Shown here: one piece after another, positions 1-64,000 of the stretch | Numbering within the stretch: the first letter of the stretch is position 1 | Layout: each line of letters opens with the position of its first letter | DNA from: a bacterium BMS3Bbin13 | GTDB taxonomy: Bacteria > Pseudomonadota > Gammaproteobacteria > 21-64-14 | Assembly (NCBI GenBank): GCA_002897735.1 | Contig: BDTW01000021.1 | Coordinates: forward strand, 70,813-134,812 | Reading direction: 5' to 3' | DNA: 64,000 nt | Made by a program: the position numbers and the translations under genes | The notes under the pieces: generated by a model | What the model saw: only the letters and a program-made list of their open reading frames with translations | Database searches by the model: none | What the model was told of the DNA's origin: nothing

Positions 1-890
1 GCGCGGCGGGTATCGACATGCGCGGGCTGGCCGAGCGCGGCGTGGAGATCTTCTTCACACAGGTCTTCCGCCACAACTTCTTCCACGCGGACATGCACCC
101 GGGGAACATCTTCGTCTCGCCGGCGGGCCGCTATATAGCGGTGGACTTCGGGATCATGGGCACCCTCAACCCCGTCGACCAGCGTTATCTTGCCGAGAAC
201 TTTCTCGCCTTCTTCCGCCGCGACTACCGGCGCGTGGCCGAGCTGCACGTCGAGTCCGGCTGGGTGCCCGCCGGGACCCGCATCGACGAGTTCGAGTCGG
301 CGATCCGCACCGTATGCGAGCCGATCTTCGAGCGCCCGCTCAAGGACATCTCGTTCGGCTTCCTGCTGGTTCGTCTGTTCCAGACCGCGCGGCGTTTCAA
401 CATGGAGGTGCAGCCACAGCTCGTGCTGCTGCAGAAAACCTTTCTCAACATCGAGGGACTGGGGCGCCAGCTCTATCCGGACCTGGACCTGTGGCAGACG
501 GCGAAGCCGTTCCTGGAACGCTGGATGAGCGAGCAGGTGGGACTGCACTCGTTCCTGCACACGATCCGCACCAACCTGCCCGCGTGGGGCGAGAAGCTGC
601 CGGAACTCCCGGAGCTGGTGCACGACGTACTCGATCGCGCCCGGCATGGGCGCCTCGAGGTGCACTGGCGCTCCGAGGAGCTGACGCGGTTGCGCGAGGA
701 GATGCACCATGCGAACCGGCGCACCACGCGCGCCGTGACCGGCGCTGCATTGCTGGTGAGCGGGACGCTGCTCACCGGCGCCCCGGCGGGCCTCGCGCAG
801 TGGACGGGCGGCACTTCGATACTCGGCTGGCTGCTCAGCGGGGTCGGGGTACTGTTGTTGCTCGCGGCGTGGCGCCGCGGACCGCGCTGA
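1..890 (+). CDS. ubiB: Ubiquinone biosynthesis protein kinase UbiB (AarF/ABC1 family), C-terminal part; the 5' end lies outside the window
   Basis: The translation (…[13 protein letters not shown]…AVDFGIMG…) carries ABC1/UbiB kinase motifs and C-terminal TM helices. The ORF runs to the window edge. Confidence 0.85.
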
Positions 891-960
891 AGCGCGTCGC
901 CGCGACGTTGCCGTCGGAGACGATCCCGATCGGCTTTCCCCGGGTCGCGGCCCGGGCGGC

Positions 961-1512
961 TCATGGACGCTGGAGTTCGCCCGCCACCCGCTCGCGCACC
1001 TCGCGTCCGGCGAGCCGCTCCACCAGCGTCAGCGCGAAGTCCATCGCCGTACCGGGGCCGCGCGACGTGGTGATCCGTCCGTCGACGACCACCGGTTCCT
1101 CGCGGTAGTCGAGACCCGGGACCTCCACGCCGTCGAGGGAGCCGGGGAAGGCGGTGGCACGGCGCCCGGCCAGCAGCCCGGCCTCGGCGAGGACCCGCGG
1201 TGCGGCGCAGATCGCCGCGATCTCACGCCCGGCGCCCTCCATGCGCACGAGCAGCGCGCGGATGCGGGCGTCCCGGGCAAGGCGCCCGGCGCCCGGCCCT
1301 CCGCCCGGCAACACCACCATGTCGAAATCCTCCGCGAGCACGGCGTCCAGGGTCGTGTCCGGGACGATCACGGTGCCGCGCGAGGCACTCACCGGACCCG
1401 GGGCGAGCCCCGCGCTCACCACCTCGATCCCGGCGCGGCGCAGCAGATCGATGACCGTCACGGCCTCGAGTTCTTCGAACCCCTCGGCCAGGGGAACCAG
1501 GACACGCGACAT
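961..1512 (-). CDS. DJ-1/PfpI family protein (YajL/ThiJ-like)
   Basis: MSRVLVPLAEGFEELEAVTVIDLLRRAGIEV… with AICAAP is typical of DJ-1/PfpI. The internal ATG at 1510-1512 is taken as the start; the longer ORF has an implausible N-terminal extension. Confidence 0.8.
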   Translation of the reverse strand: MSRVLVPLAEGFEELEAVTVIDLLRRAGIEVVSAGLAPGPVSASRGTVIVPDTTLDAVLAEDFDMVVLPGGGPGAGRLARDARIRALLVRMEGAGREIAAICAAPRVLAEAGLLAGRRATAFPGSLDGVEVPGLDYREEPVVVDGRITTSRGPGTAMDFALTLVERLAGREVRERVAGELQRP

Positions 1513-1559
1513 GTCGGGACCTCCCCGCGGCGGTGGGCAATCGGTCCATCTCCGGCGGT

Positions 1560-1665
1560 CTCGGCCGGGCAAGCCCGGCCCTACGGCGGGCGAGTCACTC
1601 CTCGTAGTCTCGGCCCGGCGGGCGAGTCACTCCCTGTAGGGCGGGCCTCGGCCCGCCGGCGGAGT
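1560..1665. repeat. REP-like palindromic repeat cluster in the intergenic region
   Basis: The unit ggcgggcgagtcactccYYgtag occurs twice, flanked by GC hairpins (gccgggcaagcccggcc; gggcgggcctcggcccgcc). It shares the GCCCGCCCTAC…GTAGGGCGGG core with the repeats at 9190-9360. Confidence 0.6.
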
Positions 1666-1676
1666 CCGACAGCCCC

Positions 1677-3044
1677 CTAACGCGAAGCCTGCCGGGTCGC
1701 AGCATGCCGGTGGTTGAGCGAGAGCCCCCGCAATACGTTGACGGCCTCGTAGAGCTGGAAGTCCTTGCGCGCGAGCGTGTCCAGCCCCTTGGCGTCCTTG
1801 CGCTCGCGTCGGGCCCGGGCGCGTTGCTTGGCCCGGTCCCGTCCGCCGTTGTGGAAGTGACGCGGCAGATCCTCTTCCTTGATGGGACCGAAGCCGGAGG
1901 AGGACCGTGCGCCGGCGATCTTCAACTGCGGCACCACGATGTCGGGTTCGATCCCCTCCGCCTGGATGGAGCGTCCCGACGGCGTGTAATACAGGGCGGT
2001 GGTGAGCTTCAGCGCCGCACCACCGCTCAACGGCAGGATGGTCTGGACGGAACCCTTGCCGAAGGTGCGCACCCCCAGCAGGATCGCGCGATGATCGTCC
2101 TGCAGGGCGCCGGCGACGATCTCGGAGGCGGAGGCCGAGCCACCGTTGACGAGCACCACCATCGGGGCGCCGTCGAGGACGTCGCCGGGAGTGGCGTCGA
2201 AGTTCATTTGCGAGTCGGGGATGCGCCCCTTGGTGTAAACGATCCGGCCCTTGGTGAGGAATGCATCGGCGACCCCCACCGCCGCGTCCAGGACACCGCC
2301 CGGGTTGTTGCGCAGATCCAGCACCAGCCCCTTGAGCGGGCCGCCGTTCTTCTTCACGAGAGCGCGCACGGCGCGCATCAGACCGCGCGCGGTATGCGTC
2401 TGAAACTGCGTGATGCGCACGTAGCCGATCCCGTCCTCGAGCATCCGGTCCTTGACGCTGCGAACCTTGATGACGGCGCGCGTCAGGGTGAGCTTGATCG
2501 GCTTCTGCGCACCCGCGCGCACGATGGTCAGGGTAATCTTGGAACCGGGCTTGCCGCGCATCCGTTTGACCGCCTGCGTCAGGCTCAGGCCCTTCACCGG
2601 CGTATCGTCGAGAAAGATGATCAGGTCGCCGGGTTCGACACCGGCGCGCTGCGCCGGCGTGTCGTCGATGGGCGTGATGACCTTGACGAACCCGTCCTCC
2701 ATCCCGACTTCGATGCCGAGCCCGCCGAACTCACCGGTGGTGCCGATCTGCAGTTCCTTGAACTGCTGCGGGTCCAGGTAGGCCGAATGCGGATCCAGGC
2801 CCCGCACCATGCCGCGGATCGCATCGTCGAGCAGGACCCGGTCCTTGATCGGCTTCACGTAGTCGGTCTTGATCTTCTGGAACACCGTGGCGAAGGCGTG
2901 CAACTGCCGGAGAGGCAGGCCGCCCGGCGCCCCACCGGGCGCGGCGCCGGAGCGCTCGGCGAACACATTGGGACCCAGGACCACACCCGCGCCCAGGGCT
3001 ACGCCCAGCAGCAGGATCAGGGTACTGCGGATCGGTGCCTTCAT
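1677..3044 (-). CDS. ctpA: Carboxy-terminal processing protease (S41 family, Ctp/Prc)
   Basis: A signal peptide (MKAPIRSTLILLLGVALGAG) is followed by PDZ and S41 motifs (GGLGIEV…, VLVNGGSASASEIVAGALQD). The start is the ATG at 3042-3044. Confidence 0.9.
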   Translation of the reverse strand: MKAPIRSTLILLLGVALGAGVVLGPNVFAERSGAAPGGAPGGLPLRQLHAFATVFQKIKTDYVKPIKDRVLLDDAIRGMVRGLDPHSAYLDPQQFKELQIGTTGEFGGLGIEVGMEDGFVKVITPIDDTPAQRAGVEPGDLIIFLDDTPVKGLSLTQAVKRMRGKPGSKITLTIVRAGAQKPIKLTLTRAVIKVRSVKDRMLEDGIGYVRITQFQTHTARGLMRAVRALVKKNGGPLKGLVLDLRNNPGGVLDAAVGVADAFLTKGRIVYTKGRIPDSQMNFDATPGDVLDGAPMVVLVNGGSASASEIVAGALQDDHRAILLGVRTFGKGSVQTILPLSGGAALKLTTALYYTPSGRSIQAEGIEPDIVVPQLKIAGARSSSGFGPIKEEDLPRHFHNGGRDRAKQRARARRERKDAKGLDTLARKDFQLYEAVNVLRGLSLNHRHAATRQASR

Positions 3045-3161
3045 CGTTCCATGCTCCCGGGACGGCGGTGCGGATTCCATGCCGCCGGCGGAGGGGCGGC
3101 CAGGGAAAGGTACTCTAAATGCGCTCGGTTTGGCTATAGCACGGCCCGGCGCCGGGGCGGT

Positions 3162-4370
3162 TCAGCGGCCCGCGCCCAGGAGCCGGGGCGCGCCCGCGCG
3201 GCACCAACGTGCCGGGTTCACCGGGCGCCCGTCGTGGCGGATCTCGAAGTACAGCCCGGGGCGTACCTCACCGCCGCTGTCCCCCACGGTGGCGACCACC
3301 TCGCCGGGCCTCACCCAGTCGCCGGTCTCCTTGTAGAGTGCTTGGTTGTGTCCGTACAGGCTCATGTAGCCGTCACCGTGATCGATGATCAGCAACAGCC
3401 CGAAACCCCGCAGCCAATCGGCGAACACCACCCGCCCATAGGCGATCGCCCGTACCGGCCGCCCGGCTTGCGCATCGATGACCACGCCGCGCCACTTCAG
3501 CAGTGAGCCCAGGCGCGGCGCGCCGAAACGCGCCACGATCCGGCCCCGCGCCGGCCATGCCAGTCGCCCCTTGAGTCGGGCGAAGGGTCGCCGGGGCCCC
3601 GGGCCCGCCGGGATCCCGGCCGCGGCTTTCTGCAACCTGCCAAGCAGCGCGCGCAGGCGCGCCTCGTCGTGCTTCAGGGCGGCGAGTTCCGCGCCCTTGC
3701 CGTGGATGGCCGCCGCCAACCGCTTCAGTACTGCGCGCCGGGCCGCACGGCGTCGTTCAAAATCCCGTTCCCTGCGCAACCGGACGGCGCGCAGGGCATC
3801 GAGTTCGGTCACCTGGGCGACGATCTCCCGGCGCACCGCGGCGAGCGCGCGCATACGCCGTTCGACCGCCTCGATCTCCTCGGTCCTCGCGCGGTTCAAG
3901 TAGTCGAAGTAGACCAGCGTACGGCCCACCAGCGCGGGATCCTGCTGGTTGAGCAGCAGCTTGAACCGCGGCTGCCCGCCCAGGACATAGGCGGCGCGGA
4001 TCTGGCGTACCAAGGCATGCCGCCCGGCGGCCAGTTCGTCTTCCAGCGTGCGGCGCCGCGCCCGAAGCCGGGCGAGCCGGTCACGGCGCGCGCCCAACCG
4101 CCCCTCGACGGCCCGGCGTCGCTTGGACGCCTGCGCCAGTCCGCGTTCGACGCGACGCAGCTCGGCCTCGACCCGTGCATGGCGGCCGCGCATGGTGCTC
4201 AGGTCTTTGCCGACCGCGTCGATGCGCCGGCGCAGCTGCTCGAGCCGGGCGACGGTCGCACGCGGCGTCGCCTGCGCGGCGGCGTATGCCGCGGGCACGA
4301 GAGCGGACCCCAACGCCCCGGCCAGAAGCAGGCACAGGCAACACGCCGGCAGCACCGTGCGCCGCACCAT
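3162..4370 (-). CDS. envC: Murein hydrolase activator EnvC (coiled-coil plus LytM/M23 peptidase domain)
   Basis: A signal peptide, a long Arg/Glu-rich coiled coil and a C-terminal M23 domain (…DHGDGYMSLYGHN…GDSGG…). It sits in the conserved envC-ctpA arrangement. Confidence 0.85.
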   Translation of the reverse strand: MVRRTVLPACCLCLLLAGALGSALVPAAYAAAQATPRATVARLEQLRRRIDAVGKDLSTMRGRHARVEAELRRVERGLAQASKRRRAVEGRLGARRDRLARLRARRRTLEDELAAGRHALVRQIRAAYVLGGQPRFKLLLNQQDPALVGRTLVYFDYLNRARTEEIEAVERRMRALAAVRREIVAQVTELDALRAVRLRRERDFERRRAARRAVLKRLAAAIHGKGAELAALKHDEARLRALLGRLQKAAAGIPAGPGPRRPFARLKGRLAWPARGRIVARFGAPRLGSLLKWRGVVIDAQAGRPVRAIAYGRVVFADWLRGFGLLLIIDHGDGYMSLYGHNQALYKETGDWVRPGEVVATVGDSGGEVRPGLYFEIRHDGRPVNPARWCRAGAPRLLGAGR

Positions 4371-4451
4371 ATACTTTATCATCACATAATGTTCTAATGA
4401 TGCGATCATTTCGGGTCGACCGGATCCCACCCGGGCGCTCCGAGAGGGCGA

Positions 4452-4784
4452 ATGCCAATGAGCGCCACGAGCGCCACTGAAGGGTTCCTGATCACCCGGG
4501 ATGACGACTTCGAGCGCGCATCCCGGTCGCTGAAGGCGATGTCACACCCCCTGCGGCTCAAGATCCTGTGCACCCTGGGCGAACGCGAGATCAGTGTACA
4601 GGACATCGTCGAGAACGTGGGAACCTCGCAGAGCAACATCTCCCAGCACCTGGCCATCCTGCGCGACAAGGGAATCCTTGCATCGCGAAAGGAGTCGAAC
4701 CGCGTCTACTACCGCGTGGGCGACGCCCGCACCTTGCAGCTGATCGGGATGATGCGCGAGGTGTTCTGCTCCCGCGACCGGTAG
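4452..4784 (+). CDS. ArsR/SmtB-family transcriptional regulator, candidate SqrR/BigR-type persulfide sensor (Cys40 and Cys106)
   Basis: Winged-helix ArsR motifs (SHPLRLKILCTL…VQDIVENVGTSQSNISQHLAILRDKGIL…RVYYRV). Cysteines lie in helix alpha2 and near the C-terminus, about 66 residues apart, as in SqrR C41/C107 and BigR C42/C108. Confidence 0.75.
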   Translation: MPMSATSATEGFLITRDDDFERASRSLKAMSHPLRLKILCTLGEREISVQDIVENVGTSQSNISQHLAILRDKGILASRKESNRVYYRVGDARTLQLIGMMREVFCSRDR

Positions 4785-4876
4785 CGGGGGGTGGTTCCCT
4801 CGCGCATCGTTCCCGGTATAATGCGCGCCGCACCGTGGCCGACGGCCACCTCCCTGGCAGGGTCCGCTGAATCCTC

Positions 4877-5323
4877 ATGCCCCGGATCTCCGAAATCTCC
4901 GAATTCGCAGTCCGGCACTGGTCGCTGTTTCTGGCCCTTGCGGTCGTGCTCGTGCTGCTCGTCGGCAACGAGATCCAACGCTGGCTGCGCGGGCTGAAAA
5001 GGGTCGGACCCGCGGAGGCGGTACGACTGATCAACCGTCGCAACGCCATCATCCTCGACGTGCGCACCGAGGGGGAGTTCAAGGAGGGCCACATCCCCCA
5101 GGCGCGCCACCTCCCACCCGCGTTGCTCGACGAGCAGGTGCGCAAGCTGGAGAAATACAAGGATCGCCCGGTCGTCGTCTACTGTCGTAGCGGCGCGCGG
5201 TCGGCGCGCGTGGGCGGCGTGCTGCGCAAGCATGGTTTTGCGGAGGTGTTCAACCTCGACGGCGGCCTGAGCGCGTGGCAGAGCGCCGACCTCCCCGTTC
5301 ACCGCGGCTCCGCCAAGGATTGA
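4877..5323 (+). CDS. Membrane-anchored single-domain rhodanese (sulfurtransferase)
   Basis: An N-terminal TM helix is followed by a rhodanese domain with the active-site loop VVYCRSGARS. It lies directly downstream of the ArsR-family regulator. Confidence 0.85.
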   Translation: MPRISEISEFAVRHWSLFLALAVVLVLLVGNEIQRWLRGLKRVGPAEAVRLINRRNAIILDVRTEGEFKEGHIPQARHLPPALLDEQVRKLEKYKDRPVVVYCRSGARSARVGGVLRKHGFAEVFNLDGGLSAWQSADLPVHRGSAKD

Positions 5324-5513
5324 ACCGCATTCCCCCCCTCCCGCGGCGATCGCCGGGGCGCACCGCCTTGAATTTATTTCGCCTTGGGTTCCCGGGCTGA
5401 TTACACTATCCTCACTGCGTCCACCGAAGGGGGGGCGTACGCCGAGAGGTCGGCTTGCGGACTCCCGATAATCCCGGCAAGGGGCGTACGGACCCCGACA
5501 CGGAGCGCGCGAC

Positions 5514-5948
5514 ATGGGAAAGACCGTGCACGTGGTCTGCCCCCACTGCGATGCCGTAAATCGCGTGGGCGCGGACAAACCGGCGCTTGATGCGCGTTGC
5601 GGCAAGTGTCACCGCGCCTTGTTCGAGGGTCGTCCGGCGGCCCTGTCGGAAGGGCGTTTCGAGCGCCATCTGCAACGCAGCGACATCCCGCTGGTCGTGG
5701 ACTTCTGGGCCGAATGGTGCGGACCGTGTAAGATGATGGCCCCGCTCTTCGAGGAAGCGGCCCGGCGGCTGGAGCCGCGGGTGCGTTTCGCGAAGGTGGA
5801 CACGGACCGGAATCAGGAACTCGCGGCGCGTTTCGGGATCCGCGGCATTCCGACCCTGATCCTGTTCGAGGGCGGGCGCGAGGCCGACCGCGCCACCGGC
5901 GCGATGGACCTGACACATCTGCTTCAGTGGGTGGAGCGGCACCTCTAA
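5514..5948 (+). CDS. trxC: Thioredoxin 2 (N-terminal zinc-finger thioredoxin)
   Basis: Two N-terminal CxxC pairs (CPHCDA…CGKCH) are followed by the WCGPC thioredoxin active site. Confidence 0.9.
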   Translation: MGKTVHVVCPHCDAVNRVGADKPALDARCGKCHRALFEGRPAALSEGRFERHLQRSDIPLVVDFWAEWCGPCKMMAPLFEEAARRLEPRVRFAKVDTDRNQELAARFGIRGIPTLILFEGGREADRATGAMDLTHLLQWVERHL

Positions 5949-5975
5949 CCAATTACGGCCCCGGAAGACCCGACC

Positions 5976-6464
5976 ATGAGCGACGACCCCAAGCCACCGA
6001 GCAACGGCGGCGCCAGCCCGCAGCTCACCCTGCACCGGATCTATCTCAAGGACGCCTCCTTCGAAACCCCGGCGGGTCCGCAGGGGTTTACCGGCGATAC
6101 CGCGCCGGAGATCAACATGCAGCTCGGCACCGGCGTCCAGACCCTCGACGAGAACACCTACGAGGTGATACTCAGCGTCACCGTCACCGCGACCGCCGAG
6201 ACCAAGACCGTGTTCCTCGTCGAGATCCAGCAGGCGGGCCTGTTCGACATTCGCGGGTTCGCGGAGGCGGAGATGGGCACGCTGCTCGGGAGCTACTGCC
6301 CGAACGTGCTCTACGCGTTCGCGCGCGAAGCGGTCGCCGACCTCGTCGCCAAGGGCGGTTTCCCGCAATTGCTGCTCGCGCCCGTGAACTTCGACGCCCT
6401 GTACGCGCAACACCTGCAACAACAGACGCACGGGCAAGGCACACCGGCCCCCACGGCGCACTGA
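5976..6464 (+). CDS. secB: Protein-export chaperone SecB
   Basis: QLTLHRIYLKDASFE…NVLYAFAREAVADLVAKGGFPQLLLAPVNFDALY is a canonical SecB. It sits in the conserved trx/grx-secB-gpsA arrangement. Confidence 0.9.
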   Translation: MSDDPKPPSNGGASPQLTLHRIYLKDASFETPAGPQGFTGDTAPEINMQLGTGVQTLDENTYEVILSVTVTATAETKTVFLVEIQQAGLFDIRGFAEAEMGTLLGSYCPNVLYAFAREAVADLVAKGGFPQLLLAPVNFDALYAQHLQQQTHGQGTPAPTAH

Positions 6465-6504
6465 GGAGCACTCCGCCCCGTATCCCCGCGGCGCCCGGAC
6501 CGGA

Positions 6505-7524
6505 ATGGACACGAACCGCCGTAGCGCCGAGACCATCGCGGTTCTGGGCGCGGGCTCCTGGGGCACCGCGCTGGCGGTATCCCTGGCGCGGGACGGCGGA
6601 CCGACCCGGCTGTGGGGGCGGAACGCCGCCCACATGGCGGCCCTGCGCGGCACGCACCGCAATGAACGCTACCTCCCCGACGCGGAGCTGGCGCCGCATG
6701 TGGCGGTCACCGCCGACCTCGGGGCCGCGGTACACGACACCGACCTGATCCTGCTCGCGGTCCCCAGCCACGCCTTCCGCGCCACCCTGCAGGCGCTGTC
6801 CGCGGTGCTCACGGCGCCGGTCCCGGTGACGTGGGCCACGAAGGGCCTGGAACCCGACACCGGCTTCCTCCTCCACGAGGTCGCCGCGCAGGTGCTCGGA
6901 GCCGAGACCGCTACGGCCGTGGTCTCGGGTCCCACCTTCGCGCGCGAGATCGCGGCCGGCCTGCCCGCGGCGCTCACCGTCGCCGCCGCCTCCCCCGAGG
7001 TCGCACGGCGGGTCGCCGCGCGGCTGCATCATGGGGTCCTGCGCGCCTACACCGGCGACGATGTCATCGGGGTGGAGTTGGGCGGCGCGGTGAAAAACGT
7101 CCTGGCGATCGCCGCCGGGATCGCCGACGGCCTGGGCTTCGGCGCCAACACGCGCGCGGCGCTGATCACCCGCGGGCTGGCGGAGATGATCCGCCTGGGT
7201 ACGGCGCTCGGCGCCCGGCGCGAGACCCTCATCGGCCTCGCCGGGCTGGGCGACCTGGTATTGACCTGCACCGACGATCAATCGCGCAACCGCCGCGCCG
7301 GGCTCGCCCTGGGCCGCGGCATGCCGCTCGAGGAGGCGTTGCGCGCGATCGGCCAAGCGGTGGAGGGCGTACCGACCGCGCAGCGGCTGGTGGGGCGCGC
7401 ACGCGACGCCGGCATCGAGATGCCGATCACCGAGCAGGTCTACCGCGTACTGTTCGAGGCACTGGATCCGGGACGGGCGGTGCAGGCGCTGCTCGCGCGC
7501 GAGCCCAAGCCCGAGGATCGGTAA
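6505..7524 (+). CDS. gpsA: NAD(P)H-dependent glycerol-3-phosphate dehydrogenase
   Basis: An N-terminal GAGSWGTALA Rossmann motif; GpsA family throughout. Confidence 0.9.
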   Translation: MDTNRRSAETIAVLGAGSWGTALAVSLARDGGPTRLWGRNAAHMAALRGTHRNERYLPDAELAPHVAVTADLGAAVHDTDLILLAVPSHAFRATLQALSAVLTAPVPVTWATKGLEPDTGFLLHEVAAQVLGAETATAVVSGPTFAREIAAGLPAALTVAAASPEVARRVAARLHHGVLRAYTGDDVIGVELGGAVKNVLAIAAGIADGLGFGANTRAALITRGLAEMIRLGTALGARRETLIGLAGLGDLVLTCTDDQSRNRRAGLALGRGMPLEEALRAIGQAVEGVPTAQRLVGRARDAGIEMPITEQVYRVLFEALDPGRAVQALLAREPKPEDR

Positions 7525-7547
7525 CGCGGCACCGGCGGCCGGTCGCG

Positions 7548-8042
7548 CTATGCGCGCGGCGCCACCTCCGAGGCACCGGCGAAGGCCGTCTGGCGCCACG
7601 CCTCGTAGAGCACCACCGCCACGGTGTTGGACAGGTTGAGACTCCGGCTGCCCGGGACCATCGGCACGCGCAGGATGTGCGCGGCCGGAAACGAGTCCAG
7701 CAGTGCCGTCGGCAGGCCGCAGGTCTCGGGGCCGAACAGCAGCGCGTCGCCGGCGCGGTATTCCACGCTGGTGTGAGCGCGGCGCCCGCGCGTGGAAACG
7801 GCGAAGACCCGCTCCGGATCGACGCCCGCCAGGAAATCGTCCAGGTCCGGGTGCTCCCGCACGCTGGCCCAATCCAGGTAGTCGAGCCCGGCACGGCGCA
7901 CGCGCCGTTCCGAAAGCTCGAATCCCAGGGGCCGGATCAGGTGCAGGTGCGCGCCGGTATTGGCGCACAAACGCATCACATTGCCGGTGTTGGGCGGGAT
8001 ACGCGGCTGATACAGCACAATGTGGAACACCGGACCCTCCAT
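7548..8042 (-). CDS. trmL: tRNA (cytidine/uridine-2'-O)-methyltransferase TrmL (SpoU/TrmH family)
   Basis: MEGPVFHIVLYQPRIPPNTGNVMRLCANTGAHLHLI… is a SPOUT-fold methyltransferase. Only the C-terminal 164 codons of the long 7548-9032 ORF are credible. Confidence 0.8.
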   Translation of the reverse strand: MEGPVFHIVLYQPRIPPNTGNVMRLCANTGAHLHLIRPLGFELSERRVRRAGLDYLDWASVREHPDLDDFLAGVDPERVFAVSTRGRRAHTSVEYRAGDALLFGPETCGLPTALLDSFPAAHILRVPMVPGSRSLNLSNTVAVVLYEAWRQTAFAGASEVAPRA

Positions 8043-8123
8043 GCGGACTGCACGCCGAACGCCTGGACGCGGAGGGCGGGGACGGGGACAATACCGGGCA
8101 CCTCGTCTGCGCGCGGAACCCCC

Positions 8124-9098
8124 ATGGCGCCCACCCCGTCGGATACTCCCGAGCCGAACCCGCTGTCGCTTCGTTTCTGCGGCCTGGAGTTCGCCACGCC
8201 GCTGGTCCTGCTCTCCGGGTGCGTCGGCTTCGGCGAGGAGTATACCCGGGTGGAGGGTTTCTCCCACCGGGACGTCGGCGCGGTGTGTCTCAAGGGTACG
8301 ACGGGAGAGGCGCGCGCCGGCAACCCGCCGCACCGGGTGTGCGAGACCCCCATGGGGATGCTCAACGCGATCGGGCTGCAGAACCCGGGGGTGGACCATG
8401 TGGTCCGTGAGATCCTGCCGCGCCTGGACCGCACGGCCACCCGTTACATCGCGAATGTCTCGGGCTCGACGATAGAGGAATACGCTCGTGTCACGGCACG
8501 CTTCGACGACTCTCCCATCGATGCCATCGAGATCAACATCTCCTGTCCCAACGTCAAGGAGGGCGGCGTGGCCTTCGGAAACGACCCGGACATGTCCGCC
8601 CGGGTTGTCGAGGCGTGCCGCGCCGTCACCTCCAAGCCCCTGATTACGAAACTTTCTCCGAACCAAACCGATATCGCCGGGAACGCGCGCCGATGCATCG
8701 AGGCGGGCTCGGACGCGTTCGCGGTGATCAACACGCTGATGGGGATGGCGATCGACGCCGAGCGCCGGGTCCCGGTCCTCGGCAACCGCCAGGGAGGGCT
8801 GTCGGGCCCCGCCATCAAGCCGATCGCCCTGCTCAAGGTCCATCAGGTCTATCAGGTCTGTCAAAAACACGACATCCCCATCATCGGCCAGGGCGGCATC
8901 ACCGGCGTCACGGACGCACTGGAATTCCTGATCGCGGGGGCGACCGCCGTCGGGATCGGGACCGCGCTGTTCTACGATCCCCTCGTCTGCCCGCGGATCA
9001 ACGCCGGAATCGCCGATTATCTGCGCCGCCACGGCCTGCCCGACGTGTCGGCCCTGCGCGGCACGCTACAGACCGAGGGTGCTTCCACCCGGTCCTGA
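8124..9098 (+). CDS. Dihydroorotate dehydrogenase family protein (class 1 PyrD-like / dihydropyrimidine-dehydrogenase-like catalytic domain)
   Basis: TIM-barrel flavoenzyme motifs (NAIGLQNPG…IANVSGSTIEEY…LITKLSPN…GLSGPAIKPIAL…IIGQGGI). The start is the ATG at 8124; the longer ORF is an overlap artefact. Confidence 0.7.
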   Translation: MAPTPSDTPEPNPLSLRFCGLEFATPLVLLSGCVGFGEEYTRVEGFSHRDVGAVCLKGTTGEARAGNPPHRVCETPMGMLNAIGLQNPGVDHVVREILPRLDRTATRYIANVSGSTIEEYARVTARFDDSPIDAIEINISCPNVKEGGVAFGNDPDMSARVVEACRAVTSKPLITKLSPNQTDIAGNARRCIEAGSDAFAVINTLMGMAIDAERRVPVLGNRQGGLSGPAIKPIALLKVHQVYQVCQKHDIPIIGQGGITGVTDALEFLIAGATAVGIGTALFYDPLVCPRINAGIADYLRRHGLPDVSALRGTLQTEGASTRS

Positions 9099-9189
9099 TG
9101 GAGTGATTCGCGCGAGGAGGCCGGTTCAGCGGGCCACAGACCGGTCGGGGCCGGTGAAATTCGCAGCGTCGTTGAAATTCCGGGCATTG

Positions 9190-9360
9190 TCGGCGGGGCA
9201 AGCCCCGCCCTACCATCCTTACCGGCCCCGCGGGATCCCGGAGGGCGGGGCTCGCCCCGCCGGTGGAATTCTCGGCGTCGTCGGCGGGCCGAGGCCCGCC
9301 CTACCGTCCTTACCGGCCCCGCGGGATCCTGTAGGGCGGGGCTTGCCCCGCCGACCTCAT
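9190..9360. repeat. Two tandem copies of a ~70-bp REP-like element with nested GC palindromes
   Basis: ggcggggcaagccccgccctaccatccttaccggccccgcgggatcccggagggcggggctcgccccgcc is repeated with few mismatches about 88 bp downstream. It contains perfect hairpins (ggcggggc aa gccccgcc). Confidence 0.7.
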
Positions 9361-9553
9361 TGAAATCCATGACGATATCGTGATGAGCCGCGGCCATTCT
9401 TTCGGCTCGGGCCTATATGCACACCGCCCCCGCCGCCCGGGTGAACTACCGGGGGGCGGCCCCGGCTTCCTCCGTGCAAGGAAGGACGGGGGTGAACGAC
9501 CGGAGCCGCGCGGCGGCGGGGCGCACTGCGGGCGGAGACCGCCTGGAACCCGC

Positions 9554-10969
9554 TCAACCCGGCTCCTGGTCCATCCCGAGTTCCCGGATCTTGCGGGTGA
9601 GGGTGTTGCGCCCCCACCCGAGCAGCTTCGCGGCGTCCTGGCGCCGACCGCCGGTGCGGCGCAGCGCGGCCTCGATCAGGATCCGCTCGACGCGCGGCAC
9701 GGCCTGATCGATGAGTTCGCGCTCACCCCGGGCCAGACGTTGATCGGCCCAGCGGTGCAGGCCCGCCTCCCAGTCCTCGGCGCCGCGCGCCGTCGATGTG
9801 CCGGTGCGCAGTTCCGGGGGCAGGTCGTCCTGGTGAATCTCGCGGGCCGGCGCCATCACCGTGAGCCAGCGGCAGGTGTTCTCGAGCTGGCGCACGTTGC
9901 CCGGCCAGTCGAGGCCTTGCAGGTAGGACGCCACCTCCGGGCGCAGGGTCTTGGGCTCGACGCCCAACTCCCGGGCCGCGCGCTCCAGAAAAGATCGCGC
10001 CAGGACCGGGATATCGGAGCGGCGCTCGCGTAGCGGCGGGATGTGGATGCGGATGACGTTGAGCCGGTGGAACAGGTCCTCCCGAAAGCGCCCCTCACGC
10101 ACGCACTGCTCGAGGTCCTGGTGGGTGGCGGTGATGATGCGCACGTCCACCTGGATGGGGGTGTGCCCGCCGACCCGGTAGAACTCGCCGTCCGCCAACA
10201 CCCGCAGCAGCCGCGTCTGCAGCTCGGCCGGCATGTCGCCGATCTCGTCGAGGAACAACGTGCCGCCGTCGGCCTGCTCGAAACGCCCGCGCCGCTGGCT
10301 GGTGGCGCCGGTGAAGGCACCGCGTTCGTGACCGAACAGCTCCGATTCCAGCAGGTCCCGGGGAATGGCGGCGGTGTTCAGCGCGATGAACGGGCACTCC
10401 GCGCGCGGGCTGTGGCGGTGCAGGGCGCGGGCGACGAGTTCCTTCCCGGTGCCGGATTCGCCGTTGATCAGGACCGTGATCTTGGACCGCGACAGCCGTC
10501 CGATGGCGCGGAAGACCTCCTGCATGGCCGGGGCCTCGCCGATGATCTCCGCGTCGGGGAGAGCGGGCGCGGAAACGGCCCCGCCCCGCCCGGTCCGACG
10601 CTGAGCGACGGCGCGGCGCACGACCGCGACCGCTTCGTCGATGTCGAAGGGCTTGGGCAGGTATTCGAATGCGCCGCCCTGATAGGCGGAGACGGCACTG
10701 TCGAGATCGGAGTGCGCGGTCATGATGATCACCGGCAGGTCGGGCTGCTGCGCCTGGATGCGCTCCAACAACTCCATGCCGTTCATGCCGGGCATACGCA
10801 CGTCGGTGACGATCGCGTCCGGGGGGTTGCGGGACAGGGCGTCGAGGACCCCCGCGGCACTCTCGAAGCTCTCGACGTTCATGTCGGCCTGGCGCAGGGC
10901 GCGCTCGAGCACCCACCGGATCGACCGGTCGTCGTCGATGATCCAAATCCGTTCCGGGCTACTCATCAC
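9554..10969 (-). CDS. ntrC: Nitrogen regulation protein NR(I), sigma54-dependent response regulator NtrC
   Basis: A receiver domain ([18 protein letters not shown]), an AAA+ sigma54-interaction domain ([15 protein letters not shown]…GAFTGA) with a GAFTGA motif, and a C-terminal Fis-type HTH. Confidence 0.92.
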
Positions 10970-12056
10970 GGGACTCCGGCGGCAAGGGCAGGGGCAGGGG
11001 CAACAACAGGGTGAATTCGGTATGGCCGGGGCGGCTGGTGCACTCGATCAGGCCGCCATGGTGGCTCACCAGGGACTGGGCGATGGACAGACCCAGCCCG
11101 GTGCCGCCCTCCCGGGCGGTGATCAAGGGGTAGAAGATGCTCTCCTGCATCCCGGCCGGAATCCCGGGGCCGTCGTCGACCACCTCGATGCGCGCCACGA
11201 GCTTGTGGCGTCGCGCGCCGATCGTAAGCTGGCGGTCGGCCCGGGTACGCAACAGGATCGTCCCGCGCTCACCCACCGCCTGCAGGGCGTTGCGCACGAT
11301 ATTCAACAGCGCCTGCACGAGTTGGTCGCGGTCGCCCGCCAGGGGCGGGATGCTCGGGTCGTAGTCACGCACGATCCGCACCCCGGCCGGCGACTCCGCC
11401 TCGATCAGGCCGCGCACGTGTTCGACGACCTCATGGATATTGACAGGGCCCGTGCGCGGCGGCCCGTTGGGACCGAGCATCCGGTCCACCAGCGCCTGCA
11501 GGCGATCCGCCTCGCCGATGATGATGCGCGTGTACTCCTGAAGCGCCGGGTCGGGCAGCTCGCGTTCGAGCAGTTGCGCGGCGCCGCGCAATCCGCCCAA
11601 GGGATTCTTGATCTCGTGCGCGAGCCCCCGGGTCAGGGTGCGCGTGGCCTGGTTCTGGGCGATCAGGCTCTCCTCCCGGGCGATGCGCAACGGGAGGTCG
11701 ACCTGAACGATCTCCAGCAGCAGGGAGCGGGTCTTGCCGGAATCGCTCAACGGGGTCACCGTACAATCCACCGTGATACTCCGATCCGGCGGCAGGCGTA
11801 CCTCCACGCCGCGTTCCGTATAGGCGCGCGCACCGGCCGCGGCCTGGTGCAGGATCGACACCAGCACTCCGGCCCCCGGGAGCGCGGCACCCAGCACCAA
11901 GCCCTGTGCCTGACGGGTGCTGATCTCGAACAGGGCCTCGGCGGCCGGGTTGAGATGGCGCACGCACAAGTCCTCGCCGAGCAGTAGCACGGCGGTGCTC
12001 AGATTCTCCACGATCCGCTGTGCCTGGATCTTCGATGACCACACCCGCACTGCCAT
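10959..12056 (-). CDS. ntrB: Nitrogen regulation sensor histidine kinase NtrB
   Basis: PAS-like N-terminus, H-box (LAHEIKNPLGG) and HATPase motifs (VDDGPGIP…GGTGLGLS). It lies immediately upstream of ntrC with an 11-bp overlap. Confidence 0.9.
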   Translation of the reverse strand: MAVRVWSSKIQAQRIVENLSTAVLLLGEDLCVRHLNPAAEALFEISTRQAQGLVLGAALPGAGVLVSILHQAAAGARAYTERGVEVRLPPDRSITVDCTVTPLSDSGKTRSLLLEIVQVDLPLRIAREESLIAQNQATRTLTRGLAHEIKNPLGGLRGAAQLLERELPDPALQEYTRIIIGEADRLQALVDRMLGPNGPPRTGPVNIHEVVEHVRGLIEAESPAGVRIVRDYDPSIPPLAGDRDQLVQALLNIVRNALQAVGERGTILLRTRADRQLTIGARRHKLVARIEVVDDGPGIPAGMQESIFYPLITAREGGTGLGLSIAQSLVSHHGGLIECTSRPGHTEFTLLLPLPLPLPPESRDE

Positions 12057-12268
12057 ACCCCGCTTGCTTGCAAAAACCAAACCACCCACCGGGAACCCGC
12101 GCCTCCCGCCCGGGCCTGTTTCAGGATCACATGTTAAATCCGTTGGTTATGAAAGGGATAGCAGGCCATCCGACGACGCGCGGGGTCCTGGCTGTCCTCG
12201 GGACGCTGGCCTCTATTCTGCACCAATCCGGTGCGCGTCGTGTGGCCGACCCGCACGCCGTCGGATGA

Positions 12269-12895
12269 TCAGCGAGGGGGAGTGATCACGTTGGGGTGCG
12301 GGCTAAGTACATTGGGGTGAGGACTCAGCACGTTCGGGTTGGGCTTCGCGGTATTCCGTCCCGACCGGGACGCCGGCGCCGAAAGTCGCGAGTAGCGCAT
12401 CAAGTGGAACGTGACCGAAGGGCTGGACATCAGGACCTTGCCGGCGCCATCCACGATCTGCGCCTGCAACGTGTGGGTGCCTCGATCGACGTTGCGGAGG
12501 ACGGCCTGCGGTGCGCGATAGCGCTTGGCGAGGCGTTTCCCGTCCAGGACCAGGGCGATGACCTGCCCCCGGTCCGTCCTCAAGGGCGGCTTCACCTCCA
12601 TCCGCACCGTGACATCCCCGTTGTTGCGGCGCACCGTGGCATCCGGCGCGGGCGTGGAGATGCGCAAGACACGATAGGGCGCGGCGCCCTGCATCGTGGA
12701 AGCGGCGGGTCCGGGATTCGGGAGTTTGCCGGGTTCGTAGACGTTGGCCGGCGGGATGATCATCTTGCGCGCGCCGTGGTGCGGTTGGTCGGAGAAGACC
12801 ACCGTCCCGTCCGGTTCCACCCAACGGTACACCGTGGTGGCGGCGGCCAGAGCGGGGGCCGCCACGAGGACGAGCAGAAACGCGATGCGGCGCAT
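12269..12895 (-). CDS. DUF4124-domain periplasmic protein with C-terminal PNVLSPH heptad repeats
   Basis: A signal peptide plus the DUF4124 motif (VYRWVEPDGTVVFSDQP). The C-terminal NPNVLSPHPNVLSPHPNVITP is encoded by 21-bp tandem repeats at about 12272-12340. Confidence 0.7.
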   Translation of the reverse strand: MRRIAFLLVLVAAPALAAATTVYRWVEPDGTVVFSDQPHHGARKMIIPPANVYEPGKLPNPGPAASTMQGAAPYRVLRISTPAPDATVRRNNGDVTVRMEVKPPLRTDRGQVIALVLDGKRLAKRYRAPQAVLRNVDRGTHTLQAQIVDGAGKVLMSSPSVTFHLMRYSRLSAPASRSGRNTAKPNPNVLSPHPNVLSPHPNVITPPR

Positions 12896-12967
12896 TTATC
12901 TACAATAGTAGAGCGGCTCGTGGGAAGCAACCGCGGCGCATCCGGCGTCGCGCGGGGCCGACGGCGA

Positions 12968-13012
12968 AGATGGAAAAACGGCGGGCGCCCCGACAAAGGG
13001 GGCGCCCGCCGT
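12968..13012 (-). terminator. Rho-independent terminator downstream of glnA
   Basis: On the minus strand a GC hairpin (ggcgggcgcccc…ggggcgcccgcc) is followed by GTTTTTCC, directly after the glnA stop. Confidence 0.7.
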
Positions 13013-13047
13013 CACGCCGCTACAGTGATCCCAAGCCCGACCGGCGG

Positions 13048-14454
13048 CTAGAGGCTGTAGTAGAGGTCGAACTCGACCGGATGGGTGGTCATCCGCAGGC
13101 GGGTGATCTCCTGCATCTTGAGGTCGATATAGCCGTCGATCAAGTCGTCCGTGAACACCCCGCCCGCCTTGAGGAACTTGCGATCCACGTCAAGGGCGTC
13201 GAGTGCCTGATCCAACGCATGGCAGACCGTCGGAATCTTCTTCTCCTCCTCGGGCGGCAGGTCGTAGAGGTCCTTGTCCATGGATTCGCCGGGGTGGATC
13301 TTGTTCTGAATACCGTCGAGTCCGGCCATCATCATCGCGGTAAAGGCGAAGTACGTGTTGCCACAGGCGTCCGGGAATCGCACTTCGATACGACGCGCCT
13401 TGGGGTTGGACACGGACGGGATGCGGACCGCGGCCGAGCGGTTGCTCGCCGAGTAGGCCAACAGGATCGGCGCCTCGAAACCGGGCACCAGCCGCTTGTA
13501 GCTGTTGGTGCTGGCGTTGGTGAAGGCGTTGAGCGCGCGCGCGTGCTTGAAGATGCCGCCGATGTAGTACAGGGCCAGCTCCGAGAGGCCGCCGTACTTG
13601 TTGCCCATGAACAGGTTTTTGCCCTGCTTGGCGAGCGACTGATGCACGTGCATCCCGTTGCCGTTGTCTCCGACGAGGGGCTTGGGCATGAACGTCGCGG
13701 TCTTGCCGTAGGCGTGGGCGACATTCTGCACCACGTATTTCATGATCAACATTTCATCGGCCTTGCGCACCAGGGAGTTGAAGGCGGTACCGATCTCGCA
13801 CTGTCCCGCGGTCGCCACCTCGTGGTGGTGCATCTCCACCTCGATGCCCATCTCCTCGAGCGCCAGGCACATGGCCGAACGGATATCCTGCAGGGAATCC
13901 ACCGGCGGCACCGGGAAATAGCCGCCCTTGATCGACGGCCGGTGGCCGATGTTGCCGTCCTCGAACACACGTTCGGAGTTCCACGACGCCTCGTCCGAAT
14001 CGACCTTGTAGAAAGCACCGCTCATGGTGGTGCCCCAACGCACGTCGTCGAGGATGAAGAATTCCGGTTCCGGCCCGAAGTAGGCGGTGTCGGCGATCTT
14101 GGTGGACTTGAGATAGGCCTCGGCACGCTTGGCGATCGTGCGCGGATCGCGTTCGTAGCCCTGCATGGTGCTCGGCTCGAGGATGTCGCAACGCAGGAGC
14201 AGCGTAGTCTCGTCGGTGAACGGATCCATCACCGCACTCCCGGCATCCGGCATCAGCACCATGTCGGACTCGTTGATGCACTTCCAGCCGGCGATGCTCG
14301 AACCATCGAACATCTTGCCGTCCTTGAAGAACCCGGCGTCGATCTGGCTCGCGGGCAGGGACACGTGCTGCTCCTTTCCGCGCGTGTCGACGAAGCGCAG
14401 ATCCACGAACTTCACTTCTTTGTCTTTCATCAACTTCAGAACGTTTGCGGACAT
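13048..14454 (-). CDS. glnA: Glutamine synthetase type I
   Basis: Canonical GSI throughout (…[17 protein letters not shown]…, ATP-binding and adenylylation-site regions); 468 aa. Confidence 0.95.
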
Positions 14455-14619
14455 GAAAGGGCCTCCTGGGCAGTGACTCGGGCGGCGGAACGGGCGGCAG
14501 CGCCGAGGATTTCCGATACCGTGGTCGATATCGATAGTGATATCGAGTTCGAGGTGCCCCGGAGCCGCTCAGGGCGGTCACCGTGGTTCCTCGGTTCCCA
14601 CGGCCACCGGAACCGATTA

Positions 14620-14780
14620 CAGGGATGGAGCACGATCCGTGCCACGAACACAACCTCCTGTTATTAAAAGTCTTTCATAAAAATCCCTGAGGGGCGGGGC
14701 CGGAAAACGCACCATGACGGTGCGCCGCGGTCATGCGCGCACTCATTTTATGCGGATGCACCCTCGAAGTGCACCCGGAC
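14620..14780 (-). promoter_or_regulatory. glnAp2-like control region: sigma54 -24/-12 promoter, an AT-rich tract and two NtrC-type enhancer half-site pairs
   Basis: On the minus strand, TGGCACGgatcGTGCT at about 14627-14645. An AT-rich tract lies at 14661-14690. CGCACCAtgaCGGTGCG is at 14706-14722 and TGCACCCtcgAAGTGCA at 14757-14773, both close to the NtrC consensus TGCACCA-N3-TGGTGCA. Confidence 0.6.
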
Positions 14781-15933
14781 TTCACCCACGCCGTCGAGCG
14801 CCTTGGCGCGGCGCGCCAGCGCCCGTGCCAGCGCCTGTGCGGCCGGCAGGTCGGCGACGACGTCCAACGGCAGGACCACCTCCACGTCCACCCGGCCCTC
14901 CAGATAGTGCAGGGTGACGCGCTCGATGCGCCGCGCCTCGTCGAAGCCGCGCCATTGCCGGTGCAATCGATCGAGCATCTCGTCGCGCAGCGGCAGGTCG
15001 CGCGAGCACATCGTGGCCTCGTCGTCCTCGGGATCGATGTGCACGAGGACGTCGCTGATCTCATCGAACCGGCGCACCAGCCGCCTGCGGACGGTTTCAC
15101 TGATCTGGTGCCCCTCGGAGACGCTCACCTTCGGATCCACCAGGATGTGTACGTCCACCAGCGCGTCGCGCCCCATGCGCCGAGTGCGCAACAGGTGCAG
15201 GGCCTGCACGCCGTCGACGGCGAGGATCTCCCGCTTCACCGCCGCCACCTGCTCCCGATCGAGACCGGTGTCGACCAGCTCACGCAGGCTCTGCCAGCTC
15301 AGATCCCAGCCGATTTTGGCGATCATCAGCGCGACGATCACGGCCGCGACCGCATCCAGGTACGGCAACCCGGCCATGGTACCGCCGATCCCGATAGCGA
15401 CCACCACCGAGGAGATGGCGTCGCTGCGATGGTGCCAGGCGTTGGCCTGCAGCAGGTTGGAGCGCGCGCGGCGCGCGGCGTGCATCGTGTAGTGGTAGAG
15501 ACCCTCCTTGGAGACGATCGACAGCACGGCCACGACCAGGGTGAGCAAATCCGGATGCAACAGCTCCCGCGGCACGAACAGCCGGCTCCCGGTATCGTAG
15601 CCGATGCCCGCGCCCACGGCGATCAGCAACACGCCGAGCCCGACCGTGACCGCGGTCTCGACGCGCGCATGCCCATACGGGTGGTCCTCGTCGGCATCCC
15701 GGCTCCCGTGCCGCGCGGCGACCAGCACCATGGCGTCCGAGGCGAGGTCGGAGAGGGAGTGGACGCCGTCGACGACCAGCGCCTGCGATTGGCCGATGAT
15801 GCCGAACAGGATCTTGGCGCCGGCCAGCACGACGTTGATCACCGCGCCGACGATGGTCACGCGGAACACGGCCCGGTAGCGGGCGCCGGCGTCCAGAGAC
15901 TCCGTGTGATGGTGGGCGATGCCGTTGGTCATG
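14748..15933 (-). CDS. Cation diffusion facilitator (CDF) family metal efflux transporter
   Basis: A His-rich N-terminus (MTNGIAHHH), six TM helices and a C-terminal CDF cytoplasmic domain (LHLLRTRRMGRDALVDVHILVDP). The start is the ATG at 15931-15933. Confidence 0.85.
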
Positions 15934-15961
15934 GGTTCGGGGATGACGGGCACGACGACGG

Positions 15962-16213
15962 CTACCGGTGCCCCTCGTCCGAGACCACCTCGATGGTGAT
16001 GGCGATCTCGCCGGCCGTCTCCCGGATCCCGATCACCCGGTGGCCGTACATCCGGCACCAGGCCGGGATATCGTGGCGCACCCCGGGGTCGGTGCAACGG
16101 ATCTCGAGCCGCTCGCCGGGCGCCAGGTCCCGCACCCGGTCCTGAGTACGGATCACGGGCAGCGGGCAAAGCAGGCGCCGGACATCGAGCACTGAACGGT
16201 TCACAGATACCAC
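15962..16213 (-). CDS. TusA-like sulfur carrier protein (SirA/YedF/YeeD family)
   Basis: LDVRRLLCPLPV carries the CPxP motif with the catalytic Cys; about 83 aa. It overlaps the 3' end of the upstream PP-loop gene by 13 bp. Confidence 0.8.
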   Translation of the reverse strand: MVSVNRSVLDVRRLLCPLPVIRTQDRVRDLAPGERLEIRCTDPGVRHDIPAWCRMYGHRVIGIRETAGEIAITIEVVSDEGHR

Positions 16214-17244
16214 TCCGCGGGGATCTCCTCGGCGGGCAGCGGTGCGACCTCGAGGATGCGCGGCTCCCCCCCGCCGCGCGCCACGGCGACCCGCACCCGC
16301 GGCGACCCGCGTCCCTGGCTAAACCGAGCCGTCAGCCGCGCCGCCAGATCGAGGTCCCCGTCCGAGACCTCGCCGTCCACCAGCACCAACGGTCCCGGGT
16401 GGCTCACCGTGGTGAGGTTCGTGAACTGCTTACGGTAACCCTCGAGGAAGCGGTTCTCCCCCTCCTCGCGCGCGACGATCAGCTTGAAGTGCGGCCGGGG
16501 CCGCAGGTGGCGCCCGACCTTGAGGAGCATGATGTCGTCCAACTCGTAGTCGCGCGCCGCGCGCGCACGCCACAGGTCGGCGAGCTTCGCCGCGTAGCGC
16601 GGGTCGGTCAGGAAACAACACCCCCCGGCCGGCTGGGCGTAGTCGCGGAACCCGTAGTGCTCCGCCAGGGCCATCTGCGGTTTGCGGGTACGCCCGCTGA
16701 AGTCGAGCAGCCGCTCGCGCTCGACCCAGCCCTCGCGTTCGGGCAGGGTGGGTGGCAGGAGCTTGGCGCTCAACGGACGCAACAGCCGGTCGCCGGCGCC
16801 CGACTCGCGCGCGATCACCGGCATCGTATCCCGGCGCTGCGACATGGGCCGCTGGCCGATGACCTCGCCGGTGATCACGAAATCGAACCCGTGCTCCTGC
16901 ATCCACGCATAGGCGCGCCCGACCATGAACCCCTTGCAGTCCAGACAGGGATTCAGGTTATGACCGTACCCGTGTCGGGGATTGAGCACCACGTCCTTGT
17001 AATCGGTGGAGACATCGATGAGGTGCAGCCGGATGCCCAGTTGCTCCGCCACCCACAAGGCGTTGTTGCGTTTCGGGCGGTCGCGATCGCGGCTGCGGAT
17101 GGCGTGCGTGTGCCCCTCCACGCAAAAACCGGTGAAGAAATTGACCCCCTCCACGCGGATCCCCTGATCGAGGATCACGCGCGCGGCGAGCAACGAGTCC
17201 AGTCCGCCGGAGATGAGGGCCACCGCCGTGCGCGGCTCCGCCAT
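16201..17244 (-). CDS. PP-loop ATP pyrophosphatase, divergent MnmA/TrmU-like thiouridylase-family protein
   Basis: N-terminal PP-loop (AVALISGGLDSLLAA), NPCLDCKGFM (compare MnmA NPxxxCN-KF) and a second Cys motif GGCCFLTD (compare MnmA GICFIGE). The start is the ATG at 17242-17244; the 48-codon upstream extension is not credible. Confidence 0.6.
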   Translation of the reverse strand: MAEPRTAVALISGGLDSLLAARVILDQGIRVEGVNFFTGFCVEGHTHAIRSRDRDRPKRNNALWVAEQLGIRLHLIDVSTDYKDVVLNPRHGYGHNLNPCLDCKGFMVGRAYAWMQEHGFDFVITGEVIGQRPMSQRRDTMPVIARESGAGDRLLRPLSAKLLPPTLPEREGWVERERLLDFSGRTRKPQMALAEHYGFRDYAQPAGGCCFLTDPRYAAKLADLWRARAARDYELDDIMLLKVGRHLRPRPHFKLIVAREEGENRFLEGYRKQFTNLTTVSHPGPLVLVDGEVSDGDLDLAARLTARFSQGRGSPRVRVAVARGGGEPRILEVAPLPAEEIPAEWYL

Positions 17245-17467
17245 GGAGATACCCCTATAAAATCCACAGGAAAACGCCGCCGGGCGGCCGAGAAGGAAAG
17301 AGGGAGTGTAGAAGATCCACCGGGTCCGGGCCAGCACTGCACTGCACGCGCCGCTTACGGTGCGAGAGCGGATTCTACGGGGACGGTTCAAAAGAAGGGG
17401 GGAGCGTCACCACCCGGTCATGGGCGGATACCCCCCGGCGTTTGCCGTACAGGAATACGGAGACGGA

Positions 17468-18043
17468 TTAGTGTACCGGTCCGCCCACCGGGGCGGGCGG
17501 ACCCGGGACGGCGCCGCCCGCACTGCTCAGGCGCTCGAAGGCGCGACGGCTGCCGGTCTCGTGCCAGAGTTCGGCGGCACGCAGCAGGTCCACGCCCGCG
17601 CCGCCATTGACCTCCCGGGTCGCCTGCAGCACATCCATCAGGGAGACGAAGGTCGCGGCGAGGCGCTCGAACAGGGCATGCAGCCCGCGCGTGCGCGTGG
17701 CCGCGAGTTCGCAATAGGCGCTGCGTCCGAGGCCCACGAAATAGCCCGGAGAGACCAAGCGCCGTTCGCCGCGTCCGGGGAACAATCCCGAGAACAACAG
17801 ACACTGATCGCCGACGTCGCGCAACCGCTCGGCGCGGCGGGTACCGTACGAGTCGAGGGCACGCAGGTAGTCCAGAGCCATGACCCGCGCGGCGAGCTGC
17901 GGCTCGCCCGTGAAGCGCATCAGCAGGAAGACCAGATAGCTCTCCACGTCTTCCCCGAGATCGCAGCGGCATACGCGTTGCGCCTCCTCGACGAGGGCGT
18001 GCCACTGCGCGGCGGCGCTCGGTTGCAGGACCAATCCGGACAT
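17468..18043 (-). CDS. Hypothetical protein, first gene of the apparent PP-loop/TusA/CDF operon
   Basis: A 191-codon ORF in the strand and position of an operon leader gene. No recognisable motifs. Confidence 0.45.
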   Translation of the reverse strand: MSGLVLQPSAAAQWHALVEEAQRVCRCDLGEDVESYLVFLLMRFTGEPQLAARVMALDYLRALDSYGTRRAERLRDVGDQCLLFSGLFPGRGERRLVSPGYFVGLGRSAYCELAATRTRGLHALFERLAATFVSLMDVLQATREVNGGAGVDLLRAAELWHETGSRRAFERLSSAGGAVPGPPAPVGGPVH

Positions 18044-18210
18044 TCGTTCCGTCCCTCCCCTATGGTTGATCGACCATCGGGAAGGGGTTCTTTAGCCCTG
18101 ATCGGCACCCGCTCGACGACCTTCGTTCGCGCCCGTCGGCACGCTATACTGGTTCGTCGTTTCCGACCGACGCCCCCAGGGGCCCCAAAGGAATCTCCGG
18201 GAAAGCGCCC

Positions 18211-19140
18211 GTGGCCGAACCGCACCCACCCTCACCGCCCGACACCTTCCAGGACCTGATCCTGGCGCTGCAGCACTACTGGGCCGCGCGCGGCTGCGTG
18301 CTGCTGCAGCCCTACGACCTCGAAGTCGGGGCGGGGACCTTCCATCCGGCGACGTTTCTGCGCGCGGTAGGACCCGAGCCATGGAACGCCGCCTACGTGC
18401 AGCCCTCACGCCGCCCCACGGACGGGCGCTACGGCGAGAATCCGAACCGGTTGCAGCACTACTATCAATTCCAGGTGGTACTCAAACCCTCACCGCCCGA
18501 TATCCAGGATCTGTACCTCGACTCGCTGCGCACACTGGGCCTGGACCCGCTGGTGCACGACATCCGCTTCGTGGAAGACAACTGGGAGTCCCCGACCCTG
18601 GGCGCATGGGGGCTCGGCTGGGAGGTGTGGCTCAACGGCATGGAGATCACGCAGTTCACGTATTTCCAGCAGGTGGGCGGCCTGGACTGCACCCCGGTCA
18701 TGGGGGAGATCACCTACGGACTGGAACGTATCGCCATGTACCTGCAGCGCGTCGACAGCGTCTTCGACCTGACATGGACTACCGGCGCGCAGGGGCGGAT
18801 CTCCTACGGTGACGTGTTCCACCAGAACGAGGTGGAGATGTCCGCTTACAACTTCGAGCACGCCGACGTGGATGCCCTGTTCCGCCGATTCGACACCTGC
18901 GAGGCGGAGAGCCGGCGGTTGGCGGAGCTGGATCTGCCCTTGCCGGCCTACGAGATGGCCCTCAAGGCCTCGCACACCTTCAATCTGCTGGATGCACGCA
19001 ATGCGATCTCCGTGACCGAGCGCCGGCGTTACCTGCTGCGGGTGCGGGCCCTGGCACGCGCCGTGGCGGAGCGTTACCTGGCACGGCGCGCGGCACTGGG
19101 CTTCCCGCTGCAGCATCACCCGGCGGGCGATGCGCCATGA
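18211..19140 (+). CDS. glyQ: Glycine--tRNA ligase alpha subunit
   Basis: [34 protein letters not shown]… is a canonical GlyQ. Confidence 0.95.
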
Positions 19141-21212
19141 CGGACAGCGATGACCTGCTGGTGGAGATCGGCACCGAGGAGTTGCCTCCGCGCGCGTTGC
19201 CGCGGCTCTCGGAGGCCTTCGAGGAGGGGCTGTGCGCCGGCCTCGCGGCCGCCGGGCTGGTACACGGGCGCGCGCACCGCTATGCCGCACCGCGACGCCT
19301 CGCGGTGTGGATCGAGTCGGTAGCCGGCGCCCAGGCGGATCGCACCGAGGCCCGGCGCGGCCCGGCGCTGGCCGCCGCGTTCGACCCCGATGGCCGACCG
19401 ACGTCGGCGGCACAGGGGTTTGCACGCGCGTGCGGGGTGCGCGTGGAAGACCTGGGCCGGCTGGAGACGGACAAGGGGACGTGGCTGCAATTCTCGCGCA
19501 CGGTCCGCGGGCGACGCACGGTCGATCTGCTGCCGGAGATCGTGCGTACCGCACTCGCCGGGCTGCCCATCGCACGGCGCATGCGCTGGGGCGAGGGCCG
19601 CGTGGAGTTCGTGCGCCCGGTACATTGGGCGCTGCTGCTGTTCGGCGAGGCCTGCGTCGAGACGGAACTGCTCGGCGTGCACACCGGGCGGCACAGTCAC
19701 GGCCATCGCTTTCATCACCCGGGTCCGGTGGCGGTGCAACACCCGGGCGACTACGCGCGGGTGCTGCGCGAGCCCGGCCGGGTGCTGGCGGATTTTACCG
19801 TGCGCCGGGACGCGATCCGCGTCGGCGTCGATACGGCGGCCGCGGCGCTCGGCGGGCGGGCCCTGTGGGACGAGGCCCTGCTCGACGAGGTCACCGCGCT
19901 GGTGGAATGGCCGGTGCCGCTCGCGGGCGGCTTCGAACGGCGCTTCCTGGATCTGCCGCGCGAGGTGCTCATTGCGACGCTGCAGATCCACCAGCGCTAT
20001 TTCGCGGTGGAGGACGCCGACGGGGCGCTGCTACCGAACTTCGTGACCGTGAGCAACATCGAGAGCCGGGACCCGGCGCAGGTGATCGCCGGCAACGAGC
20101 GTGTGATACGTCCGCGGCTCGCGGACGCCGCCTTCTTCCGGGAGCAGGACCGCCGGGAGCCCCTCGCGGCGCGGCGCGAGGGGCTGCGCGCCATGGTATT
20201 CCAGGAGCGGCTCGGCTCGCTTCACGACAAGAGCGAGCGCGTAGCGCGATTGGTCACGGAGATCGCGCCGCGCGTCGGTTCCGATCCGGCACTCGCGGTG
20301 CGCGCCGCGCAGCTCGGCCAATGCGACCTGCTGACCCGGATGGTCGGCGAATTCCCGGAACTGCAAGGCGTGATGGGGCGTCACTACGCGCGGCTCGACG
20401 GCGAGCCGGAGGCGGTCGCGGCGGCCATCGAGGAGCAGTACCAACCGCGCCACGCCGGCGACGCGCTTCCGCAGAGCCCGGCGGGTGCGGCGCTGGCGCT
20501 CGCCGAACGGCTCGACACCCTGGTCGGGATCTTCGCCGTCGGGCTGCGACCCGGCGGTGACAAAGACCCGTTCGCGCTGCGCCGCGCGGCGATCGGCATC
20601 CTGCGTATCCTGATCGAGGGCGGGCGCGATCTCGACCTGCAGTGGCTGCTCGATCGCGCCGGCGCGGCGTACCGTGATTTCCCGCGGGCGGCGGACGCGG
20701 TACCGGAGGTGCTCGAATTCATCCTCGAGCGCCTGCGTGCGTATTACCTGGAGCGCGGCATCGCGCCGGACGTGTTCGACGCCGTGCTGGTGTGCCGCCC
20801 GACTCGTCCGGTGGATTTCGACCGCCGCGTGCGGGCGGTGGCACACTTTCGCGGACTTCCCGAGGCGGCGAGCCTCAGCGCGGCCAACAAGCGGCTGCGC
20901 AATATTCTGCGCCAGGCCGGCTATCGCTCCGGTGCCGCGGTGGATCCGGGTCGTCTGCAGGCGCCGGAGGAGCACGCCCTGTACGAGGAATTCGAGAAAT
21001 TGCGCGTCGAGGTGCGCCCGTGGATCGAGGCGGGTGAGTACACGCAGGCCTTGGCGGCCCTTGCCGGACTCAAGGACCCGGTGGACCGGTTCTTCGACGC
21101 GGTGATGGTCATGGCGGAGGACGAGGGGTTGCGAGCCAACCGGCTTGCGCTCCTCCACGCGATCGGCGCGCTGTTCCTGCGGATCGCGGACGTCTCGCGA
21201 CTCCAGGGGTGA
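19137..21212 (+). CDS. glyS: Glycine--tRNA ligase beta subunit
   Basis: [21 protein letters not shown]… is a canonical GlyS N-terminus; 691 aa. It overlaps the glyQ stop. Confidence 0.95.
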
Positions 21213-21269
21213 CGCGGAAAACAGGTGCAGGCGGAGGGTTGAACGGTGGGGACGGGTGAGCGAAGCGAT

Positions 21270-21623
21270 ATGGAAGACGCGACGGGGGCCGGCGACCGGG
21301 ATTCGTACGCGACGATGCTCGCGGCGGTGCAACGATTCCACGACAAGCACCGCTTCCGGGAGACCGGGGGCGAGGAGCTGACGTACCGGATTGCGTTGAT
21401 GGCCGAGGAGCTGGGCGAGATTTCCTCGTGCGTGACCAAGGGCAAGGACCTGGAGCACCTCGCGGAGGAGTGCGCGGATCTGTTCATCCTGTTGCTGGGC
21501 ACCGCGATCTCGGCGCGGTTCGATCTGCGCGACGCCTTTTGGGCCAAGATGGAGCGGCTCATGCGGCGTGAGGCGCGTATGATCAACGGTCGGATCCGGG
21601 TCTCGGAATTCCGCGATACCTGA
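21270..21623 (+). CDS. MazG-like nucleotide pyrophosphohydrolase domain protein
   Basis: Small all-alpha MazG/NTP-PPase fold with EExxE-type motifs (MAEELGEISS…LAEECADLF). The start may be at 21246 or 21270. Confidence 0.6.
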   Translation: MEDATGAGDRDSYATMLAAVQRFHDKHRFRETGGEELTYRIALMAEELGEISSCVTKGKDLEHLAEECADLFILLLGTAISARFDLRDAFWAKMERLMRREARMINGRIRVSEFRDT

Positions 21624-21670
21624 GCGCCCGGGAACGACGCCACGCGGGTGGGGTAAGGAGGCGCACGCGC

Positions 21671-22222
21671 ATGAAACTGGCGATCCTCGACCGGGACGGG
21701 GTCATCAACGAGGACTCCGAGGATTACATCAAGGGTCCCGATGAATGGCGCCCGATCCCCGGGAGCCTGGAGGCCGTGGCGCGGCTCAACCGCGCGGGGT
21801 ACCGCGTAGTGGTCGTAACCAATCAGTCGGCCCTGGCACGGGGCCTGCTCGACAACGACGGTCTGACGGCGATCCACGTCCGCATGCATCGCGAACTGGC
21901 GAACGTCGGGGGCGTGGTCGAGGCGAGCTTCTTCTGTCCGCACGCCCCCGACGACGAGTGCGCCTGCCGCAAGCCCGAACCGGGGCTGTTGTACGAGATC
22001 GCACGGCGGCTCGGGACCTCGCTGGAGGGTGTGCCGATGGTGGGGGACTCGCTGCGCGATCTCCAGGCGGCCACGGAGGCGGGGGCGACCCCCGTGCTGG
22101 TGCGCACGGGTAACGGCGCGCGCACCGCAACGGCGGAGGGATTGCCGGCGGGGCTTGCCGTATTCGCGGATCTGGCGTCGTTCGTCGACGTACACCTCAA
22201 GACGGCGGGCGCGGAGGCGTGA
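21671..22222 (+). CDS. gmhB: D-glycero-beta-D-manno-heptose-1,7-bisphosphate 7-phosphatase (HAD family)
   Basis: The HAD motif ILDRDGVIN with a zinc-binding C-x-H-x-C…C arrangement (FFCPHAPDDECACRKP). Confidence 0.88.
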   Translation: MKLAILDRDGVINEDSEDYIKGPDEWRPIPGSLEAVARLNRAGYRVVVVTNQSALARGLLDNDGLTAIHVRMHRELANVGGVVEASFFCPHAPDDECACRKPEPGLLYEIARRLGTSLEGVPMVGDSLRDLQAATEAGATPVLVRTGNGARTATAEGLPAGLAVFADLASFVDVHLKTAGAEA

Positions 22223-23001
22223 GTTCGGACGGTTTCGCGGGTGATGCGCTCGTGCTGCTACGCTCCGGTGTATACGCGACGGTGACCGTGGCCACCACCG
22301 TCGTCTGGTCGGTGCTGTGCCTGTTCACCTTCCCGCTCCCGGTGCACCTGCGCTATCGCATCATCACCCAATGGACACATTTCAACCTCTGGTGGCTGGC
22401 CGTCAGCTGCGGTCTGCGCTACGAGGTCGAGGGCCGGGAGAATATCCCGCCGGGACCCGCGATCGTCATGTCCAAGCACCAATCGGCCTGGGAGACGATG
22501 GGCCTGCAACTCATCTTCCCGGAGCACACCTGGGTCCTGAAGCGGGAGCTGCTTCGTGTCCCCTTTCTCGGCTGGGCACTGGCGCTGCTCGATCCGGTGG
22601 CGATCGACCGGACGGCCGGGCGACGCGCGGTCGAGCAACTCGTCGAACAGGGTCGCCGTCGACTGCAACAGGGCCGCTGGCTGGTGATCTTCCCAGAGGG
22701 GACGCGGGTCGCCCCCGGTCATGGCGGGCGCTACCGGATCGGCGGTGCGGTGCTCGCAAAGCGCACCGGGTACCCGATCGTACCGGTCGCCCACAATGCC
22801 GGAGACTTCTGGCCGCGCCGCGGTTTCCGCAAACGGCCGGGAGTGATCCGTGTGGTGATCGGCCCACCCATCGACCCGGCGGGGCTCTCCGTAGGACAGA
22901 TCATCGGTCGGGTGGAGGCATGGATCGAGGGCCGGATGCGCTCCATCAGTCCCGCCTACGGCACACCGACGGACACGGAAAAACGCGCCGATAAACAATA
23001 A
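22219..23001 (+). CDS. plsC: 1-acyl-sn-glycerol-3-phosphate acyltransferase (lysophospholipid acyltransferase)
   Basis: The HxxxxD acyltransferase motif region (SKHQSAWET) plus FPEGTR. It lies in the conserved gmhB-plsC arrangement after glyQS. Confidence 0.85.
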   Translation: MSSDGFAGDALVLLRSGVYATVTVATTVVWSVLCLFTFPLPVHLRYRIITQWTHFNLWWLAVSCGLRYEVEGRENIPPGPAIVMSKHQSAWETMGLQLIFPEHTWVLKRELLRVPFLGWALALLDPVAIDRTAGRRAVEQLVEQGRRRLQQGRWLVIFPEGTRVAPGHGGRYRIGGAVLAKRTGYPIVPVAHNAGDFWPRRGFRKRPGVIRVVIGPPIDPAGLSVGQIIGRVEAWIEGRMRSISPAYGTPTDTEKRADKQ

Positions 23002-23021
23002 AAACTATTTAAAACAATGTG

Positions 23022-25562
<2,541 letters not shown>

Positions 25563-25595
25563 TCACGTGGAACCTTCCGCGGAATGCGAAGGCGG

Positions 25596-26696
25596 CTACA
25601 GCCGCATCGGCATGACGACGTAACGATATGGGCTGTTGCCCTGCCCCTGAACCAGTGCGCTGCTGTTTCCGTCCGTCATCTCCAGCTCGATCCCCTCCGA
25701 TGGGATCGCCGCGAGGGCATCCAAGAGATAAGTGACATTGAACCCGATTTCCAGGTCTCCGCCCCGATATTGCACCTCCAGCTCCTCCTCGGCCTCCTCC
25801 TGCTCCGGATTGTGCGCCTGCATCTTGAGGATGCCGTTTTCCAGCAGGAGTCGTACGCCGCGATATTTCTCGTTGGACAGAATCGAAGTGCGCGTAAGTG
25901 CCTGGCGAAGGGACTCACGGTCCGCCTTCACGATCTTGTCCCCACCACGCGGGATTACACGTTGGTACTCGGGGAAGCGCCCGTCGATCAACTTTGACGT
26001 AAACCACAGGTCCGGCAGCCGGACCTGGATGTGATTGCTGCCGATGGCGATCTCCACCGGGCTATCACGATCCTCCAGCATCCGAAGGAGTTCCTGGATC
26101 CCTTTTCGCGGCACGATTACTTGGACCCGCTGTGGAACTTTCACGGGGACCGGAAGTTCCCCCAGTGCCAGACGATGACCGTCCGTCGCGACGGCACGAA
26201 GCAGCCCATCCTCGACCTCCAACAGCAGGCCGTTCAGGTAATAACGCACATCCTGCAGCGCCATTGCGAAATGGGTGCGGGTGATCAGTTCACGCAATTC
26301 GTGCTGCGGCATGGTGAAGCTTACTGCATCCTGGCCAACCGCCACGTTTGGGAACCCTTCCGCAGGCAATGTGGCCAAGGTAAAACGGCTCCGACCTGAA
26401 CGCACGGTGGCCCGTTCTCCGCTGACGGCGATCTGCAACTCCGCCTGCTCGGGTAACGTTCGGCAGATATCCAGAAACTTGCGCGCCGGCAGGGTGATTT
26501 CTCCGGGGTCCGTAACGGCTATGGCCAAGCGGGCGACGAGCTGCACCTCGAGGTCGGTCGCAGTCAACGTGATTCCGTTGTCATCCCCCTTGAGCAGCAC
26601 ATTCGACAGAATCGGCAGGGTTTGACGGCGCTCGACGACCCCACTGACGACTTGGAGTGGTTTCAGTAGCTGTTCGCGCTGGATAGTGAATTGCAT
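25596..26696 (-). CDS. dnaN: DNA polymerase III beta sliding clamp
   Basis: MQFTIQREQLLKPLQVVSGVVERRQTLPILSNVLL…; 366 aa. Confidence 0.95.
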   Translation of the reverse strand: MQFTIQREQLLKPLQVVSGVVERRQTLPILSNVLLKGDDNGITLTATDLEVQLVARLAIAVTDPGEITLPARKFLDICRTLPEQAELQIAVSGERATVRSGRSRFTLATLPAEGFPNVAVGQDAVSFTMPQHELRELITRTHFAMALQDVRYYLNGLLLEVEDGLLRAVATDGHRLALGELPVPVKVPQRVQVIVPRKGIQELLRMLEDRDSPVEIAIGSNHIQVRLPDLWFTSKLIDGRFPEYQRVIPRGGDKIVKADRESLRQALTRTSILSNEKYRGVRLLLENGILKMQAHNPEQEEAEEELEVQYRGGDLEIGFNVTYLLDALAAIPSEGIELEMTDGNSSALVQGQGNSPYRYVVMPMRL

Positions 26697-26921
26697 CGTG
26701 TCATCCCAAAGAGCCGATGAATCATTATAGTTAAGTTAAATATTAAAGATTATAGTAATAATAGAGCACGTCCTCATCGGTGGACTTGTGGTTTTTCTCT
26801 TTCAATTACAACTCATTACATGAACACAAACCCATTGGATGACCTGGGGACATCACGTGGAGTGGGTGTGGATAAATCAGACGCTCCGAAATCGTCGGAG
26901 GTTATCCACAGGTGTTCCCCA
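26697..26921. promoter_or_regulatory. Candidate oriC / DNA unwinding element: AT-rich island with two inverted perfect DnaA boxes between dnaA and dnaN
   Basis: About 120 bp at roughly 70% AT (tcattatagttaagttaaatattaaagattatagtaataataga) in a 68% GC genome. TGTGGATAA lies at 26867-26875 and TTATCCACA at 26902-26910. Confidence 0.55.
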
Positions 26922-28256
26922 TTATGTGCTCAGGGTTCTATACAGGTTTTGATAGTCTTCCTTGATCCGGTCATCCAGCTCGGTCAGCTCCCGCACCTTT
27001 CGACAGGCATGCAATACCGTGGTATGATCGCGCCCGCCGAAGCTGTCACCGATTTCCGGCAGGCTGTGGTTCGTCAACTCCTTTGCCAACGCCATGGCCA
27101 GCTGGCGGGGGCGGGTGATGGAGCGGCTGCGACGCTTGGACAGCAGGTCGGACACCCGAATCTTATAATACTCCGCTACGGTCTTCTGGATGTTCTCCAT
27201 GGAGACCAGTTTGTTCTGGAGGGCAATCAGGTCCCGGAGGGCCTCCTTGGCAAGATCCACGGTGATCGGGCAGCCGATGAACCGTGCGTTGGCCACGACA
27301 CGGCGCAACGCGCCTTCCAGCTCCCGCACATTGGAACGAACGCGTTTGGCGACGAAGAAGGCCACCTCGTTGGGGAGCTGCACCTTGAACTGTTCCGCTT
27401 TGCTGATCAGGATTGCGACGCGTGTTTCGAGTTCCGGTGGATCAATGGCGACGGTCAGTCCCCAACCGAAGCGGGATTTGAGCCGTTCTTCCAACCCCTT
27501 GACCTCTTTCGGGTAGCGGTCGCAGGTAACGATGACCTGCTGCTGGTTCTCGAGCAGGGCATTGAATGTGTGGAAGAATTCCTCCTGGGAACGCTCCTTG
27601 CCGGCGAAAAATTGAATATCGTCGATGAGCAGGGCGTCGACCGATCGATAAAAACGTTTGAACTCGTTGATCGTGTTATGTTGCAGGGCCTTGATCATGT
27701 CGCCGACAAAACGCTCGGAGTGAAGATAGATGACCCGCGCCGAGGGATTGGTCAGCAGCATCTGATTGCCGACCGCCTGCATGAGATGAGTCTTGCCGAG
27801 ACCGACGCCCCCATAGATGAACAGGGGGTTGTAAGCGCAACCCGGGTTGTCGGCAACCTGCCGGGATGCGGCCCGCGCGAGCTGGTTGGACTTGCCTTCG
27901 ACGAAGCTGTCGAAGACGAACTGCGGGCTGAGAAAGCTGCTGCGCACCACTTCCTGCCCTGCTTGAAAGCGCGGGCCGGCGGCGGGTCGGGCCGCCACAG
28001 GTGTGGGGCGTTGGGTACTGCCGATTTCGAGCAGCACGCGCGCGGAGCGCCCGTGCGTCTGATACGAGACCACCTCGGTGATTTGTCGGTAATAGTGTTC
28101 GCGTACCCAGTCGAGGACGAAGCGGTTTGGTGCGAGCAGGTGCAGGGCATCGTCTTCTTCAACGGCATGAAGCGGACGAATCCAGGTGTTGAACTGCTGC
28201 TCGGACAACTCGCCTTCGAGACGGTGAAGACAACTTTGCCACATTGAACCGACCAC
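26922..28256 (-). CDS. dnaA: Chromosomal replication initiator protein DnaA
   Basis: [25 protein letters not shown]…, the AAA+ Walker A ([10 protein letters not shown]) and a C-terminal DnaA-box-binding domain. Confidence 0.95.
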
Positions 28257-28371
28257 TGAGTCAGGGCCTCTCTTATCGTTGTAGGTGGCTGCCGAGCGGC
28301 GCTGCGGAAGACCAAGTAGTCTACCGCGCCGCGGCCCGTCGATCTATACCCGCGGAGAGCCGACGATTCTA

Positions 28372-28400
28372 TTGACAGCGACAGGACGAACGGAATAATC
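28372..28400 (+). promoter_or_regulatory. Sigma70-type promoter for rpmH
   Basis: TTGACA (28372-28377), a 17-nt spacer, then ATAATC (28395-28400), about 55 bp upstream of the rpmH ATG. Confidence 0.55.
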
Positions 28401-28456
28401 TGCTGTTTTTTCAGCGAAACCTTTTCGACTCCCTCAATTGCTCGCAGGTCCTAGCC

Positions 28457-28591
28457 ATGAAAAGAACTTTCCAGCCCAGTAACCTACGTCGCAAACGGAC
28501 CCACGGGTTCCGCGCGCGCATGAGCACCAAGAACGGACGCAGTATTCTCAAGGCGCGCCGGGCGAAAGGGCGCGCGCGCCTGTCGGCCTGA
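28457..28591 (+). CDS. rpmH: 50S ribosomal protein L34
   Basis: [44 protein letters not shown] (44 aa). It is absent from the ORF track because it is under 60 aa. Confidence 0.95.
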
Positions 28592-28602
28592 CGGCGGGTC
28601 CG

Positions 28603-28965
28603 TTGCGCGCGGGCCGGCGGCGCTTTACCCGCCGCGACCGCTTGACCCGCGAGGAAGAATTCCGGCGCGTGTTTAACCGCCCGCGGCGTCTGCACCATGA
28701 CGCGTGGGTTACCCTCTTCAAGGCGAACGATCTCCGTTACCCGCGGCTCGGCCTGGCCATCTCCCGCAAGAGTGTCCCGACTGCGGTTGCCCGCAACCGG
28801 GTCAAGCGCGTGGTGCGGGAGAGTTTTCGTCTCAACCGGCATCGGCTGGGCGGGTTCGACATCATCATACTGGCGCGCCGCGGACTCGCGCGGCGCGAAA
28901 ACCGCGCCCTGCGCGAGGCACTGGAACGAGATTGGACAACCATCGAACAATGCAAAGACTGCTGA
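28603..28965 (+). CDS. rnpA: Ribonuclease P protein component
   Basis: A basic roughly 120-aa protein with the RnpA motif (…[13 protein letters not shown]…), directly after rpmH. Confidence 0.88.
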
Positions 28966-29183
28966 TCGTCCTGTTGCGCGCCTATCGATACGCGCTGAGT
29001 CCGTATCTGGGTGCACACTGCCGGTTCGCGCCGACGTGTTCCGAGTACGCCCTCATCGCGGTGCAGCGCTACGGCGCGTGGACCGGGACGCGGCTTGCGT
29101 TGCGTCGCCTCGCGCACTGCCACCCTTGGCACGCGGGCGGCTTCGATCCGGTGCCCGAGCGTTGCGAGCATCGGCATGGATAA
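28950..29183 (+). CDS. yidD: Membrane protein insertion efficiency factor YidD
   Basis: [42 protein letters not shown]… is a canonical YidD. It overlaps the rnpA 3' end. Confidence 0.9.
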
Positions 29184-30822
29184 CCAGCGTCTGCTGCTGT
29201 TCATCGCCCTGTCGTTCGTCCTGCTGATGATCTGGCAGGCCTGGATGAAGGACTACGGCAAACACCCGGCCACCCGGGTCGCCACCCCGACCGCTCCGGC
29301 CGCCAATCGTGCCGGACAATCCCCGGTCCCGGAGTTGCCGGCGTCCGCGGCGCGGTCCACCCCGGCGAGCACGCCCTCCGTCGCACCGGCCCTGCCGGCC
29401 GGGCGGGTCATCCGCGTGCGCACCGACGTCCTGGACGTGCAGATCAGCACCGTAGGCGGTGACCTGCGCCGCGCGGTGTTGCCGCGCTTCGCCGTTTCGA
29501 CGGAGCGCCCTCACGAGTCGGTGATCCTCCTGGACGATCGTGGCGAACGTCTGTTCGTCGCCCAGTCCGGCTTGCTCGCGACGGGCAACACGGCACCCAC
29601 GCATCACGCGCGGTTCAGCGCCGCCCGCACCGACTATCGGTTGGCCGATAGTGCCGACCGGTTGCAGGTGCGCCTGCACTGGAGGTCTCCTCAGGGAGTG
29701 AGTGTCGAGAAGATCTACACCTTCCACCGCAACAGCTACGTGGTGCAACTGCAGGAAGTGGTGCACAACGCCGGGGACAAGCCCTGGAGGGCGCGCCCGT
29801 ACGAGCAGTTGCTGCGCCACCGCCCGCGCAAAGGCAGCTCGCTGTTCCTCCATACCTATGTGGGGGGCGCCCTGTACTCGCCGCAGGACAAATTCCAGAA
29901 GGTCACCTTCAAGGACATGTCCAAGCACAGCCTGAGCCGCAGCGTGACCGGCGGCTGGGTCGCCATGGACCAGCACTACTTCCTGGCTACGTGGATCCCC
30001 CCGCTCAAGGCACCTCAGGACTTCTACACCAAGGCGCTGCCCGGCGATCGCTACGTGATCGGGACCCTGGGCGGTGCGCTCGAGGTGGCCCCCGGACAGA
30101 CGCGGACCGTCGCCGTGCGGCTCTACATCGGTCCCAAGCTCCAGGAGCGGCTCGTGGGCGTCGCCCCCGGCCTGGACCTGACGATCGACTATGGCTACCT
30201 CACCGTGCTCGCGAAGCCCATCTTCGCGATGATGCGGTGGATCGAAGAGCTGGTCGGCAACTGGGGCTGGGCGATCGTGATCCTGACGATCCTGATCAAA
30301 CTCGCCTTCTACAAGCTCTCCGAGACCAGCTATCGCTCCATGGCGAACATGCGCCGCCTGTCGCCGCGCCTGAAGGCCCTCAAGGAACGATACGGAGACG
30401 ACCGACAGCGCCTCAATCAGGCGATGATGGAGCTCTACAAAAAGGAGAAGATCAACCCGCTCGGCGGATGTCTGCCGATCGTGGTGCAGATCCCGGTGTT
30501 CATCGCCCTCTACTGGGTGCTGCTGGAGAGCATGGAGCTGCGCCAAGCGCCGTTCGTGTTATGGATCCACGACCTCTCGGCGCCGGACCCCTATTTCGTG
30601 CTGCCCATACTCAACGGCATCACCATGCTCATGCAACAGCGTCTGAATCCCTCGCCGCTGGATCCGATGCAGCAAAAGATCATGATGATCATGCCCATCA
30701 TGTTCTCCGTGTTCTTCGCCTTCTTCCCCGCCGGACTGGTGCTCTACTGGCTGGTGAACAACCTCCTGTCGATTTCCCAGCAGTGGATGATCACACGGCG
30801 CGTGGAGAGGGGCGCGAAGTAG
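29176..30822 (+). CDS. yidC: Membrane protein insertase YidC
   Basis: [23 protein letters not shown]… plus the conserved C-terminal TM core (…[29 protein letters not shown]…). The start is the ATG at 29176. Confidence 0.95.
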
Positions 30823-30862
30823 GATCGGCCATGCACGCCCCGACGAGCGATCGCGGCGCGTT

Positions 30863-32227
30863 ATGAACCCCGCCGACGCCGGGGCGGCGGACACCATCGC
30901 CGCGGTGGCGACCCCGCCGGGGCGCGGCGGGGTCGGGATCGTGCGTGTCTCGGGGCCGATGGCGCCGGCGATCGCCGAGGCCCTGCTGGGGCGCCGCCCG
31001 GTGCCGCGGTACGCCCTCTTCGCGCGCTTCCGCGACGCCGCCGGCGGCATCCTGGACCGGGGTCTGGCGCTGTATTTCCCGGAACCGGCCTCGTTCACCG
31101 GCGAGCATGTCCTCGAGCTGCACGGCCACGGCGGTCCGGTCGTGATGGACCTGCTGCTCGGGCGCGTCTGCGCCCTCGGCGCACGCCCGGCGGCGCCGGG
31201 GGAATTCTCGCAGCGCGCCTTTCTCAACGGCAAGCTCGACTTGGCGCAGGCCGAGGCCGTGGCCGACCTCATCGCGGCGGGGACCGCCGAGGCGGCGCGC
31301 GCCGCCGCGCGTTCCTTGGAAGGTGCATTGTCGAGCCGCGTCGCGGACCTTACCGAGCGCCTCGTCGTCCTGCGTACCCACGTCGAAGGGGCGATCGACT
31401 TCGCCGAAGAAGACATCGAATTCCTGACCGAAAGCGCGGTCGACCGGCGTCTCGAGGACCTTCTCCGGACGATCACCGGACTCGAGGAGCAGGCGCACCG
31501 CGGGCGCCTGCTTCAAGAAGGGATCCAGGCGGCGATCGTCGGCCGCCCCAACGTCGGCAAGTCGAGCCTGCTCAACCGCCTCGTCGGGCGAGAGACGGCC
31601 ATCGTCAGCGAGTTCCCCGGCACCACCCGGGACCTGTTGCGCGAGAGCCTCGATCTCGCCGGGGTGCCCCTGCGCCTGGTCGACACGGCCGGCCTGCGGG
31701 ATTCCACGGACCCGGTGGAGCGCGAAGGGGTGCGGCGCGCATGGGACGCGTTGGCCCGCGCAGACCATGTGCTGCTCGTGGTCGACGACCGCGACGGCCT
31801 GGCCGCGGAAGGGCGTGCGTTGCTCGATCGTGTGCCGGCGGGCCCGGAGGTGACCGTGGTACGTAACAAGATCGACCTGACCGGGGGCGTCCCCGGCCGG
31901 GTCGCCGCCACGGGCGCTCCCGTGGAGCTGCGCGTCTCGGCGCGTACCGGCGCCGGGATCGACGTCCTGCGCACCCACCTGCGCGGCGGTGCCGGGCCGG
32001 TGGACGGGGCCGGCGTATTCGCCGCCCGGCGCCGTCATCTCGATGCCCTGCGCCGTACACGCGAGCGACTCATCGAAGGACGGCGCCAGTGGTGCGCGCA
32101 CCACGCGCCGGAGCTGCTGGCCGAGGATCTTCGCGCCGCCCACCGCGCGCTGGGCGAGATCACCGGGGCATTCACCAGCGACGAGTTGCTCGGTCGTATC
32201 TTTTCCACGTTCTGTATCGGAAAATGA
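30863..32227 (+). CDS. mnmE: tRNA modification GTPase MnmE (TrmE)
   Basis: G-domain motifs (GRPNVGKSSLLN, DTAGLR, NKIDL) and the C-terminal CIGK tetrapeptide. Confidence 0.95.
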   Translation: MNPADAGAADTIAAVATPPGRGGVGIVRVSGPMAPAIAEALLGRRPVPRYALFARFRDAAGGILDRGLALYFPEPASFTGEHVLELHGHGGPVVMDLLLGRVCALGARPAAPGEFSQRAFLNGKLDLAQAEAVADLIAAGTAEAARAAARSLEGALSSRVADLTERLVVLRTHVEGAIDFAEEDIEFLTESAVDRRLEDLLRTITGLEEQAHRGRLLQEGIQAAIVGRPNVGKSSLLNRLVGRETAIVSEFPGTTRDLLRESLDLAGVPLRLVDTAGLRDSTDPVEREGVRRAWDALARADHVLLVVDDRDGLAAEGRALLDRVPAGPEVTVVRNKIDLTGGVPGRVAATGAPVELRVSARTGAGIDVLRTHLRGGAGPVDGAGVFAARRRHLDALRRTRERLIEGRRQWCAHHAPELLAEDLRAAHRALGEITGAFTSDELLGRIFSTFCIGK

Positions 32228-32338
32228 GCGGATCGCCTTACACGACCCTGGGGGGGAGAGCGGGCGCCGCACCATGATCCCCGGTTCGCGGCGCACCCCG
32301 AATACCACAGTGATCGCCGAACCGGAGCCGGAAACGAC

Positions 32339-34672
32339 GTGAGCACCTTCGCGCGGCGCGCCATGGCCCGGCTGCTGCCCGCCGTCCTGCTGATCCTGGC
32401 GGGGGCGGCGCACGCACGCCCGGTCGCGGCTCCCGGCCCGGGGCCGGGCCCAGACCTCGGGCGGCTGCAGCGCAGTCTGGGCGGCGTGCAGCGTGCACTG
32501 AACCGCGGGGTCCGGTCGGACCGCGTTCTGCAGGAACTGCTGGATCGCGCAAACGCGGCGCGCAAGGTCGCCGAGACCTGCATTCAAGAGACCTCGAAGC
32601 AGGCCCGGGCCGTGCAACAGGCCCTGGACACCCTCGGCCCGCGGACTCCGGGCGAGGCACGGCAGGTCACGCGTAAGCGCAATCTGCTGGTGCGCGAGAA
32701 GATCGACGAAGAACAACGCGGCGCGACCTGCCGGCTGCTCCTGTTGAACAGCCGGCAGATCCTGGCCACGATCCGCTCGACGCAGCAGGCGCGTCTAACC
32801 CGGCGCCTGTTCGCCCGCGGGCCCTCGGTGATCACGCTGCTCGCGGAGAATTGGCGTCGGCCGATCGCCTGGTGGCCGGAGACCGCGAAGTTCCTCAATG
32901 CCCACAGCGGGCTCGACCGGCTCGATCCGATGGATTGGGGGGGCTTCGCACTCGCGGTCTTCATCGCCGCGCTGCTCGGCGCGTTGCTCCGGCGTTACTT
33001 GCGCGGGCGCGTCGCACGCGGCCCGGCGGCCGAGAGCTTCGGGGCCCGCTTCAGTTGCGCCCTGCTCGCGACGGCGGCGCGCTATGGACCCGCGCTGGCC
33101 GCCGTCGCCGCTGCCGCCGGCTATCTGTGGCTGGCGATCGGCGACGTCGAGCCGGTACCGCTCGTCGCGGTGCTCGCCTACGGACTATTCGTCTACTTGG
33201 TCCTGGTCGCCTCGATCCGCGTGTTCCTGGCGCCGTGCCGGCCTGCCGTGCCGTACCTGCCGCTCTCACCGGAACTGGGCCGCGCGCTGGCGCGGCGGCT
33301 GCGCGTGTTGGTCGCGTTGCTGGTCGTTGGACTGCTGATGTTTGCCACGGTGCTCTCACAGAGCCTGCCGCGCCCCGCGCTGCAACTGGCCCGTGCCGCC
33401 TACGCGGTGGTCCTGGTGCTCAACGTGGTCTGGATCGTCTGGCTGCTTGGGCGTCTGCCGTACCTCGCGGCCCACGTTCTGCGCCGGATCGTGGTGACCG
33501 CGGTGATGCTCGCGGCCCTCGGGGCGGAGTGGGCCGGCTACCGGAATCTCTCCGTACTCATGCTGCGCGGGCTGCTCGGGACCGGGGCCGCGCTGGTCGC
33601 GATGCTGCTCGTTCGCCGGCTGTTGTTCGACGTGCTCGACGGCCTCGATCAGGGCCGCCACGCCTGGCAGCAGCGTCTGCGTGCCTTCCTGGGCCTGAAG
33701 GGCGAGGAGACCGTCCCCGGCCTGGCTTGGCTGCGCATCCTCGTCGTGATCGCCCTGTGGCTCGGCTTCATCGCCGCAGTGCTGCGCATCTGGACGTCTT
33801 CCGATGCCGGCTTTCTGGCGCTCCTTGGTTATCTCAATGCGTCGATCCCGGTCGGTTCAGCGCACGTCGTGCCGGCGCGGCTACTGCTCGCGGCCGTGAT
33901 GTTCGCTTTGTTCCTCGGCGCCTCGCGCTGGATACGCCGGCGCATGGCCGAACACTGGCTGGTCGGTGTGCGCATGGAACGCGGCGCGCGCGAGGCCCTG
34001 GTGACGATCACCGGCTATGTAAGCTTGGCCGTGGGGCTGCTGGTGGTGCTGTCGGTCGCCGGCGTCAACCTGACCAATCTGGCGATCATCGCCGGGGCCC
34101 TCTCGGTGGGTATCGGCTTCGGGCTGCAGAACATCGTCAACAACTTCGTCTCGGGGATCATCCTGCTCTTCGAGCGTCCCATCAAGACCGGCGACTGGAT
34201 CGTGGTCGGCGACGTCGAAGGCCACGTCAAACGCATCAGCGTCCGCTCGACCATCATCCAGACCTTCGACTGGGCGGACGTCATCGTGCCCAATTCGGAT
34301 TTGATCTCGGGGAAGGTCACCAACTGGATGCTGCGCGATCCGTGGGGCCGGGTGCGAGTGCCGGTGGGCGTGGCCTATGGCAGCGACACCGCACTGGTCA
34401 AGGAACTCCTGCTCGAGGTTGCCAAGGCACACCCGGCCGTGCTCCCGGGCGGCCATGTGCCGGCGCCTATCGTGTTGTTCCTGGGCTTCGGCGACAGCGC
34501 CCTGAACTTCGAGCTGCGCTGTTTCATACGCAACGTCGACCGGCGCATAGGTGTCCTCAGCGATTTAAATTTTGCGGTCGACGCCGTGTTTCGTGCGCAC
34601 GATGTGGAAATCCCGTTCCCGCAGCGTGACTTGCACGTGCGCGATTGGCAACCGCCGCCGGGGCCGGGATAG
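32339..34672 (+). CDS. MscK/KefA-like mechanosensitive channel (MscS family with a large N-terminal periplasmic/TM extension)
   Basis: Signal peptide, multiple TM helices and the MscS core (…GIILLFERPIKTGDWIVVGDVEGHVKRISVRSTIIQTFD…). Confidence 0.85.
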   Translation: MSTFARRAMARLLPAVLLILAGAAHARPVAAPGPGPGPDLGRLQRSLGGVQRALNRGVRSDRVLQELLDRANAARKVAETCIQETSKQARAVQQALDTLGPRTPGEARQVTRKRNLLVREKIDEEQRGATCRLLLLNSRQILATIRSTQQARLTRRLFARGPSVITLLAENWRRPIAWWPETAKFLNAHSGLDRLDPMDWGGFALAVFIAALLGALLRRYLRGRVARGPAAESFGARFSCALLATAARYGPALAAVAAAAGYLWLAIGDVEPVPLVAVLAYGLFVYLVLVASIRVFLAPCRPAVPYLPLSPELGRALARRLRVLVALLVVGLLMFATVLSQSLPRPALQLARAAYAVVLVLNVVWIVWLLGRLPYLAAHVLRRIVVTAVMLAALGAEWAGYRNLSVLMLRGLLGTGAALVAMLLVRRLLFDVLDGLDQGRHAWQQRLRAFLGLKGEETVPGLAWLRILVVIALWLGFIAAVLRIWTSSDAGFLALLGYLNASIPVGSAHVVPARLLLAAVMFALFLGASRWIRRRMAEHWLVGVRMERGAREALVTITGYVSLAVGLLVVLSVAGVNLTNLAIIAGALSVGIGFGLQNIVNNFVSGIILLFERPIKTGDWIVVGDVEGHVKRISVRSTIIQTFDWADVIVPNSDLISGKVTNWMLRDPWGRVRVPVGVAYGSDTALVKELLLEVAKAHPAVLPGGHVPAPIVLFLGFGDSALNFELRCFIRNVDRRIGVLSDLNFAVDAVFRAHDVEIPFPQRDLHVRDWQPPPGPG

Positions 34673-34681
34673 CAGGGGGTG

Positions 34682-35308
34682 CTACGCCGCGCCTTCCAGG
34701 CACCGTTCGCGGTAGCCGATGGCGAGCAGGAAGAGGTCGATGCAGCGGTCCACCAGTTGATGCAGAGGGATGTCCCGGTACCGCTCGGAGCGGTAGACGC
34801 ACTTCACGTAGAGGACCTCGCGCAGCATCCCCTGGAACATCAGGCTCGCGCTCGGCACGTCCACCGGCGCCGCTTTGCCCTGTGGCGCGAGTTCGCGAAT
34901 CCCCAGCTCGATGTAATCGGAAAAATGCTTCCAGCGGTTCTCGAAGAACCGGCCTGCAAACGGGTTGCCTTCGAGCACCGCGTGCATTTCCATGCGCAGG
35001 AAGTCCGGATCCGCGGCGACGCTGTCGACGAAGGTGCGGGCGATGCGGCGCAGCACGCTGGCGAAATCGGAGGGTCCGCGCAGCACCGCGTCGACGTAAC
35101 TCTCGCGGCTGCAGGCGGTGGCGTTGATCACCGCCTCATAGAGCGCCTCCTTGGAGGCGAAGTGCTTGTAGAGCGTTGCGGGGCTCACGGCCAGACGCTC
35201 GGCGATGGCGTCCACGGAGACCCCGTGCAGCCCGCTCTCGGCGAACAACGCCTTGGCGGCTTCGAGGATCGTCGCCCTGCGTTGTCCCGCCGACAGGCGT
35301 TTGCCCAC
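34682..35308 (-). CDS. TetR/AcrR-family transcriptional regulator
   Basis: N-terminal TetR HTH (RRATILEAAKALFAESGLHGVSVDAIAERLAVSPATLYKHFASKEALY). Confidence 0.85.
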   Translation of the reverse strand: MGKRLSAGQRRATILEAAKALFAESGLHGVSVDAIAERLAVSPATLYKHFASKEALYEAVINATACSRESYVDAVLRGPSDFASVLRRIARTFVDSVAADPDFLRMEMHAVLEGNPFAGRFFENRWKHFSDYIELGIRELAPQGKAAPVDVPSASLMFQGMLREVLYVKCVYRSERYRDIPLHQLVDRCIDLFLLAIGYRERCLEGAA

Positions 35309-35378
35309 GACATCTCCCTCCCGGCTCCGGACCGGGATCGGTCCGGCGGAGACGACCGCCTCCGCCGGCCGGACCGGA

Positions 35379-35609
35379 TCAGTGCTTGCGGATCAGGAAC
35401 ACGAACTCGCTGCCTTGCTCCTGAGAATTCATCAGCTCGTGGCCGGTCTGCTTGCAGAAGGCCTCGAAGTCTTTCACGGCACCGGGATCGGTAGCCACGA
35501 TCTTGAGCACCTGGCCGGCCTGCAGTTCGTTGATGGACTTTTTGGCGCGCAGGATCGGCAGCGGGCAGTTGAGGCCACGGGCATCCAGTTCCGCATCGAA
35601 TTCCGCCAT
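35379..35609 (-). CDS. tusA: TusA-family sulfur carrier protein (second paralogue in the window)
   Basis: MAEFDAELDARGLNCPLPILRAKKSINELQAGQVLKIVATDPGAVKDFEAFCKQTGH carries the CPxP motif; 76 aa. The start is taken at MAEF. Confidence 0.8.
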   Translation of the reverse strand: MAEFDAELDARGLNCPLPILRAKKSINELQAGQVLKIVATDPGAVKDFEAFCKQTGHELMNSQEQGSEFVFLIRKH

Positions 35610-35805
35610 GGGAGTGTCTCCTTCGAGTCTGTTGGGATGGATATCAGGTGCCTGCATCGGGCAGGCGGCGTCGGCGCGGACGGCCCGCGGGGCCGTCAAG
35701 CCGGATAGTAAGTGAACGTTCACTAACCTAGCGCGGATCCGCCCGGCTGTCAAGCCGGGTCCGCCTCTCCCGGCCGGCTCGATCCGATTCGAGTCCGACA
35801 GGTTT

Positions 35806-36276
35806 CTAGCCGGAGCCGAACAGGCGCTGCCACCAGCGCCGCCGCCCGCCGGGCGGCGTCAGCGCCCCGAGGTCCTCGGGGCGGATTCGGGACACGATCC
35901 AGCCCGGGAGCGGGGGGTTGTCGCTGTAGCCGCACGAGACCCCGAGGTTGTGCGGATCGAAGATTTTGATGTAGGTGGGTACCGTAAGGTCATCCACGTA
36001 GACCAGACCGCAGTAGTCCTCCCCGTGCTCGCGGCGCAGCAGGGGATCGATCTCATCGACGAAAGCCAGCAGCTTGCCGGCCGATACCGGGGCGGTCGGG
36101 GGTGCCTCGCCCACCGCGTAGACATACCAGCCGTCGCCGGCCCGGGCGCGCAACACCTCCCAGAAGCGGTCGAGCTGCTCCCAACGCAGGATACCGGTGA
36201 AACAGCCGCGAAAACGCTCCAGGAAGCCCTCCTCCGCCGGAACCGGCCGTGCCGGGATTCGATCCAAATCGTGCAT
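35806..36276 (-). CDS. Hypothetical protein
   Basis: An ORF with coding-like composition, divergent from the bactofilin gene. No recognisable motif, and the start is uncertain (36276 or 36342). Confidence 0.4.
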   Translation of the reverse strand: MHDLDRIPARPVPAEEGFLERFRGCFTGILRWEQLDRFWEVLRARAGDGWYVYAVGEAPPTAPVSAGKLLAFVDEIDPLLRREHGEDYCGLVYVDDLTVPTYIKIFDPHNLGVSCGYSDNPPLPGWIVSRIRPEDLGALTPPGGRRRWWQRLFGSG

Positions 36277-36482
36277 CGCTTCGAACCTTTTCGCCGGATT
36301 GATCCCCGGCCGTTGCGCGCCGGGGTGAGAACTGGGTCGCATTTCGGGTACGGTCCCGTTCTATATCCTTATGCTTGCACGACGCCGTGACCGGGTTCTT
36401 AATGGTAACAAGCCGTGCGGCGCCGGCTGCCCCGTCCGATACGCGGCGGCGGTCGGCTGCGGCCACCAACGGAGGGTACGAC

Positions 36483-37043
36483 ATGTTCGAGATAAATCCC
36501 ATGAAGCGCAATTCCGGCAAGGATCCCAAGAACGAAGACCGGAGCGACGAACCGTTTCCCATCGACGAGCCCGTGTCCGCCGCCCCGCGGAGCACCCGCG
36601 GCGCCGGTCCGGCCGCCACCATCGGCCCTTCCATCCACCTCAAGGGCGATCTCACGGGGGAGGAGGACCTGGTGATCCAGGGCCACGTCGAGGGGACCAT
36701 CAATCTGAAGCAGAACAACCTCACCGTCGGCGGCAACGGCCGTATCCATGCCAACATCTTCGCCAACACGATCACCGTGGAGGGGGAGCTGCAGGGCGAC
36801 CTGTACGGTACCGAGAAGGTCATTATCCGTCGCACCGGCAACGTACGCGGCAACATCGTCGCCCCGCGCGTGAACCTGGAGGACGGCGCCAAGTTCAAGG
36901 GCAGTATCGAGATGGATCCCAAGGCCGTGGAGTCCGTGGTCGCGCAGGCCCGCCCGGTGCCCGCGGACTCCCGCCCCCTCGAGAACAAGCCCGTGAGCGG
37001 CCCCGGCGCGGGCAAGGACAAGCCGGGCCTCAAGCAGGCATGA
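36483..37043 (+). CDS. Bactofilin (CcmA/BacA-family polymer-forming cytoskeletal protein)
   Basis: Beta-helical bactofilin repeats (IHLKGDLTGEEDLVIQGHVEGTINLKQNNLTVGGNGRIHANIFANTITVEGELQGDLYG…VRGNIVAPRVNLEDGAKFKGSIEM) with disordered termini. Confidence 0.8.
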   Translation: MFEINPMKRNSGKDPKNEDRSDEPFPIDEPVSAAPRSTRGAGPAATIGPSIHLKGDLTGEEDLVIQGHVEGTINLKQNNLTVGGNGRIHANIFANTITVEGELQGDLYGTEKVIIRRTGNVRGNIVAPRVNLEDGAKFKGSIEMDPKAVESVVAQARPVPADSRPLENKPVSGPGAGKDKPGLKQA

Positions 37044-37092
37044 CACGCAGGCCCGCCCGGGACCGCATTGCCCGGACGGCGCGGCGCGAGCC

Positions 37093-37728
37093 GTGAACCC
37101 CATTCCGGTTGCAACCCCGGGCACGAACGAAGGCGCAGCGACGGTCCGCGCCGAGACCAGCAGCCCGCTTTTCGAGGCTCTCGCCGGGGCGCTCGGGGAG
37201 GTCGGGCGCGTCTCGATCCTCGATCTCGGGCCCGCCATCGGCGGCAACATCGAGTTTTTCGGGCGCTTCCCCTGCGCACTGCACATCGCCGACGCGGTGG
37301 GGGCGCTCGCCGGGTTGCGCCCGGAGATCGACCCCGAGACCGGCGCCGTCCGGACCGCGCCGCTGGAGGCCGAGATTCGGCGCCAGCTCCCCGGTGCCGG
37401 GGGCGATACCTTCGACGTGATCCTCGGCTGGGACCTGCTGAACTACCTGGACGGACCGGTATTCTCCGCCTTCGCCGCGCAGTTGCGCCCGCTGCTGCGA
37501 CACGGGACACGCCTGCACGCCTTCCTCTGGTCGCAGCCGCGGATGCCGGTGTTCCCGGCGCGCTTCCGTATCCTCGACGCCGCGCACATGGGCTTCGAGG
37601 CGAGCGACCGGACCCGCGAGTGTCCCCGGTACACCCAGCGCGACCTGGAGCGCCGCCTCCCGGGGTTGCATGTGCAGCGATCGGTGCTCTTGCGCAGCGG
37701 ACTGCAGGAGTACGTGTTCCAGGCCTGA
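37093..37728 (+). CDS. Hypothetical protein with a class-I SAM-methyltransferase-like fold, immediately downstream of bactofilin
   Basis: Motif-I-like ILDLGPAIGGN, an acidic motif-II region FDVILGWDLLNYL and a motif-III-like LRHGTRLHAF. The divergent motif I (LGPAIGG rather than LGCGTG) makes SAM binding uncertain. Confidence 0.45.
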   Translation: MNPIPVATPGTNEGAATVRAETSSPLFEALAGALGEVGRVSILDLGPAIGGNIEFFGRFPCALHIADAVGALAGLRPEIDPETGAVRTAPLEAEIRRQLPGAGGDTFDVILGWDLLNYLDGPVFSAFAAQLRPLLRHGTRLHAFLWSQPRMPVFPARFRILDAAHMGFEASDRTRECPRYTQRDLERRLPGLHVQRSVLLRSGLQEYVFQA

Positions 37729-37996
37729 ACGGAATTGCCCATCGATGTTCCCGACGGCGCCGGGCATACTCCCGCCCGCCTCGATGCAGTGCCGGCCACA
37801 CCTTCGGCATTCTTCGCCTCGTCCCGTGGGCGGCGGGGCGGCCATGCCTTGCGATGAGCGCCGCCGGGAAAACCGCGCCCGCATTTGACGCGCGGCCCCG
37901 AATCCGCTCTACTGCAAGCTCCGTATCAGGACATCACGCCGGAAGGAGTCGGCGTGCGGTCGCGGCGGGGCGGCCGCCGGGCTCACGGAGCACCTA

Positions 37997-38583
37997 TGCA
38001 CCTGGAAGCGCTCGTCGCCACTTATGGATATGCCGCGATCCTCCTGGGGACTCTTCTCGAGGGGGAGGTCGTGGTGCTGGTGGCCGGGTTTCTGGCCCAC
38101 CAGGGGTATCTGGATCCCGGGGGCGTGGTGCTGGCGGCGTTCGCCGGGACCCTGTGTTCGGATCAGCTCGCCTATTTCCTCGGGCGCAGCCGGGGCGGCG
38201 CGGTGCTGGAGCGCCGGCCGGCCTGGAAGGCCAAGGCGGCGCGCGTGTTTGCGCTGCTGCATCGGCGCCGGATCCCGCTGACACTCGGATTTCGCTTCCT
38301 CTATGGGTTGCGCACGGTGACCCCCTTCGTGATCGGCGCGAGCGGTATCCGGCCGCGCGAGTTTGCCCCGTGGAACGTCCTCGGGGCCGCCGTCTGGGCG
38401 GCGGTTCTCACCGGGCTCGGTTACTCGATCGGCGGCGCCCTGACGGTGGTGGTCGCGGATGCACAGCGCTACGAGCTGTGGGCCCTGGCCGGCGTCGCGT
38501 CGCTCGGCGCACTGACCTGGGTCGGCTACGCCCTGCGCGGGCGCTTTGCCGCCAAGGTCGCCGATCCCGACGGCGGCCTGTGA
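37997..38583 (+). CDS. DedA-family membrane protein
   Basis: YGYAAILLGTLLEGEVVVLVAGFLAHQGYL… with the conserved DedA G-x-x-x-RxxxG region (RFLYGLRTVTPFVIGASG). Confidence 0.8.
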
Positions 38584-38605
38584 ACGGCTCTATCGGCCGG
38601 TCTCG

Positions 38606-39010
38606 CTACGAACCCCCAAGTCCGACAGGCCGCCGGGCGTAGGTGCAGTCCAACTCCGATCGAACTGCGGTAATGCCGCTCAGGCCGTCCTCGATCATGG
38701 TCGCCAAAGGTGTGCGTCGGGCGAAGCGGCGATGCGGTGTGTTGATCCACAGCGCTCCCCGGGTCGGATCGCGCGGGCAGGCCGTGCGCAGCGCGTCGGC
38801 GATCCCCACCAGGTGCTCCACCCGTTCCGAGATCTCCGGCGTGTCCGGGAACGGGGTGTCGTCGCGAAACCGCCGCAGGTGTCGTATCCGTATGTCCTCG
38901 GACAGTCCGAGGATCGTCCGTTGGTCCTCCGGGTCGACGCCCCAGCGCTCCAGCAACCGCATGATCCCGCGCGCCACCGTGACTCGCTCTTCGTAACCGA
39001 GTTCGCCCAT
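38606..39010 (-). CDS. DUF2384 protein (Xre/MbcA/ParS-type antitoxin toxin-binding domain), orphan with no adjacent RES/ParT toxin
   Basis: The C-terminal motif ALWINTPHRRFARRTPLATMIEDGLSGITAVRSELD is characteristic of DUF2384. No RES-domain or ParT-like ORF lies downstream on the same strand; DedA abuts it. Confidence 0.6.
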   Translation of the reverse strand: MGELGYEERVTVARGIMRLLERWGVDPEDQRTILGLSEDIRIRHLRRFRDDTPFPDTPEISERVEHLVGIADALRTACPRDPTRGALWINTPHRRFARRTPLATMIEDGLSGITAVRSELDCTYARRPVGLGGS

Positions 39011-39118
39011 TCGGCATCCTCTTCGGGCGGGTATCCCGGGCGGGGGGGAGGACCAAGAATTTCCCGCGGGAGGGCGCCACCCTCGGCACCCGCGACGAAC
39101 CGGTCTGACGCCCCCGGT

Positions 39119-39346
39119 TCAGGTGAACCGGATCAGGAGTACGACGAACAATACGACCAGCAGCAGCGGGATCAGGACCGCCCGCCAGTCTTTGTCTTTC
39201 GCTTGACGACTCTGCTCGAACGCAGCCTTGATCCCGGGTCGGAACCAGAGGATCAGCAGCAACGCCCCGGCTCCCAGCAGGACTTTCCCCAAGGTACCGA
39301 TCGGTTCCACGGCGCCGCGCCTCCGCTGTCCGGATAGTTCCCCCAT
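39119..39346 (-). CDS. Small hypothetical membrane protein (2 predicted TM helices)
   Basis: A 75-codon ORF, hydrophobic at both ends with a basic linker. Weak support. Confidence 0.3.
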   Translation of the reverse strand: MGELSGQRRRGAVEPIGTLGKVLLGAGALLLILWFRPGIKAAFEQSRQAKDKDWRAVLIPLLLVVLFVVLLIRFT

Positions 39347-39455
39347 GCTAACCCCGGCGGCCGGTTCTCAGCCAGGCTCATCTCCGGATTGGAAAGGACC
39401 GGGGCCGTGGGTGGTGGTTCGTCAGTCCGCCGCCCGCCTGTTATGCTCCCCGCCC

Positions 39456-40625
39456 ATGGACGAAACGACCGATGACATCCTGTTTGTGGACCGCCCCGGC
39501 GCGCTCGAGGCGCTGTGCGAGCGCCTGCGCGGCAGCCCATGGCTGGCCCTGGACACCGAGTTCCACCGCGAAACCACCTACCGGCCGCAGTTGTGTCTGG
39601 TGCAGATCGCGACGCCGGATCTGACCGCCTGCATCGATCCCCTGGCGCTCGAGAGCCTCGATCCGCTGCTCGACCTGCTCTATGACGGGGGTGTGCTCAA
39701 GGTGCTGCACGCCCCGCGTCAGGACCTCGAGATCTTCCACTACCTGCGCGGTGCGCCCTTCGCGCCGGTGTTCGATACCCAACTGGCCGCCCCGTTGCTC
39801 GGCCATCCGGATCAGGCGGGTTTCGCCAATCTGGTCGGTGCCATCCTGGGTGTGCGCCTGGCGAAGGCGCACACGCGGGCCGATTGGCGCCGCCGGCCGC
39901 TGCCGGCGGCGCAGCTGCGCTACGCGGGCGACGACGTGCGCTACCTGGCCCCGCTCTACCAGCGCCTGCGCGCCGGATTGGAAGAACACGGGCGCCTCGA
40001 TTGGCTCGACGCCGAGTTCGCGGCACTCAGCGATCCGGCCCGCTACGAAAACCCGCCGGAGCAGGCTTGGCGCAAGCTGCGCGGGGCCGATCGGCTGCGG
40101 GGCCCGAGCCTGGCGGTCTTGCAGGGTCTGGCCGCATGGCGCGAGCGCACCGCGAGCGCCGAGGACCGGCCGCGCGGCTGGCTGGTCAAGGACGACACCC
40201 TGTTCGATCTGGCGCGGATGATGCCCGCCTCCGATCAGGACCTGCGCCATGTGCGCGGGCTCAACGAGGGGGTCGTCCGGCGCCACGGCGTCGCGGTCCT
40301 GGAGAGCATTCGTACCGCGCGCGAGCGAGCGCCCGAGCCGGTCCCTGCGCACCGCGCCGGGCGGCGGCTCGCGCCCGAGGGGGACGCGCTGGTGGACCTG
40401 CTGATGGCCGTCGTGCGCGTGCGGGCGTTGGAGCACCGGCTGAGTCCGGCGGTCCTCGCGCCGCGCCCCGAGATCGAGCGCCTAGTGGCCGGCGATCCCG
40501 GCAGCGTGTTGCATACGGGCTGGCGAAGGGAACTGATCGGCGAGGAACTGGGCCGCGTCCTGCGTGGCGAACAGGCCCTGCGCGTGGCGGAAGGGGCGTT
40601 GTGCGTGGAGCCCGTCGCGCCCTGA
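39456..40625 (+). CDS. rnd: Ribonuclease D
   Basis: The DEDDy 3'-5' exonuclease domain (WLALDTEFHRETTYRPQLCLVQIA…, YAGDDVRYL) plus an HRDC region. The start is the ATG at 39456. Confidence 0.88.
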   Translation: MDETTDDILFVDRPGALEALCERLRGSPWLALDTEFHRETTYRPQLCLVQIATPDLTACIDPLALESLDPLLDLLYDGGVLKVLHAPRQDLEIFHYLRGAPFAPVFDTQLAAPLLGHPDQAGFANLVGAILGVRLAKAHTRADWRRRPLPAAQLRYAGDDVRYLAPLYQRLRAGLEEHGRLDWLDAEFAALSDPARYENPPEQAWRKLRGADRLRGPSLAVLQGLAAWRERTASAEDRPRGWLVKDDTLFDLARMMPASDQDLRHVRGLNEGVVRRHGVAVLESIRTARERAPEPVPAHRAGRRLAPEGDALVDLLMAVVRVRALEHRLSPAVLAPRPEIERLVAGDPGSVLHTGWRRELIGEELGRVLRGEQALRVAEGALCVEPVAP

Positions 40626-40629
40626 AGGT

Positions 40630-41406
40630 TCAGCTGCGCACACCCACCCCGCGGCGCAGCAACTGCAGGCTCACCACGAACAGCACGGCGATGAAGCCGA
40701 GCACGATGCCGTAGGACACGGAGAGCGGGATGTCCGACACCCCCAGGAACCCGTAGCGGAAGGCGTTCACCATGTACAGGATGGGATTGGCGAGCGAGGC
40801 GTGCTGCCAGAACGTCGGCAGCATCTTGATCGAGTAGAAGACCCCGCCCAGATAGGTCAGGGGCGTCAGCACGAAGGTCGGGACGATCGAAATGTCGTCG
40901 AAGCTCTTGGCGAAGACCGCATTGATGAAGCCCGCGAGTGAGAACAGCACCGAGGTCAGGACCACGGTGGTGCACGCCACCAGCGGGTGGCTGATCCCCA
41001 GGTGACTGAAGAACAGCGCGACCACCGTGACGGCGAGCCCCACCGCCAGCCCGCGCGCCAGCCCGCCCGCGACGAAGCCGAGCAGGATGAGGTAGTTCGG
41101 CATCGGCGAGACCAGCAGTTCCTCGATACTGCGCTGGAACTTCGACCCGAAGAACGAGGACACCACATTCGAGTACGAGTTTGTGATCACGGCCATCATG
41201 ATCAGCCCGGGGACGATGAATTCCATATAGTTGAATCCGTCCATCTTCCCGATGCGGGCCCCGATCAGGCGTCCGAAGATGATGAAGTACAGCGAAGTGG
41301 TGATCACGGGCGGCAGGATGGTCTGCACCCAGATCCTGCTGAAGCGCAGGACTTCCTTGATGACTACGGTCTGGAAGGCGATGTATTTCTGGCGGGGCGT
41401 CATCAT
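40630..41406 (-). CDS. ABC-2 type exporter permease (YadH/NodJ-like)
   Basis: Six TM helices with the ABC-2 signature region; 4-bp overlap with the upstream ATPase gene. Confidence 0.85.
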   Translation of the reverse strand: MMTPRQKYIAFQTVVIKEVLRFSRIWVQTILPPVITTSLYFIIFGRLIGARIGKMDGFNYMEFIVPGLIMMAVITNSYSNVVSSFFGSKFQRSIEELLVSPMPNYLILLGFVAGGLARGLAVGLAVTVVALFFSHLGISHPLVACTTVVLTSVLFSLAGFINAVFAKSFDDISIVPTFVLTPLTYLGGVFYSIKMLPTFWQHASLANPILYMVNAFRYGFLGVSDIPLSVSYGIVLGFIAVLFVVSLQLLRRGVGVRS

Positions 41407-42338
41407 GGTGCGTGCTTCCGCCGCTCACTGTCGCCGATCAGGTGCATGAAGAGCTGCTCGAGGCGGTTGGCCTTGTTGCGCATGCTGAGCACCTCGATAC
41501 CGAGGTGCGACAGGGCGGCGAACAGTGCGTTGATCCCTTCCCGCTTGTGGATCTCGACCTCCAGGGTGATCTCGTCCACCAGGCGCACCGCCTGCCCGGA
41601 GATCCGCGGCGGCTCGCCGAGCGGGCTCGCGATGTCCAGGAGGAAGGTCTCGGTGTCGAGGCGGCTCAGCAACTGCTTCATGCCGGTATTCTCCACCAGC
41701 TCGCCCCGGTTGATGATGGCGATGTGCCGGCACAGGCTTTCGGCTTCCTCGAGGTAGTGCGTCGTGAGGATGATCGTGGTTCCCTGCCCGTTGATGCGCC
41801 GGAGGAAGTCCCACATGGAACGGCGCAGCTCTATATCCACGCCGGCGGTGGGCTCGTCCAGGATCAGCAGCTCCGGCTCGTGCATGAGCGCGCGCGCGAT
41901 CATCAACCGTCGTTTCATGCCGCCGGACAGATTGCGCGCCGTCGTATGCCGCTTTTCCCAGATCCCCAATTGGTGCAGGACCTCTTCGGCCCTGGAAAAT
42001 GCACGCCGCCGGGCCATGCCGTAGTAGCCCGCCTGGTTGACGAGCACCTCGATGACCGGCTCGAATACCGGGAAATTGAACTCCTGCGGCACCAGCCCGA
42101 TGTGGGTGCGTGCATCCTCGAAGTCGGTGTCGATATCCTTGTCGAAGATGTAGACCTTGCCCGAGGTCTTGTTCACCAGCGAACTCGTGATCCCGATAAG
42201 GGTCGTCTTGCCCGCGCCGTTGGGTCCCAGGAGCGCGAAGAAATCGCCGCGCTCCACGTCGAGGTCCACGCCCCTGAGGGCGCGGTGACCGTCGGCGTAG
42301 GTCTTCGTGAGACCGCGTACGCGGAGTGCCATGGACAT
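41403..42338 (-). CDS. ABC transporter ATP-binding protein (YadG/NodI-like)
   Basis: Walker A (GPNGAGKTT), the ABC signature (LSGGMKRRL) and Walker B (LLILDEPT). Confidence 0.9.
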   Translation of the reverse strand: MSMALRVRGLTKTYADGHRALRGVDLDVERGDFFALLGPNGAGKTTLIGITSSLVNKTSGKVYIFDKDIDTDFEDARTHIGLVPQEFNFPVFEPVIEVLVNQAGYYGMARRRAFSRAEEVLHQLGIWEKRHTTARNLSGGMKRRLMIARALMHEPELLILDEPTAGVDIELRRSMWDFLRRINGQGTTIILTTHYLEEAESLCRHIAIINRGELVENTGMKQLLSRLDTETFLLDIASPLGEPPRISGQAVRLVDEITLEVEIHKREGINALFAALSHLGIEVLSMRNKANRLEQLFMHLIGDSERRKHAP

Positions 42339-42537
42339 GGGGAGGATCCGGGGCCGCCGGCCGGCAGGCAGGCGCGGCGCAATGTTTCATTCTACCACGG
42401 CCGCCGCGCGGCGCGCGCTTTCCGCACGGCCCGCGAGGTCGCCAAGGAGGCCCCGGTAGGCCGATCTTTCGGCGCAGGTTCGCTTCGAGGGGGGGCGGGC
42501 CGGGGTGGGGGCGGTGTCGTCGACCCCGCCGGCCGCC

Positions 42538-44346
42538 TCAGTAGCGGCGCACGGTCCCGCGCCGGTTCATCGCCGCGTCGTGCTTCGTGGTGTCCGCGTT
42601 GCGCGGTTGCGGGTCCGGGTTCTCGGCGATCCAGTTGCCGATGGCGAGGTAGTCGAGGTGGCCGAGCCGGAAGGCCCGGATCGCGTCGTAGGGCGTACAC
42701 ACGATCGGTTCTTCGTGCATGTTGAAGCTGGTGTTGATCAGACAGGGCAGGCCGGTCAGTTCGCGGTACCGGGACAGGATGCGATACAGGCCGGGATTGT
42801 CCCGCTCGTCGACGAGTTGCGGGCGCGCCGTGTTGTCGACGTGGACGACGCCGGGGCAGCTCTTCGCCATCCAGTCGGTGCAGTTGAACGTGATGGTCAT
42901 GAACCGCGCCGTGTCCTCGGCGCCCTCGAGGCCGGTGAAGCACTGCGCGCCGTGTTCGGCCATAACGGCCGGCGCGAACGGCATGAACTCGGTCCGTTGC
43001 AGCGCCGCGTTCAACCAGAAGTGCACCGAGGGGTCGGTGGTCGGATACAGGATGGTGCGGTTGCCGAGCGCCCGCGGACCGTATTCCATGCGCCCGCTGA
43101 AACGCGCCACCACGTTGTTGCCGGCGAGCAGCCGGGCGATCTCGGAGTCGACGTCATCGTGGCGACTCGCCTGCACGCCGCTGCGATCGAGTTCCCGGCG
43201 GATCTCGCCGTCGTCGTATTCCGGTCCGAGGTACACGTGCGGCATGGTCGGGAATGCGGGGTCGTAGCCGCGGCCCGAGAGTTCATGATACAGGCCGAGG
43301 GACGCACCCACCGGCATCCCCTCGTCGGACATGCCGGGATGCACGAACACGGAATCGACCTCGGGCATTTCATGGATGCGCTGATTGATCTTGACGTTGG
43401 CGCACACTCCTCCGGCCAGCGCCACGTTGCGCCGCCCGGTTCGGGCGAGCCAGTACCGCACGAGACCGACGACCAGTTCCTCGGAATAGTCCTGGATGCT
43501 CGCGGCCAGATCCTTGTGGCTGAAATCCGGCGGAAGCAGTCGTTGAAGTTCACGCAGGGCGGATAGAAAGAACACGTTGGCGACGTTGCGAAAGCGTCCC
43601 TCTTCAAGGACCAGGATCCGGCGCAGGATCGGAACGTAGCGCGGCGTGCCGTTGGCCGCCAGGCCCGTGATCTTGCCTTCGTGACGACCCGCCTTGAAGC
43701 CGCAGATCTGGGTGACGTAGGAATAGAAGGTCCCGAGCGAGTCGAAGCTCGGGATCGCACACAGCTCCGTGAACCGCCCGTCCACGACGTCGTAGACCTT
43801 TCCGCAGTTCCCGTCCCCGCCGCCGTCGATCGAGAATACGGCGGCATCCCGATAACCGCCGGTATAGTAGGCGGAGGTTGCGTGGCAGTAGTGGTGATCG
43901 AGGAAGCGTATCGGGCAGCGGAACCCGAACTCCTCGCGCAGGATCCGCTCAAGCCCCCTTCGCCGCGCGGCGAAGGCCGGTTGCCGCACGGCGTAGTAGA
44001 TCCTGTCGAGTCCCGGCACCCGGTTGCGCAGTTTGCTGACGTTCGAGGCGACCTCGAAGAGGTAGCGCTTGTACTTGCTGCGCCTGAGGCCGAACCAGCC
44101 GTCCTTGAAGTCCACATAGCCGTCGATGAGGTGCTGGTTGCGGGTCGCCACCGCGACGGCGTCGACGTCGCCGGGCTCGAGTCCGTGGTATTTCAGGAGC
44201 GCGCGGATCGACTCGCGCGGCACCCCGAACACCATCTTTTCCCGGATCAGGCGCTCATCGGTGATGGCGCCGATCAGTTCTCCGTCGCGCACCAGCGCCG
44301 AGCCGCAGCTTATATGGTCACCGATCCCAAGCACGTGCATCCTCAC
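42538..44346 (-). CDS. Carbamoyltransferase, NodU/CmcH family
   Basis: The N-terminal Kae1/YgjD-like domain (MHVLGIGDHISCGSALVRDGELIGAITDERL…) and the C-terminal carbamoyltransferase domain (…CLINTSFNMHEEPIV…); 602 aa. Confidence 0.85.
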   Translation of the reverse strand: MRMHVLGIGDHISCGSALVRDGELIGAITDERLIREKMVFGVPRESIRALLKYHGLEPGDVDAVAVATRNQHLIDGYVDFKDGWFGLRRSKYKRYLFEVASNVSKLRNRVPGLDRIYYAVRQPAFAARRRGLERILREEFGFRCPIRFLDHHYCHATSAYYTGGYRDAAVFSIDGGGDGNCGKVYDVVDGRFTELCAIPSFDSLGTFYSYVTQICGFKAGRHEGKITGLAANGTPRYVPILRRILVLEEGRFRNVANVFFLSALRELQRLLPPDFSHKDLAASIQDYSEELVVGLVRYWLARTGRRNVALAGGVCANVKINQRIHEMPEVDSVFVHPGMSDEGMPVGASLGLYHELSGRGYDPAFPTMPHVYLGPEYDDGEIRRELDRSGVQASRHDDVDSEIARLLAGNNVVARFSGRMEYGPRALGNRTILYPTTDPSVHFWLNAALQRTEFMPFAPAVMAEHGAQCFTGLEGAEDTARFMTITFNCTDWMAKSCPGVVHVDNTARPQLVDERDNPGLYRILSRYRELTGLPCLINTSFNMHEEPIVCTPYDAIRAFRLGHLDYLAIGNWIAENPDPQPRNADTTKHDAAMNRRGTVRRY

Positions 44347-44595
44347 CCCCCCTGCCCAGAATGGCGCTTACTGGGAACTCCGGCCGTTGAAGCCGGCCCG
44401 AGCCGTGTTGGGTTGAGCCACGGAACGCACGGAACGCACGGAAAGGCCACGCCTTCGTCCGTGGACATTTTTTACCCTACGGGCCAAAGAACCAGCCGCG
44501 GTCACCGCCGCTATCGGCCGCCCCCCCTTGATCCCTTGCCGACGGCCCCTTCACCAGCCTTGCCCAATCACCCCGGCCCGTCAAGGGCCGGGGAC

Positions 44596-48270
<3,675 letters not shown>

Positions 48271-48363
48271 AGGCGGGAGGGGAAGCGGTGTGTCGGGCTC
48301 GTTCGCCGCGGGTCGCCGGATCGGCTTCACGTCCGGCTCGAGGCACGCCACTATACCATGGGT

Positions 48364-48387
48364 CGTTTCCGCCCCGGGGCGGAAACG
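48364..48387. promoter_or_regulatory. 24-bp perfect palindrome in the divergent metH-ccmA intergenic region
   Basis: CGTTTCCGCCCCGGGGCGGAAACG is its own reverse complement. It is followed by a second inverted repeat, GGATCgtttcggGATCC. Confidence 0.4.
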
Positions 48388-48513
48388 GATCGTTTCGGGA
48401 TCCGCATCGCGGCGTCCGGGAACGGGGTTCATGTTACACTGTGCCGCCCCGGGCGGCGTCCATGCATCTGGCTGCATCTGGCGACGGCGGGAACCGTTGC
48501 GGACAAAGCCACC

Positions 48514-49173
48514 GTGGATGACAGACCTGAGATCGCGGCGCTTGCGCGGCGTGCCCCCCGCCTGGAGGCGCGCGCGCTGGAGTGCGTGCGTAACGATCGC
48601 GTCCTGTTTCACGATCTGGACGCCGCCCTGGAGCCGGGGCAGGTCCTGCAGGTCGAAGGTCCCAACGGTTGCGGAAAGACCAGCCTGTTGCGGATCCTGT
48701 GCGGTCTGAGCCTGCCCGGCGCCGGCGAGGTATATTGGGGCGATGCCCCGCTCCCGGAGGTGCGCGCCGAGTACTACGAGGCCCTCGCCTATGTCGGCCA
48801 TCGGCACGGGGTCAAGGGGGAGTTGACACCGATAGAGAATCTGCGCTTTCATCGGGCGCTCGCGGGCGGGACACCCGACCGGGTCCCGGGCGACGCCTTG
48901 GCGCACCTCGGCCTGGAGGGCTTCGAGGACGTTCCGTGCCGCACCCTCTCCGAGGGACAGCGCCGGCGCGTGGCGCTGGCGCGGCTGCTCATGACCCGGC
49001 GACCGCTATGGATTCTGGACGAACCCCTGACGGCCCTGGACCGCTCCGGCGTGGCGGTGGTGGAAGGGCTGATTCGGGATCACGCCCGATCGGGGGGCAT
49101 GGTAATGATCACTACTCACCAGGCGATCCGGCTCGAGGGCTGCGTGCTCGGCCGGTTGCGGCTCGGCGGGTGA
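48514..49173 (+). CDS. ccmA: Cytochrome c biogenesis heme exporter ATP-binding protein CcmA
   Basis: …[46 protein letters not shown]…[14 protein letters not shown]…LWILDEP… is colinear with E. coli CcmA. A GTG start at 48514 is assumed. Confidence 0.85.
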
Positions 49174-49853
49174 GCGGGACCGGTCCACTGGGTGCGGCGG
49201 GGGCGGTCCTTCGGCGCGACCTCACCCTTTTCTTCCGGCACCGCTCCGACATCATCAATCCCCTGTTGTTTTTCATCATTGTGGTGACGCTCGTGCCCCT
49301 GGGTGTGGGTCCCGAGGAGTCCACCCTGCGCGTCATGGCGCCCGGCGTGGTTTGGGTGGCCGCGCTCCTGGCGGCGATGCTGTCGCTGGAGGGGATCTTC
49401 CGATCGGACTTCGACGACGGTTCGTTGGAGCAACTGGTGATCAGCCCGCAGCCGCTCGCGCTGCTGGTCCTCGCCAAGGTCTTCGCGCACTGGTTGGTGA
49501 GCGGGCTGCCGCTGGTAGTGCTCGGGCCGGTGCTGGGCGCCTCGCTGTTTCTTCCGGATCGGGCGATGGGCACCCTGGTGCTCAGCCTGCTGCTCGGGAC
49601 GCCGATCCTGAGCCTGATCGGCGCCATCGGGGTGGCGCTGACGGTGGGGGTGCAGCGCGGCGGCGTGCTGCTGTCCCTCCTGGTGCTGCCCCTGTACATC
49701 CCGGTGCTGATCTTCGGGGCCAGTGCGGTGAGCAGCGCCGCGGCCGGCCTGCCGGTGATCGGTCCGCTGGCCCTGCTCGGAGCGCTGCTGGCCCTGGCGC
49801 TCACCCTGGCGCCGCTCGGGGCCGCCGCGGCGCTGCGTATCAGCCTGAGTTGA
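49170..49853 (+). CDS. ccmB: Heme exporter protein CcmB
   Basis: LRRDLTLFFRHRSDIINPLLFFIIVVTLVPLGVGPE… is a canonical CcmB. A GTG start overlaps the ccmA stop. Confidence 0.85.
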   Translation: MSGTGPLGAAGAVLRRDLTLFFRHRSDIINPLLFFIIVVTLVPLGVGPEESTLRVMAPGVVWVAALLAAMLSLEGIFRSDFDDGSLEQLVISPQPLALLVLAKVFAHWLVSGLPLVVLGPVLGASLFLPDRAMGTLVLSLLLGTPILSLIGAIGVALTVGVQRGGVLLSLLVLPLYIPVLIFGASAVSSAAAGLPVIGPLALLGALLALALTLAPLGAAAALRISLS

Positions 49854-49968
49854 AGTCGGGAACGGCCGGCGGTTAATCTGGGTCAACGATTTATTCGATC
49901 GGTATGGGACAATCGGCCCGATTGGTGGTCACACTTCTTGGCCCGGTGTAGAGCGGAGTTCGGAACGC

Positions 49969-50760
49969 ATGAAGAGGGTGCAACGCGGCGAGGTGGCGAT
50001 CCCCACCTCAATCACGCGAAGACTGTGGGCATTTTTCCACAGGCTCGCGTCGCCGCGCTATTTCTACGAACTGGCGGGGAAGCTGGTCCCGTGGCTCGGC
50101 TGGGGTACGGTGCTGCTCCTGGCGGCGGGTCTGTACGGCGGGCTGTGGTTTGCGCCGGCCGACTACCAGCAGGGCGACGCCTATCGGATCATCTTCATCC
50201 ACGTGCCGGCGGCCTGGATGTCGCTGTTCGTTTATGTGCTGATGGCGGGGGCCGGCTTCATCGGACTGGTGTGGCGGATCAAGATAGCGGATGTGGTCGC
50301 CAAGACCTGTGCGCCGATCGGCGCCTCGTTCGCCTTCCTGACGCTGTGCACCGGCTCGCTATGGGGCAAGCCCATGTGGGGCACCTATTGGGTGTGGGAT
50401 GCACGCCTGACCTCGGAATTGATCCTGCTGTTCCTGTACCTGGGCTACATCGCGCTGGAGTCGGCCATCGAGGACCGCCGCACGGCGGCACGGGCCTCTT
50501 CGGTACTGGCCCTGGTGGGGGTGGTGAATATTCCCATCATCCACTATTCCGTCGACTGGTGGCATACCCTCCATCAGGGACCGACGGTGTTCAAGCTGGG
50601 CGGGCCCTCGATCAGTCTGGATATGCTGGTACCCTTATTACTCATGACCCTGGCGTTCAAACTGTTCTTCTTCACGATGCTCCTGGTGCGCGCGCGCACC
50701 GAGGTGCTCGAGCGGGAAGCCAACAGCGCCTGGGTTCGGGAGACGGTGACGAGCCAATGA
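49969..50760 (+). CDS. ccmC: Heme exporter protein CcmC
   Basis: [19 protein letters not shown]… and the WWHTLHQG (WWD-type) heme-handling motif. Confidence 0.9.
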
Positions 50761-50924
50761 CCTCCTTTCACGAATTCATCCACATGGGCGGCTTCGCCTT
50801 CTATGTGTGGACGTCCTACGCGATCTTCGCCTTGATATTCGCGTGGAACGTGTTCCAGCCATTGTTCCACCAGCGGCGTGTGCGCGAACGGCTCGCGCGC
50901 CGTTCACGGGGGATGCCGCGATGA
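50757..50924 (+). CDS. ccmD: Heme exporter protein CcmD
   Basis: [35 protein letters not shown]… is a small single-TM protein. Its start overlaps the ccmC stop (ATGA). Confidence 0.75.
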
Positions 50925-51421
50925 CTCCGACGCGCCGCCGCCGCCTCATCTTCGCCGTGCTCCTGATCGGGGGTATCGGCACCGCCGTCGCGCTCGGCGC
51001 CTATGCATTCCGCCAGAACCTATTCTACTTTTATAGTCCGACCCAGGTCGCCGAGGGCGATGCCCCGCCCAACCATCCGTTCCGGATCGGCGGGCTGGTC
51101 GAGAAGGGCAGCCTGAAGCGCAACGGGATGACGGTGCATTTCATGGTCACCGATACCGCCAAGAGTGTCCCCGTGGTGTACACGGGGATCCTTCCGGACC
51201 TGTTCCGCGAGGGCCAGGGCATCGTGGCTGAGGGGCACCTGAACCGATCCGGGGTGTTCGTGGCGAGCCGGGTGTTGGCCAAGCACGATTCCACCTACAT
51301 GCCGCCCGAAGTGGCTCGCGCACTCAAGCGGGCGCACGCGCGCGAGGCGGCGGCGGCTCGCACGAAGGCCGCGGAAGCGGGGGCGGCTCGCACGAAGGCC
51401 GCGGAGGCGGGGGCCCGGTGA
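50921..51421 (+). CDS. ccmE: Cytochrome c-type biogenesis heme chaperone CcmE, with a C-terminal 11-aa tandem duplication
   Basis: A TM anchor, the OB-fold and the heme-binding region around H-x-x-x-Y ([13 protein letters not shown]). The C-terminus [22 protein letters not shown] is encoded by a 33-bp direct repeat at about 51350-51415. Confidence 0.88.
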
Positions 51422-53424
51422 TACCGGAGGTCGGTCAGTTCGCCCTGATGCTGGCGCTGGGCCTGGCTCTCGTGCAGGCGACCCTGCCCCTGCTCGGGGC
51501 GTGGCGCGGGGTCCCGGAGTGGATCGCCGTGGCGCGTCCGGCGGCGCGTGCGCAGTCCCTGTTCGTGCTGCTCGCGTTGCTGTGTCTGACGTATGCCTTC
51601 CTCACCAATGACTTCTCCGTGGCCTACGTGGCGGAGAATTCCAACACCGCGCTGCCGTGGTTCTACCGCATCGGCGCCGTGTGGGGGGCTCACGAGGGTT
51701 CTCTGCTGCTGTGGGCGAGCATCCTGTCGGTCTGGACGCTGGTGGTGACCTTCCGCAGCCGCAGCCTGCCGCCGGATTTCACCGCCCGCGTGCTCGGCGT
51801 GATGGGGTGGGTGAGCGTCGGGTTCCTCCTGTTCATGCTGATAGCCTCGAATCCCTTCACGCGCATGTTCCCGGTGCCGTTGAACGGGCGCGACCTCAAT
51901 CCGCTGCTCCAGAATCCGGGTCTGGTGTTGCACCCGCCCCTGCTCTACATGGGCTACGTGGGGTTCGTAGTACCCTTCGCCTTCGCGATCTCGGCGCTGC
52001 TCGACGGGCGCCTCGATGCCGCGTGGGCGCGGTGGTCGCGCCCGTGGACCACCGCGGCGTGGCTGTTCCTCACGCTCGGTATCGCGGTCGGGAGCTGGTG
52101 GTCCTACTCGGTCCTGGGCTGGGGCGGCTGGTGGTTCTGGGACCCGGTGGAAAACGCCTCGTTCATGCCGTGGCTGGTGGGTACCGCGCTGATCCATTCC
52201 CTGGCCGTCACCGACAAGCGCGGCGCGTTCAAGAGTTGGACGGTGCTGCTCGCGATCTTCGCGTTCTCGCTGAGCCTGCTCGGCACGTTCCTGGTGCGCT
52301 CCGGGGTGCTGGTTTCGGTGCACGCCTTCGCGACCGACCCGCGGCGTGGAATCTTCATCCTGATGTTTCTCGCCGTGGTGGTCGGCCTGTCGCTGCTGCT
52401 CTACGCCTGGCGGGCCCCGACGGTGAAGGGCGGCGGGAACTTCCACGTGCTCTCGCGCGAGACGCTGCTGCTGGTCAACAACGTCCTGCTGATCTCGGCC
52501 GCCTTCGCGGTACTGCTCGGCACCCTGTATCCGCTGATCCTCGAAGGCATGGCGGTGGGCAAGATCTCCGTGGGGCCGCCCTACTTCAACACGGTCTTCG
52601 TCCCCCTTACCCTGCCGATCGTGTTCCTGGCGGCGATCGGCGCCGGGGTGCGCTGGAAGCAGCAGAAATTGCGGCCCCTGCTCCGATACCTGTGGCCGCC
52701 GTTCGTGGTGTGCCTCGCGGCCGGCATCGGGTTCTCCATCTGGTACACCGGGGAGGTGCGGGCGCTGGTGATCGTCGCCGTGGTGTCGGCGTTCTGGGTG
52801 ATGCTGCTCTCGGCGCGTGACATCTGGGGCCGGATCCGCCGCAACCTCGCCGGCGCCAACCGCTGGTACCGTGTCCCGCGCCACGTCCTCGGCATGACGC
52901 TCGCACACTTCGGCCTCGGTGTGTTCGTCCTCGGTGTGACTCTGGCCGGGACCGGCAGCATGGAGAAGGACGTGAACATGGCGCCCGGCGATTCCGTGTC
53001 CCTGGCCGGCTACACCTTCCGCTTCGAGGGCGTGACGAAACTTCGAGGCCCCAATTACACGGCCACGCAGGGCGCGGTCTCGGTGTCCCGCGACGGGCAT
53101 CGTGTGGCGTTGTTGCATCCGCAGAAGCGCGTCTACATCGTGCAGACCAGCCCGATGACCGAAGCGGGTATTCAGTCGGGCCTGTTCCGTGATCTCTATG
53201 TATCGCTGGGTGATCCGACCGGTGGCGGCGCCTGGGCGATGCGCATCTACTACAAGCCGATGGTGCGCTGGATCTGGTTGGGCGCATTGTTCATGGCGCT
53301 GGGCGGCCTCGTGGCCGCGCTCGACCGGCGCTACCGCCTGACGGTGGCGCGCGGCGCGGCGCCCGCGCCGCGAACACCGGTGCCTCCGGCGCACCCGGTC
53401 CCGGTTTCTCCAGGCAACCCCTGA
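51418..53424 (+). CDS. ccmF: Cytochrome c-type biogenesis protein CcmF
   Basis: A large polytopic protein with a WWD-type motif region ([16 protein letters not shown]); 668 aa. Confidence 0.92.
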
Positions 53425-53960
53425 TGGTTCGTTATCTGGTTTCTTTCGGCCTCTTCGCGATACTGGTGGCGCTGCTCGCGGTCGGGCTGGGCCACGACCC
53501 GCGGCGCATCCCGTCGCCGTTGATCGGAAAACCGGCGCCGCAGTTCAGCCTGCCGGAATTGGCGCACCCGGAGCGGACCTTGAGCCGCAAGGATCTGCTC
53601 GGCAAGGTGACGTTGTTCAACGTGTGGGCCTCCTGGTGCGTCTCGTGCCGCGACGAGATGCGCGTGCTCGATGCGCTGGCCAAGAGCGGCGTGGTCCCGA
53701 TCTACGGACTCAACTACAAGGATCATCGCACGGCGGCGCTGGAATGGCTCAAGGCCTTCGGCAACCCCTACGTCGTCAATGCCTTCGACCAGGCCGGACG
53801 TGTGGCGATCAACTGGGGCGTCTACGGCGTGCCGGAGACCTTCGTGGTCGACGCCAAGGGCATCATCCGCTACAAGCAGATCGGCCCGATCACGCCGTAC
53901 GCGCTGAACCGGAAGATCCTGCCGCTGGTGCGTCGACTCCAGGAGGAGGCACGCCGATGA
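53424..53960 (+). CDS. ccmG: Thiol:disulfide interchange protein DsbE/CcmG
   Basis: A TM anchor plus the thioredoxin fold, with WASWCVSCRDE (WCxxC) and GVYGVPETF. Confidence 0.92.
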   Translation: MVRYLVSFGLFAILVALLAVGLGHDPRRIPSPLIGKPAPQFSLPELAHPERTLSRKDLLGKVTLFNVWASWCVSCRDEMRVLDALAKSGVVPIYGLNYKDHRTAALEWLKAFGNPYVVNAFDQAGRVAINWGVYGVPETFVVDAKGIIRYKQIGPITPYALNRKILPLVRRLQEEARR

Positions 53961-54457
53961 GGCGCCTTTATCCCTTGCTGCTGCTGTTGCTGCTCATGCC
54001 CGCAGTGCCCGCGGTGCGCGCGGCGTCGCCCGCCGCCGCGCCGACGGTGCCGACCTCCGGGTTCACGAATCCGCGGGAGGATGCCCGCTACCACGCGCTG
54101 CTCAAGAACCTGCGTTGTCTGGTGTGCCAGAACGAATCGCTGCAGGACTCGCAGGCGGGACTGGCCAAGGACCTGCGCCGGGAAGTCCGCGACCAGATGC
54201 GTCAGGGCAAGAGCAACCGCGACATCGTCAGGTACTTGGTGGCCCGCTACGGGGACTTCGTGCTATACCGCCCGCCGCTGATGCACAGCACCTATCTGCT
54301 GTGGTTCGGTCCGTTCATCGGCCTGCTCATCGGCATCGTGGTGCTCGTCGCGCTGGTGCGCAAACGTGCCCGTGCCCCCGACGGCGAACCTCCGCCGGAC
54401 GGCGCGCGCAAGCGGCTCGTCGAATTGTTGCGTGATCGGGAGGGGCCGAAGACGTGA
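53957..54457 (+). CDS. ccmH: Cytochrome c-type biogenesis protein CcmH
   Basis: A signal peptide, the LRCLVCQNESL (LRCxxC) motif, and a C-terminal TM helix. Confidence 0.88.
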   Translation: MRRLYPLLLLLLLMPAVPAVRAASPAAAPTVPTSGFTNPREDARYHALLKNLRCLVCQNESLQDSQAGLAKDLRREVRDQMRQGKSNRDIVRYLVARYGDFVLYRPPLMHSTYLLWFGPFIGLLIGIVVLVALVRKRARAPDGEPPPDGARKRLVELLRDREGPKT

Positions 54458-55707
54458 TTTTGTTCTGGGCGATTCTGGTCTTCATGGCGCTCGTTGCCCT
54501 GGCGTTCGTGGTGCCGCCGTTGCTCGGTCGCGGCGCCGGCCTCGTCGGCCCGCAACGCGCCGGCGTACATCGTGTGCTGTTCCGCAAGCGCCTGGCGGAG
54601 CTGGAGACCGATCTGGAGGACGGCGCCCTGAGTCCCGGGCAGTTCGATCAGGCGCGCGCCGATCTGGAACGCGACACCCTGGAGTCACTGGAGAGCGCGG
54701 ACGCGGATGCCGCGCGCCCGGCGCGGCGCCCGCGCACCCGTGTGCGCTGGGCGACGGCGCTGGTGGTGGTCGTGGCGGTCCCCCTGCTGGCCGGGCTGTT
54801 GTATCGACAGTATGGCGGCTGGGAGCTGCTCTCGCCGCAGATGCGCGCCCGCCTCGCGGCGGAGGCGGTCGCGCAGGGGGACAACAACCCGGCGCTGATC
54901 CGCGACATGGTGGCCGAGTTGGCGGCGCACATGCGGCGTCATCCGAACGACCTGCCGGGCTGGATCCGGCTGGGGCGTTCCTATCGGGCGCTCAAGGAGT
55001 TCAAACGGGCGGCGCAGGCCTACGGGCACGCCTACCGACTTTCCAGCGGCAAGAACGCGGCGGTGATGGCCGACTATGCCGAGATGCTTGCGCTCGGTCA
55101 CAACAACCGCTTGGCGGGTCGCCCCGCGCAACTGGTCCACGAGGCGCTCGCCGTCGATCCCCGCCAACCCAAGGCGCTGTGGCTGGCCGGCTGGGCCGCT
55201 TACCAGATAGGTGAGTACAAACGCGCCGCGATGCATTGGAAGCAGCTCGCGGCGCAGGCGCCGCGCGGCAGCAAGGTGGCGCAGGTCATCAAACGCGAGG
55301 TGGCACGGGCCGAGGCCATGGCGCGCGGTGCGGCGCCGGCCGCGGCCGTGCCCGGTACCGGGAAGGGCGTCACGGTACGGGTCAGTCTGGCGCCGCGGTT
55401 CGCCGCTCGTACCCGGCCGGACGAGAGCGTATTCATCTTTGCCCGCACCGCGCGCGGCCCGCCCGTATCCCTGGCCGTGGTACGGCGTCGTGTCAAGGAT
55501 CTGCCGGTGACGATCACCCTCGACGACTCCCGGGCGATGCTGCCGGGGCAGAAGATTTCCAAGCAGCCCGAGGTCATCATCGGCGCGCGCATCTCGCGCA
55601 ACGGCAACCCCCTGGCCGCCAAGGGCGATCTCCAGGGGCTGAGTGCGCCGGTCGCGCCGGGCGGCAAGGGCGTGGTACACCTGACGATCGACCGGGTCGT
55701 GCGCTGA
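54454..55707 (+). CDS. ccmI: c-type cytochrome biogenesis protein CcmI (CycH), TPR-containing
   Basis: Two N-terminal TM helices followed by TPR-like repeats. It is the last gene of the ccm operon, with overlapping start and stop. Confidence 0.8.
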   Translation: MILFWAILVFMALVALAFVVPPLLGRGAGLVGPQRAGVHRVLFRKRLAELETDLEDGALSPGQFDQARADLERDTLESLESADADAARPARRPRTRVRWATALVVVVAVPLLAGLLYRQYGGWELLSPQMRARLAAEAVAQGDNNPALIRDMVAELAAHMRRHPNDLPGWIRLGRSYRALKEFKRAAQAYGHAYRLSSGKNAAVMADYAEMLALGHNNRLAGRPAQLVHEALAVDPRQPKALWLAGWAAYQIGEYKRAAMHWKQLAAQAPRGSKVAQVIKREVARAEAMARGAAPAAAVPGTGKGVTVRVSLAPRFAARTRPDESVFIFARTARGPPVSLAVVRRRVKDLPVTITLDDSRAMLPGQKISKQPEVIIGARISRNGNPLAAKGDLQGLSAPVAPGGKGVVHLTIDRVVR

Positions 55708-55924
55708 GCCTGCGGGAAGCGATCGCCGCGGGGGCGGAGCCCCCGTCCGGCGGACGCGCCGCCGGTACCGTGCGACGTGGTCCGCAGCCCCCTTCTGCGG
55801 GGACCCCGGGGGTTTGCGAAGGCTCCCCGCCGATGGATCCTCGCGCCCCGGTGTCGTGTAGCGCCTTCCTTGACACCCCCCGCACCCGCCGATAGAGTCC
55901 CGGCTGCACGCTTCAGGTGGCCCG

Positions 55925-56085
55925 AGGGCGTCTCGCCCGAGGGATGAAACGGGAAGCCGGTGCGCACCGGGAACCATCCCGGCGGCCATTCCGGCGCTGC
56001 CCCCGCAACGGTAGGCGAGTCAAGGTCCGGCATCATGCCACTGTGCAACCGCACGGGAAGGCGCCGGATCGGACTACGGTCCACT
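55925..56085 (+). ncRNA. Cobalamin (adenosylcobalamin) riboswitch in the btuB leader
   Basis: GGGAAGCCGGTGCGCACCGGGAA…GCTGCCCCCGCAACGGTAGGCG…CATGCCACTGTGCAACCGCACGGGAAGGC contains the conserved GGTG…CCCGCAACGGTA core and the B12 box (GCCACTG). It lies 150-300 bp upstream of a TonB-dependent receptor. Confidence 0.8.
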
Positions 56086-56233
56086 CGCGAGCCCGGAGAC
56101 CGGCCTGTAGCGTCCTGGTCGGTGCTGCGAGGGGCGGCACGGCGGACCCGCTCGCCCGTCCGCGCGTCATCGGTCCCTTCGCACCCGGTTCATCAACCGC
56201 ACACGCGGGTGCGCGTGGCGAAGGGAGCGTTCC

Positions 56234-58099
56234 ATGAGAATAACCCACCGGGCCGGCGCGGCCCTTCTCCTGCTGGGCTGCGCCGTCGGCGCGGCCCGTG
56301 CCGACGAGTTGATCACCTCACCGATCGTCGTCACGGCCACCCGGACCGCGGAGACCGCGGACCAGACCCTGTCCTCGGTCACGGTCATCACGCGCACGGA
56401 CATCCGACGCAGCGGCGCGGTGACGCTGCCGCAACTCCTTCGGCAGGTGAACGGGTTGGACGTCGCCAGCAGCGGCCCGTTGGGGAAACAGACTTCGGTA
56501 TTCCTGCGCGGAACCGACTCCAACGACGTCCTGGTCATGATCGACGGCGTGCGCATCGGCTCGGTAACCAGCGGCGGGGTGTCCTGGGAACTGCTGCCGC
56601 TCTCCGAGATCCAGCGCATCGAGATCGTGCGCGGGCCCCATTCCAGCCTCTACGGTTCCAGTGCGGTCGGCGGCGTGATCCAGATCTTCACGCGCAAGGG
56701 GCGCGGCCCGTTGCGCGCCGGGGCCGATGTCACCTATGGAAGTCACGAGACCTACCAGGCCTTCGGCGGGGTCTCGGGCTCCGTCGGACGCGGCTGGATC
56801 AACCTGCGCGGCGGCGGTCTGGGTACCGAGGGGATCAACGTGAGCCGGCCGGTCCTGGGTTTCAACGAGCCGGACCGGGACGGGTACTACAACGATTCGT
56901 TCACCGCGGGCGCCGGTTACCATTGGGACAACGGCACCGCGGTGCGCGTCAATGCGCTGCGTGCCACCGGTACGACCCGGTACGACGACACTCCGCCCTC
57001 GTCGTTCTACACGTCCCCGAATGCCGACCGGTTTCTCCAGGAGGTGGTCGGCGGACTCGTCCGGCTGCAGCCGACGGAGGCTTGGACCGTGCGCCTGCGC
57101 GCCGGTCGCAGCCTGGACGACCGCACCAGCTTCCGCGAGGGCTCGGCCGTCGCGCCCTCGCGCTTCGACAGCGAGCGCATCACCGCGAGCTGGCAGAACG
57201 AGTTCGCCGTCGGCCGGCATCAGTCGATCACCGCGGGGATCGACTACCTGGACGACCGTGTCGACAGTACCACGCACTATGATCGGACCTCGCGCTACGA
57301 TGTGGGGGCGTTCGCCCAGTATCAGCTTCGCCTCGGGCGCAACGACCTCCTCGGCTCGCTACGTCTCGATCACGACGAGCAGTTCGGCAACCACACCACC
57401 GGCAGCATCGCCTGGGGATACCGGTTGACCCGCGCCCTGCACGCCACCGCCTCCTATGGCACCGCGTTCCGCGCGCCCACCTTCAACGATCTGTACTATC
57501 CCGGCTACAGCAACCCGAACCTGCGTCCGGAGACCTCGGACACCGTCGAGGTGGGGCTGCGCGGCAATCATCCGTGGGGCCGCTGGCACGTGGACGCCTA
57601 TCGCACCGGCGTCCGTGACCTGATTCAGTTCGTGTATCCCGCTACGCAGAACATCGGGCGCACAACGATCCGGGGCGTCGAGGCCGGTGTGGATACGCGC
57701 ATCCGCGGATGGAAGGTGCAACTGGGGCTGGCCTTGACACGCCCGCACGATGACATCAAAGGCACGACCCTGATCCGGCGCACCGAGCGCTCGTTCAAGG
57801 TCGCGCTGGACCGCGGGTTCGGCCGTGCGCACGTGCACGTGGACTGGGCCGTCGAGGGGCGCCGGTTCGACACCTTCTTCAATCCGGTGACGTTCCAATC
57901 CGAGCGCGTGCGCCTGTCCGGATACGGCCTGGTCGACGCGAGCCTCGAATACGCCCTGACCCCGAATTGGAGCCTGCACGCCGCGGTGGACAACCTGTTC
58001 GACCGGGGGTACCAAACCATGTTCGGTTACAATCAGCTCGGTCGCACCGTGTTCGTCGGAGTCCGCTACCGCGGCACCCCGTGGGGCGGGGGCGTGTGA
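56234..58099 (+). CDS. btuB: TonB-dependent outer-membrane vitamin B12 receptor BtuB
   Basis: A signal peptide, the TonB box (DELITSPIVVTATR), a plug and a 22-strand barrel ending in an aromatic C-terminus. It is preceded by a cobalamin riboswitch. Confidence 0.88.
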   Translation: MRITHRAGAALLLLGCAVGAARADELITSPIVVTATRTAETADQTLSSVTVITRTDIRRSGAVTLPQLLRQVNGLDVASSGPLGKQTSVFLRGTDSNDVLVMIDGVRIGSVTSGGVSWELLPLSEIQRIEIVRGPHSSLYGSSAVGGVIQIFTRKGRGPLRAGADVTYGSHETYQAFGGVSGSVGRGWINLRGGGLGTEGINVSRPVLGFNEPDRDGYYNDSFTAGAGYHWDNGTAVRVNALRATGTTRYDDTPPSSFYTSPNADRFLQEVVGGLVRLQPTEAWTVRLRAGRSLDDRTSFREGSAVAPSRFDSERITASWQNEFAVGRHQSITAGIDYLDDRVDSTTHYDRTSRYDVGAFAQYQLRLGRNDLLGSLRLDHDEQFGNHTTGSIAWGYRLTRALHATASYGTAFRAPTFNDLYYPGYSNPNLRPETSDTVEVGLRGNHPWGRWHVDAYRTGVRDLIQFVYPATQNIGRTTIRGVEAGVDTRIRGWKVQLGLALTRPHDDIKGTTLIRRTERSFKVALDRGFGRAHVHVDWAVEGRRFDTFFNPVTFQSERVRLSGYGLVDASLEYALTPNWSLHAAVDNLFDRGYQTMFGYNQLGRTVFVGVRYRGTPWGGGV

Positions 58100-58773
58100 A
58101 CGTCGGCCTGGCACGGTTCATCGTCGCTTCCGGTGCGCTGCACCTGGCGTTGTTCGCGGCGTGGCCGGTGCCGACGCATACCTTGGTCCCGGGCGCGGCG
58201 CCCCGGGGTCCGAGCCTGGAGTTGCGCCTCGGCGCCGTATCGATGCCGGCGCCGGGCGACGCCACGGGGCGACCCGCACCCCCCGTCCGCGCGTCGGTCG
58301 GACCCCGCCGGCCCCGGGCCCGGAGTCTCGCGCCGCGTGAGGTGCGGACCGTCCGGGCGCCGCGTCGCATCATCGCCCGGCACCCGCAGGTGGCGCGCGT
58401 TGCGGGGTCCGCCCGCCCGGCGCCGGCGCGCCCGTCTCGGCCCGCCGCCGCGTCACGCGCCGGGGGCGGCGGCATGTCGGCCGCTCAATTCCTGCGCACT
58501 TCGCTGCTGCGCCTGCTCGGAGAGCACTTCACCTACCCCTGGATCGCCCGCCGGCGCGGCTGGGAAGGCGAGGTCCGCCTGGCCCTGCGGGTGGGCGCCG
58601 CGGGACGGGTCTCCGACCTGCGGGTGGTGAAGACCTCCGGCTATGCGATATTGGACCGCGCCGCCCTGCGCAGCGCGCGGCGCATCCGCGCGGTCCCGGA
58701 GGCGGCCCGCTGGCTGCGCGGCCGACACCTTGATATCGTCGTGCCGGTGGAGTATCGATTGGTCAACGGTTGA
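58096..58773 (+). CDS. TonB-family energy transducer (C-terminal TonB domain protein)
   Basis: An N-terminal TM anchor, a Pro/Arg-rich linker and a C-terminal TonB domain (…YPWIARRRGWEGEVRLALRVGAAGRVSDLRVVKTSGYAILDRAALRSARR…). A GTG start overlaps the btuB stop. Confidence 0.7.
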   Translation: MNVGLARFIVASGALHLALFAAWPVPTHTLVPGAAPRGPSLELRLGAVSMPAPGDATGRPAPPVRASVGPRRPRARSLAPREVRTVRAPRRIIARHPQVARVAGSARPAPARPSRPAAASRAGGGGMSAAQFLRTSLLRLLGEHFTYPWIARRRGWEGEVRLALRVGAAGRVSDLRVVKTSGYAILDRAALRSARRIRAVPEAARWLRGRHLDIVVPVEYRLVNG

Positions 58774-58791
58774 GACCCTGGCTGAGCGGCG

Positions 58792-59370
58792 ATGGGGCAC
58801 CGACTCTCGAAGATCTACACCCGCACCGGCGACCGCGGCGATACCGGCCTTGGCGACGGGACGCGCGTCGGCAAGGACGACCCGCGCGTGGAGGCCGGGG
58901 GCACCGTCGACGAAATCAACAGTGTCCTCGGAATGGTGCTTGCGGAGGATCCGCCCGAGGCCGTGCGTGCCTGCCTGCTCGACGTGCAACACGACCTGTT
59001 CGACCTCGGCGGCGAATTGTGCCTGCCGGGCCACACGGCGATCACGCCCGAACACGTCGCGCGGCTCGAGCGCACCCTGGACCGCTTCAACGCCGATCTG
59101 CCGCCGCTCGAGGAGTTCATCCTGCCGGGCGGGGGGCGCGCCGCATCGGCCTGCCACCTTGCACGCACCGTGTGCCGGCGCGCCGAACGGCGCCTGGTCA
59201 CGCTGCGGCGCAGCCAAACGGTCGGCGCGGAGGCGATGCGGTACCTCAACCGCCTCTCCGACCTGCTGTTCGTGCTCGCGCGCGTACTGGCCCGGTCGGC
59301 GGGCGCCGGTGAGACGCCGTGGCGCCGGCGGGAACCCCCACCTTCGGGTCGGCGCGGGCGGGACGGGTAA
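58792..59370 (+). CDS. ATP:cob(I)alamin adenosyltransferase, PduO/MMAB type
   Basis: IYTRTGDRGDTGL…RVEAGGTVDEINSVLG…DLFDLG… is a canonical PduO-type adenosyltransferase N-terminus; 192 aa. Confidence 0.85.
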   Translation: MGHRLSKIYTRTGDRGDTGLGDGTRVGKDDPRVEAGGTVDEINSVLGMVLAEDPPEAVRACLLDVQHDLFDLGGELCLPGHTAITPEHVARLERTLDRFNADLPPLEEFILPGGGRAASACHLARTVCRRAERRLVTLRRSQTVGAEAMRYLNRLSDLLFVLARVLARSAGAGETPWRRREPPPSGRRGRDG

Positions 59371-59577
59371 GCCGGTCTCCGGCGAGCCCCGTTGCGTCCG
59401 GCGGGATCGAACCCGGTGACCGCCCGTGCATCCCCATGATTACGCGCGGCCACTCCGGGAACGCCGGCGATCTTGCCGGAAGAACAAAAAAAGGCGGAAC
59501 CGATCGGTGTCGGTTCCGCCTGGTCGATGGACGCCGCGCCTGCAAAACGGCCGCGGTCCACCACGGACGCGCCGGGG

Positions 59578-60630
59578 CTAACGCCAGATGGGACGTCCGC
59601 CGACACCCTTCACCTGCTCACGCCAAGTCGTCTCGACCAGCTTCACCACACTCGACGGCATGGGAATATAGTCCAGCTTCTCGGCGATCCGCGTGCCGTG
59701 ATGGAAGCTCCAGGCGAAGAACCGCAGGACCTTGCGGGTCTGCGCCGGGTTCGAGGGGTGCTTGGGTACCAGCACGAAGGTCGCGCCGGTGATCGGCCAG
59801 CTTTCACTACCCGGCTGATTCGTGAGAATCAAATAGTAGCCCGGGGCGTCCTTCCAGTCGGCGTTTGCGGCGGCGGCGGCGAATGCCCGCGCGGTGGGTC
59901 GTACCACGCGCCCGGCACGGTTCACCATACGTGCGTAGTTCATCTGGTTTTGGAGCACGTAGGCATATTCGTTGTAGCCGATGGCGCCCCGCAGCCGCTG
60001 GACGTAGGCGGCCACACCTTCATTACCCTTGCCGCCGACACCGGCGGGCCAGGGAACCGCCTTTCCGAAGCCCATCTTGTCCTTCCAGGCACGACTGACC
60101 TTGCTGAGATAGTTGGTAAAGATGAAGGTGGTGCCGGAGCCGTCGGAACGATGTACGACGATGATGGGGAGATCGGGCAGGCGCAGGCGCGGGTTGAGCC
60201 GCTTGATGCGCGGGTCATTCCACTTTTTGACATCGCCCAGGTAGATCTCCGCGAGCAGCTTCCCGTCGAGGACGAGCCGGCCGCGCTTCACTCCCGGAAG
60301 ATTGATGGTCGGGATCACGCCGCCCATTGCGGTGGGAAACTGGACGAGCCCCTTCGCGTCCAGCTGACCGATCTTCATGGGTGCATCGGATGCACCGAAA
60401 TCCACGGTGCGCGCCTCGATTTGGCGGATGCCGCCGCCCGAACCGATGGACTGATAGTTGAGCTTGACCCCGTGATCCCTCGCGTAGGTCTGTGCCCATG
60501 CGGAATAGAGCGGATAGGCGAAGGTCGATCCCGCGCCGACGATCTGGGTGGTGGCGTGGGCCGGCCCGGCAGCCCCGAAACCGAGCAGGGTGCCCCCGAG
60601 CAACAGCGCTGTTCCGAATCGCTTCAGCAT
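59578..60630 (-). CDS. pstS: Phosphate ABC transporter substrate-binding protein PstS (standalone)
   Basis: A signal peptide plus PstS motifs (GAGSTFAYPLYSAWA…SIGSGGG…DFGASDAP…SDGSGTTFIFTNYL). No pstCAB genes are adjacent. Confidence 0.88.
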   Translation of the reverse strand: MLKRFGTALLLGGTLLGFGAAGPAHATTQIVGAGSTFAYPLYSAWAQTYARDHGVKLNYQSIGSGGGIRQIEARTVDFGASDAPMKIGQLDAKGLVQFPTAMGGVIPTINLPGVKRGRLVLDGKLLAEIYLGDVKKWNDPRIKRLNPRLRLPDLPIIVVHRSDGSGTTFIFTNYLSKVSRAWKDKMGFGKAVPWPAGVGGKGNEGVAAYVQRLRGAIGYNEYAYVLQNQMNYARMVNRAGRVVRPTARAFAAAAANADWKDAPGYYLILTNQPGSESWPITGATFVLVPKHPSNPAQTRKVLRFFAWSFHHGTRIAEKLDYIPMPSSVVKLVETTWREQVKGVGGRPIWR

Positions 60631-60886
60631 AATCGAATTACCTCGCGTGTTTGCCAAGCGTGCTGGTCAGTTGTCGCGGCTGCCTTGGCGGAACGCGCTG
60701 TCGTGCGCCCGGCGTACAACCGTCGGCGCAGAGTCTATGGCTGTAATATGACAACGCCATGACCGTATGCGGGTGCGTCGTCCGCGCCACCACCTTCATC
60801 GCTTCCATGAGCCGGGCTTGCGGTGACGGCCCGCGGCCGGGTGGAGGCCGTTTCGGCGTACAATCGAATCCGGCTGTGGTGACCTT

Positions 60887-61687
60887 GTGTGCGTGCGGAG
60901 GCGGGAGGGCGGAGTGAAACAGGCGGCGGTCGTGATCGGCATGGGCGAGATGGGCGGCGTGTTCGCGCGCGGTTTTTTGCGCGACGGCCGGGCCGTGGTC
61001 CCGGTGTTGCGCAATAGCGATCTCACGCAACTCGCCGCCGAGTTTGCGGAGCCGGCGGTGGTGCTCGTGGCGGTGGGTGAGGCGCAGTTGCACGACGTGC
61101 TGGCGGAGATACCGGCGCCGTGGCGCGGCCGGCCGGCGTTGCTTCAGAACGAGCTGCTTGCGCGGGACTGGGAGCGCCACGGACTCGATACGCCGACGCT
61201 CGCCGTGGTGTGGTTCGAGAAGAAGCCGGGGCGGGATGCGAAGGTGATCCTGCCGACCCCGTTGTACGGGCCGGCGGCCGGCGTGCTCGCCGCCGCGCTG
61301 GAAGCGCTCGGGATCCCGTGCCGCCTCCTGGAGGATGCGTCGCAGCTTGATTTCGAACTGGTTCGCAAGAACCTATATATCCTCGTCTCCAACATCGCGG
61401 GCCTGGAGGTGGGCGGCGACGTAGGCGGTCTTTGGGCCGCGCACCGGGATCTCGCCCTGACGGTCGCCGACGAGGTCCTGGCGATCCAGGAGTGGCTGAC
61501 GGGAACGCCGCTCGCCCGCGATGCGCTGATCGACGGCATGGTGGAGGCGTTCCGGGCCGATCCGGCGCATCGTTGCACCGGGCGCAGTGCACCCGGGCGC
61601 CTGGCACGCGCCCTGGCGCACGCGGATCAGGCCGGTCTCGACGTCCCGCGGCTGCGTGCGATCGGCGCGCGCAGCGCCGGTACCTGA
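60887..61687 (+). CDS. Hypothetical NAD(P)-binding Rossmann-fold protein
   Basis: An N-terminal GxGxxG (VVIGMGEMGGVF) is followed by an uncharacterised alpha-helical C-terminal domain. The start is uncertain. Confidence 0.45.
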   Translation: MCVRRREGGVKQAAVVIGMGEMGGVFARGFLRDGRAVVPVLRNSDLTQLAAEFAEPAVVLVAVGEAQLHDVLAEIPAPWRGRPALLQNELLARDWERHGLDTPTLAVVWFEKKPGRDAKVILPTPLYGPAAGVLAAALEALGIPCRLLEDASQLDFELVRKNLYILVSNIAGLEVGGDVGGLWAAHRDLALTVADEVLAIQEWLTGTPLARDALIDGMVEAFRADPAHRCTGRSAPGRLARALAHADQAGLDVPRLRAIGARSAGT

Positions 61688-61936
61688 TCCGCGTCGCTTC
61701 CGCGCAAAACCGCGTTCTCCGGTACCGGCGGCGCCGGACGGCCCGAATTGATTCCAGGATGAAAAAATTTGATGGCGCGCGGTGGAAATAATCCCGCTCG
61801 ACACGGCACCGGTCCGTGAACTTTCCACATAGGCCCCGGTCATATCTCGTGGATGCCTGAGGATTGGCGCCCACCCGCTTTTCCTCCCTGAGCGGGTATA
61901 TGCATCCGGTTCTCCCCAGACCGGGTGAAAGCGTTA

Positions 61937-61977
61937 CCCCGGTTTTCTCCCCCCCCTTGAAAACCGGGGTTTTTTTG
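61937..61977 (+). terminator. Strong Rho-independent terminator on the plus strand with no annotated upstream plus-strand gene
   Basis: The hairpin ccccggttttc…gaaaaccgggg is followed by TTTTTTT. The nearest plus-strand CDS ends 250 bp upstream, at 61687. Confidence 0.65.
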
Positions 61978-61996
61978 TTCGGGACTCGCGGCCCGG

Positions 61997-62617
61997 TCAG
62001 TCCGCCGCCGACCGGTCCCGGTCGTCTTTCAGCCAGCGGTCCAGATCGTCCACCAAGTCGTCGATCCCCATCCGCTGCGGGGCCGAGAACAACTGTGCGC
62101 TGAAATCCGGGTTCCGTCCGCTCTGTTCCCGAAGCACTTTCAACAGCACGGCCTTTCCCGCGCCGCGCCCCAGTTTGTCCGCTTTGGTCAGCAGCACGTG
62201 GACCGGGAGCGCGACGCCCGCGCACCATTGCAGCAGCGTGTCATCGGCGGTCCCCAAGGGGTGCCGGATATCCGTGACCAGGATCAGCCCGCGCAGGGAG
62301 CGCCGCCGGCCCAGATAGTCCTCCAGCCCGCGTTCCCACCGGGCCTTGATCGCACGCGGGACTTTCGCGTAACCGTAGCCCGGCAGATCGACGAGCCGTA
62401 GCCCGGGCGCCACCTCGAAGAAATTCAGCAGTTGCGTGCGCCCCGGCGTGCGACTCACGCGGGCCAGGCCCCGGTGCCCCACCAAGGCGTTCAGGGCGCT
62501 GGACTTGCCGGCATTGGAGCGTCCCGCGAAGGCGACTTCGCGGCCCCGGTCGGGTGGCGCGCGCGCAAGGTCCGGGGCGCTGGCCAAAAAGCGCGTGGCG
62601 TGGTAGCGGTTGCTCAT
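61997..62617 (-). CDS. engB: Ribosome biogenesis GTP-binding protein YihA/YsxC (EngB)
   Basis: G1 ([12 protein letters not shown]), G3 (DLPGYG) and G4 (TKADK) motifs; 206 aa. Confidence 0.9.
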
Positions 62618-62890
62618 TACTCGGTCCTCTCATGTCGCGCCGGGCGACGGGCGCACCTTTCAATGATCCGGTTTGCCGCGGCCCCGGGCAAGCGCCGCGC
62701 CGCAGTCGGCCCACGGCCGGTCGAGACGTTGCGCGACATCGCCGCTCGATGCAACCGCCCTTTCCGCACAGAGGACGGCGTTCGGCGAAGTGCATCCACC
62801 GACTCGGTGTGGGTCGTCCCGGTGAGCGTTTCGCAAGCCCGGCTTGCTTGCTTTTGTTCCGGGAAGTGTTAGGCTGTTGAGCATCATGAG

Positions 62891-63649
62891 ATGGAATTCT
62901 GTAGGGACAACTCCATGAAATCACAAACAAACCGGCGCCGCTGGCAGCGGTGTCTGGTACCCTTCCTGTGGGTGTTGCTGGTGAGCGTCGCGTGGGCCGC
63001 GCCGTCCCCACCCGGAGGTGCGAAGTTCGAAGCGGGCTTCGACTATCGCTTGATCGATCCGCCGGTCCGGATCCCGGGCGCGGAGCCGGGCAAGGTGACG
63101 GTGGTCGAGTTCTTCTGGTACGGCTGCCCCCACTGCTACCGCCTCGAGCCGTACCTGGACAAGTGGCTCAAGCATAAGCCGCCCGGCGTGCAGTTTATCC
63201 GTATCCCCGCCCCCCTCAATGCGGCCTGGACCGTGCACGCCCGCGCCTACTATGCCGCCAAGGAACTCGGCGTCCTGTCACGGCTGTTTCAACCGTTGTT
63301 CAACGCCATTCAGCGCGAGGGCTCCGCGCTGGGGACCGAGGACGCCCTGGCCGATTTCTTCGCCCGACACGGGGTCAAGCCCGCGGCGTTCCGGACCGCC
63401 TACGGGTCGTTCACGGTGGACGCCGAGGTGCGCCGCGCACGGGCGCTGGCACAGCGTATCGGGATCACCGGTGTCCCGACCGTAGTCGTGGCGGGAAAGT
63501 ATCGGACCGGCATGGAGCTTGCCGGCAGCGATCGGCGGCTCATCGCCATCGTGAACTACCTCGTCCGCAAGGAGAGCCGTCGGGGCCTGCATGCGGGTGC
63601 GTTCAAGTCCGCGGCCGCCTCCGCCGCCAACCAATCGACCGCGCGGTAG
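62891..63649 (+). CDS. dsbA: Thiol:disulfide interchange protein DsbA
   Basis: A signal peptide and the thioredoxin-fold active site (FFWYGCPHCYRLEP). The start may be at 62891 or 62915. Confidence 0.85.
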   Translation: MEFCRDNSMKSQTNRRRWQRCLVPFLWVLLVSVAWAAPSPPGGAKFEAGFDYRLIDPPVRIPGAEPGKVTVVEFFWYGCPHCYRLEPYLDKWLKHKPPGVQFIRIPAPLNAAWTVHARAYYAAKELGVLSRLFQPLFNAIQREGSALGTEDALADFFARHGVKPAAFRTAYGSFTVDAEVRRARALAQRIGITGVPTVVVAGKYRTGMELAGSDRRLIAIVNYLVRKESRRGLHAGAFKSAAASAANQSTAR

Positions 63650-63719
63650 AGCGGTTCCCGGGGCGGTCGGTGGTGCGTCGGGCGGTCGGCGCGCGCATAG
63701 TCAGGGACCGAGCGGCCCC

Positions 63720-64000
63720 ATGATTGCAGCGGAACTCTTCGTCAGGTGCCTCGAAAACGAGGGGGTCGAGTATGTATTCGGCCTGCCCGGCGAAGAGAAC
63801 CTGGACGTGCTCGACGCCCTGATCGACTCTCCGATACGGTTCGTCACCACGCGCCATGAGCAGGGCGCCGCATTCATGGCCGACGTCTACGGCCGTCTGA
63901 CCGGCCACGCCGGGGTGTGCCTCTCGACGTTGGGCCCGGGCGCCACCAATCTCATCACCGGTGTGGCCGACGCCAACATGGATCATGCGCCGCTGGTGGC
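63720..64000 (+). CDS. Thiamine-pyrophosphate enzyme, acetolactate-synthase-like large subunit; N-terminal part, continues beyond the window
   Basis: MIAAELFVRCLENEGVEYVFGLPGEENLDVLDAL…TRHEQGAAFMADVYGRLTG…GPGATNLITGVADA is the canonical TPP-enzyme N-terminal (Pyr) domain. Confidence 0.75.
   Translation, partial: MIAAELFVRCLENEGVEYVFGLPGEENLDVLDALIDSPIRFVTTRHEQGAAFMADVYGRLTGHAGVCLSTLGPGATNLITGVADANMDHAPLV

Follow-up and report, generated by a model that had tools for sequence, protein, structure and literature searches.

A strongly conserved two-cysteine ArsR-family regulator heads a yibN gene cluster and is a candidate sulfane-sulfur sensor

The gene at 4458-4784 of the window, by which we mean the whole 64,000-nucleotide stretch of DNA that was analysed, encodes a regulator that is, by sequence, an ArsR protein of the two-cysteine clade formed by BigR, SqrR, HlyU, and YgaV, and sequence comparison places it in a very strongly conserved branch of this known sensor family. 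It lies ahead of yibN, in what gene content and order identify as the conserved gpmM-envC / yibN-grxC-secB-gpsA-trmL neighborhood with an extra regulator. We think it probable, with some reservation, that the regulator is an autoregulated repressor of the yibN operon that is released by sulfane sulfur. The features of the locus are:

1677-3080: ctpA, after the envC-like gene
3162-4370, minus strand: divergent envC-like gene for an M23 murein-hydrolase activator (profile searches)
4378-4401, plus strand: candidate operator on the arsR promoter, ATCATCACATAATGTTCTAATGAT (conservation, dyad symmetry)
4458-4784, plus strand: arsR-family gene for a regulator of the two-cysteine BigR/SqrR/HlyU/YgaV type (profile searches, alignments, conservation)
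4743-4817, plus strand: long RNA/DNA hairpin covering the final 14 arsR codons and the stop codon, without a U-tract (inverted repeat I1)
4817-4822, plus strand: perfect TATAAT in the arsR-rhodanese spacer, within a conserved 19-nt block
4877-5323, plus strand: YibN orthologue, an N-terminally membrane-anchored single-domain rhodanese (profile search, alignment)
5354-5380, plus strand: weak terminator-like hairpin with a T-rich tail, 3' of the rhodanese gene (terminator scan)
5514-5948, plus strand: trxC, thioredoxin 2, with zinc ribbon C9/C12/C29/C32 and active site WC69GPC72 (NCBIfam/Pfam)
5976-6464, plus strand: secB (profile searches, synteny)
6505-7524, plus strand: gpsA (homology and synteny with E. 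coli gpsA)

The longer version of the arsR reading frame (4452-4784) encodes 110 amino acids, with the cysteines at positions 40 and 106. Translation probably begins at the second ATG (4458), which gives 108 amino acids with Cys38 and Cys104, because the first ATG is missing from the closest relative, the public protein has 108 amino acids, and the Shine-Dalgarno spacing is better. The product scored above the curated cut-offs of Pfam HTH_5 (PF01022; 49.5 bits, cut-off 22) and of the NCBIfam ArsR/SmtB subfamily NF033788 (86.1 bits, cut-off 55), and is by these profiles a member of the ArsR/SmtB winged-helix family. It contains exactly two cysteines, in KILCTL and VFCSRDR; alpha3 has neither a cysteine nor a CXC motif, and alpha5 has no histidine and no metal site. 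The first-pass annotation had described a 110-amino-acid ArsR/SmtB protein with this pair and no metal motif, with which the open reading frame and the sequence agree, except that the start is probably at 4458. In an AlphaFold2 model, a monomer from a shallow alignment with a mean pLDDT of 65 that was read for secondary structure alone, Cys40 lies within alpha2 (33-42) and Cys106 immediately after alpha5 (92-105).

The closest solved relatives of the regulator are BigR, SqrR, HlyU, and YgaV (E 2e-19 to 1e-13). HMMER alignments with the solved structures were gapless over 87-95 residues, and HMMER and BLAST alignments placed both cysteines in register with BigR C42/C108, SqrR C41/C107, and the pairs of HlyU and YgaV, so that the earlier proposal of SqrR- and BigR-like spacing was borne out and extends to the other two. 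Identity to these four characterised sensors is 35-40%; the SSN threshold for the two-cysteine RSS-sensing ArsR clade ("SSN cluster 4") is approximately 40% (PMC10054925). On exposure to persulfide donors, characterised members of the clade acquire a tetrasulfide within one protomer and no longer bind DNA (10.1101/2020.03.22.001966; PMC10054925; PMC12423496). The regulator is not a BigR orthologue, because its score against the NCBIfam BigR equivalog NF040642 was 81 bits, under the cut-off of 155. The public record of the protein is already titled "biofilm growth-associated repressor", a similarity-transferred name that is corrected here, the BigR model not having been passed. CstR, which had also been named as an alignment partner, is a non-homologous protein of the CsoR family.

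The alpha2 cysteine is kept in all 120 cluster representatives and the C-terminal cysteine in all 117 that could be scored, far above chance, and the recognition helix GTSQSNISQHLAILRDK is identical in 119 of the 120. Carriers comprise at least 573 species-level genomes, mostly of sulfur-oxidising Gammaproteobacteria; cultured examples are Thiohalobacter thiocyanaticus, Allochromatium warmingii, and A. vinosum. Across the best 80 of these genomes, identity is 76-89% for the regulator, approximately 56% for GpsA, and approximately 45% for YibN; these loci were chosen by similarity to the regulator, and its apparent conservation is therefore inflated.

In all 78 related loci in which the contig permits the comparison, yibN directly follows arsR on the same strand, at a median distance of 83 bp and a minimum of -3 bp. 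The gene downstream of arsR in the window is, by sequence, an orthologue of E. coli YibN, with 35% identity over 142/148 residues including the N-terminal anchor (E 6e-29). It scored 89.5 bits against Pfam Rhodanese, and it has an N-terminal hydrophobic helix at approximately residues 15-31 and a canonical active-site loop, C103-RSGARS. The earlier description of an anchored, single-domain rhodanese directly downstream of arsR therefore stands, while its description as a typical member of a SqrR/BigR regulon does not, the protein being YibN. A Cys-x2-Gly-x2-(Ser/Thr/Ala) catalytic loop, mostly CRSGxRS, is present in every one of the 78 arsR-linked YibN proteins. In E. coli YibN, by contrast, the canonical catalytic residue is replaced by Asp (DGSGMQC), and the cysteine sits on the far side of the loop (PMC12282094). 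It has been reported that E. coli YibN interacts with YidC (PMC11997395) and that its loss results in wider cells (PMC11997395; PMC12282094). In the window, yidC is 24 kb from the locus.

The zinc-finger thioredoxin 2 that had been noted after the rhodanese was confirmed by the TrxC equivalog NF008229 (145.7 bits, cut-off 125) and Zn_ribbon_Thio2 (PF21352; 34.4 bits, cut-off 27.1). Here trxC fills the slot held by grxC or grxC-trxC in relatives, grxC and gpmM both being missing from the window. Most loci have a redoxin gene after yibN (GrxC in 37, TrxC in 23); the redoxin is variable, or absent, as in loci L002 and L082. The divergent gene also varies by lineage, being gpmM in 58 loci and envC in the window and in L082. 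No sqr, pdo/blh, TauE, YeeE, or sulfur transporter gene was found near the locus, and no metal transporter gene beside arsR. The label of a reactive-sulfur detoxification unit, which the first-pass annotation had given to these genes, is not justified, because the locus is the conserved housekeeping neighborhood of yibN and lacks sqr, pdo/blh, TauE, and YeeE. It may be added that secB and gpsA are housekeeping genes, whose sole dependence on a stress signal is unlikely. Our literature search found no paper tying an ArsR regulator to yibN, secB, or gpsA.

Upstream of arsR, an AT-rich dyad over the -10 box is likely, from its sequence and conservation, to be the operator. Its half-sites are ATCAT (4378-4382), ATAAT (4386-4390), and ATGAT (4397-4401); ATCAT-N14-ATGAT is a perfect inverted repeat, and ATAAT forms part of the -10 hexamer CATAAT (4385-4390). 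The dyad is the single match to ATYAT-N3-ATRAT in the 64-kb window and falls within one of nine AT islands of a sequence with 67% GC. It is homologous to an element of related loci, ATTATTGTATAATGTTTTa.TaAT, which was found in 52-54 of 80 loci, in each case on the arsR strand and 55-100 nt upstream of the ATG; the 590 kb of these loci contain no other copy. The conserved element spans approximately 45 bp with the consensus ATTATTGTATAATGTTTTAGTAATGAA, carries near-maximal information over ATTATTGTATAATGTTTT, and contains nested dyads around a perfect TATAAT. Exact metagenome matches with conserved flanks were all upstream of arsR, on contigs of up to 72% GC. At E. coli yibN, where there is no arsR, the element is absent. 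We infer that the regulator binds this candidate operator.

The box known for SqrR and YgaV, ATTC-N8-GAAT, had no match at the locus with up to one mismatch allowed, and the operator assignment therefore leans on conservation alone; elsewhere in the window this box matched 8 times, as compared with 9.9 expected by chance. The conserved element is also simply the promoter of arsR itself, and its association with arsR is therefore partly trivial. An exact 18-mer scan of metagenomes revealed no further regulon targets; the 36 sites without arsR that it returned were taken as chance matches because their contigs have 20-48% GC and no flank similarity. The palindrome TTAGAC-N3-GTCTAA was also rejected as an operator, since it follows gpmM rather than arsR and is absent from the window.

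The operator had previously been expected in the arsR-rhodanese spacer (4785-4876), where no conserved ArsR-type inverted repeat was found, the conserved dyad being upstream of arsR instead. The spacer holds a 7-bp repeat, CGCGCAT-N13-ATGCGCG, which is not kept in the more distant relative L082, and short GC palindromes; no inverted repeat or k-mer recurs among the spacers of the 80 loci. The hairpin over the arsR stop (MFE z-score -2.75; 1 of 200 shuffles equally stable) could be a transcript 3' end, a stabiliser, or an attenuator; in L082 this position is taken by another hairpin. The 19-nt block CGGTATAATGCGCGCCGCA, which holds the spacer TATAAT, is identical in L082, where the remainder of the spacer is not conserved. 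This TATAAT is possibly a second, lineage-specific promoter of the rhodanese gene; it was not called by the promoter scan because no -35 box fits. The terminator-like site after the rhodanese gene is one of 2 in the region, as compared with 1.3 expected, which alone is not significant. Among known RNA elements, the leader and spacers gave one sub-threshold match to a cobalamin riboswitch (E 0.35) and no other. The hairpin, the spacer TATAAT, and the terminator-like site could uncouple the downstream genes from the regulated promoter in the lineage of the window.

In the mechanism that we propose, the regulator would be a repressor that works as a homodimer and has the winged-helix fold of the two-cysteine ArsR clade. 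The reduced form would bind the AT-rich dyad on the -10 box of its own promoter and thereby limit arsR transcription and the read-through into the yibN-type rhodanese gene and probably into trxC-secB-gpsA. A rise in sulfane sulfur in the cytoplasm, as persulfides or polysulfides, would lead to a tri- or tetrasulfide bridge between Cys38(40) and Cys104(106) within one protomer, and the bridged dimer would leave the DNA, resulting in derepression of the operon. The cell would thereby gain a sulfurtransferase that is anchored in the membrane and catalytically competent, and with it a thioredoxin or glutaredoxin to accept or reduce the persulfide of this enzyme. The effector chemistry, the binding to the dyad, repression rather than activation, and the extent of the regulated transcript are what we infer here.

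The same two cysteines might instead constitute a general thiol-oxidation switch, forming a simple disulfide under oxidative (disulfide or peroxide) stress, with induction of TrxC or GrxC for thiol repair as its purpose, and we regard this as unlikely. The redoxin that follows yibN in most loci would fit such a switch, as would the disulfide reported for X. fastidiosa BigR, as quoted in PMC9774250, and the ArsR-family protein RexT, which senses H2O2 and controls a thioredoxin (PMC8960804). However, the cysteines of RexT are two proximal residues in alpha3 and not an alpha2/alpha5 pair (PMC10054925), SqrR and HlyU, which have the same pair as the present regulator, are unreactive to H2O2 and disulfides (10.1101/2020.03.22.001966; PMC10054925), and the invariant partner of arsR is the rhodanese gene rather than the redoxin gene. 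A classical ArsR/SmtB metal or metalloid sensor is highly improbable, since generic matches alone speak for it (NCBIfam "metalloregulator ArsR/SmtB" at 86 bits, and weak, sub-threshold matches to CmtR and others). The protein lacks the ligands for metal sensing, and this reading was rejected for that reason: alpha3 has no CXC, alpha5 has no His/Asp/Glu cluster, and the only two cysteines are approximately 66 residues apart. Furthermore, no metal transporter adjoins the gene, and none of the best relatives is a metal sensor, all of them being dithiol sensors.

A different question is whether the downstream operon is the main target at all. HlyU, which is 38% identical to the regulator and has a similar recognition helix (QSxxSQHLAxLR), is an activator (PMC10054925), the element sits between divergently oriented genes, in the window 8 nt from the envC-like start codon, and the promoter and hairpin of the spacer may insulate yibN. 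The regulator could therefore be an HlyU-like activator or anti-silencer, it could repress the divergent promoter of gpmM or of envC-ctpA, or it could act on distant genes, the adjacency of arsR and yibN being merely shared history. We assign a low probability to these possibilities: the dyad on the -10 hexamer of the arsR strand is in the classical position of a repressor, the divergent gene differs by lineage while the arsR-yibN pair is constant, and many loci have spacers of only -3 to 40 bp, which suggests that arsR and yibN are co-transcribed.

The locus defines a large, unusually conserved branch of the persulfide-sensor family with an invariant recognition helix, and ties this candidate sensor to yibN. 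Since a concrete operator is predicted, DNA binding and chemistry are directly testable. Most of the non-enteric YibN proteins examined appear from their sequences to be canonical, Cys-bearing sulfurtransferases under a sulfur-type regulator, which suggests that a sulfur-transfer role for YibN is worth seeking. A broader reading, which we offer only tentatively and consider rather doubtful, is that in sulfur-oxidising Gammaproteobacteria a near-invariant persulfide sensor couples the cytoplasmic sulfane-sulfur load to a membrane-biogenesis operon (YibN, SecB, GpsA, and a thiol reductase), that YibN was ancestrally a membrane-anchored sulfurtransferase, and that enterobacterial YibN is derived, having lost the canonical catalytic cysteine and the sensor. 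If so, YibN would act on the inner side of the membrane, where it would take in sulfane sulfur or remove it and pass it to Grx or Trx, in an operon that joins this partner of the YidC insertase in E. coli to the export chaperone SecB and to GpsA, which acts in phospholipid precursor synthesis.

The E. coli yibN-grxC-secB-gpsA cluster shares the gene order and neighbors of the present locus, with gpmM-envC divergent and trmL downstream (PMC11997395), but it has no arsR at its head. BigR of Xylella, Agrobacterium, and Acinetobacter is the best solved relative of the regulator (3pqj, E 2e-19, approximately 35% identical, C42/C108 in register) and controls blh, for a sulfurtransferase/persulfide dioxygenase, and transporters (PMC5823870; PMC7315123). 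The present locus lacks targets of this type, having no blh or persulfide dioxygenase gene and no sulfite or sulfur transporter gene. SqrR of Rhodobacter capsulatus aligns with the regulator over 88 residues without gaps at 40% identity, C41/C107 in register (E 1e-14), and is the structural paradigm of tetrasulfide sensing, in which the sulfur atoms of the alpha2 and alpha5 cysteines are 7 A apart (10.1101/2020.03.22.001966). SqrR differs in controlling sqr and photosynthesis genes as a global regulator, through an ATTC-N8-GAAT operator, and its proposed heme-contact Met38 is Lys here (PMC12344995). Vibrio HlyU has the same Cys38/Cys104 numbering if the start is at 4458, and shares with the present regulator a similar alpha4 helix and an AT-rich operator, which is a candidate here, but it activates toxin genes by lifting H-NS silencing and has no linked rhodanese operon (PMC10054925).

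The nearest known design is the E. coli ygaVP operon, where the gene of a two-cysteine ArsR regulator is likewise immediately followed, in the same orientation, by that of a single-domain rhodanese with a membrane anchor. Identity to the regulator is 39% for YgaV, with both cysteines aligned; the rhodanese domain of YgaP is 32% identical. YgaV is an autorepressor with a site over its promoter, from which sulfide or polysulfide releases it by way of a tetrasulfide (PMC9774250; PMC12344995). However, the YgaV site resembles ATTC-N8-GAAT, which is absent at the present locus, and YgaP, which is anchored by C-terminal helices, is not YibN. In contrast to ygaVP, an isolated two-gene unit, the present regulator heads the secB-gpsA cluster, and its subfamily is far more conserved.

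The three open reading frames named in the first-pass annotation are present in the window, where they lie among the following features.

1677-3080, divergent from arsR: ctpA
3162-4370, minus strand, divergent from arsR: gene for an envC-like M23 protein
4378-4401, plus strand: diverged copy of the candidate operator element, ATCATCACATAATGTTCTAATGAT
4452-4784, plus strand: arsR, ArsR/SmtB-family winged-helix regulator (Pfam HTH_5, NCBIfam ArsR/SmtB subfamily)
4877-5323, plus strand: single-domain rhodanese with a hydrophobic N-terminal helix and the loop C103-RSGARS (Pfam, alignment)
5514-5948, plus strand: TrxC with the thioredoxin-2 zinc ribbon (TrxC equivalog model, 145.7 bits, cut-off 125)
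5976-6464, plus strand: secB, 3' of trxC
6505-7524, plus strand: gpsA, 3' of secB

The regulator scored above the cut-offs of both Pfam HTH_5 (49.5 bits) and the NCBIfam ArsR/SmtB subfamily (86.1 bits), and it has two cysteines only, in KILCTL and VFCSRDR; alpha3 lacks Cys and alpha5 lacks His. Its translation probably starts at the second ATG (4458), because the first (4452) is missing in the closest relative (locus L001, protein 98% identical), the public record is 108 aa long, and a GAGAGGG lies 9 nt 5' of 4458 versus just 3 nt 5' of 4452; we therefore number the cysteines Cys38 and Cys104 (Cys40 and Cys106 from the first ATG). Solved relatives are BigR (3pqj, E 2e-19), SqrR (6o8l, E 1e-14), V. 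vulnificus HlyU (E 2.5e-14), YgaV (3cuo, E 6e-14) and V. cholerae HlyU (E 1e-13), with identities of 40% to SqrR, 39% to YgaV, 38% to HlyU and 35% to BigR. The alignments are gapless over 87-95 residues with both cysteines in register, so that the proposed equivalence to the SqrR/BigR pair holds as far as sequence can tell. The alpha2 cysteine is found in 120/120 cluster representatives of the regulator and the C-terminal one in each of the 117 that were scorable, and the core has these two cysteines alone in 113 of the 120. A low-confidence AlphaFold2 model (pLDDT 65) gave the expected order a1-a2-a3-a4-b1-b2-a5, with Cys40 inside alpha2 and Cys106 directly after alpha5. Assignment as a BigR orthologue was rejected (81 bits, equivalog cut-off 155), and the public name "biofilm growth-associated repressor" is a transfer by similarity. 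Perfect 9-nt tandem duplications occur in the unstructured N-terminal parts of the regulator (4460-4477, GAGCGCCAC twice, giving SAT-SAT) and of the rhodanese (4886-4903, ATCTCCGAA twice, giving ISE-ISE).

The downstream genes encode an anchored single-domain rhodanese and then a zinc-finger thioredoxin 2, just as claimed. Scanning a single genome per species gave at least 573 that encode a close relative of the regulator, and the best 80 of these carriers are without exception Gammaproteobacteria, most of them sulfur oxidisers; among them are Chromatiales, Ectothiorhodospiraceae, Thiogranum, Thiohalobacter, Allochromatium, Thiohalocapsa, Sulfuriflexus, Thioalkalispiraceae, Thiotrichaceae and Parabeggiatoa, plus Competibacteraceae. 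The related loci read arsR-rhodanese-(grxC)-(trxC)-secB-gpsA, divergent from gpmM-envC-ctpA and followed by trmL on the opposite strand, and the rhodanese gene follows arsR in 78/78 loci whose contig reaches that far. This is the neighbourhood of E. coli gpmM-envC-yibQ and yibN-grxC-secB-gpsA ... trmL with one gene, arsR, added. The window rhodanese and E. coli YibN share 35% identity along their full length including the anchor, and E. coli yibN, grxC, secB and gpsA form a single operon (PMC11997395). At this site the window lineage retains trxC and no longer has gpmM or grxC, while a related Chromatiales 21-64-14 locus (L082) has neither redoxin.

The first-pass annotation had further read the genes as a detoxification unit. 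Because neither sqr nor a gene for a persulfide dioxygenase or sulfur transporter was found near the arsR locus, and because the remaining window genes are housekeeping genes (ubiB, DJ-1, ntrBC, glnA, glyQS, gyrB-dnaN-dnaA, yidC, metH), the locus is not a detoxification island; it is the yibN-secB-gpsA neighbourhood. Origin-proximal gyrB, dnaN and dnaA (minus strand) lie within 23022-30822, with AT-rich islands at 26708-26831 adjoining the dnaA 3' end, between dnaA and dnaN. The yidC gene (29011-30822, plus strand) is 24 kb from yibN, and thus YidC, a partner of YibN in E. coli, is not linked. Elsewhere in the window, a 396-aa protein (16201-17391, minus strand) that matched no NCBIfam family has a PP-loop ATPase region, weakly matching tRNA_Me_trans and ThiI, and an NFACT-R_2 RNA-binding domain at its C-terminus, and a MetH-like frame of 1436 aa (44596-48906, minus strand), whose first Pfam domain begins at residue 225, has either an over-extended start or an N-terminal extension.

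The regulator is much better conserved than its neighbours: median identity to the window protein over the 80 loci is 84% for ArsR (range 76-89%), 59% for CtpA, 56% for GpsA, 55% for TrxC, 50% for SecB, 45% for YibN and 42% for EnvC, a contrast inflated because the loci were chosen by similarity to the regulator. Despite this bias, a small regulator with 80% identity where GpsA has 56% is unusual. The DNA-recognition stretch GTSQSNISQHLAILRDK is unchanged in 119/120 representatives. In all 78 linked YibN proteins the catalytic loop fits Cys-x2-Gly-x2-(Ser/Thr/Ala), in most cases as CRSGxRS. At the position of this Cys, the YibN of E. coli has Asp (DGSGMQC), and its displaced cysteine has been noted before (PMC12282094).

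An operator had been expected in the arsR-rhodanese spacer (4785-4876), where we found no element common to the relatives; of the earlier interpretation, then, the cysteine pair was upheld and the detoxification unit and spacer operator were not. Upstream of arsR lies a conserved block of ~45 bp, cttCtcaaacggt.tATTATTGTATAATGTTTTa.TaATaAAgGgca, with near-maximal information content over ATTATTGTATAATGTTTT and a perfect TATAAT within the dyad ATTAT-N3-ATAAT, itself inside a wider dyad, ATTAT-N14-nTAAT. It is present in 52-54 of the 80 loci, every time on the arsR strand and 55-100 nt 5' of the ATG, and was not found elsewhere in their 590 kb of flanking DNA. It is also absent upstream of yibN in E. 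coli, which has no arsR there. Scanning metagenomes for an exact 18-mer of the element gave 40 sites with arsR downstream, on contigs of 44-72% GC sharing extended flanks, and 36 sites without arsR, which we regard as chance matches because all are on contigs of 20-48% GC and their flanks are unrelated. The window copy, within one of nine AT islands in this 67% GC DNA, is the single match to ATYAT-N3-ATRAT in 64 kb, and its form is common to L001 and L082. Its outer half-sites (ATCAT/ATGAT) are a perfect inverted repeat in which, relative to the consensus, a T-to-C change on the left is paired with an A-to-G change on the right; as a single lineage-level event, these matched changes are only suggestive. 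Placement over the -10 box is standard for the dyad of an autorepressor, and we infer that the regulator binds this one; YgaV likewise binds its own promoter over the -10 position (PMC9774250).

In the window, where gpmM is gone from between the envC-like gene and arsR, the envC-like start codon (complement of 4368-4370) is 8 nt from the candidate operator, which in this lineage must therefore be overlapped by the promoter of envC-ctpA. A second conserved palindrome, TTTAGAC-N3-GTCTAAC, is present ~50 bp before the start of gpmM (~3822 and ~3697 in the related loci L002 and L036) in 36 of 58 loci with gpmM and in none of the ~21 that lack this gene; it was not found in the window, even when one mismatch was allowed. 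The V. cholerae HlyU operator (TTCAGACTAAA) includes a part similar to the half-site of this palindrome.

By homology with the clade, it is reasonably probable that the regulator is a repressor released by sulfane sulfur. The reduced dimer would occupy the promoter dyad upstream of arsR, sulfane sulfur would bridge Cys38 and Cys104, and release would raise arsR and the anchored sulfurtransferase YibN, together with Grx/Trx, SecB and GpsA where their genes are co-transcribed. It is well established biochemically that a GlpE-type rhodanese can pair with a thioredoxin or glutaredoxin, which accepts or reduces its persulfide. Persulfide or polysulfide donors react with characterised clade members that have the same alpha2/alpha5 cysteine pair, H2O2 and disulfides do not, and the product is an intraprotomer tetrasulfide, after which DNA is released (10.1101/2020.03.22.001966; PMC10054925; PMC12423496; PMC12344995). 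A switch that responds generally to disulfide or peroxide stress, with TrxC/GrxC as its targets, would suit the neighbouring redoxin genes and fits poorly with that chemistry, and we consider it unlikely. It is also improbable that the true target lies elsewhere, with the protein acting as an HlyU-like activator or on the divergent promoter; the resemblance to HlyU could be read in this way, and the element keeps to the arsR strand. Metal sensing was rejected as very unlikely because the regulator lacks the metal ligands.

Of the proposed steps, control of such a sulfane-sulfur-released repressor over trxC-secB-gpsA is the least certain. The arsR-yibN spacers are short (median 83 bp, minimum -3 bp), and co-transcription is therefore likely in general. 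In the window, a 75-nt hairpin (4743-4817; z -2.75; equally stable shuffles 1/200; U-tract absent) covers the last 14 codons and stop of arsR; the hairpin found at the matching position in L082 is shorter and of another kind. A perfect TATAAT (4817-4822) follows in the spacer, within a 19-nt block, CGGTATAATGCGCGCCGCA (~4810-4830), that is identical in L082 while the rest of the spacer has diverged, and that looks like a lineage-specific promoter of the rhodanese gene. A weak terminator-like site lies 3' of the rhodanese gene. Given these features, the rhodanese gene of the window lineage may additionally be transcribed from a promoter of its own.

A search of the accessible literature found no paper joining an ArsR regulator to yibN, secB or gpsA. 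The chief value of the locus is that it offers a link, open to testing, from persulfide sensing to YibN, whose role has yet to be explained. Among known systems the nearest in design is E. coli ygaVP, in which a two-cysteine ArsR sensor is likewise paired with an anchored rhodanese and which is autorepressed and derepressed by sulfide. In contrast to ygaVP, whose rhodanese has a C-terminal anchor, the rhodanese here is YibN, anchored at its N-terminus, the candidate operator has a different sequence, and the regulator stands at the head of an operon with housekeeping roles in export and lipid synthesis, in a system that is strongly conserved.

Follow-up and report, generated by a model that had tools for sequence, protein, structure and literature searches.

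A predicted RNA-thiolation module of a ThiI-like NFACT-R enzyme and its own TusA, next to a lineage-specific metal exporter in a gammaproteobacterium

The window, meaning the whole 64-kb stretch of DNA that was analysed, contains four open reading frames on the minus strand between 14748 and 18043 (Table 1). They encode a CDF exporter, a TusA protein, a PP-loop protein and a hypothetical protein, as an earlier sequence-only reading had stated. Tight packing had been proposed for all four genes and is found for the PP-loop, TusA and CDF genes, but not for the hypothetical gene, which lies 223 nt (17245-17467) from the PP-loop start. The PP-loop gene and tusA, first said to overlap by 13 nt, more likely share 4 nt (GTGA), with tusA starting at GTG 16204 and a GGAG 8 nt upstream; 4 nt is also the mode across 77 related genomes. 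The spacing between tusA and the CDF gene measures 29 nt (15933-15961) rather than 28. The placement of the unit against the glnA enhancer holds because NtrC-like sites and a sigma-54 -24/-12 element sit upstream of glnA. Over the whole window, counts of NtrC-like and sigma-54 patterns are not above chance. The positions ahead of glnA are coherent, with the -24/-12 element preceded by NtrC-like sites at distances of about 80 and 130 bp. A promoter scan of 14300-18400 matched no sigma-70 consensus sites. The scan of the same interval for terminator-like hairpins yielded three against 1.4 expected by chance, and none of this near-chance total separates the PP-loop gene from tusA or tusA from the CDF gene. 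An Rfam search of the whole window gave no match inside the locus.

Table 1. Genes and control features at the locus, in window coordinates.
Feature	Position	Strand	Basis or remark
glnA	13048-14454		adjoins the unit beyond its control region
glnA control region, bounding the unit	14629..14773	-	pattern searches
sigma-54 -24/-12 element	14629-14644		pattern search
NtrC-like palindrome	14708-14724		pattern search
NtrC-like palindrome, inside the last CDF codons (CDF 3' end)	14757-14773		pattern search
CDF divalent-cation exporter, 394 aa	14748..15932	-	Pfam Cation_efflux and ZT_dimer
TusA-family sulfur carrier, 80 aa from GTG 16204 (alternative GTG 16213 gives 83 aa)	15962..16204	-	Pfam TusA
ThiI-like PP-loop ATP pyrophosphatase with C-terminal NFACT-R_2 RNA-binding domain, 347 aa	16201..17244	-	motifs and profiles
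Intergenic region upstream of the PP-loop gene, 223 nt	17245..17467	-	sequence read directly
Conserved hypothetical protein, 191 aa, all-helical	17468..18043	-	ORF and homologues

The PP-loop protein carries the motifs SGGLDS, NPCLDCKGF and GGCCF exactly as first described, but the domain that defines its family had been overlooked. Residues 244-346 match the NFACT-R_2 profile (E 2.7e-34), which Pfam curates as PF18297. Among 246 diverse members of the family, the PP-loop S12-G-G-L-D-S17 is at least 90% conserved, as are each of G184, R185, R187 and Q190 in the motif G184-R-x-R-x-x-Q190. C100 and C103, which form a CxxC, are conserved at 100% and C209 at 99%. The NFACT-R (DUF814) domain with its conserved arginines takes the place of a THUMP domain, for which Pfam and NCBIfam profiles gave no match in the enzyme, and the predicted structure model has a ThiI-type PP-loop catalytic fold. 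The protein is distinct from housekeeping MnmA, as had been suggested, scoring 38.6 bits against NF001138 (cut-off 284) and 33.6 against TIGR00420 (cut-off 236.95). The label MnmA-like nevertheless pointed to the wrong family as closest kin. ThiI is the best structural counterpart of the model, and NFACT-R stands where MnmA has its middle and C-terminal domains. The score against the ThiI model TIGR00342 is 33.4 bits (cut-off 264.5). An orthodox identity as MnmA or ThiI is ruled out by the curated cut-offs and the absent domains. Sequence searches of solved structures found no close relative of the enzyme, with the HUP and NFACT-R domains matching separately only. The gene is the one SGGxDS open reading frame in the 64-kb window, the extent over which mnmA and thiI were looked for.

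The three conserved cysteines point to a probable iron-sulfur enzyme. [4Fe-4S] tRNA sulfurtransferases (TtuI class 2, TtuA, NcsA and C-type MnmA) share a CXXC + C motif, in the definition of PMC9825150 and PMC7025502, and the enzyme has this motif as C100/C103/C209. By analogy, these residues are most likely the ligands of a putative [4Fe-4S] cluster. The model falls below pLDDT 50 at residues 92-96 and 206-215, the putative cluster-binding loops.

The sulfur carrier is a clear member of the TusA family (PF01206, E 3.9e-21, 75.1 bits against a cut-off of 28.6), with Cys13 as acceptor cysteine in the CPxP-type motif LLCPLP. It stays below the NCBIfam equivalog cut-off for E. coli TusA (47.4 against 78). 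The sequence-only reading had paired the PP-loop protein with its own TusA, and comparison across genomes bears this out. In 77 of 80 related genomes tusA is the next gene downstream of the PP-loop gene, most often overlapping it by 4 nt, and the two proteins are fused in homologue P0162. The pairing is regarded as dedicated because of this overlap, adjacency and fusion. The core of the locus is probably a two-gene RNA-thiolation module, in which the ThiI-like PP-loop enzyme is translationally coupled to a TusA of its own.

The arrangement had been thought unrecognised, but a ThiI-like PP-loop protein with DUF814/NFACT-R and a TusA neighbor was already described with a mechanism in 2014. Burroughs & Aravind 2014 (PMC4075521) predicted a 4-thiouridylation pathway for ThiI+DUF814 (NFACT-R) and TusA, and listed 'Some gamma-proteobacteria' among the carriers. 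Mutual exclusivity with canonical THUMP-ThiI in genomes is the main phyletic argument for this family. The locus shares with that system the ThiI-like PP-loop, the C-terminal NFACT-R and the lack of THUMP or rhodanese domains. The CxxC, the internal cysteine, the GRxRxxQ motif and the conserved NFACT-R arginines likewise agree, as does an immediately adjacent tusA with its conserved cysteine, and the core shows no difference. Three points can be added to the 2014 description. The family is very large, with 909 clusters at 50% identity (E <= 1e-30). The three conserved cysteines are probably readable as [4Fe-4S] ligands, and a CDF gene is inserted between tusA and glnA in one gammaproteobacterial lineage. 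An experimental parallel for the cysteines comes from archaeal ThiI/TtuI of Methanococcus maripaludis and Pyrococcus furiosus, where a catalytic [4Fe-4S] cluster bound by CXXC + C is needed for s4U8 (PMC9825150). The enzyme here resembles these proteins in its ThiI-type PP-loop domain, its CXXC + C motif and the lack of rhodanese. The archaeal enzymes bind tRNA by an N-terminal THUMP domain and were assayed with sulfide as donor (PMC9825150), whereas the enzyme here ends in NFACT-R and is paired with its own TusA. The insert between the CxxC and the third cysteine is also longer, at 106 residues compared to 80.

We consider it likely that the locus belongs to a predicted bacterial pathway in which a ThiI-like enzyme with an RNA-binding domain and its own TusA transfer sulfur onto RNA, probably tRNA. 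We infer where the sulfur comes from, that an Fe-S cluster takes part, which RNA is the substrate and which position is modified, as follows. An IscS-type cysteine desulfurase encoded elsewhere would load a persulfide onto Cys13 of TusA. TusA would hand the sulfur to the active site of the enzyme, where C100/C103/C209 most likely hold a [4Fe-4S] cluster, and the free iron of this putative cluster would bind the sulfur as hydrosulfide. The NFACT-R domain may then position the RNA substrate, most likely a tRNA. The PP-loop would adenylate an oxygen of the target uridine, with O4 of U8 as the most likely site, and the sulfur would displace AMP to give 4-thiouridine. The predicted substrate and modified position rest on homology and on the 2014 prediction, and tRNA s4U8 formation by this enzyme is a prediction only. 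In the literature searched, the 2014 prediction was all that was found on the NFACT-R/ThiI class, with no experimental study.

The CDF protein scores 230.7 bits against TIGR01297 (cut-off 82.35) and below the cut-off of every equivalog model, namely FieF, MamB, MamM, MntE and ZitB. Its nearest solved structure is Shewanella YiiP 5vrf (E 9e-27), and alignment to this structure places transport site A, the metal site of TM2 and TM5, at H58/D62/H167/D171. Judged by its sequence, the protein is a predicted divalent-metal exporter with an HD-HD site. It has the six-TM Cation_efflux and ZT_dimer architecture of YiiP and of E. coli FieF (2qfi), as well as the TM5 H-x-x-x-D of site A. It differs from YiiP in having HD-HD instead of DD-HD at site A, and in about 90 extra C-terminal residues. 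This extension, residues 305-394, is conserved and matches no family; tested as a duplicated ZT_dimer it aligned in register, though weakly (BLASTP E 0.31, hhalign probability 5%). The description of the exporter as His-rich was overstated, with 19 histidines in 394 residues (4.8%) and a single HHH run at residues 7-9.

Whether the exporter takes part in thiolation is the main question raised by the gene order. The earlier reading preferred a metal-linked thiolation with the CDF protein as functional partner of the TusA/PP-loop pair. In that view the exporter might protect Fe-S and persulfide chemistry from thiophilic metals (Zn, Cd, Co) or excess Fe, or it might couple metal status to RNA thiolation. 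The CDF gene follows tusA on the same strand with no predicted terminator between them. It is found in 49 of 71 genomes of one gammaproteobacterial lineage, and wherever present it follows tusA closely, with a median gap of about 11 nt. Such constant packing is compatible with genuine co-expression and would allow a functional link; within the lineage the gene is probably co-transcribed with the module. The CDF proteins, about 390 aa long, also make up an orthologue group of their own in which the extra C-terminal segment is conserved, and an Fe-S cluster is probably needed by the enzyme. The wider distribution argues against such a partnership. The CDF gene is missing in 22 of the 71 clade genomes, 16 of which have glnA directly after tusA, and it is absent at all eight loci examined in distant phyla. 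TusA was the sole neighborhood link conserved across phyla in the 2014 survey (PMC4075521). Neither a fusion nor a shared motif ties the exporter to the module. The unrelated housekeeping neighbors glnA (50 of 58) and glyQ (44 of 58) are conserved equally or better, as expected from inherited synteny near the origin. The proposal of a new system including the exporter is thus not upheld, and a metal-linked role appears unlikely. The same low standing applies to the broader suggestion that the exporter, with its roughly 90 extra C-terminal residues, has a functional link to the TusA/Fe-S thiolase pair and perhaps protects or tunes metal-sensitive RNA thiolation in metal-rich sulfide habitats, and/or that the NFACT-R enzyme thiolates an RNA target other than tRNA U8. 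Gene order inherited within a conserved, origin-proximal block (gyrB...glyS-glyQ / hyp-PPloop-tusA-(CDF)-glnA-ntrBC) best accounts for the association of the CDF gene with the module, which makes the exporter a lineage-specific neighbor.

The upstream gene was treated in the sequence-only reading as a member of the operon. Its product has no Pfam or NCBIfam match even at E <= 10. It has about 1600 homologues and, among the matches listed, every one named by its source is called 'hypothetical'. The AF2 model reaches a pLDDT of 60.9. In a true four-gene operon this protein would be a fourth member of the thiolation module, perhaps as its adaptor or regulator. The gene lies directly upstream on the same strand, and 31 of 72 genomes have it at the upstream position. 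In Inmirania it has stayed beside the PP-loop gene although a rearrangement has put rpoD in the upstream place of glyQS. Nevertheless, the upstream position lacks the gene in the other 41 genomes. The gap of 223 nt here compares with at least 93 nt in all relatives (93-1457 nt, median 189). In one related locus (L096), the hypothetical gene sits beside glyQS and the PP-loop module is absent, and the protein itself offers no recognizable domain and a low-confidence structure model. A four-gene operon is thus quite improbable, and the hypothetical gene is probably a separate, loosely linked neighbor outside the thiolation module. The module probably has its own predicted promoter within 17245-17467. 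This region contains a TAGAAT hexamer at 17372-17377 as well as a weak GC hairpin followed by a T-run (17276-17288), a 5-bp hairpin within chance expectation. Among ten loci, most regions upstream of the PP-loop gene have a TAGAAT- or TATAAT-like hexamer. These regions could not be aligned and share only the recurring hexamer, and we therefore claim no conserved regulatory element.

It is very unlikely that the enzyme is a divergent paralogue of MnmA forming 2-thiouridine at position 34 of tRNA via TusA, as in E. coli. The N-terminal domain does find its best matches in MnmA (Pfam tRNA_Me_trans, E 1.2e-9; PDB MnmA 9hln, E 1.9e-12 with the family profile), and in sequence profiles it scores slightly higher against MnmA than against ThiI, which leaves s2U formation or another target conceivable. 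In E. coli, the carrier relay that feeds MnmA also starts with TusA. The enzyme shares with E. coli MnmA and the C-type Fe-S MnmA of Thermus a PP-loop ATP pyrophosphatase domain and the NPxxxC...C layout, alongside a TusA persulfide carrier, and its CxxC...C pattern agrees with the C-type proteins (PMC7025502). However, MnmA models and structures align to residues 8-130 only, which is the HUP domain, and the enzyme is structurally nearer ThiI. The central and C-terminal domains of MnmA bind the anticodon arm. Both domains are missing from the enzyme, and the locus has no TusBCD or TusE genes of the E. coli relay. Sulfur insertion into a small-molecule cofactor instead of RNA, in a LarE-like reaction or in thiamin or molybdopterin pathways, is the least credible reading given that all members carry NFACT-R, a domain related to nucleic-acid-binding domains of RqcH, NEMF and CCDC25, that the thiamin role of ThiI requires a rhodanese domain absent here, and that cofactor-biosynthesis genes are not conserved near the locus in the neighborhoods of relatives, including distant phyla.

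The NFACT-R enzymes form a large family, with 909 clusters at 50% identity (E <= 1e-30) in many phyla. Identity across the 80 gammaproteobacterial genomes compared is 68-85%. Public annotations of the family include 'tRNA (5-methylaminomethyl-2-thiouridylate)-methyltransferase', 'MnmA/TrmU' and 'thiamine biosynthesis protein', names that are misleading. The locus itself is an ordinary, well-conserved member of the family described computationally in 2014, and the CDF neighborhood is a lineage-specific curiosity at most. The value of the locus lies in what it represents, a large and highly conserved family known by prediction in the literature searched. Whether a further class of U8 sulfurase exists was left open in PMC9825150. 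Reading CxxC...C as a putative [4Fe-4S] site, with TusA as the likely donor, would provide a concrete model for such a third class.

At its core this locus adds another ThiI-like/NFACT-R enzyme with TusA to a type of module already known from computational prediction. An orthodox MnmA or ThiI is ruled out because the 347-aa PP-loop protein scores 33-39 bits against the curated NCBIfam models, which have cut-offs of 237-284. N-terminal Pfam matches are weak (MnmA HUP domain, E 1.2e-9; ThiI, E 5.6e-8), and the C-terminus carries a strong NFACT-R_2 domain (PF18297, residues 244-346, E 2.7e-34). The AlphaFold model (pLDDT 80.8) was compared with solved structures, among which Foldseek and profile searches concordantly found no close relative. 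The domain scores and the structural comparison identify the protein as a ThiI-like PP-loop enzyme with NFACT-R in place of THUMP. The sequence-only reading had called it MnmA-like, which holds for the generic HUP domain and fails for the protein as a whole. The motifs it listed (SGGLDS, NPCLDCKGF and GGCCF) are present exactly. No second PP-loop ORF was found within the 64-kb window.

Exactly this family was defined as 'ThiI+DUF814' by Burroughs and Aravind (RNA Biol 2014, PMC4075521), who gave as its motifs CxxC, one internal cysteine, a GRxRxxQ stretch within an enlarged loop, and a pair of conserved arginines in NFACT-R. TusA was the sole gene neighbour conserved across phyla, and was fused to the ThiI+DUF814 protein in Francisella. 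IscS/IscU adjoined the gene in Aquificae, and the family was almost mutually exclusive with THUMP-ThiI. The proposed role was an alternative tRNA 4-thiouridylation pathway (PMC4075521). The protein studied here has every sequence feature listed there, and among 246 family members with only 35-67% identity to it these features vary little or not at all. The observed gene group is largely real, but what had been taken for an unrecognised arrangement and a candidate novel system was already described computationally. The family is large, comprising 909 clusters at 50% identity (E <= 1e-30), and strongly conserved, with 68-85% identity in Ectothiorhodospiraceae, Chromatiales, Acidiferrobacterales, Sedimenticola, Methylococcales and other groups. 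Public names vary and are misleading, including MnmA/TrmU, 'thiamine biosynthesis protein' and QueC.

The association with TusA extends across lineages. TusA lies directly 3' of the PP-loop gene in 77 of 80 species-level genomes, most commonly with a 4-nt overlap, and follows it in five of eight loci of distant lineages (Acidobacteriota, Hydrogenothermaceae, a Helarchaeota-labelled MAG and others). In one homologue, P0162, carrier and enzyme form a single TusA-PP-loop-NFACT-R protein. Adjacency, overlap and fusion make it sound to propose, as the sequence-only reading did, a thiolation enzyme that is separate from MnmA and depends on a TusA of its own. The TusA in the window retains the CPxP cysteine (Cys13) and belongs to the TusA family without being the E. 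coli TusA equivalog (Pfam, NCBIfam). Its best supported start is the GTG at 16204, with GGAG 8 nt upstream and agreement among relatives, and the overlap is therefore 4 nt (GTGA) instead of the 13 nt first reported.

Residues C100, C103 and C209 of the PP-loop protein are 99-100% conserved among the 246 family members. The CXXC + C motif is shared with archaeal ThiI/TtuI (PMC9825150) and C-type MnmA (PMC7025502), where it holds a catalytic [4Fe-4S] cluster. For both, a free iron of the cluster was proposed to carry the sulfur attacking the adenylated uridine (PMC9825150, PMC7025502). Distant homologues lie amid genes for Fe-S assembly. A Hydrogenothermaceae MAG locus (L088, 3236-6761) has the order IscS, NifU_N, enzyme, TusA, 73-aa ORF, NifU. 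At the Helarchaeota-labelled MAG locus (L093, 2363-5035), a Mrp/ParA-type ATPase with FeS_assembly_P and a small FeS_assembly_P protein are encoded just upstream of the enzyme. These assembly genes fit an Fe-S-dependent enzyme. From the conserved motif, the clusters in ThiI/TtuI and C-type MnmA and the flanking Fe-S genes, we infer an Fe-S-dependent mechanism, in which the TusA persulfide would be the physiological sulfur donor for thiolation. The putative cluster loops are the low-confidence parts of the AlphaFold model.

The CDF exporter is a lineage-specific neighbour of this module. CDF membership is genuine (TIGR01297, 230.7 bits), with scores under every NCBIfam equivalog cut-off, and among solved structures Shewanella YiiP comes nearest (E 9e-27). 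Alignment predicts an HD-HD transport site (H58, D62, H167, D171), unlike the DD-HD site of YiiP, with YiiP residues numbered as in the published structures. Although first described as His-rich, the protein is not notably so, having 19 His in 394 residues and a single HHH run. In this clade, orthologues from at least 50 species, ~390 aa long, share a conserved C-terminal extension of ~90 aa past ZT_dimer, for which Pfam gave no family match. The extension aligns in register, weakly, with the same protein's ZT_dimer (BLASTP E 0.31, hhalign probability 5%).

The CDF gene follows TusA in 49 of 71 evaluable genomes, tightly packed in every one, and is probably co-transcribed in this lineage. TusA is followed directly by glnA in 16 of the 71 and by another gene in 6. 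The exporter may be functionally tied to the thiolation module, for which proximity is the one argument. However, it occurs at none of the eight distant-lineage loci, and functionally unrelated neighbours are kept as well or better (glnA in 50/58 genomes, glyQ in 44/58), which argues against a place in a new thiolation system. The gyrB-dnaN-dnaA cluster at 23022-28256 puts the block in a conserved origin-proximal core. Inherited gene order is the simplest reading of why the CDF gene stays beside TusA. A second, unrelated, lineage-specific conserved neighbourhood is found at three Acidobacteria-type loci (L087, L089, L092). Genes for an HNH-domain protein of ~200 aa and a Peptidase_S58 precede the PP-loop/NFACT-R-TusA pair there, and a convergent FixC/FixX-like (ETF-QO) pair follows it. 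The module thus gains different stable neighbours in different clades.

Coordinates of features at the locus and in the origin-region cluster
Feature	Position	Strand	Remarks
Third NtrC-like site	12219-12235		upstream of ntrB-like gene
glnA	13048-14454	-	next after CDF gene, same strand
Sigma-54 element	14629-14644		pattern search
NtrC-like palindrome	14708-14724		pattern search
NtrC-like palindrome	14757-14773		inside last codons of CDF gene; pattern search
CDF transporter, 394 aa	14748-15932	-	ORF
CDF C-terminal extension	14748-15020	-	residues 305-394; conserved motifs LP.R and LHYL.G
TusA-family protein	15962-16204	-	ORF; alternative start 16213 possible
PP-loop protein, 347 aa	16201-17244	-	ORF
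Hypothetical protein, 191 aa	17468-18043	-	ORF
glyQ-glyS	from 18211		divergent, upstream of hypothetical gene
gyrB	23022-25502	-	origin-region cluster
dnaN	25596-26696	-	origin-region cluster
dnaA	26922-28256	-	origin-region cluster

All four ORFs at 14748-18043 (minus strand) have the high third-position GC usual for coding sequence in the window. Transcription units were delimited from gene spacing only, and the tight packing described for four genes applies to three. As proposed, the CDF gene runs directly into the glnA control region with its NtrC-like palindromes and sigma-54 element. With one palindrome within the CDF end and no terminator predicted between CDF and glnA, transcription of the upstream unit may continue into glnA.

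The hypothetical gene, once counted as an operon member, stands apart. It lies 223 nt from the PP-loop gene, and its family is found upstream of that gene in 31 of 72 genomes (gaps 93-1457 nt) and is usually divergent from glyQS. In Inmirania it remains with the module, with rpoD in place of glyQS; at another locus, L096, it remains with glyQS and the module is absent. We regard it as a syntenic neighbour, presumably transcribed as a unit of its own. The ~1600 homologues are gammaproteobacterial; those listed with a source name are all 'hypothetical', and most are unnamed. No Pfam domain was found in the protein or its homologues, invariant motifs being ESYLVF..MRF, LR.VGD.CLL.SG..P and W..TGS. 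The predicted structure is all-helical at low confidence (pLDDT 60.9).

Elsewhere in the window, recF is absent between dnaN and gyrB, which are only ~93 nt apart. The gyrB-dnaN-dnaA stretch has 54-62% GC compared to 68-70% in the flanks, which for genes of core replication is a marked local dip. On the plus strand, Rfam places a cobalamin riboswitch (RF00174, 95.9 bits, E 1e-22) at 55898-56122, upstream of a 621-aa ORF (56234-58099).

RNA thiolation by the TusA-fed PP-loop enzyme is likely, and s4U8 is modestly favoured as the specific product. The ThiI-like/NFACT-R enzyme probably makes tRNA s4U8 and probably depends on an Fe-S cluster. A literature search found no experimental study of the ThiI+DUF814 class. 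The value of the locus lies in representing a large, highly conserved family apparently without any experimental test.

Follow-up and report, generated by a model that had tools for sequence, protein, structure and literature searches.

The dnaA-dnaN intergenic region analyzed here lies in a 64-kb stretch of DNA, referred to as the window. Both flanking genes, encoding the replication initiator and the sliding clamp, were identified by Pfam, and the 225-bp spacer between them adjoins dnaA, in the position expected for an oriC (Table 1). The dnaA product has 440 aa from the ATG at 28244, or 444 aa if the upstream GTG at 28256 is used, and both lengths are annotated on identical metagenome contigs. 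Pfam also placed gyrB on the minus strand and yidC and mnmE on the plus strand. The start of rpmH is at 28458, and mnmG and parAB are outside the window according to its Pfam and gene list. The gene order around the spacer is the ordinary chromosomal one; unlike in the classical cluster, recF is not found after dnaN.

Table 1. Positions of the genes and sequence elements at the dnaA locus, numbered from the first base of the window.
Feature	Position	Strand	Remarks
dnaN, sliding clamp	25596-26696	minus	Pfam DNA_pol3_beta domains 1-3
AT-rich DNA unwinding element (predicted)	26716-26752		Two 15-nt direct repeats, 26717-26731 and 26742-26756, each with ATTATAGT
Four DnaA-trios	26753-26764	plus	TAG TAA TAA TAG on plus = 3'-GAT AAT AAT GAT-5'
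GC-rich cluster, 14 bp, between proximal box and trios	26765-26778		GATGAGGACGTGCT in dnaA direction
Two degenerate DnaA boxes with one-base overlap, adjoining the unwinding element	26779-26795	minus	AAAACCACA, 3 mismatches; AAGTCCACC, 4 mismatches
Upstream AT-rich segment	26796-26822		GTAATTGAAAGAGAAAAA in dnaA direction; aligned with the conserved AAG..ATTGAT block of relatives
Three weak box-like sites, forward orientation	26834-26864	minus	Read from sequence: CACTCCACG 26856-26864, 4 mismatches; ATGTCCCCA 26845-26853, 3; TCATCCAAT 26834-26842, 3
Perfect DnaA box, second of inverted pair	26867-26875	minus	TTATCCACA in dnaA-to-dnaN direction
Short hairpin between the two perfect boxes	26884-26900	minus	CTCCGA-cgatt-TCGGAG, T-rich tail after; resembles a weak terminator
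Perfect DnaA box, first of inverted pair	26902-26910		Plus strand reads TTATCCACA; dnaA-to-dnaN direction reads TGTGGATAA
dnaA, replication initiator	26922-28256, likely ATG 28244 (26922-28244)	minus	Pfam DnaA_N, Bac_DnaA, Bac_DnaA_C
rpmH-dnaA spacer, 213 bp	28245-28457		Promoters only, not an origin

The first-pass annotation described a flip of gene orientation around dnaA. This stands locally, but it does not extend beyond gyrB, to the left of which glyQ, glyS and three more genes (18211-23001) are on the plus strand. The gene-strand bias is weak, with 66% of the coding bases on the minus strand to the left and 57% on the plus strand to the right. The cumulative G-C minimum is at 18570, about 8 kb off, and a split at 26800 gave p = 0.21 by block permutation, 64 kb being too short to judge.

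Read from dnaA to dnaN, the spacer contains an inverted pair of strong DnaA boxes, weak sites, two overlapping degenerate boxes, a 14-bp GC cluster, four DnaA-trios and an AT-rich element, after which dnaN begins. On the plus strand, the strong boxes read TGTGGATAA at 26867-26875 and TTATCCACA at 26902-26910; they are 26 bp apart, and the pair begins 11 bp past the dnaA stop codon. No other perfect boxes occur in the 64 kb; 0.08 would be expected by chance, and two were not obtained in any of 100 shuffles. A scan of the dnaA-dnaN spacer that allowed up to two mismatches to TTATCCACA found these two sites only, and the two-mismatch scan of the 64 kb revealed no second box cluster. The inverted perfect pair was already recognized in the earlier reading. 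The count of the relaxed consensus TTWTNCACA (four in the spacer, 0.94 expected) is unremarkable; equal counts are seen elsewhere in the window.

The hairpin between the strong boxes is of a kind no commoner than chance, as the terminator scan of the window showed for terminator-like sites. As single-stranded DNA, the complete inverted unit has a folding energy of -13.1 kcal/mol (z = -4.0). A conserved hairpin between the boxes was considered and rejected: the outer stem consists of the two boxes themselves, and the inner stem presents little covariation.

Beyond the strong pair, a conserved TCCAC core is kept at five further sites with 3-4 mismatches, for which the relatives have counterparts closer to the consensus. 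The spacer contains TCCAC/GTGGA four times, where 0.63 copies would be expected. The window was compared with three relatives whose DnaA is 95-97% identical, a four-way comparison in which 54% of the four-fold degenerate sites are invariant; the TCCAC/CATCCA cores of the weak sites are invariant in it. The site aligned to ATGTCCCCA reads ATATCCACA in locus L089 (1 mismatch) and ATATCCCCA in L090 and L093 (2 mismatches).

The two degenerate boxes take the same position as box R1 of Escherichia coli. An obligatory criterion of Weigel is a reverse-oriented, R1-type consensus box at a distance of about two helical turns from the unwinding element. The two boxes fit it in position and orientation, but their sequence is degenerate: as scored against this criterion, they read GGTGGACTT (4 mismatches) and TGTGGTTTT (3 mismatches). 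The proximal box, with 4 mismatches, is 14 bp from the trios, and its overlapping partner, with 3, is 22 bp from them. This region is 78% invariant in the four-way comparison. The aligned site reads AAATCCACA in L090 (2 mismatches), TTATCCAGC in L087, TTCTCCACA in L092 (1 mismatch), and TTATCCACA in L002, L003 and L072; the aligned proximal site has 0-2 mismatches in all of these loci and in L088. The 14-bp length of the GC cluster is kept in L090, L093, L089, L087 and L088, with a varying sequence.

The basal unwinding system of Pelliciari et al. (2021) calls for three or more central-adenine trinucleotides on the strand bound by DnaA, of the 5'-CTA-3' type on the box-forward strand, placed between proximal box and AT-rich region; such a run is found at 26753-26764. 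On the dnaA-sense strand these trios read CTA TTA TTA CTA. The 15-nt block that includes them (26750-26764) is 93% invariant in the four genomes, and a CTA right after the GC cluster recurs in most of 33 related spacers. In most AT-rich spacers, runs of central-A trinucleotides are no longer than in dinucleotide shuffles, so the trio call rests on position and conservation. A reading of the trios as TAT TAT TAC TAT AAT on the dnaA-sense strand was rejected; papers on Clostridioides difficile and Helicobacter pylori give 5'-CTA-3'.

The published box-plus-trio search requires a box with at most two mismatches within 0-16 bp of the first trio, and a partner with at most four (Pelliciari et al. 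2021). With 3 and 4 mismatches in its proximal boxes, against these limits of 2 and 4 for the basal unwinding system, the window misses the threshold by one mismatch. Locus L090, whose DnaA is 97% identical, passes the search (2 mismatches, 14-bp spacer, 4 trios), and the strict pattern is present in 13 of the 33 related spacers, compared with 3.5 +/- 1.7 after shuffling. In Ori-Finder 2022, boxes that adjoin trios are labelled even with as many as four mismatches. Together, the trios and the degenerate boxes beside the unwinding element would tie the AT-rich island mechanistically to DnaA. Both kinds of element had been missed in the earlier reading.

The AT content and the nearest-neighbour energy agree on one AT-rich unwinding element, as expected for an oriC. 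The best 120-bp stretch of the window, 26717-26836, is exactly 70% AT against a mean of 33%, matching the first-pass estimate for this spacer. Positions 26724-26763 form the top 40-mer of the 64 kb, with 90% AT, and 26716-26765 is the least stable 50-step stretch in the window (z = 6.1). All other intergenic regions of the window stay at or below 44% AT as a whole and 70% AT in any 40 bp. In the four-way comparison, 85% of the block 26716-26749 is invariant. Farther upstream, the conserved ATTGAT block of the relatives fits the IHF consensus and hints at a possible IHF site, of which the window would have a poor copy with two core mismatches. Rfam returned no match in or near the dnaA-dnaN spacer.

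In the three relatives, the strong boxes and the trio/AT-rich block are nearly invariant, and the inter-box DNA drifts. Each strong box with its flanks is invariant at 12/12 positions in the four genomes (24/24 for both, P = 4e-7), and the trio/AT-rich block at 43/49 (P = 6e-7), in binomial tests on blocks that were partly set after the alignment was seen; the inter-box DNA is invariant at just 8/26. This pattern indicates purifying selection on the boxes and the trio/AT-rich block, with neutral evolution of the inter-box DNA. Six contigs with identical DnaN also have identical spacers and are thus uninformative on variation.

The same layout was found in about 30 spacers, from Lysobacterales, Chromatiaceae, Sedimenticolaceae, Wenzhouxiangella and other gammaproteobacteria. 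Across 80 gammaproteobacterial loci, in which rpmH was placed by peptide pattern, the lengths of the dnaA-dnaN and rpmH-dnaA spacers vary oppositely. Long boxed dnaA-dnaN spacers (median 226 bp, about two boxes) pair with short rpmH-dnaA spacers (median about 230 bp), whereas short dnaA-dnaN spacers (median 33 bp, 0 boxes) pair with long, boxed and AT-rich rpmH-dnaA spacers (median 578 bp). The latter class includes Pseudomonas, Halomonas and the enteric bacteria, from which the window differs by its short, boxless rpmH-dnaA spacer.

A passage in a recent genome paper, citing Yen et al. (2002, Appl Environ Microbiol 68:2924), puts the DnaA boxes of the Xanthomonas oriC between dnaA and dnaN. 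The Xanthomonas/Lysobacterales oriC thus has the same location, in a spacer of about 210-280 bp. The Lysobacterales loci L068-L080 match the window element by element, with a reverse box close to the dnaA stop codon, boxes in forward orientation, the AT-rich ATTGAT block, the proximal box, the GC cluster, trios of the CTA type and, ahead of dnaN, an AT-rich run. Their DnaA is only about 55% identical to that of the window. They also differ in the proximal box, usually near-consensus in Lysobacterales and with 3-4 mismatches in the window, and in the distal trios, which are CCA or CAA in place of the TTA or CTA of the window.

In Thioalkalivibrio sulfidiphilus HL-EbGr7, the oriC was predicted in the 251-bp dnaA-dnaN gap (Weigel 2025, bioRxiv 10.1101/2025.08.05.668638), and the order of elements in the window fits the origin criteria of that author. 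The rpmH-dnaA gap of this bacterium has 193 bp; the corresponding gaps of the window have 225 and 213 bp, in a comparison of two predicted origins by gap length. T. sulfidiphilus is a member of the Ectothiorhodospiraceae, and several relatives of the window with 74-75% DnaA identity carry the same family name. The gene order of T. sulfidiphilus from parB to gyrB is as in Pseudomonas, while in the window the gene after mnmE encodes an MscS-type channel in place of mnmG.

The order and polarity of GC cluster, 5'-CTA-3'-type trios and AT-rich element are the same in Bacillus subtilis incC, C. difficile oriC2 and H. pylori oriC2 (PMC6669920, PMC8287927, PMC7561715, PMC8235120). In B. subtilis and C. 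difficile, the basal unwinding system is likewise located between dnaA and dnaN, and its proximal boxes are fused or overlapping, as are the degenerate ones of the window. The distant strong boxes of the window are comparable to the distal box of B. subtilis, which works 132-462 bp from the trio-proximal boxes in either orientation. To our knowledge, helpers of the DnaD and DnaB type are not to be expected in a proteobacterium. The left half of the E. coli oriC follows the same logic of unwinding element, trios, reverse R1-type box, possible IHF site and box array. However, the E. coli origin lies at mnmG-mioC and contains multiple GATC sites, whereas the spacer of the window is located elsewhere, has no GATC site and presents far fewer consensus boxes than the E. 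coli oriC or the Pseudomonas oriC1.

We propose that the dnaA-dnaN spacer (26697-26921) is probably, at a probability of about 0.8, the chromosomal oriC, of the ancestral dnaA-dnaN type, of a Chromatiales/Ectothiorhodospiraceae-like uncultured gammaproteobacterium. The first-pass annotation had suggested an oriC with its unwinding element in this spacer, as in Xanthomonas-type genomes. The computational evidence supports the suggestion through the unique boxes and AT stretch, the order of elements, the selection on them, the shared layout and the complementary spacer lengths; on the Xanthomonas-type arrangement the literature agrees, and the Lysobacterales loci share the layout.

A different role for the same elements would be regulation only. 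The hairpin would then terminate dnaA or mark an mRNA end, the two DnaA boxes would serve autoregulation or titration, and the AT-rich part would be a dnaN promoter. The origin itself would have another location, such as upstream of mnmG, where E. coli has its origin and Pseudomonas its second one. Two perfect TATAAT hexamers are indeed present on the dnaN-sense strand within the AT-rich block, but no sigma-70 promoter on this strand passes the promoter scan, because neither hexamer has a -35 partner. The terminator-like hairpin and the presence of just two strong boxes are also consistent with regulation, a function that can coexist with that of an origin. Gammaproteobacteria with the origin elsewhere have boxless spacers with a median of 33 bp, which shows that a dnaN promoter or a dnaA terminator needs no 225 bp, and the order of box, GC cluster, trio and AT-rich element is origin-specific and conserved. 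As for a location at mnmG, the window does not reach that region and its GC skew does not single out the spacer as the origin, but in Thioalkalivibrio, where the origin is predicted at dnaA-dnaN, the gap upstream of mnmG has only 71 bp (Weigel 2025). A purely regulatory spacer is thus considered unlikely.

Two further alternatives involve a second site. The dnaA-dnaN spacer would be half of a bipartite origin of the kind known from B. subtilis and H. pylori, with its partner at rpmH-dnaA, or it would be accompanied by a distant second origin, an arrangement seen in Pseudomonas and Halomonadaceae. Both bipartite origins flanking dnaA and dual origins are documented. In an origin of the Pseudomonas oriC1 type, the rpmH-dnaA spacer would be expected to be long and to contain both a box array and an unwinding element; that of the window has 213 bp and no box within two mismatches, and its AT fraction reaches at most 0.62 over 40 bp. 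It contains an rpmH promoter with 11/12 matches (TTGACA, 16 nt, AATAAT), so the earlier description of this spacer as holding that promoter without good DnaA boxes proved correct. The spacer is strongly conserved, but its highly conserved blocks coincide with the promoter hexamers. Loci L087 and L088 have TGTGGATCG in their rpmH-dnaA spacers, in favor of a second part. Unlike the origins of B. subtilis and H. pylori, the window has no box cluster upstream of dnaA, nor a second one in its 64 kb, which argues that its origin is not bipartite. A bipartite or dual arrangement is therefore very unlikely. Finally, a chance AT-rich patch or foreign-DNA remnant holding two box-like 9-mers would accord with the lower GC of dnaA, dnaN and gyrB (55-60%; third-position GC 0.72-0.75; both below the rest of the window), but this explanation is effectively refuted by the conservation data, the elements keeping their position across about 30 lineages under apparent purifying selection, and it is also opposed by the shuffles and by the ordinary neighboring gene order.

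For an oriC in the dnaA-dnaN spacer, the comparisons with characterized origins suggest a mechanism. DnaA would be anchored on the two high-affinity inverted boxes just past the dnaA stop codon. ATP-bound DnaA could then fill the weaker forward sites cooperatively, or reach them by looping, and the last sites to be filled would be the overlapping degenerate boxes. From there, the DnaA oligomer would cross the 14-bp GC cluster onto the plus-strand trios, stretch the plus strand and open the adjacent 90% AT element, where the helicase would be loaded. The orientation of dnaN, which starts at 26696 and reads away from the AT-rich element, is as at all confirmed origins, where the flanking gene is transcribed away from the opened region.

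A more particular version of this oriC is conceivable, although we regard it as rather doubtful. The origin of this lineage may be minimal and split, with just two inverted high-affinity boxes that flank a hairpin and lie about 100 bp away from the site of opening, a proximal box decayed to 3-4 mismatches, and DnaA delivered to the trios by looping or long-range cooperative filling instead of by a strong box next to them.

The dnaA-dnaN arrangement of the origin is already known in related bacteria, so the assignment is sound but ordinary and leaves the current understanding unchanged. It provides a predicted origin for a GC-rich Chromatiales/Ectothiorhodospiraceae-like lineage seen solely in metagenome assemblies, and can be used for orienting replichores, for coverage-based estimates of growth rate and for annotation. 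The approximately 30 aligned examples suggest that a whole gammaproteobacterial branch keeps the ancestral dnaA-dnaN origin with its module of box, GC cluster, trio and AT-rich element, and that the other branch has a dnaA-dnaN gap shrunk to some tens of bp and a relocated origin.

Among the 33 related spacers, the trinucleotide periodicity favors the box-forward strand (26 spacers) over the canonical DnaA-bound strand (13 spacers), and the distal trio units of Lysobacterales read 3'-GGT-5'. These observations hint at deviant trios or at a different strand preference in these gammaproteobacteria.

The 225-bp spacer between dnaA and dnaN (26697–26921) is most likely an ancestral-type dnaA-dnaN oriC in which a box-plus-trio unwinding module can be recognised. 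The origin proposed here by the first-pass annotation is supported by the sequence of its elements, by their order and uniqueness, and by the selective constraint on them. GC skew within the 64 kb was uninformative on origin position.

Genes around the candidate origin and elements of the dnaA-dnaN spacer, the latter in dnaA-to-dnaN order
Feature	Position	Strand or orientation	Remarks
gyrB	23022–25502	minus	Pfam; start called at 25436 on public contigs
dnaN	25596–26696	minus	Pfam
dnaA	26922–28256	minus	Pfam; likely ATG start 28244
rpmH	start at 28458		
yidC, mnmE		plus	Pfam
dnaA stop codon	26922–26924		
Perfect box	26902–26910	reverse	TGTGGATAA in dnaA-to-dnaN direction (minus strand)
Variable segment	26876–26901		26 bp, with small hairpin
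Perfect box	26867–26875	forward	TTATCCACA in dnaA-to-dnaN direction (minus strand)
Three weak box-like sites	26834–26864	forward	CACTCCACG, ATGTCCCCA, TCATCCAAT
First AT-rich segment	about 26796–26822		
Two degenerate boxes	26779–26795		AAAACCACA, AAGTCCACC; one-base overlap
GC cluster	26765–26778		14 bp
Four trinucleotides	26753–26764		CTA TTA TTA CTA in dnaA-to-dnaN direction
Main AT-rich block	26716–26752		two 15-nt direct repeats
dnaN leader and ATG	26694–26715		

The two perfect inverted DnaA boxes, reading TGTGGATAA at 26867–26875 and TTATCCACA at 26902–26910 on the plus strand, were found as annotated. The 64 kb has no other perfect box; chance would give 0.08, and not one of 100 shuffles had as many as two. 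The mismatch scan revealed no further site with up to two mismatches in the spacer, and the box cluster is thin; two strong boxes with a degenerate proximal box represent a mildly unusual design. Together with an inner CTCCGA/TCGGAG repeat, the perfect boxes form one long imperfect palindrome (26860–26925) directly after the dnaA stop, with a folding energy of −13.1 kcal/mol as single-stranded DNA (z = −4.0); the sequence of its inner stem differs between close relatives, and covariation is weak. One-mismatch boxes, TTATCCACT and TCATCCACA, also occur inverted and 19 bp apart in the 5′ part of gyrB (25210–25246), where the codons GTG GAT AA. of the conserved GyrB V-D-N motif probably account for one of them.

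The AT-rich island was likewise confirmed: AT content is exactly 70% in its best 120-bp stretch (26717–26836) and averages 33% in the window. The segment 26724–26763 (90% AT) is the top 40-mer for AT in the entire window, nearest-neighbour energies make 26716–26765 its least stable 50-step stretch (z = 6.1), and all other intergenic regions have 22–44% AT. DnaA-trios, the trinucleotide repeats between the proximal box and the unwinding element, are described as 5′-CTA-3′ on the strand along which box, GC cluster, trios and unwinding element follow one another, with DnaA binding the complementary 3′-GAT-5′; the polarity is given explicitly in the H. pylori paper, and C. difficile provides the example CTA CTA CTA TTA CTA CTA. 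Since this is the published polarity, the four trios of the window match the consensus 3′-[G/A]A[T/A]-5′ exactly, and they lie where the schemes of Weigel and Pelliciari demand. The degenerate proximal box leaves the window one mismatch outside the box-plus-trio search thresholds.

With the DnaA of the window as query, 80 gammaproteobacterial loci were found, and their dnaA-dnaN spacers fall into two length classes. The short class (51 loci, plus L052, for which dnaN was not found) includes enterics, Pseudomonas, Vibrio, Shewanella, Legionella and Halomonadaceae; its dnaA-dnaN spacer has a median of 33 bp and no boxes, and its rpmH-dnaA spacer a median of 578 bp, a mean of 2.6 boxes and 83% AT over 40 bp (34 loci with rpmH found). 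In the long class (28 loci and the window), the dnaA-dnaN spacer has a median of 226 bp, about two boxes (up to one mismatch) and 80% AT over 40 bp, and the rpmH-dnaA spacer a median of about 230 bp and 62% AT over 40 bp (22 loci with rpmH found). Long spacers are laid out as in the window: close to the dnaA stop lies a box in reverse orientation, with forward boxes about 26 bp on. The next elements are an ATTGAT block rich in AT and a proximal box in forward orientation; a GC cluster and CTA-type trios follow, and an AT-rich run comes last before dnaN. The Lysobacterales, the order of Xanthomonas, share this layout.

The strict published pattern (box with up to two mismatches, 0–16 nt spacer, at least three trios) occurred in canonical polarity in 13 of 33 long spacers, versus 3.5 ± 1.7 in shuffles. 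When the central A was read on the box-forward strand, a box-plus-trinucleotide pattern appeared in 26 of 33 (5.1 ± 2.1 in shuffles); this stronger periodicity on the box-forward than on the canonical strand is mildly unusual. Lysobacterales read CTA CTA CCA CCA, so that on the canonical strand their distal units are 3′-GGT-5′, with no central adenine.

It is improbable that the spacer is regulatory only, with boxes for autoregulation, a terminator hairpin for dnaA and a promoter for dnaN. The AT-rich block contains two TATAAT hexamers, and a weak hairpin resembling a terminator lies between the perfect boxes, but the promoter scan gave the hexamers no −35 partner, terminator-like matches are no commoner than chance, and about 33 bp suffices at this position in genomes with the origin elsewhere. 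A bipartite or dual origin with the rpmH-dnaA side as partner is unlikely, as that spacer has no AT-rich stretch and no box with up to two mismatches; it bears a strong rpmH promoter, in line with the first-pass annotation of an rpmH promoter and no good boxes.

The rpmH-dnaA spacer (28245–28457) outdoes the origin spacer in conservation, with 78% mean column identity in six genomes. At one aligned site, the relatives L087 and L088 have TGTGGATCG and the window TATAGATCG, so the lineage of the window may have lost a DnaA box from the region upstream of dnaA.

Spacers were aligned with those of relatives L090 and L093 (97% DnaA identity to the window), L089 (95%), L087 (91%), L088 (86%), L091 (76%) and L092 (75%). 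Four-fold degenerate sites of dnaA and dnaN are 64–80% identical pairwise between the window and its three closest relatives, and 54% are invariant across these four genomes. In each perfect box plus flanks, all 12 positions are invariant (joint probability 4e-7), against just 8 of the 26 positions between the boxes. The trio/AT-rich block (26716–26764) is invariant at 43 of 49 positions (P = 6e-7), although P values for blocks besides the two boxes are indicative only because the boundaries were picked after viewing the alignment; the degenerate proximal boxes are 78% invariant, and the GC cluster 47%, with its 14-bp length retained. These conservation data exclude chance as the source of the spacer features. 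The proximal box is nearer the consensus in relatives (AAATCCACA in L090, TTATCCAGC in L087, TTCTCCACA in L092), and the weak site ATGTCCCCA aligns to ATATCCACA in L089.

At such an origin, the inverted high-affinity pair would anchor DnaA, and ATP-bound DnaA would occupy the weak forward sites, cooperatively or via looping, up to the 26779–26795 pair. Spanning the GC cluster, the DnaA oligomer would then reach the trios TAG TAA TAA TAG on the plus strand, and the 90% AT block beside dnaN would be opened and loaded with helicase. Strong boxes some 100 bp away from weak trio-proximal ones have a precedent in the distal box of B. subtilis incC, which works 132–462 bp away in either orientation, probably by looping (Richardson et al. 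2019). Origins of this dnaA-dnaN type are already known, and the window would add a further case. A recent Xanthomonas genome paper places conserved oriC DnaA boxes between dnaA and dnaN, crediting Yen et al. (2002), whose work on the X. campestris oriC region is also in the references of another genome paper on this genus. In Thioalkalivibrio sulfidiphilus, oriC was predicted in the 251-bp dnaA-dnaN gap, the rpmH-dnaA and mnmG-upstream gaps being 193 and 71 bp (Weigel, 2025 preprint).

Gene order in this region, glyQ-glyS-...-plsC / gyrB-dnaN-dnaA / rpmH-rnpA-yidC-mnmE, follows ordinary chromosomal synteny; mnmG and parAB are absent from the 64-kb window. The orientation change around dnaA, taken in the first-pass annotation as a sign of bidirectional replication, holds locally and fails farther out, since glyQ, glyS and three further genes immediately left of gyrB are on the plus strand. 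The local extent of the flip and the lack of a third box with up to two mismatches in the spacer weaken the first-pass description. The host is an uncultured gammaproteobacterium: an identical DnaN is present on metagenome contigs and one MAG, the nearest named relatives by DnaA are 'Chromatiales bacterium 21-64-14' (86% identity) and several Ectothiorhodospiraceae MAGs (about 74–75%).

Between dnaN and gyrB, recF is missing from the window and from relatives whose DnaA is at least 86% identical; the gap there measures 159 bp in the window (25437–25595) and as much as about 260 bp in those relatives. L091 and L092 (75–76%) have the classical dnaA-dnaN-recF-gyrB order. The GC content of dnaA, dnaN and gyrB (23022–28256) is 55–60%, clearly below other window genes (window mean 67%), and their third-position GC is 0.72–0.75 versus mostly 0.8–0.9. 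A 475-aa open reading frame antisense to dnaA (26820–28247, plus strand) is almost certainly a stop-poor high-GC artefact and no gene. A cobalamin riboswitch (Rfam RF00174, 95.9 bits; 55898–56122, plus strand) precedes a TonB-dependent receptor gene (56234–58099), with a B12-dependent methionine synthase gene nearby (44596–48906, minus strand).
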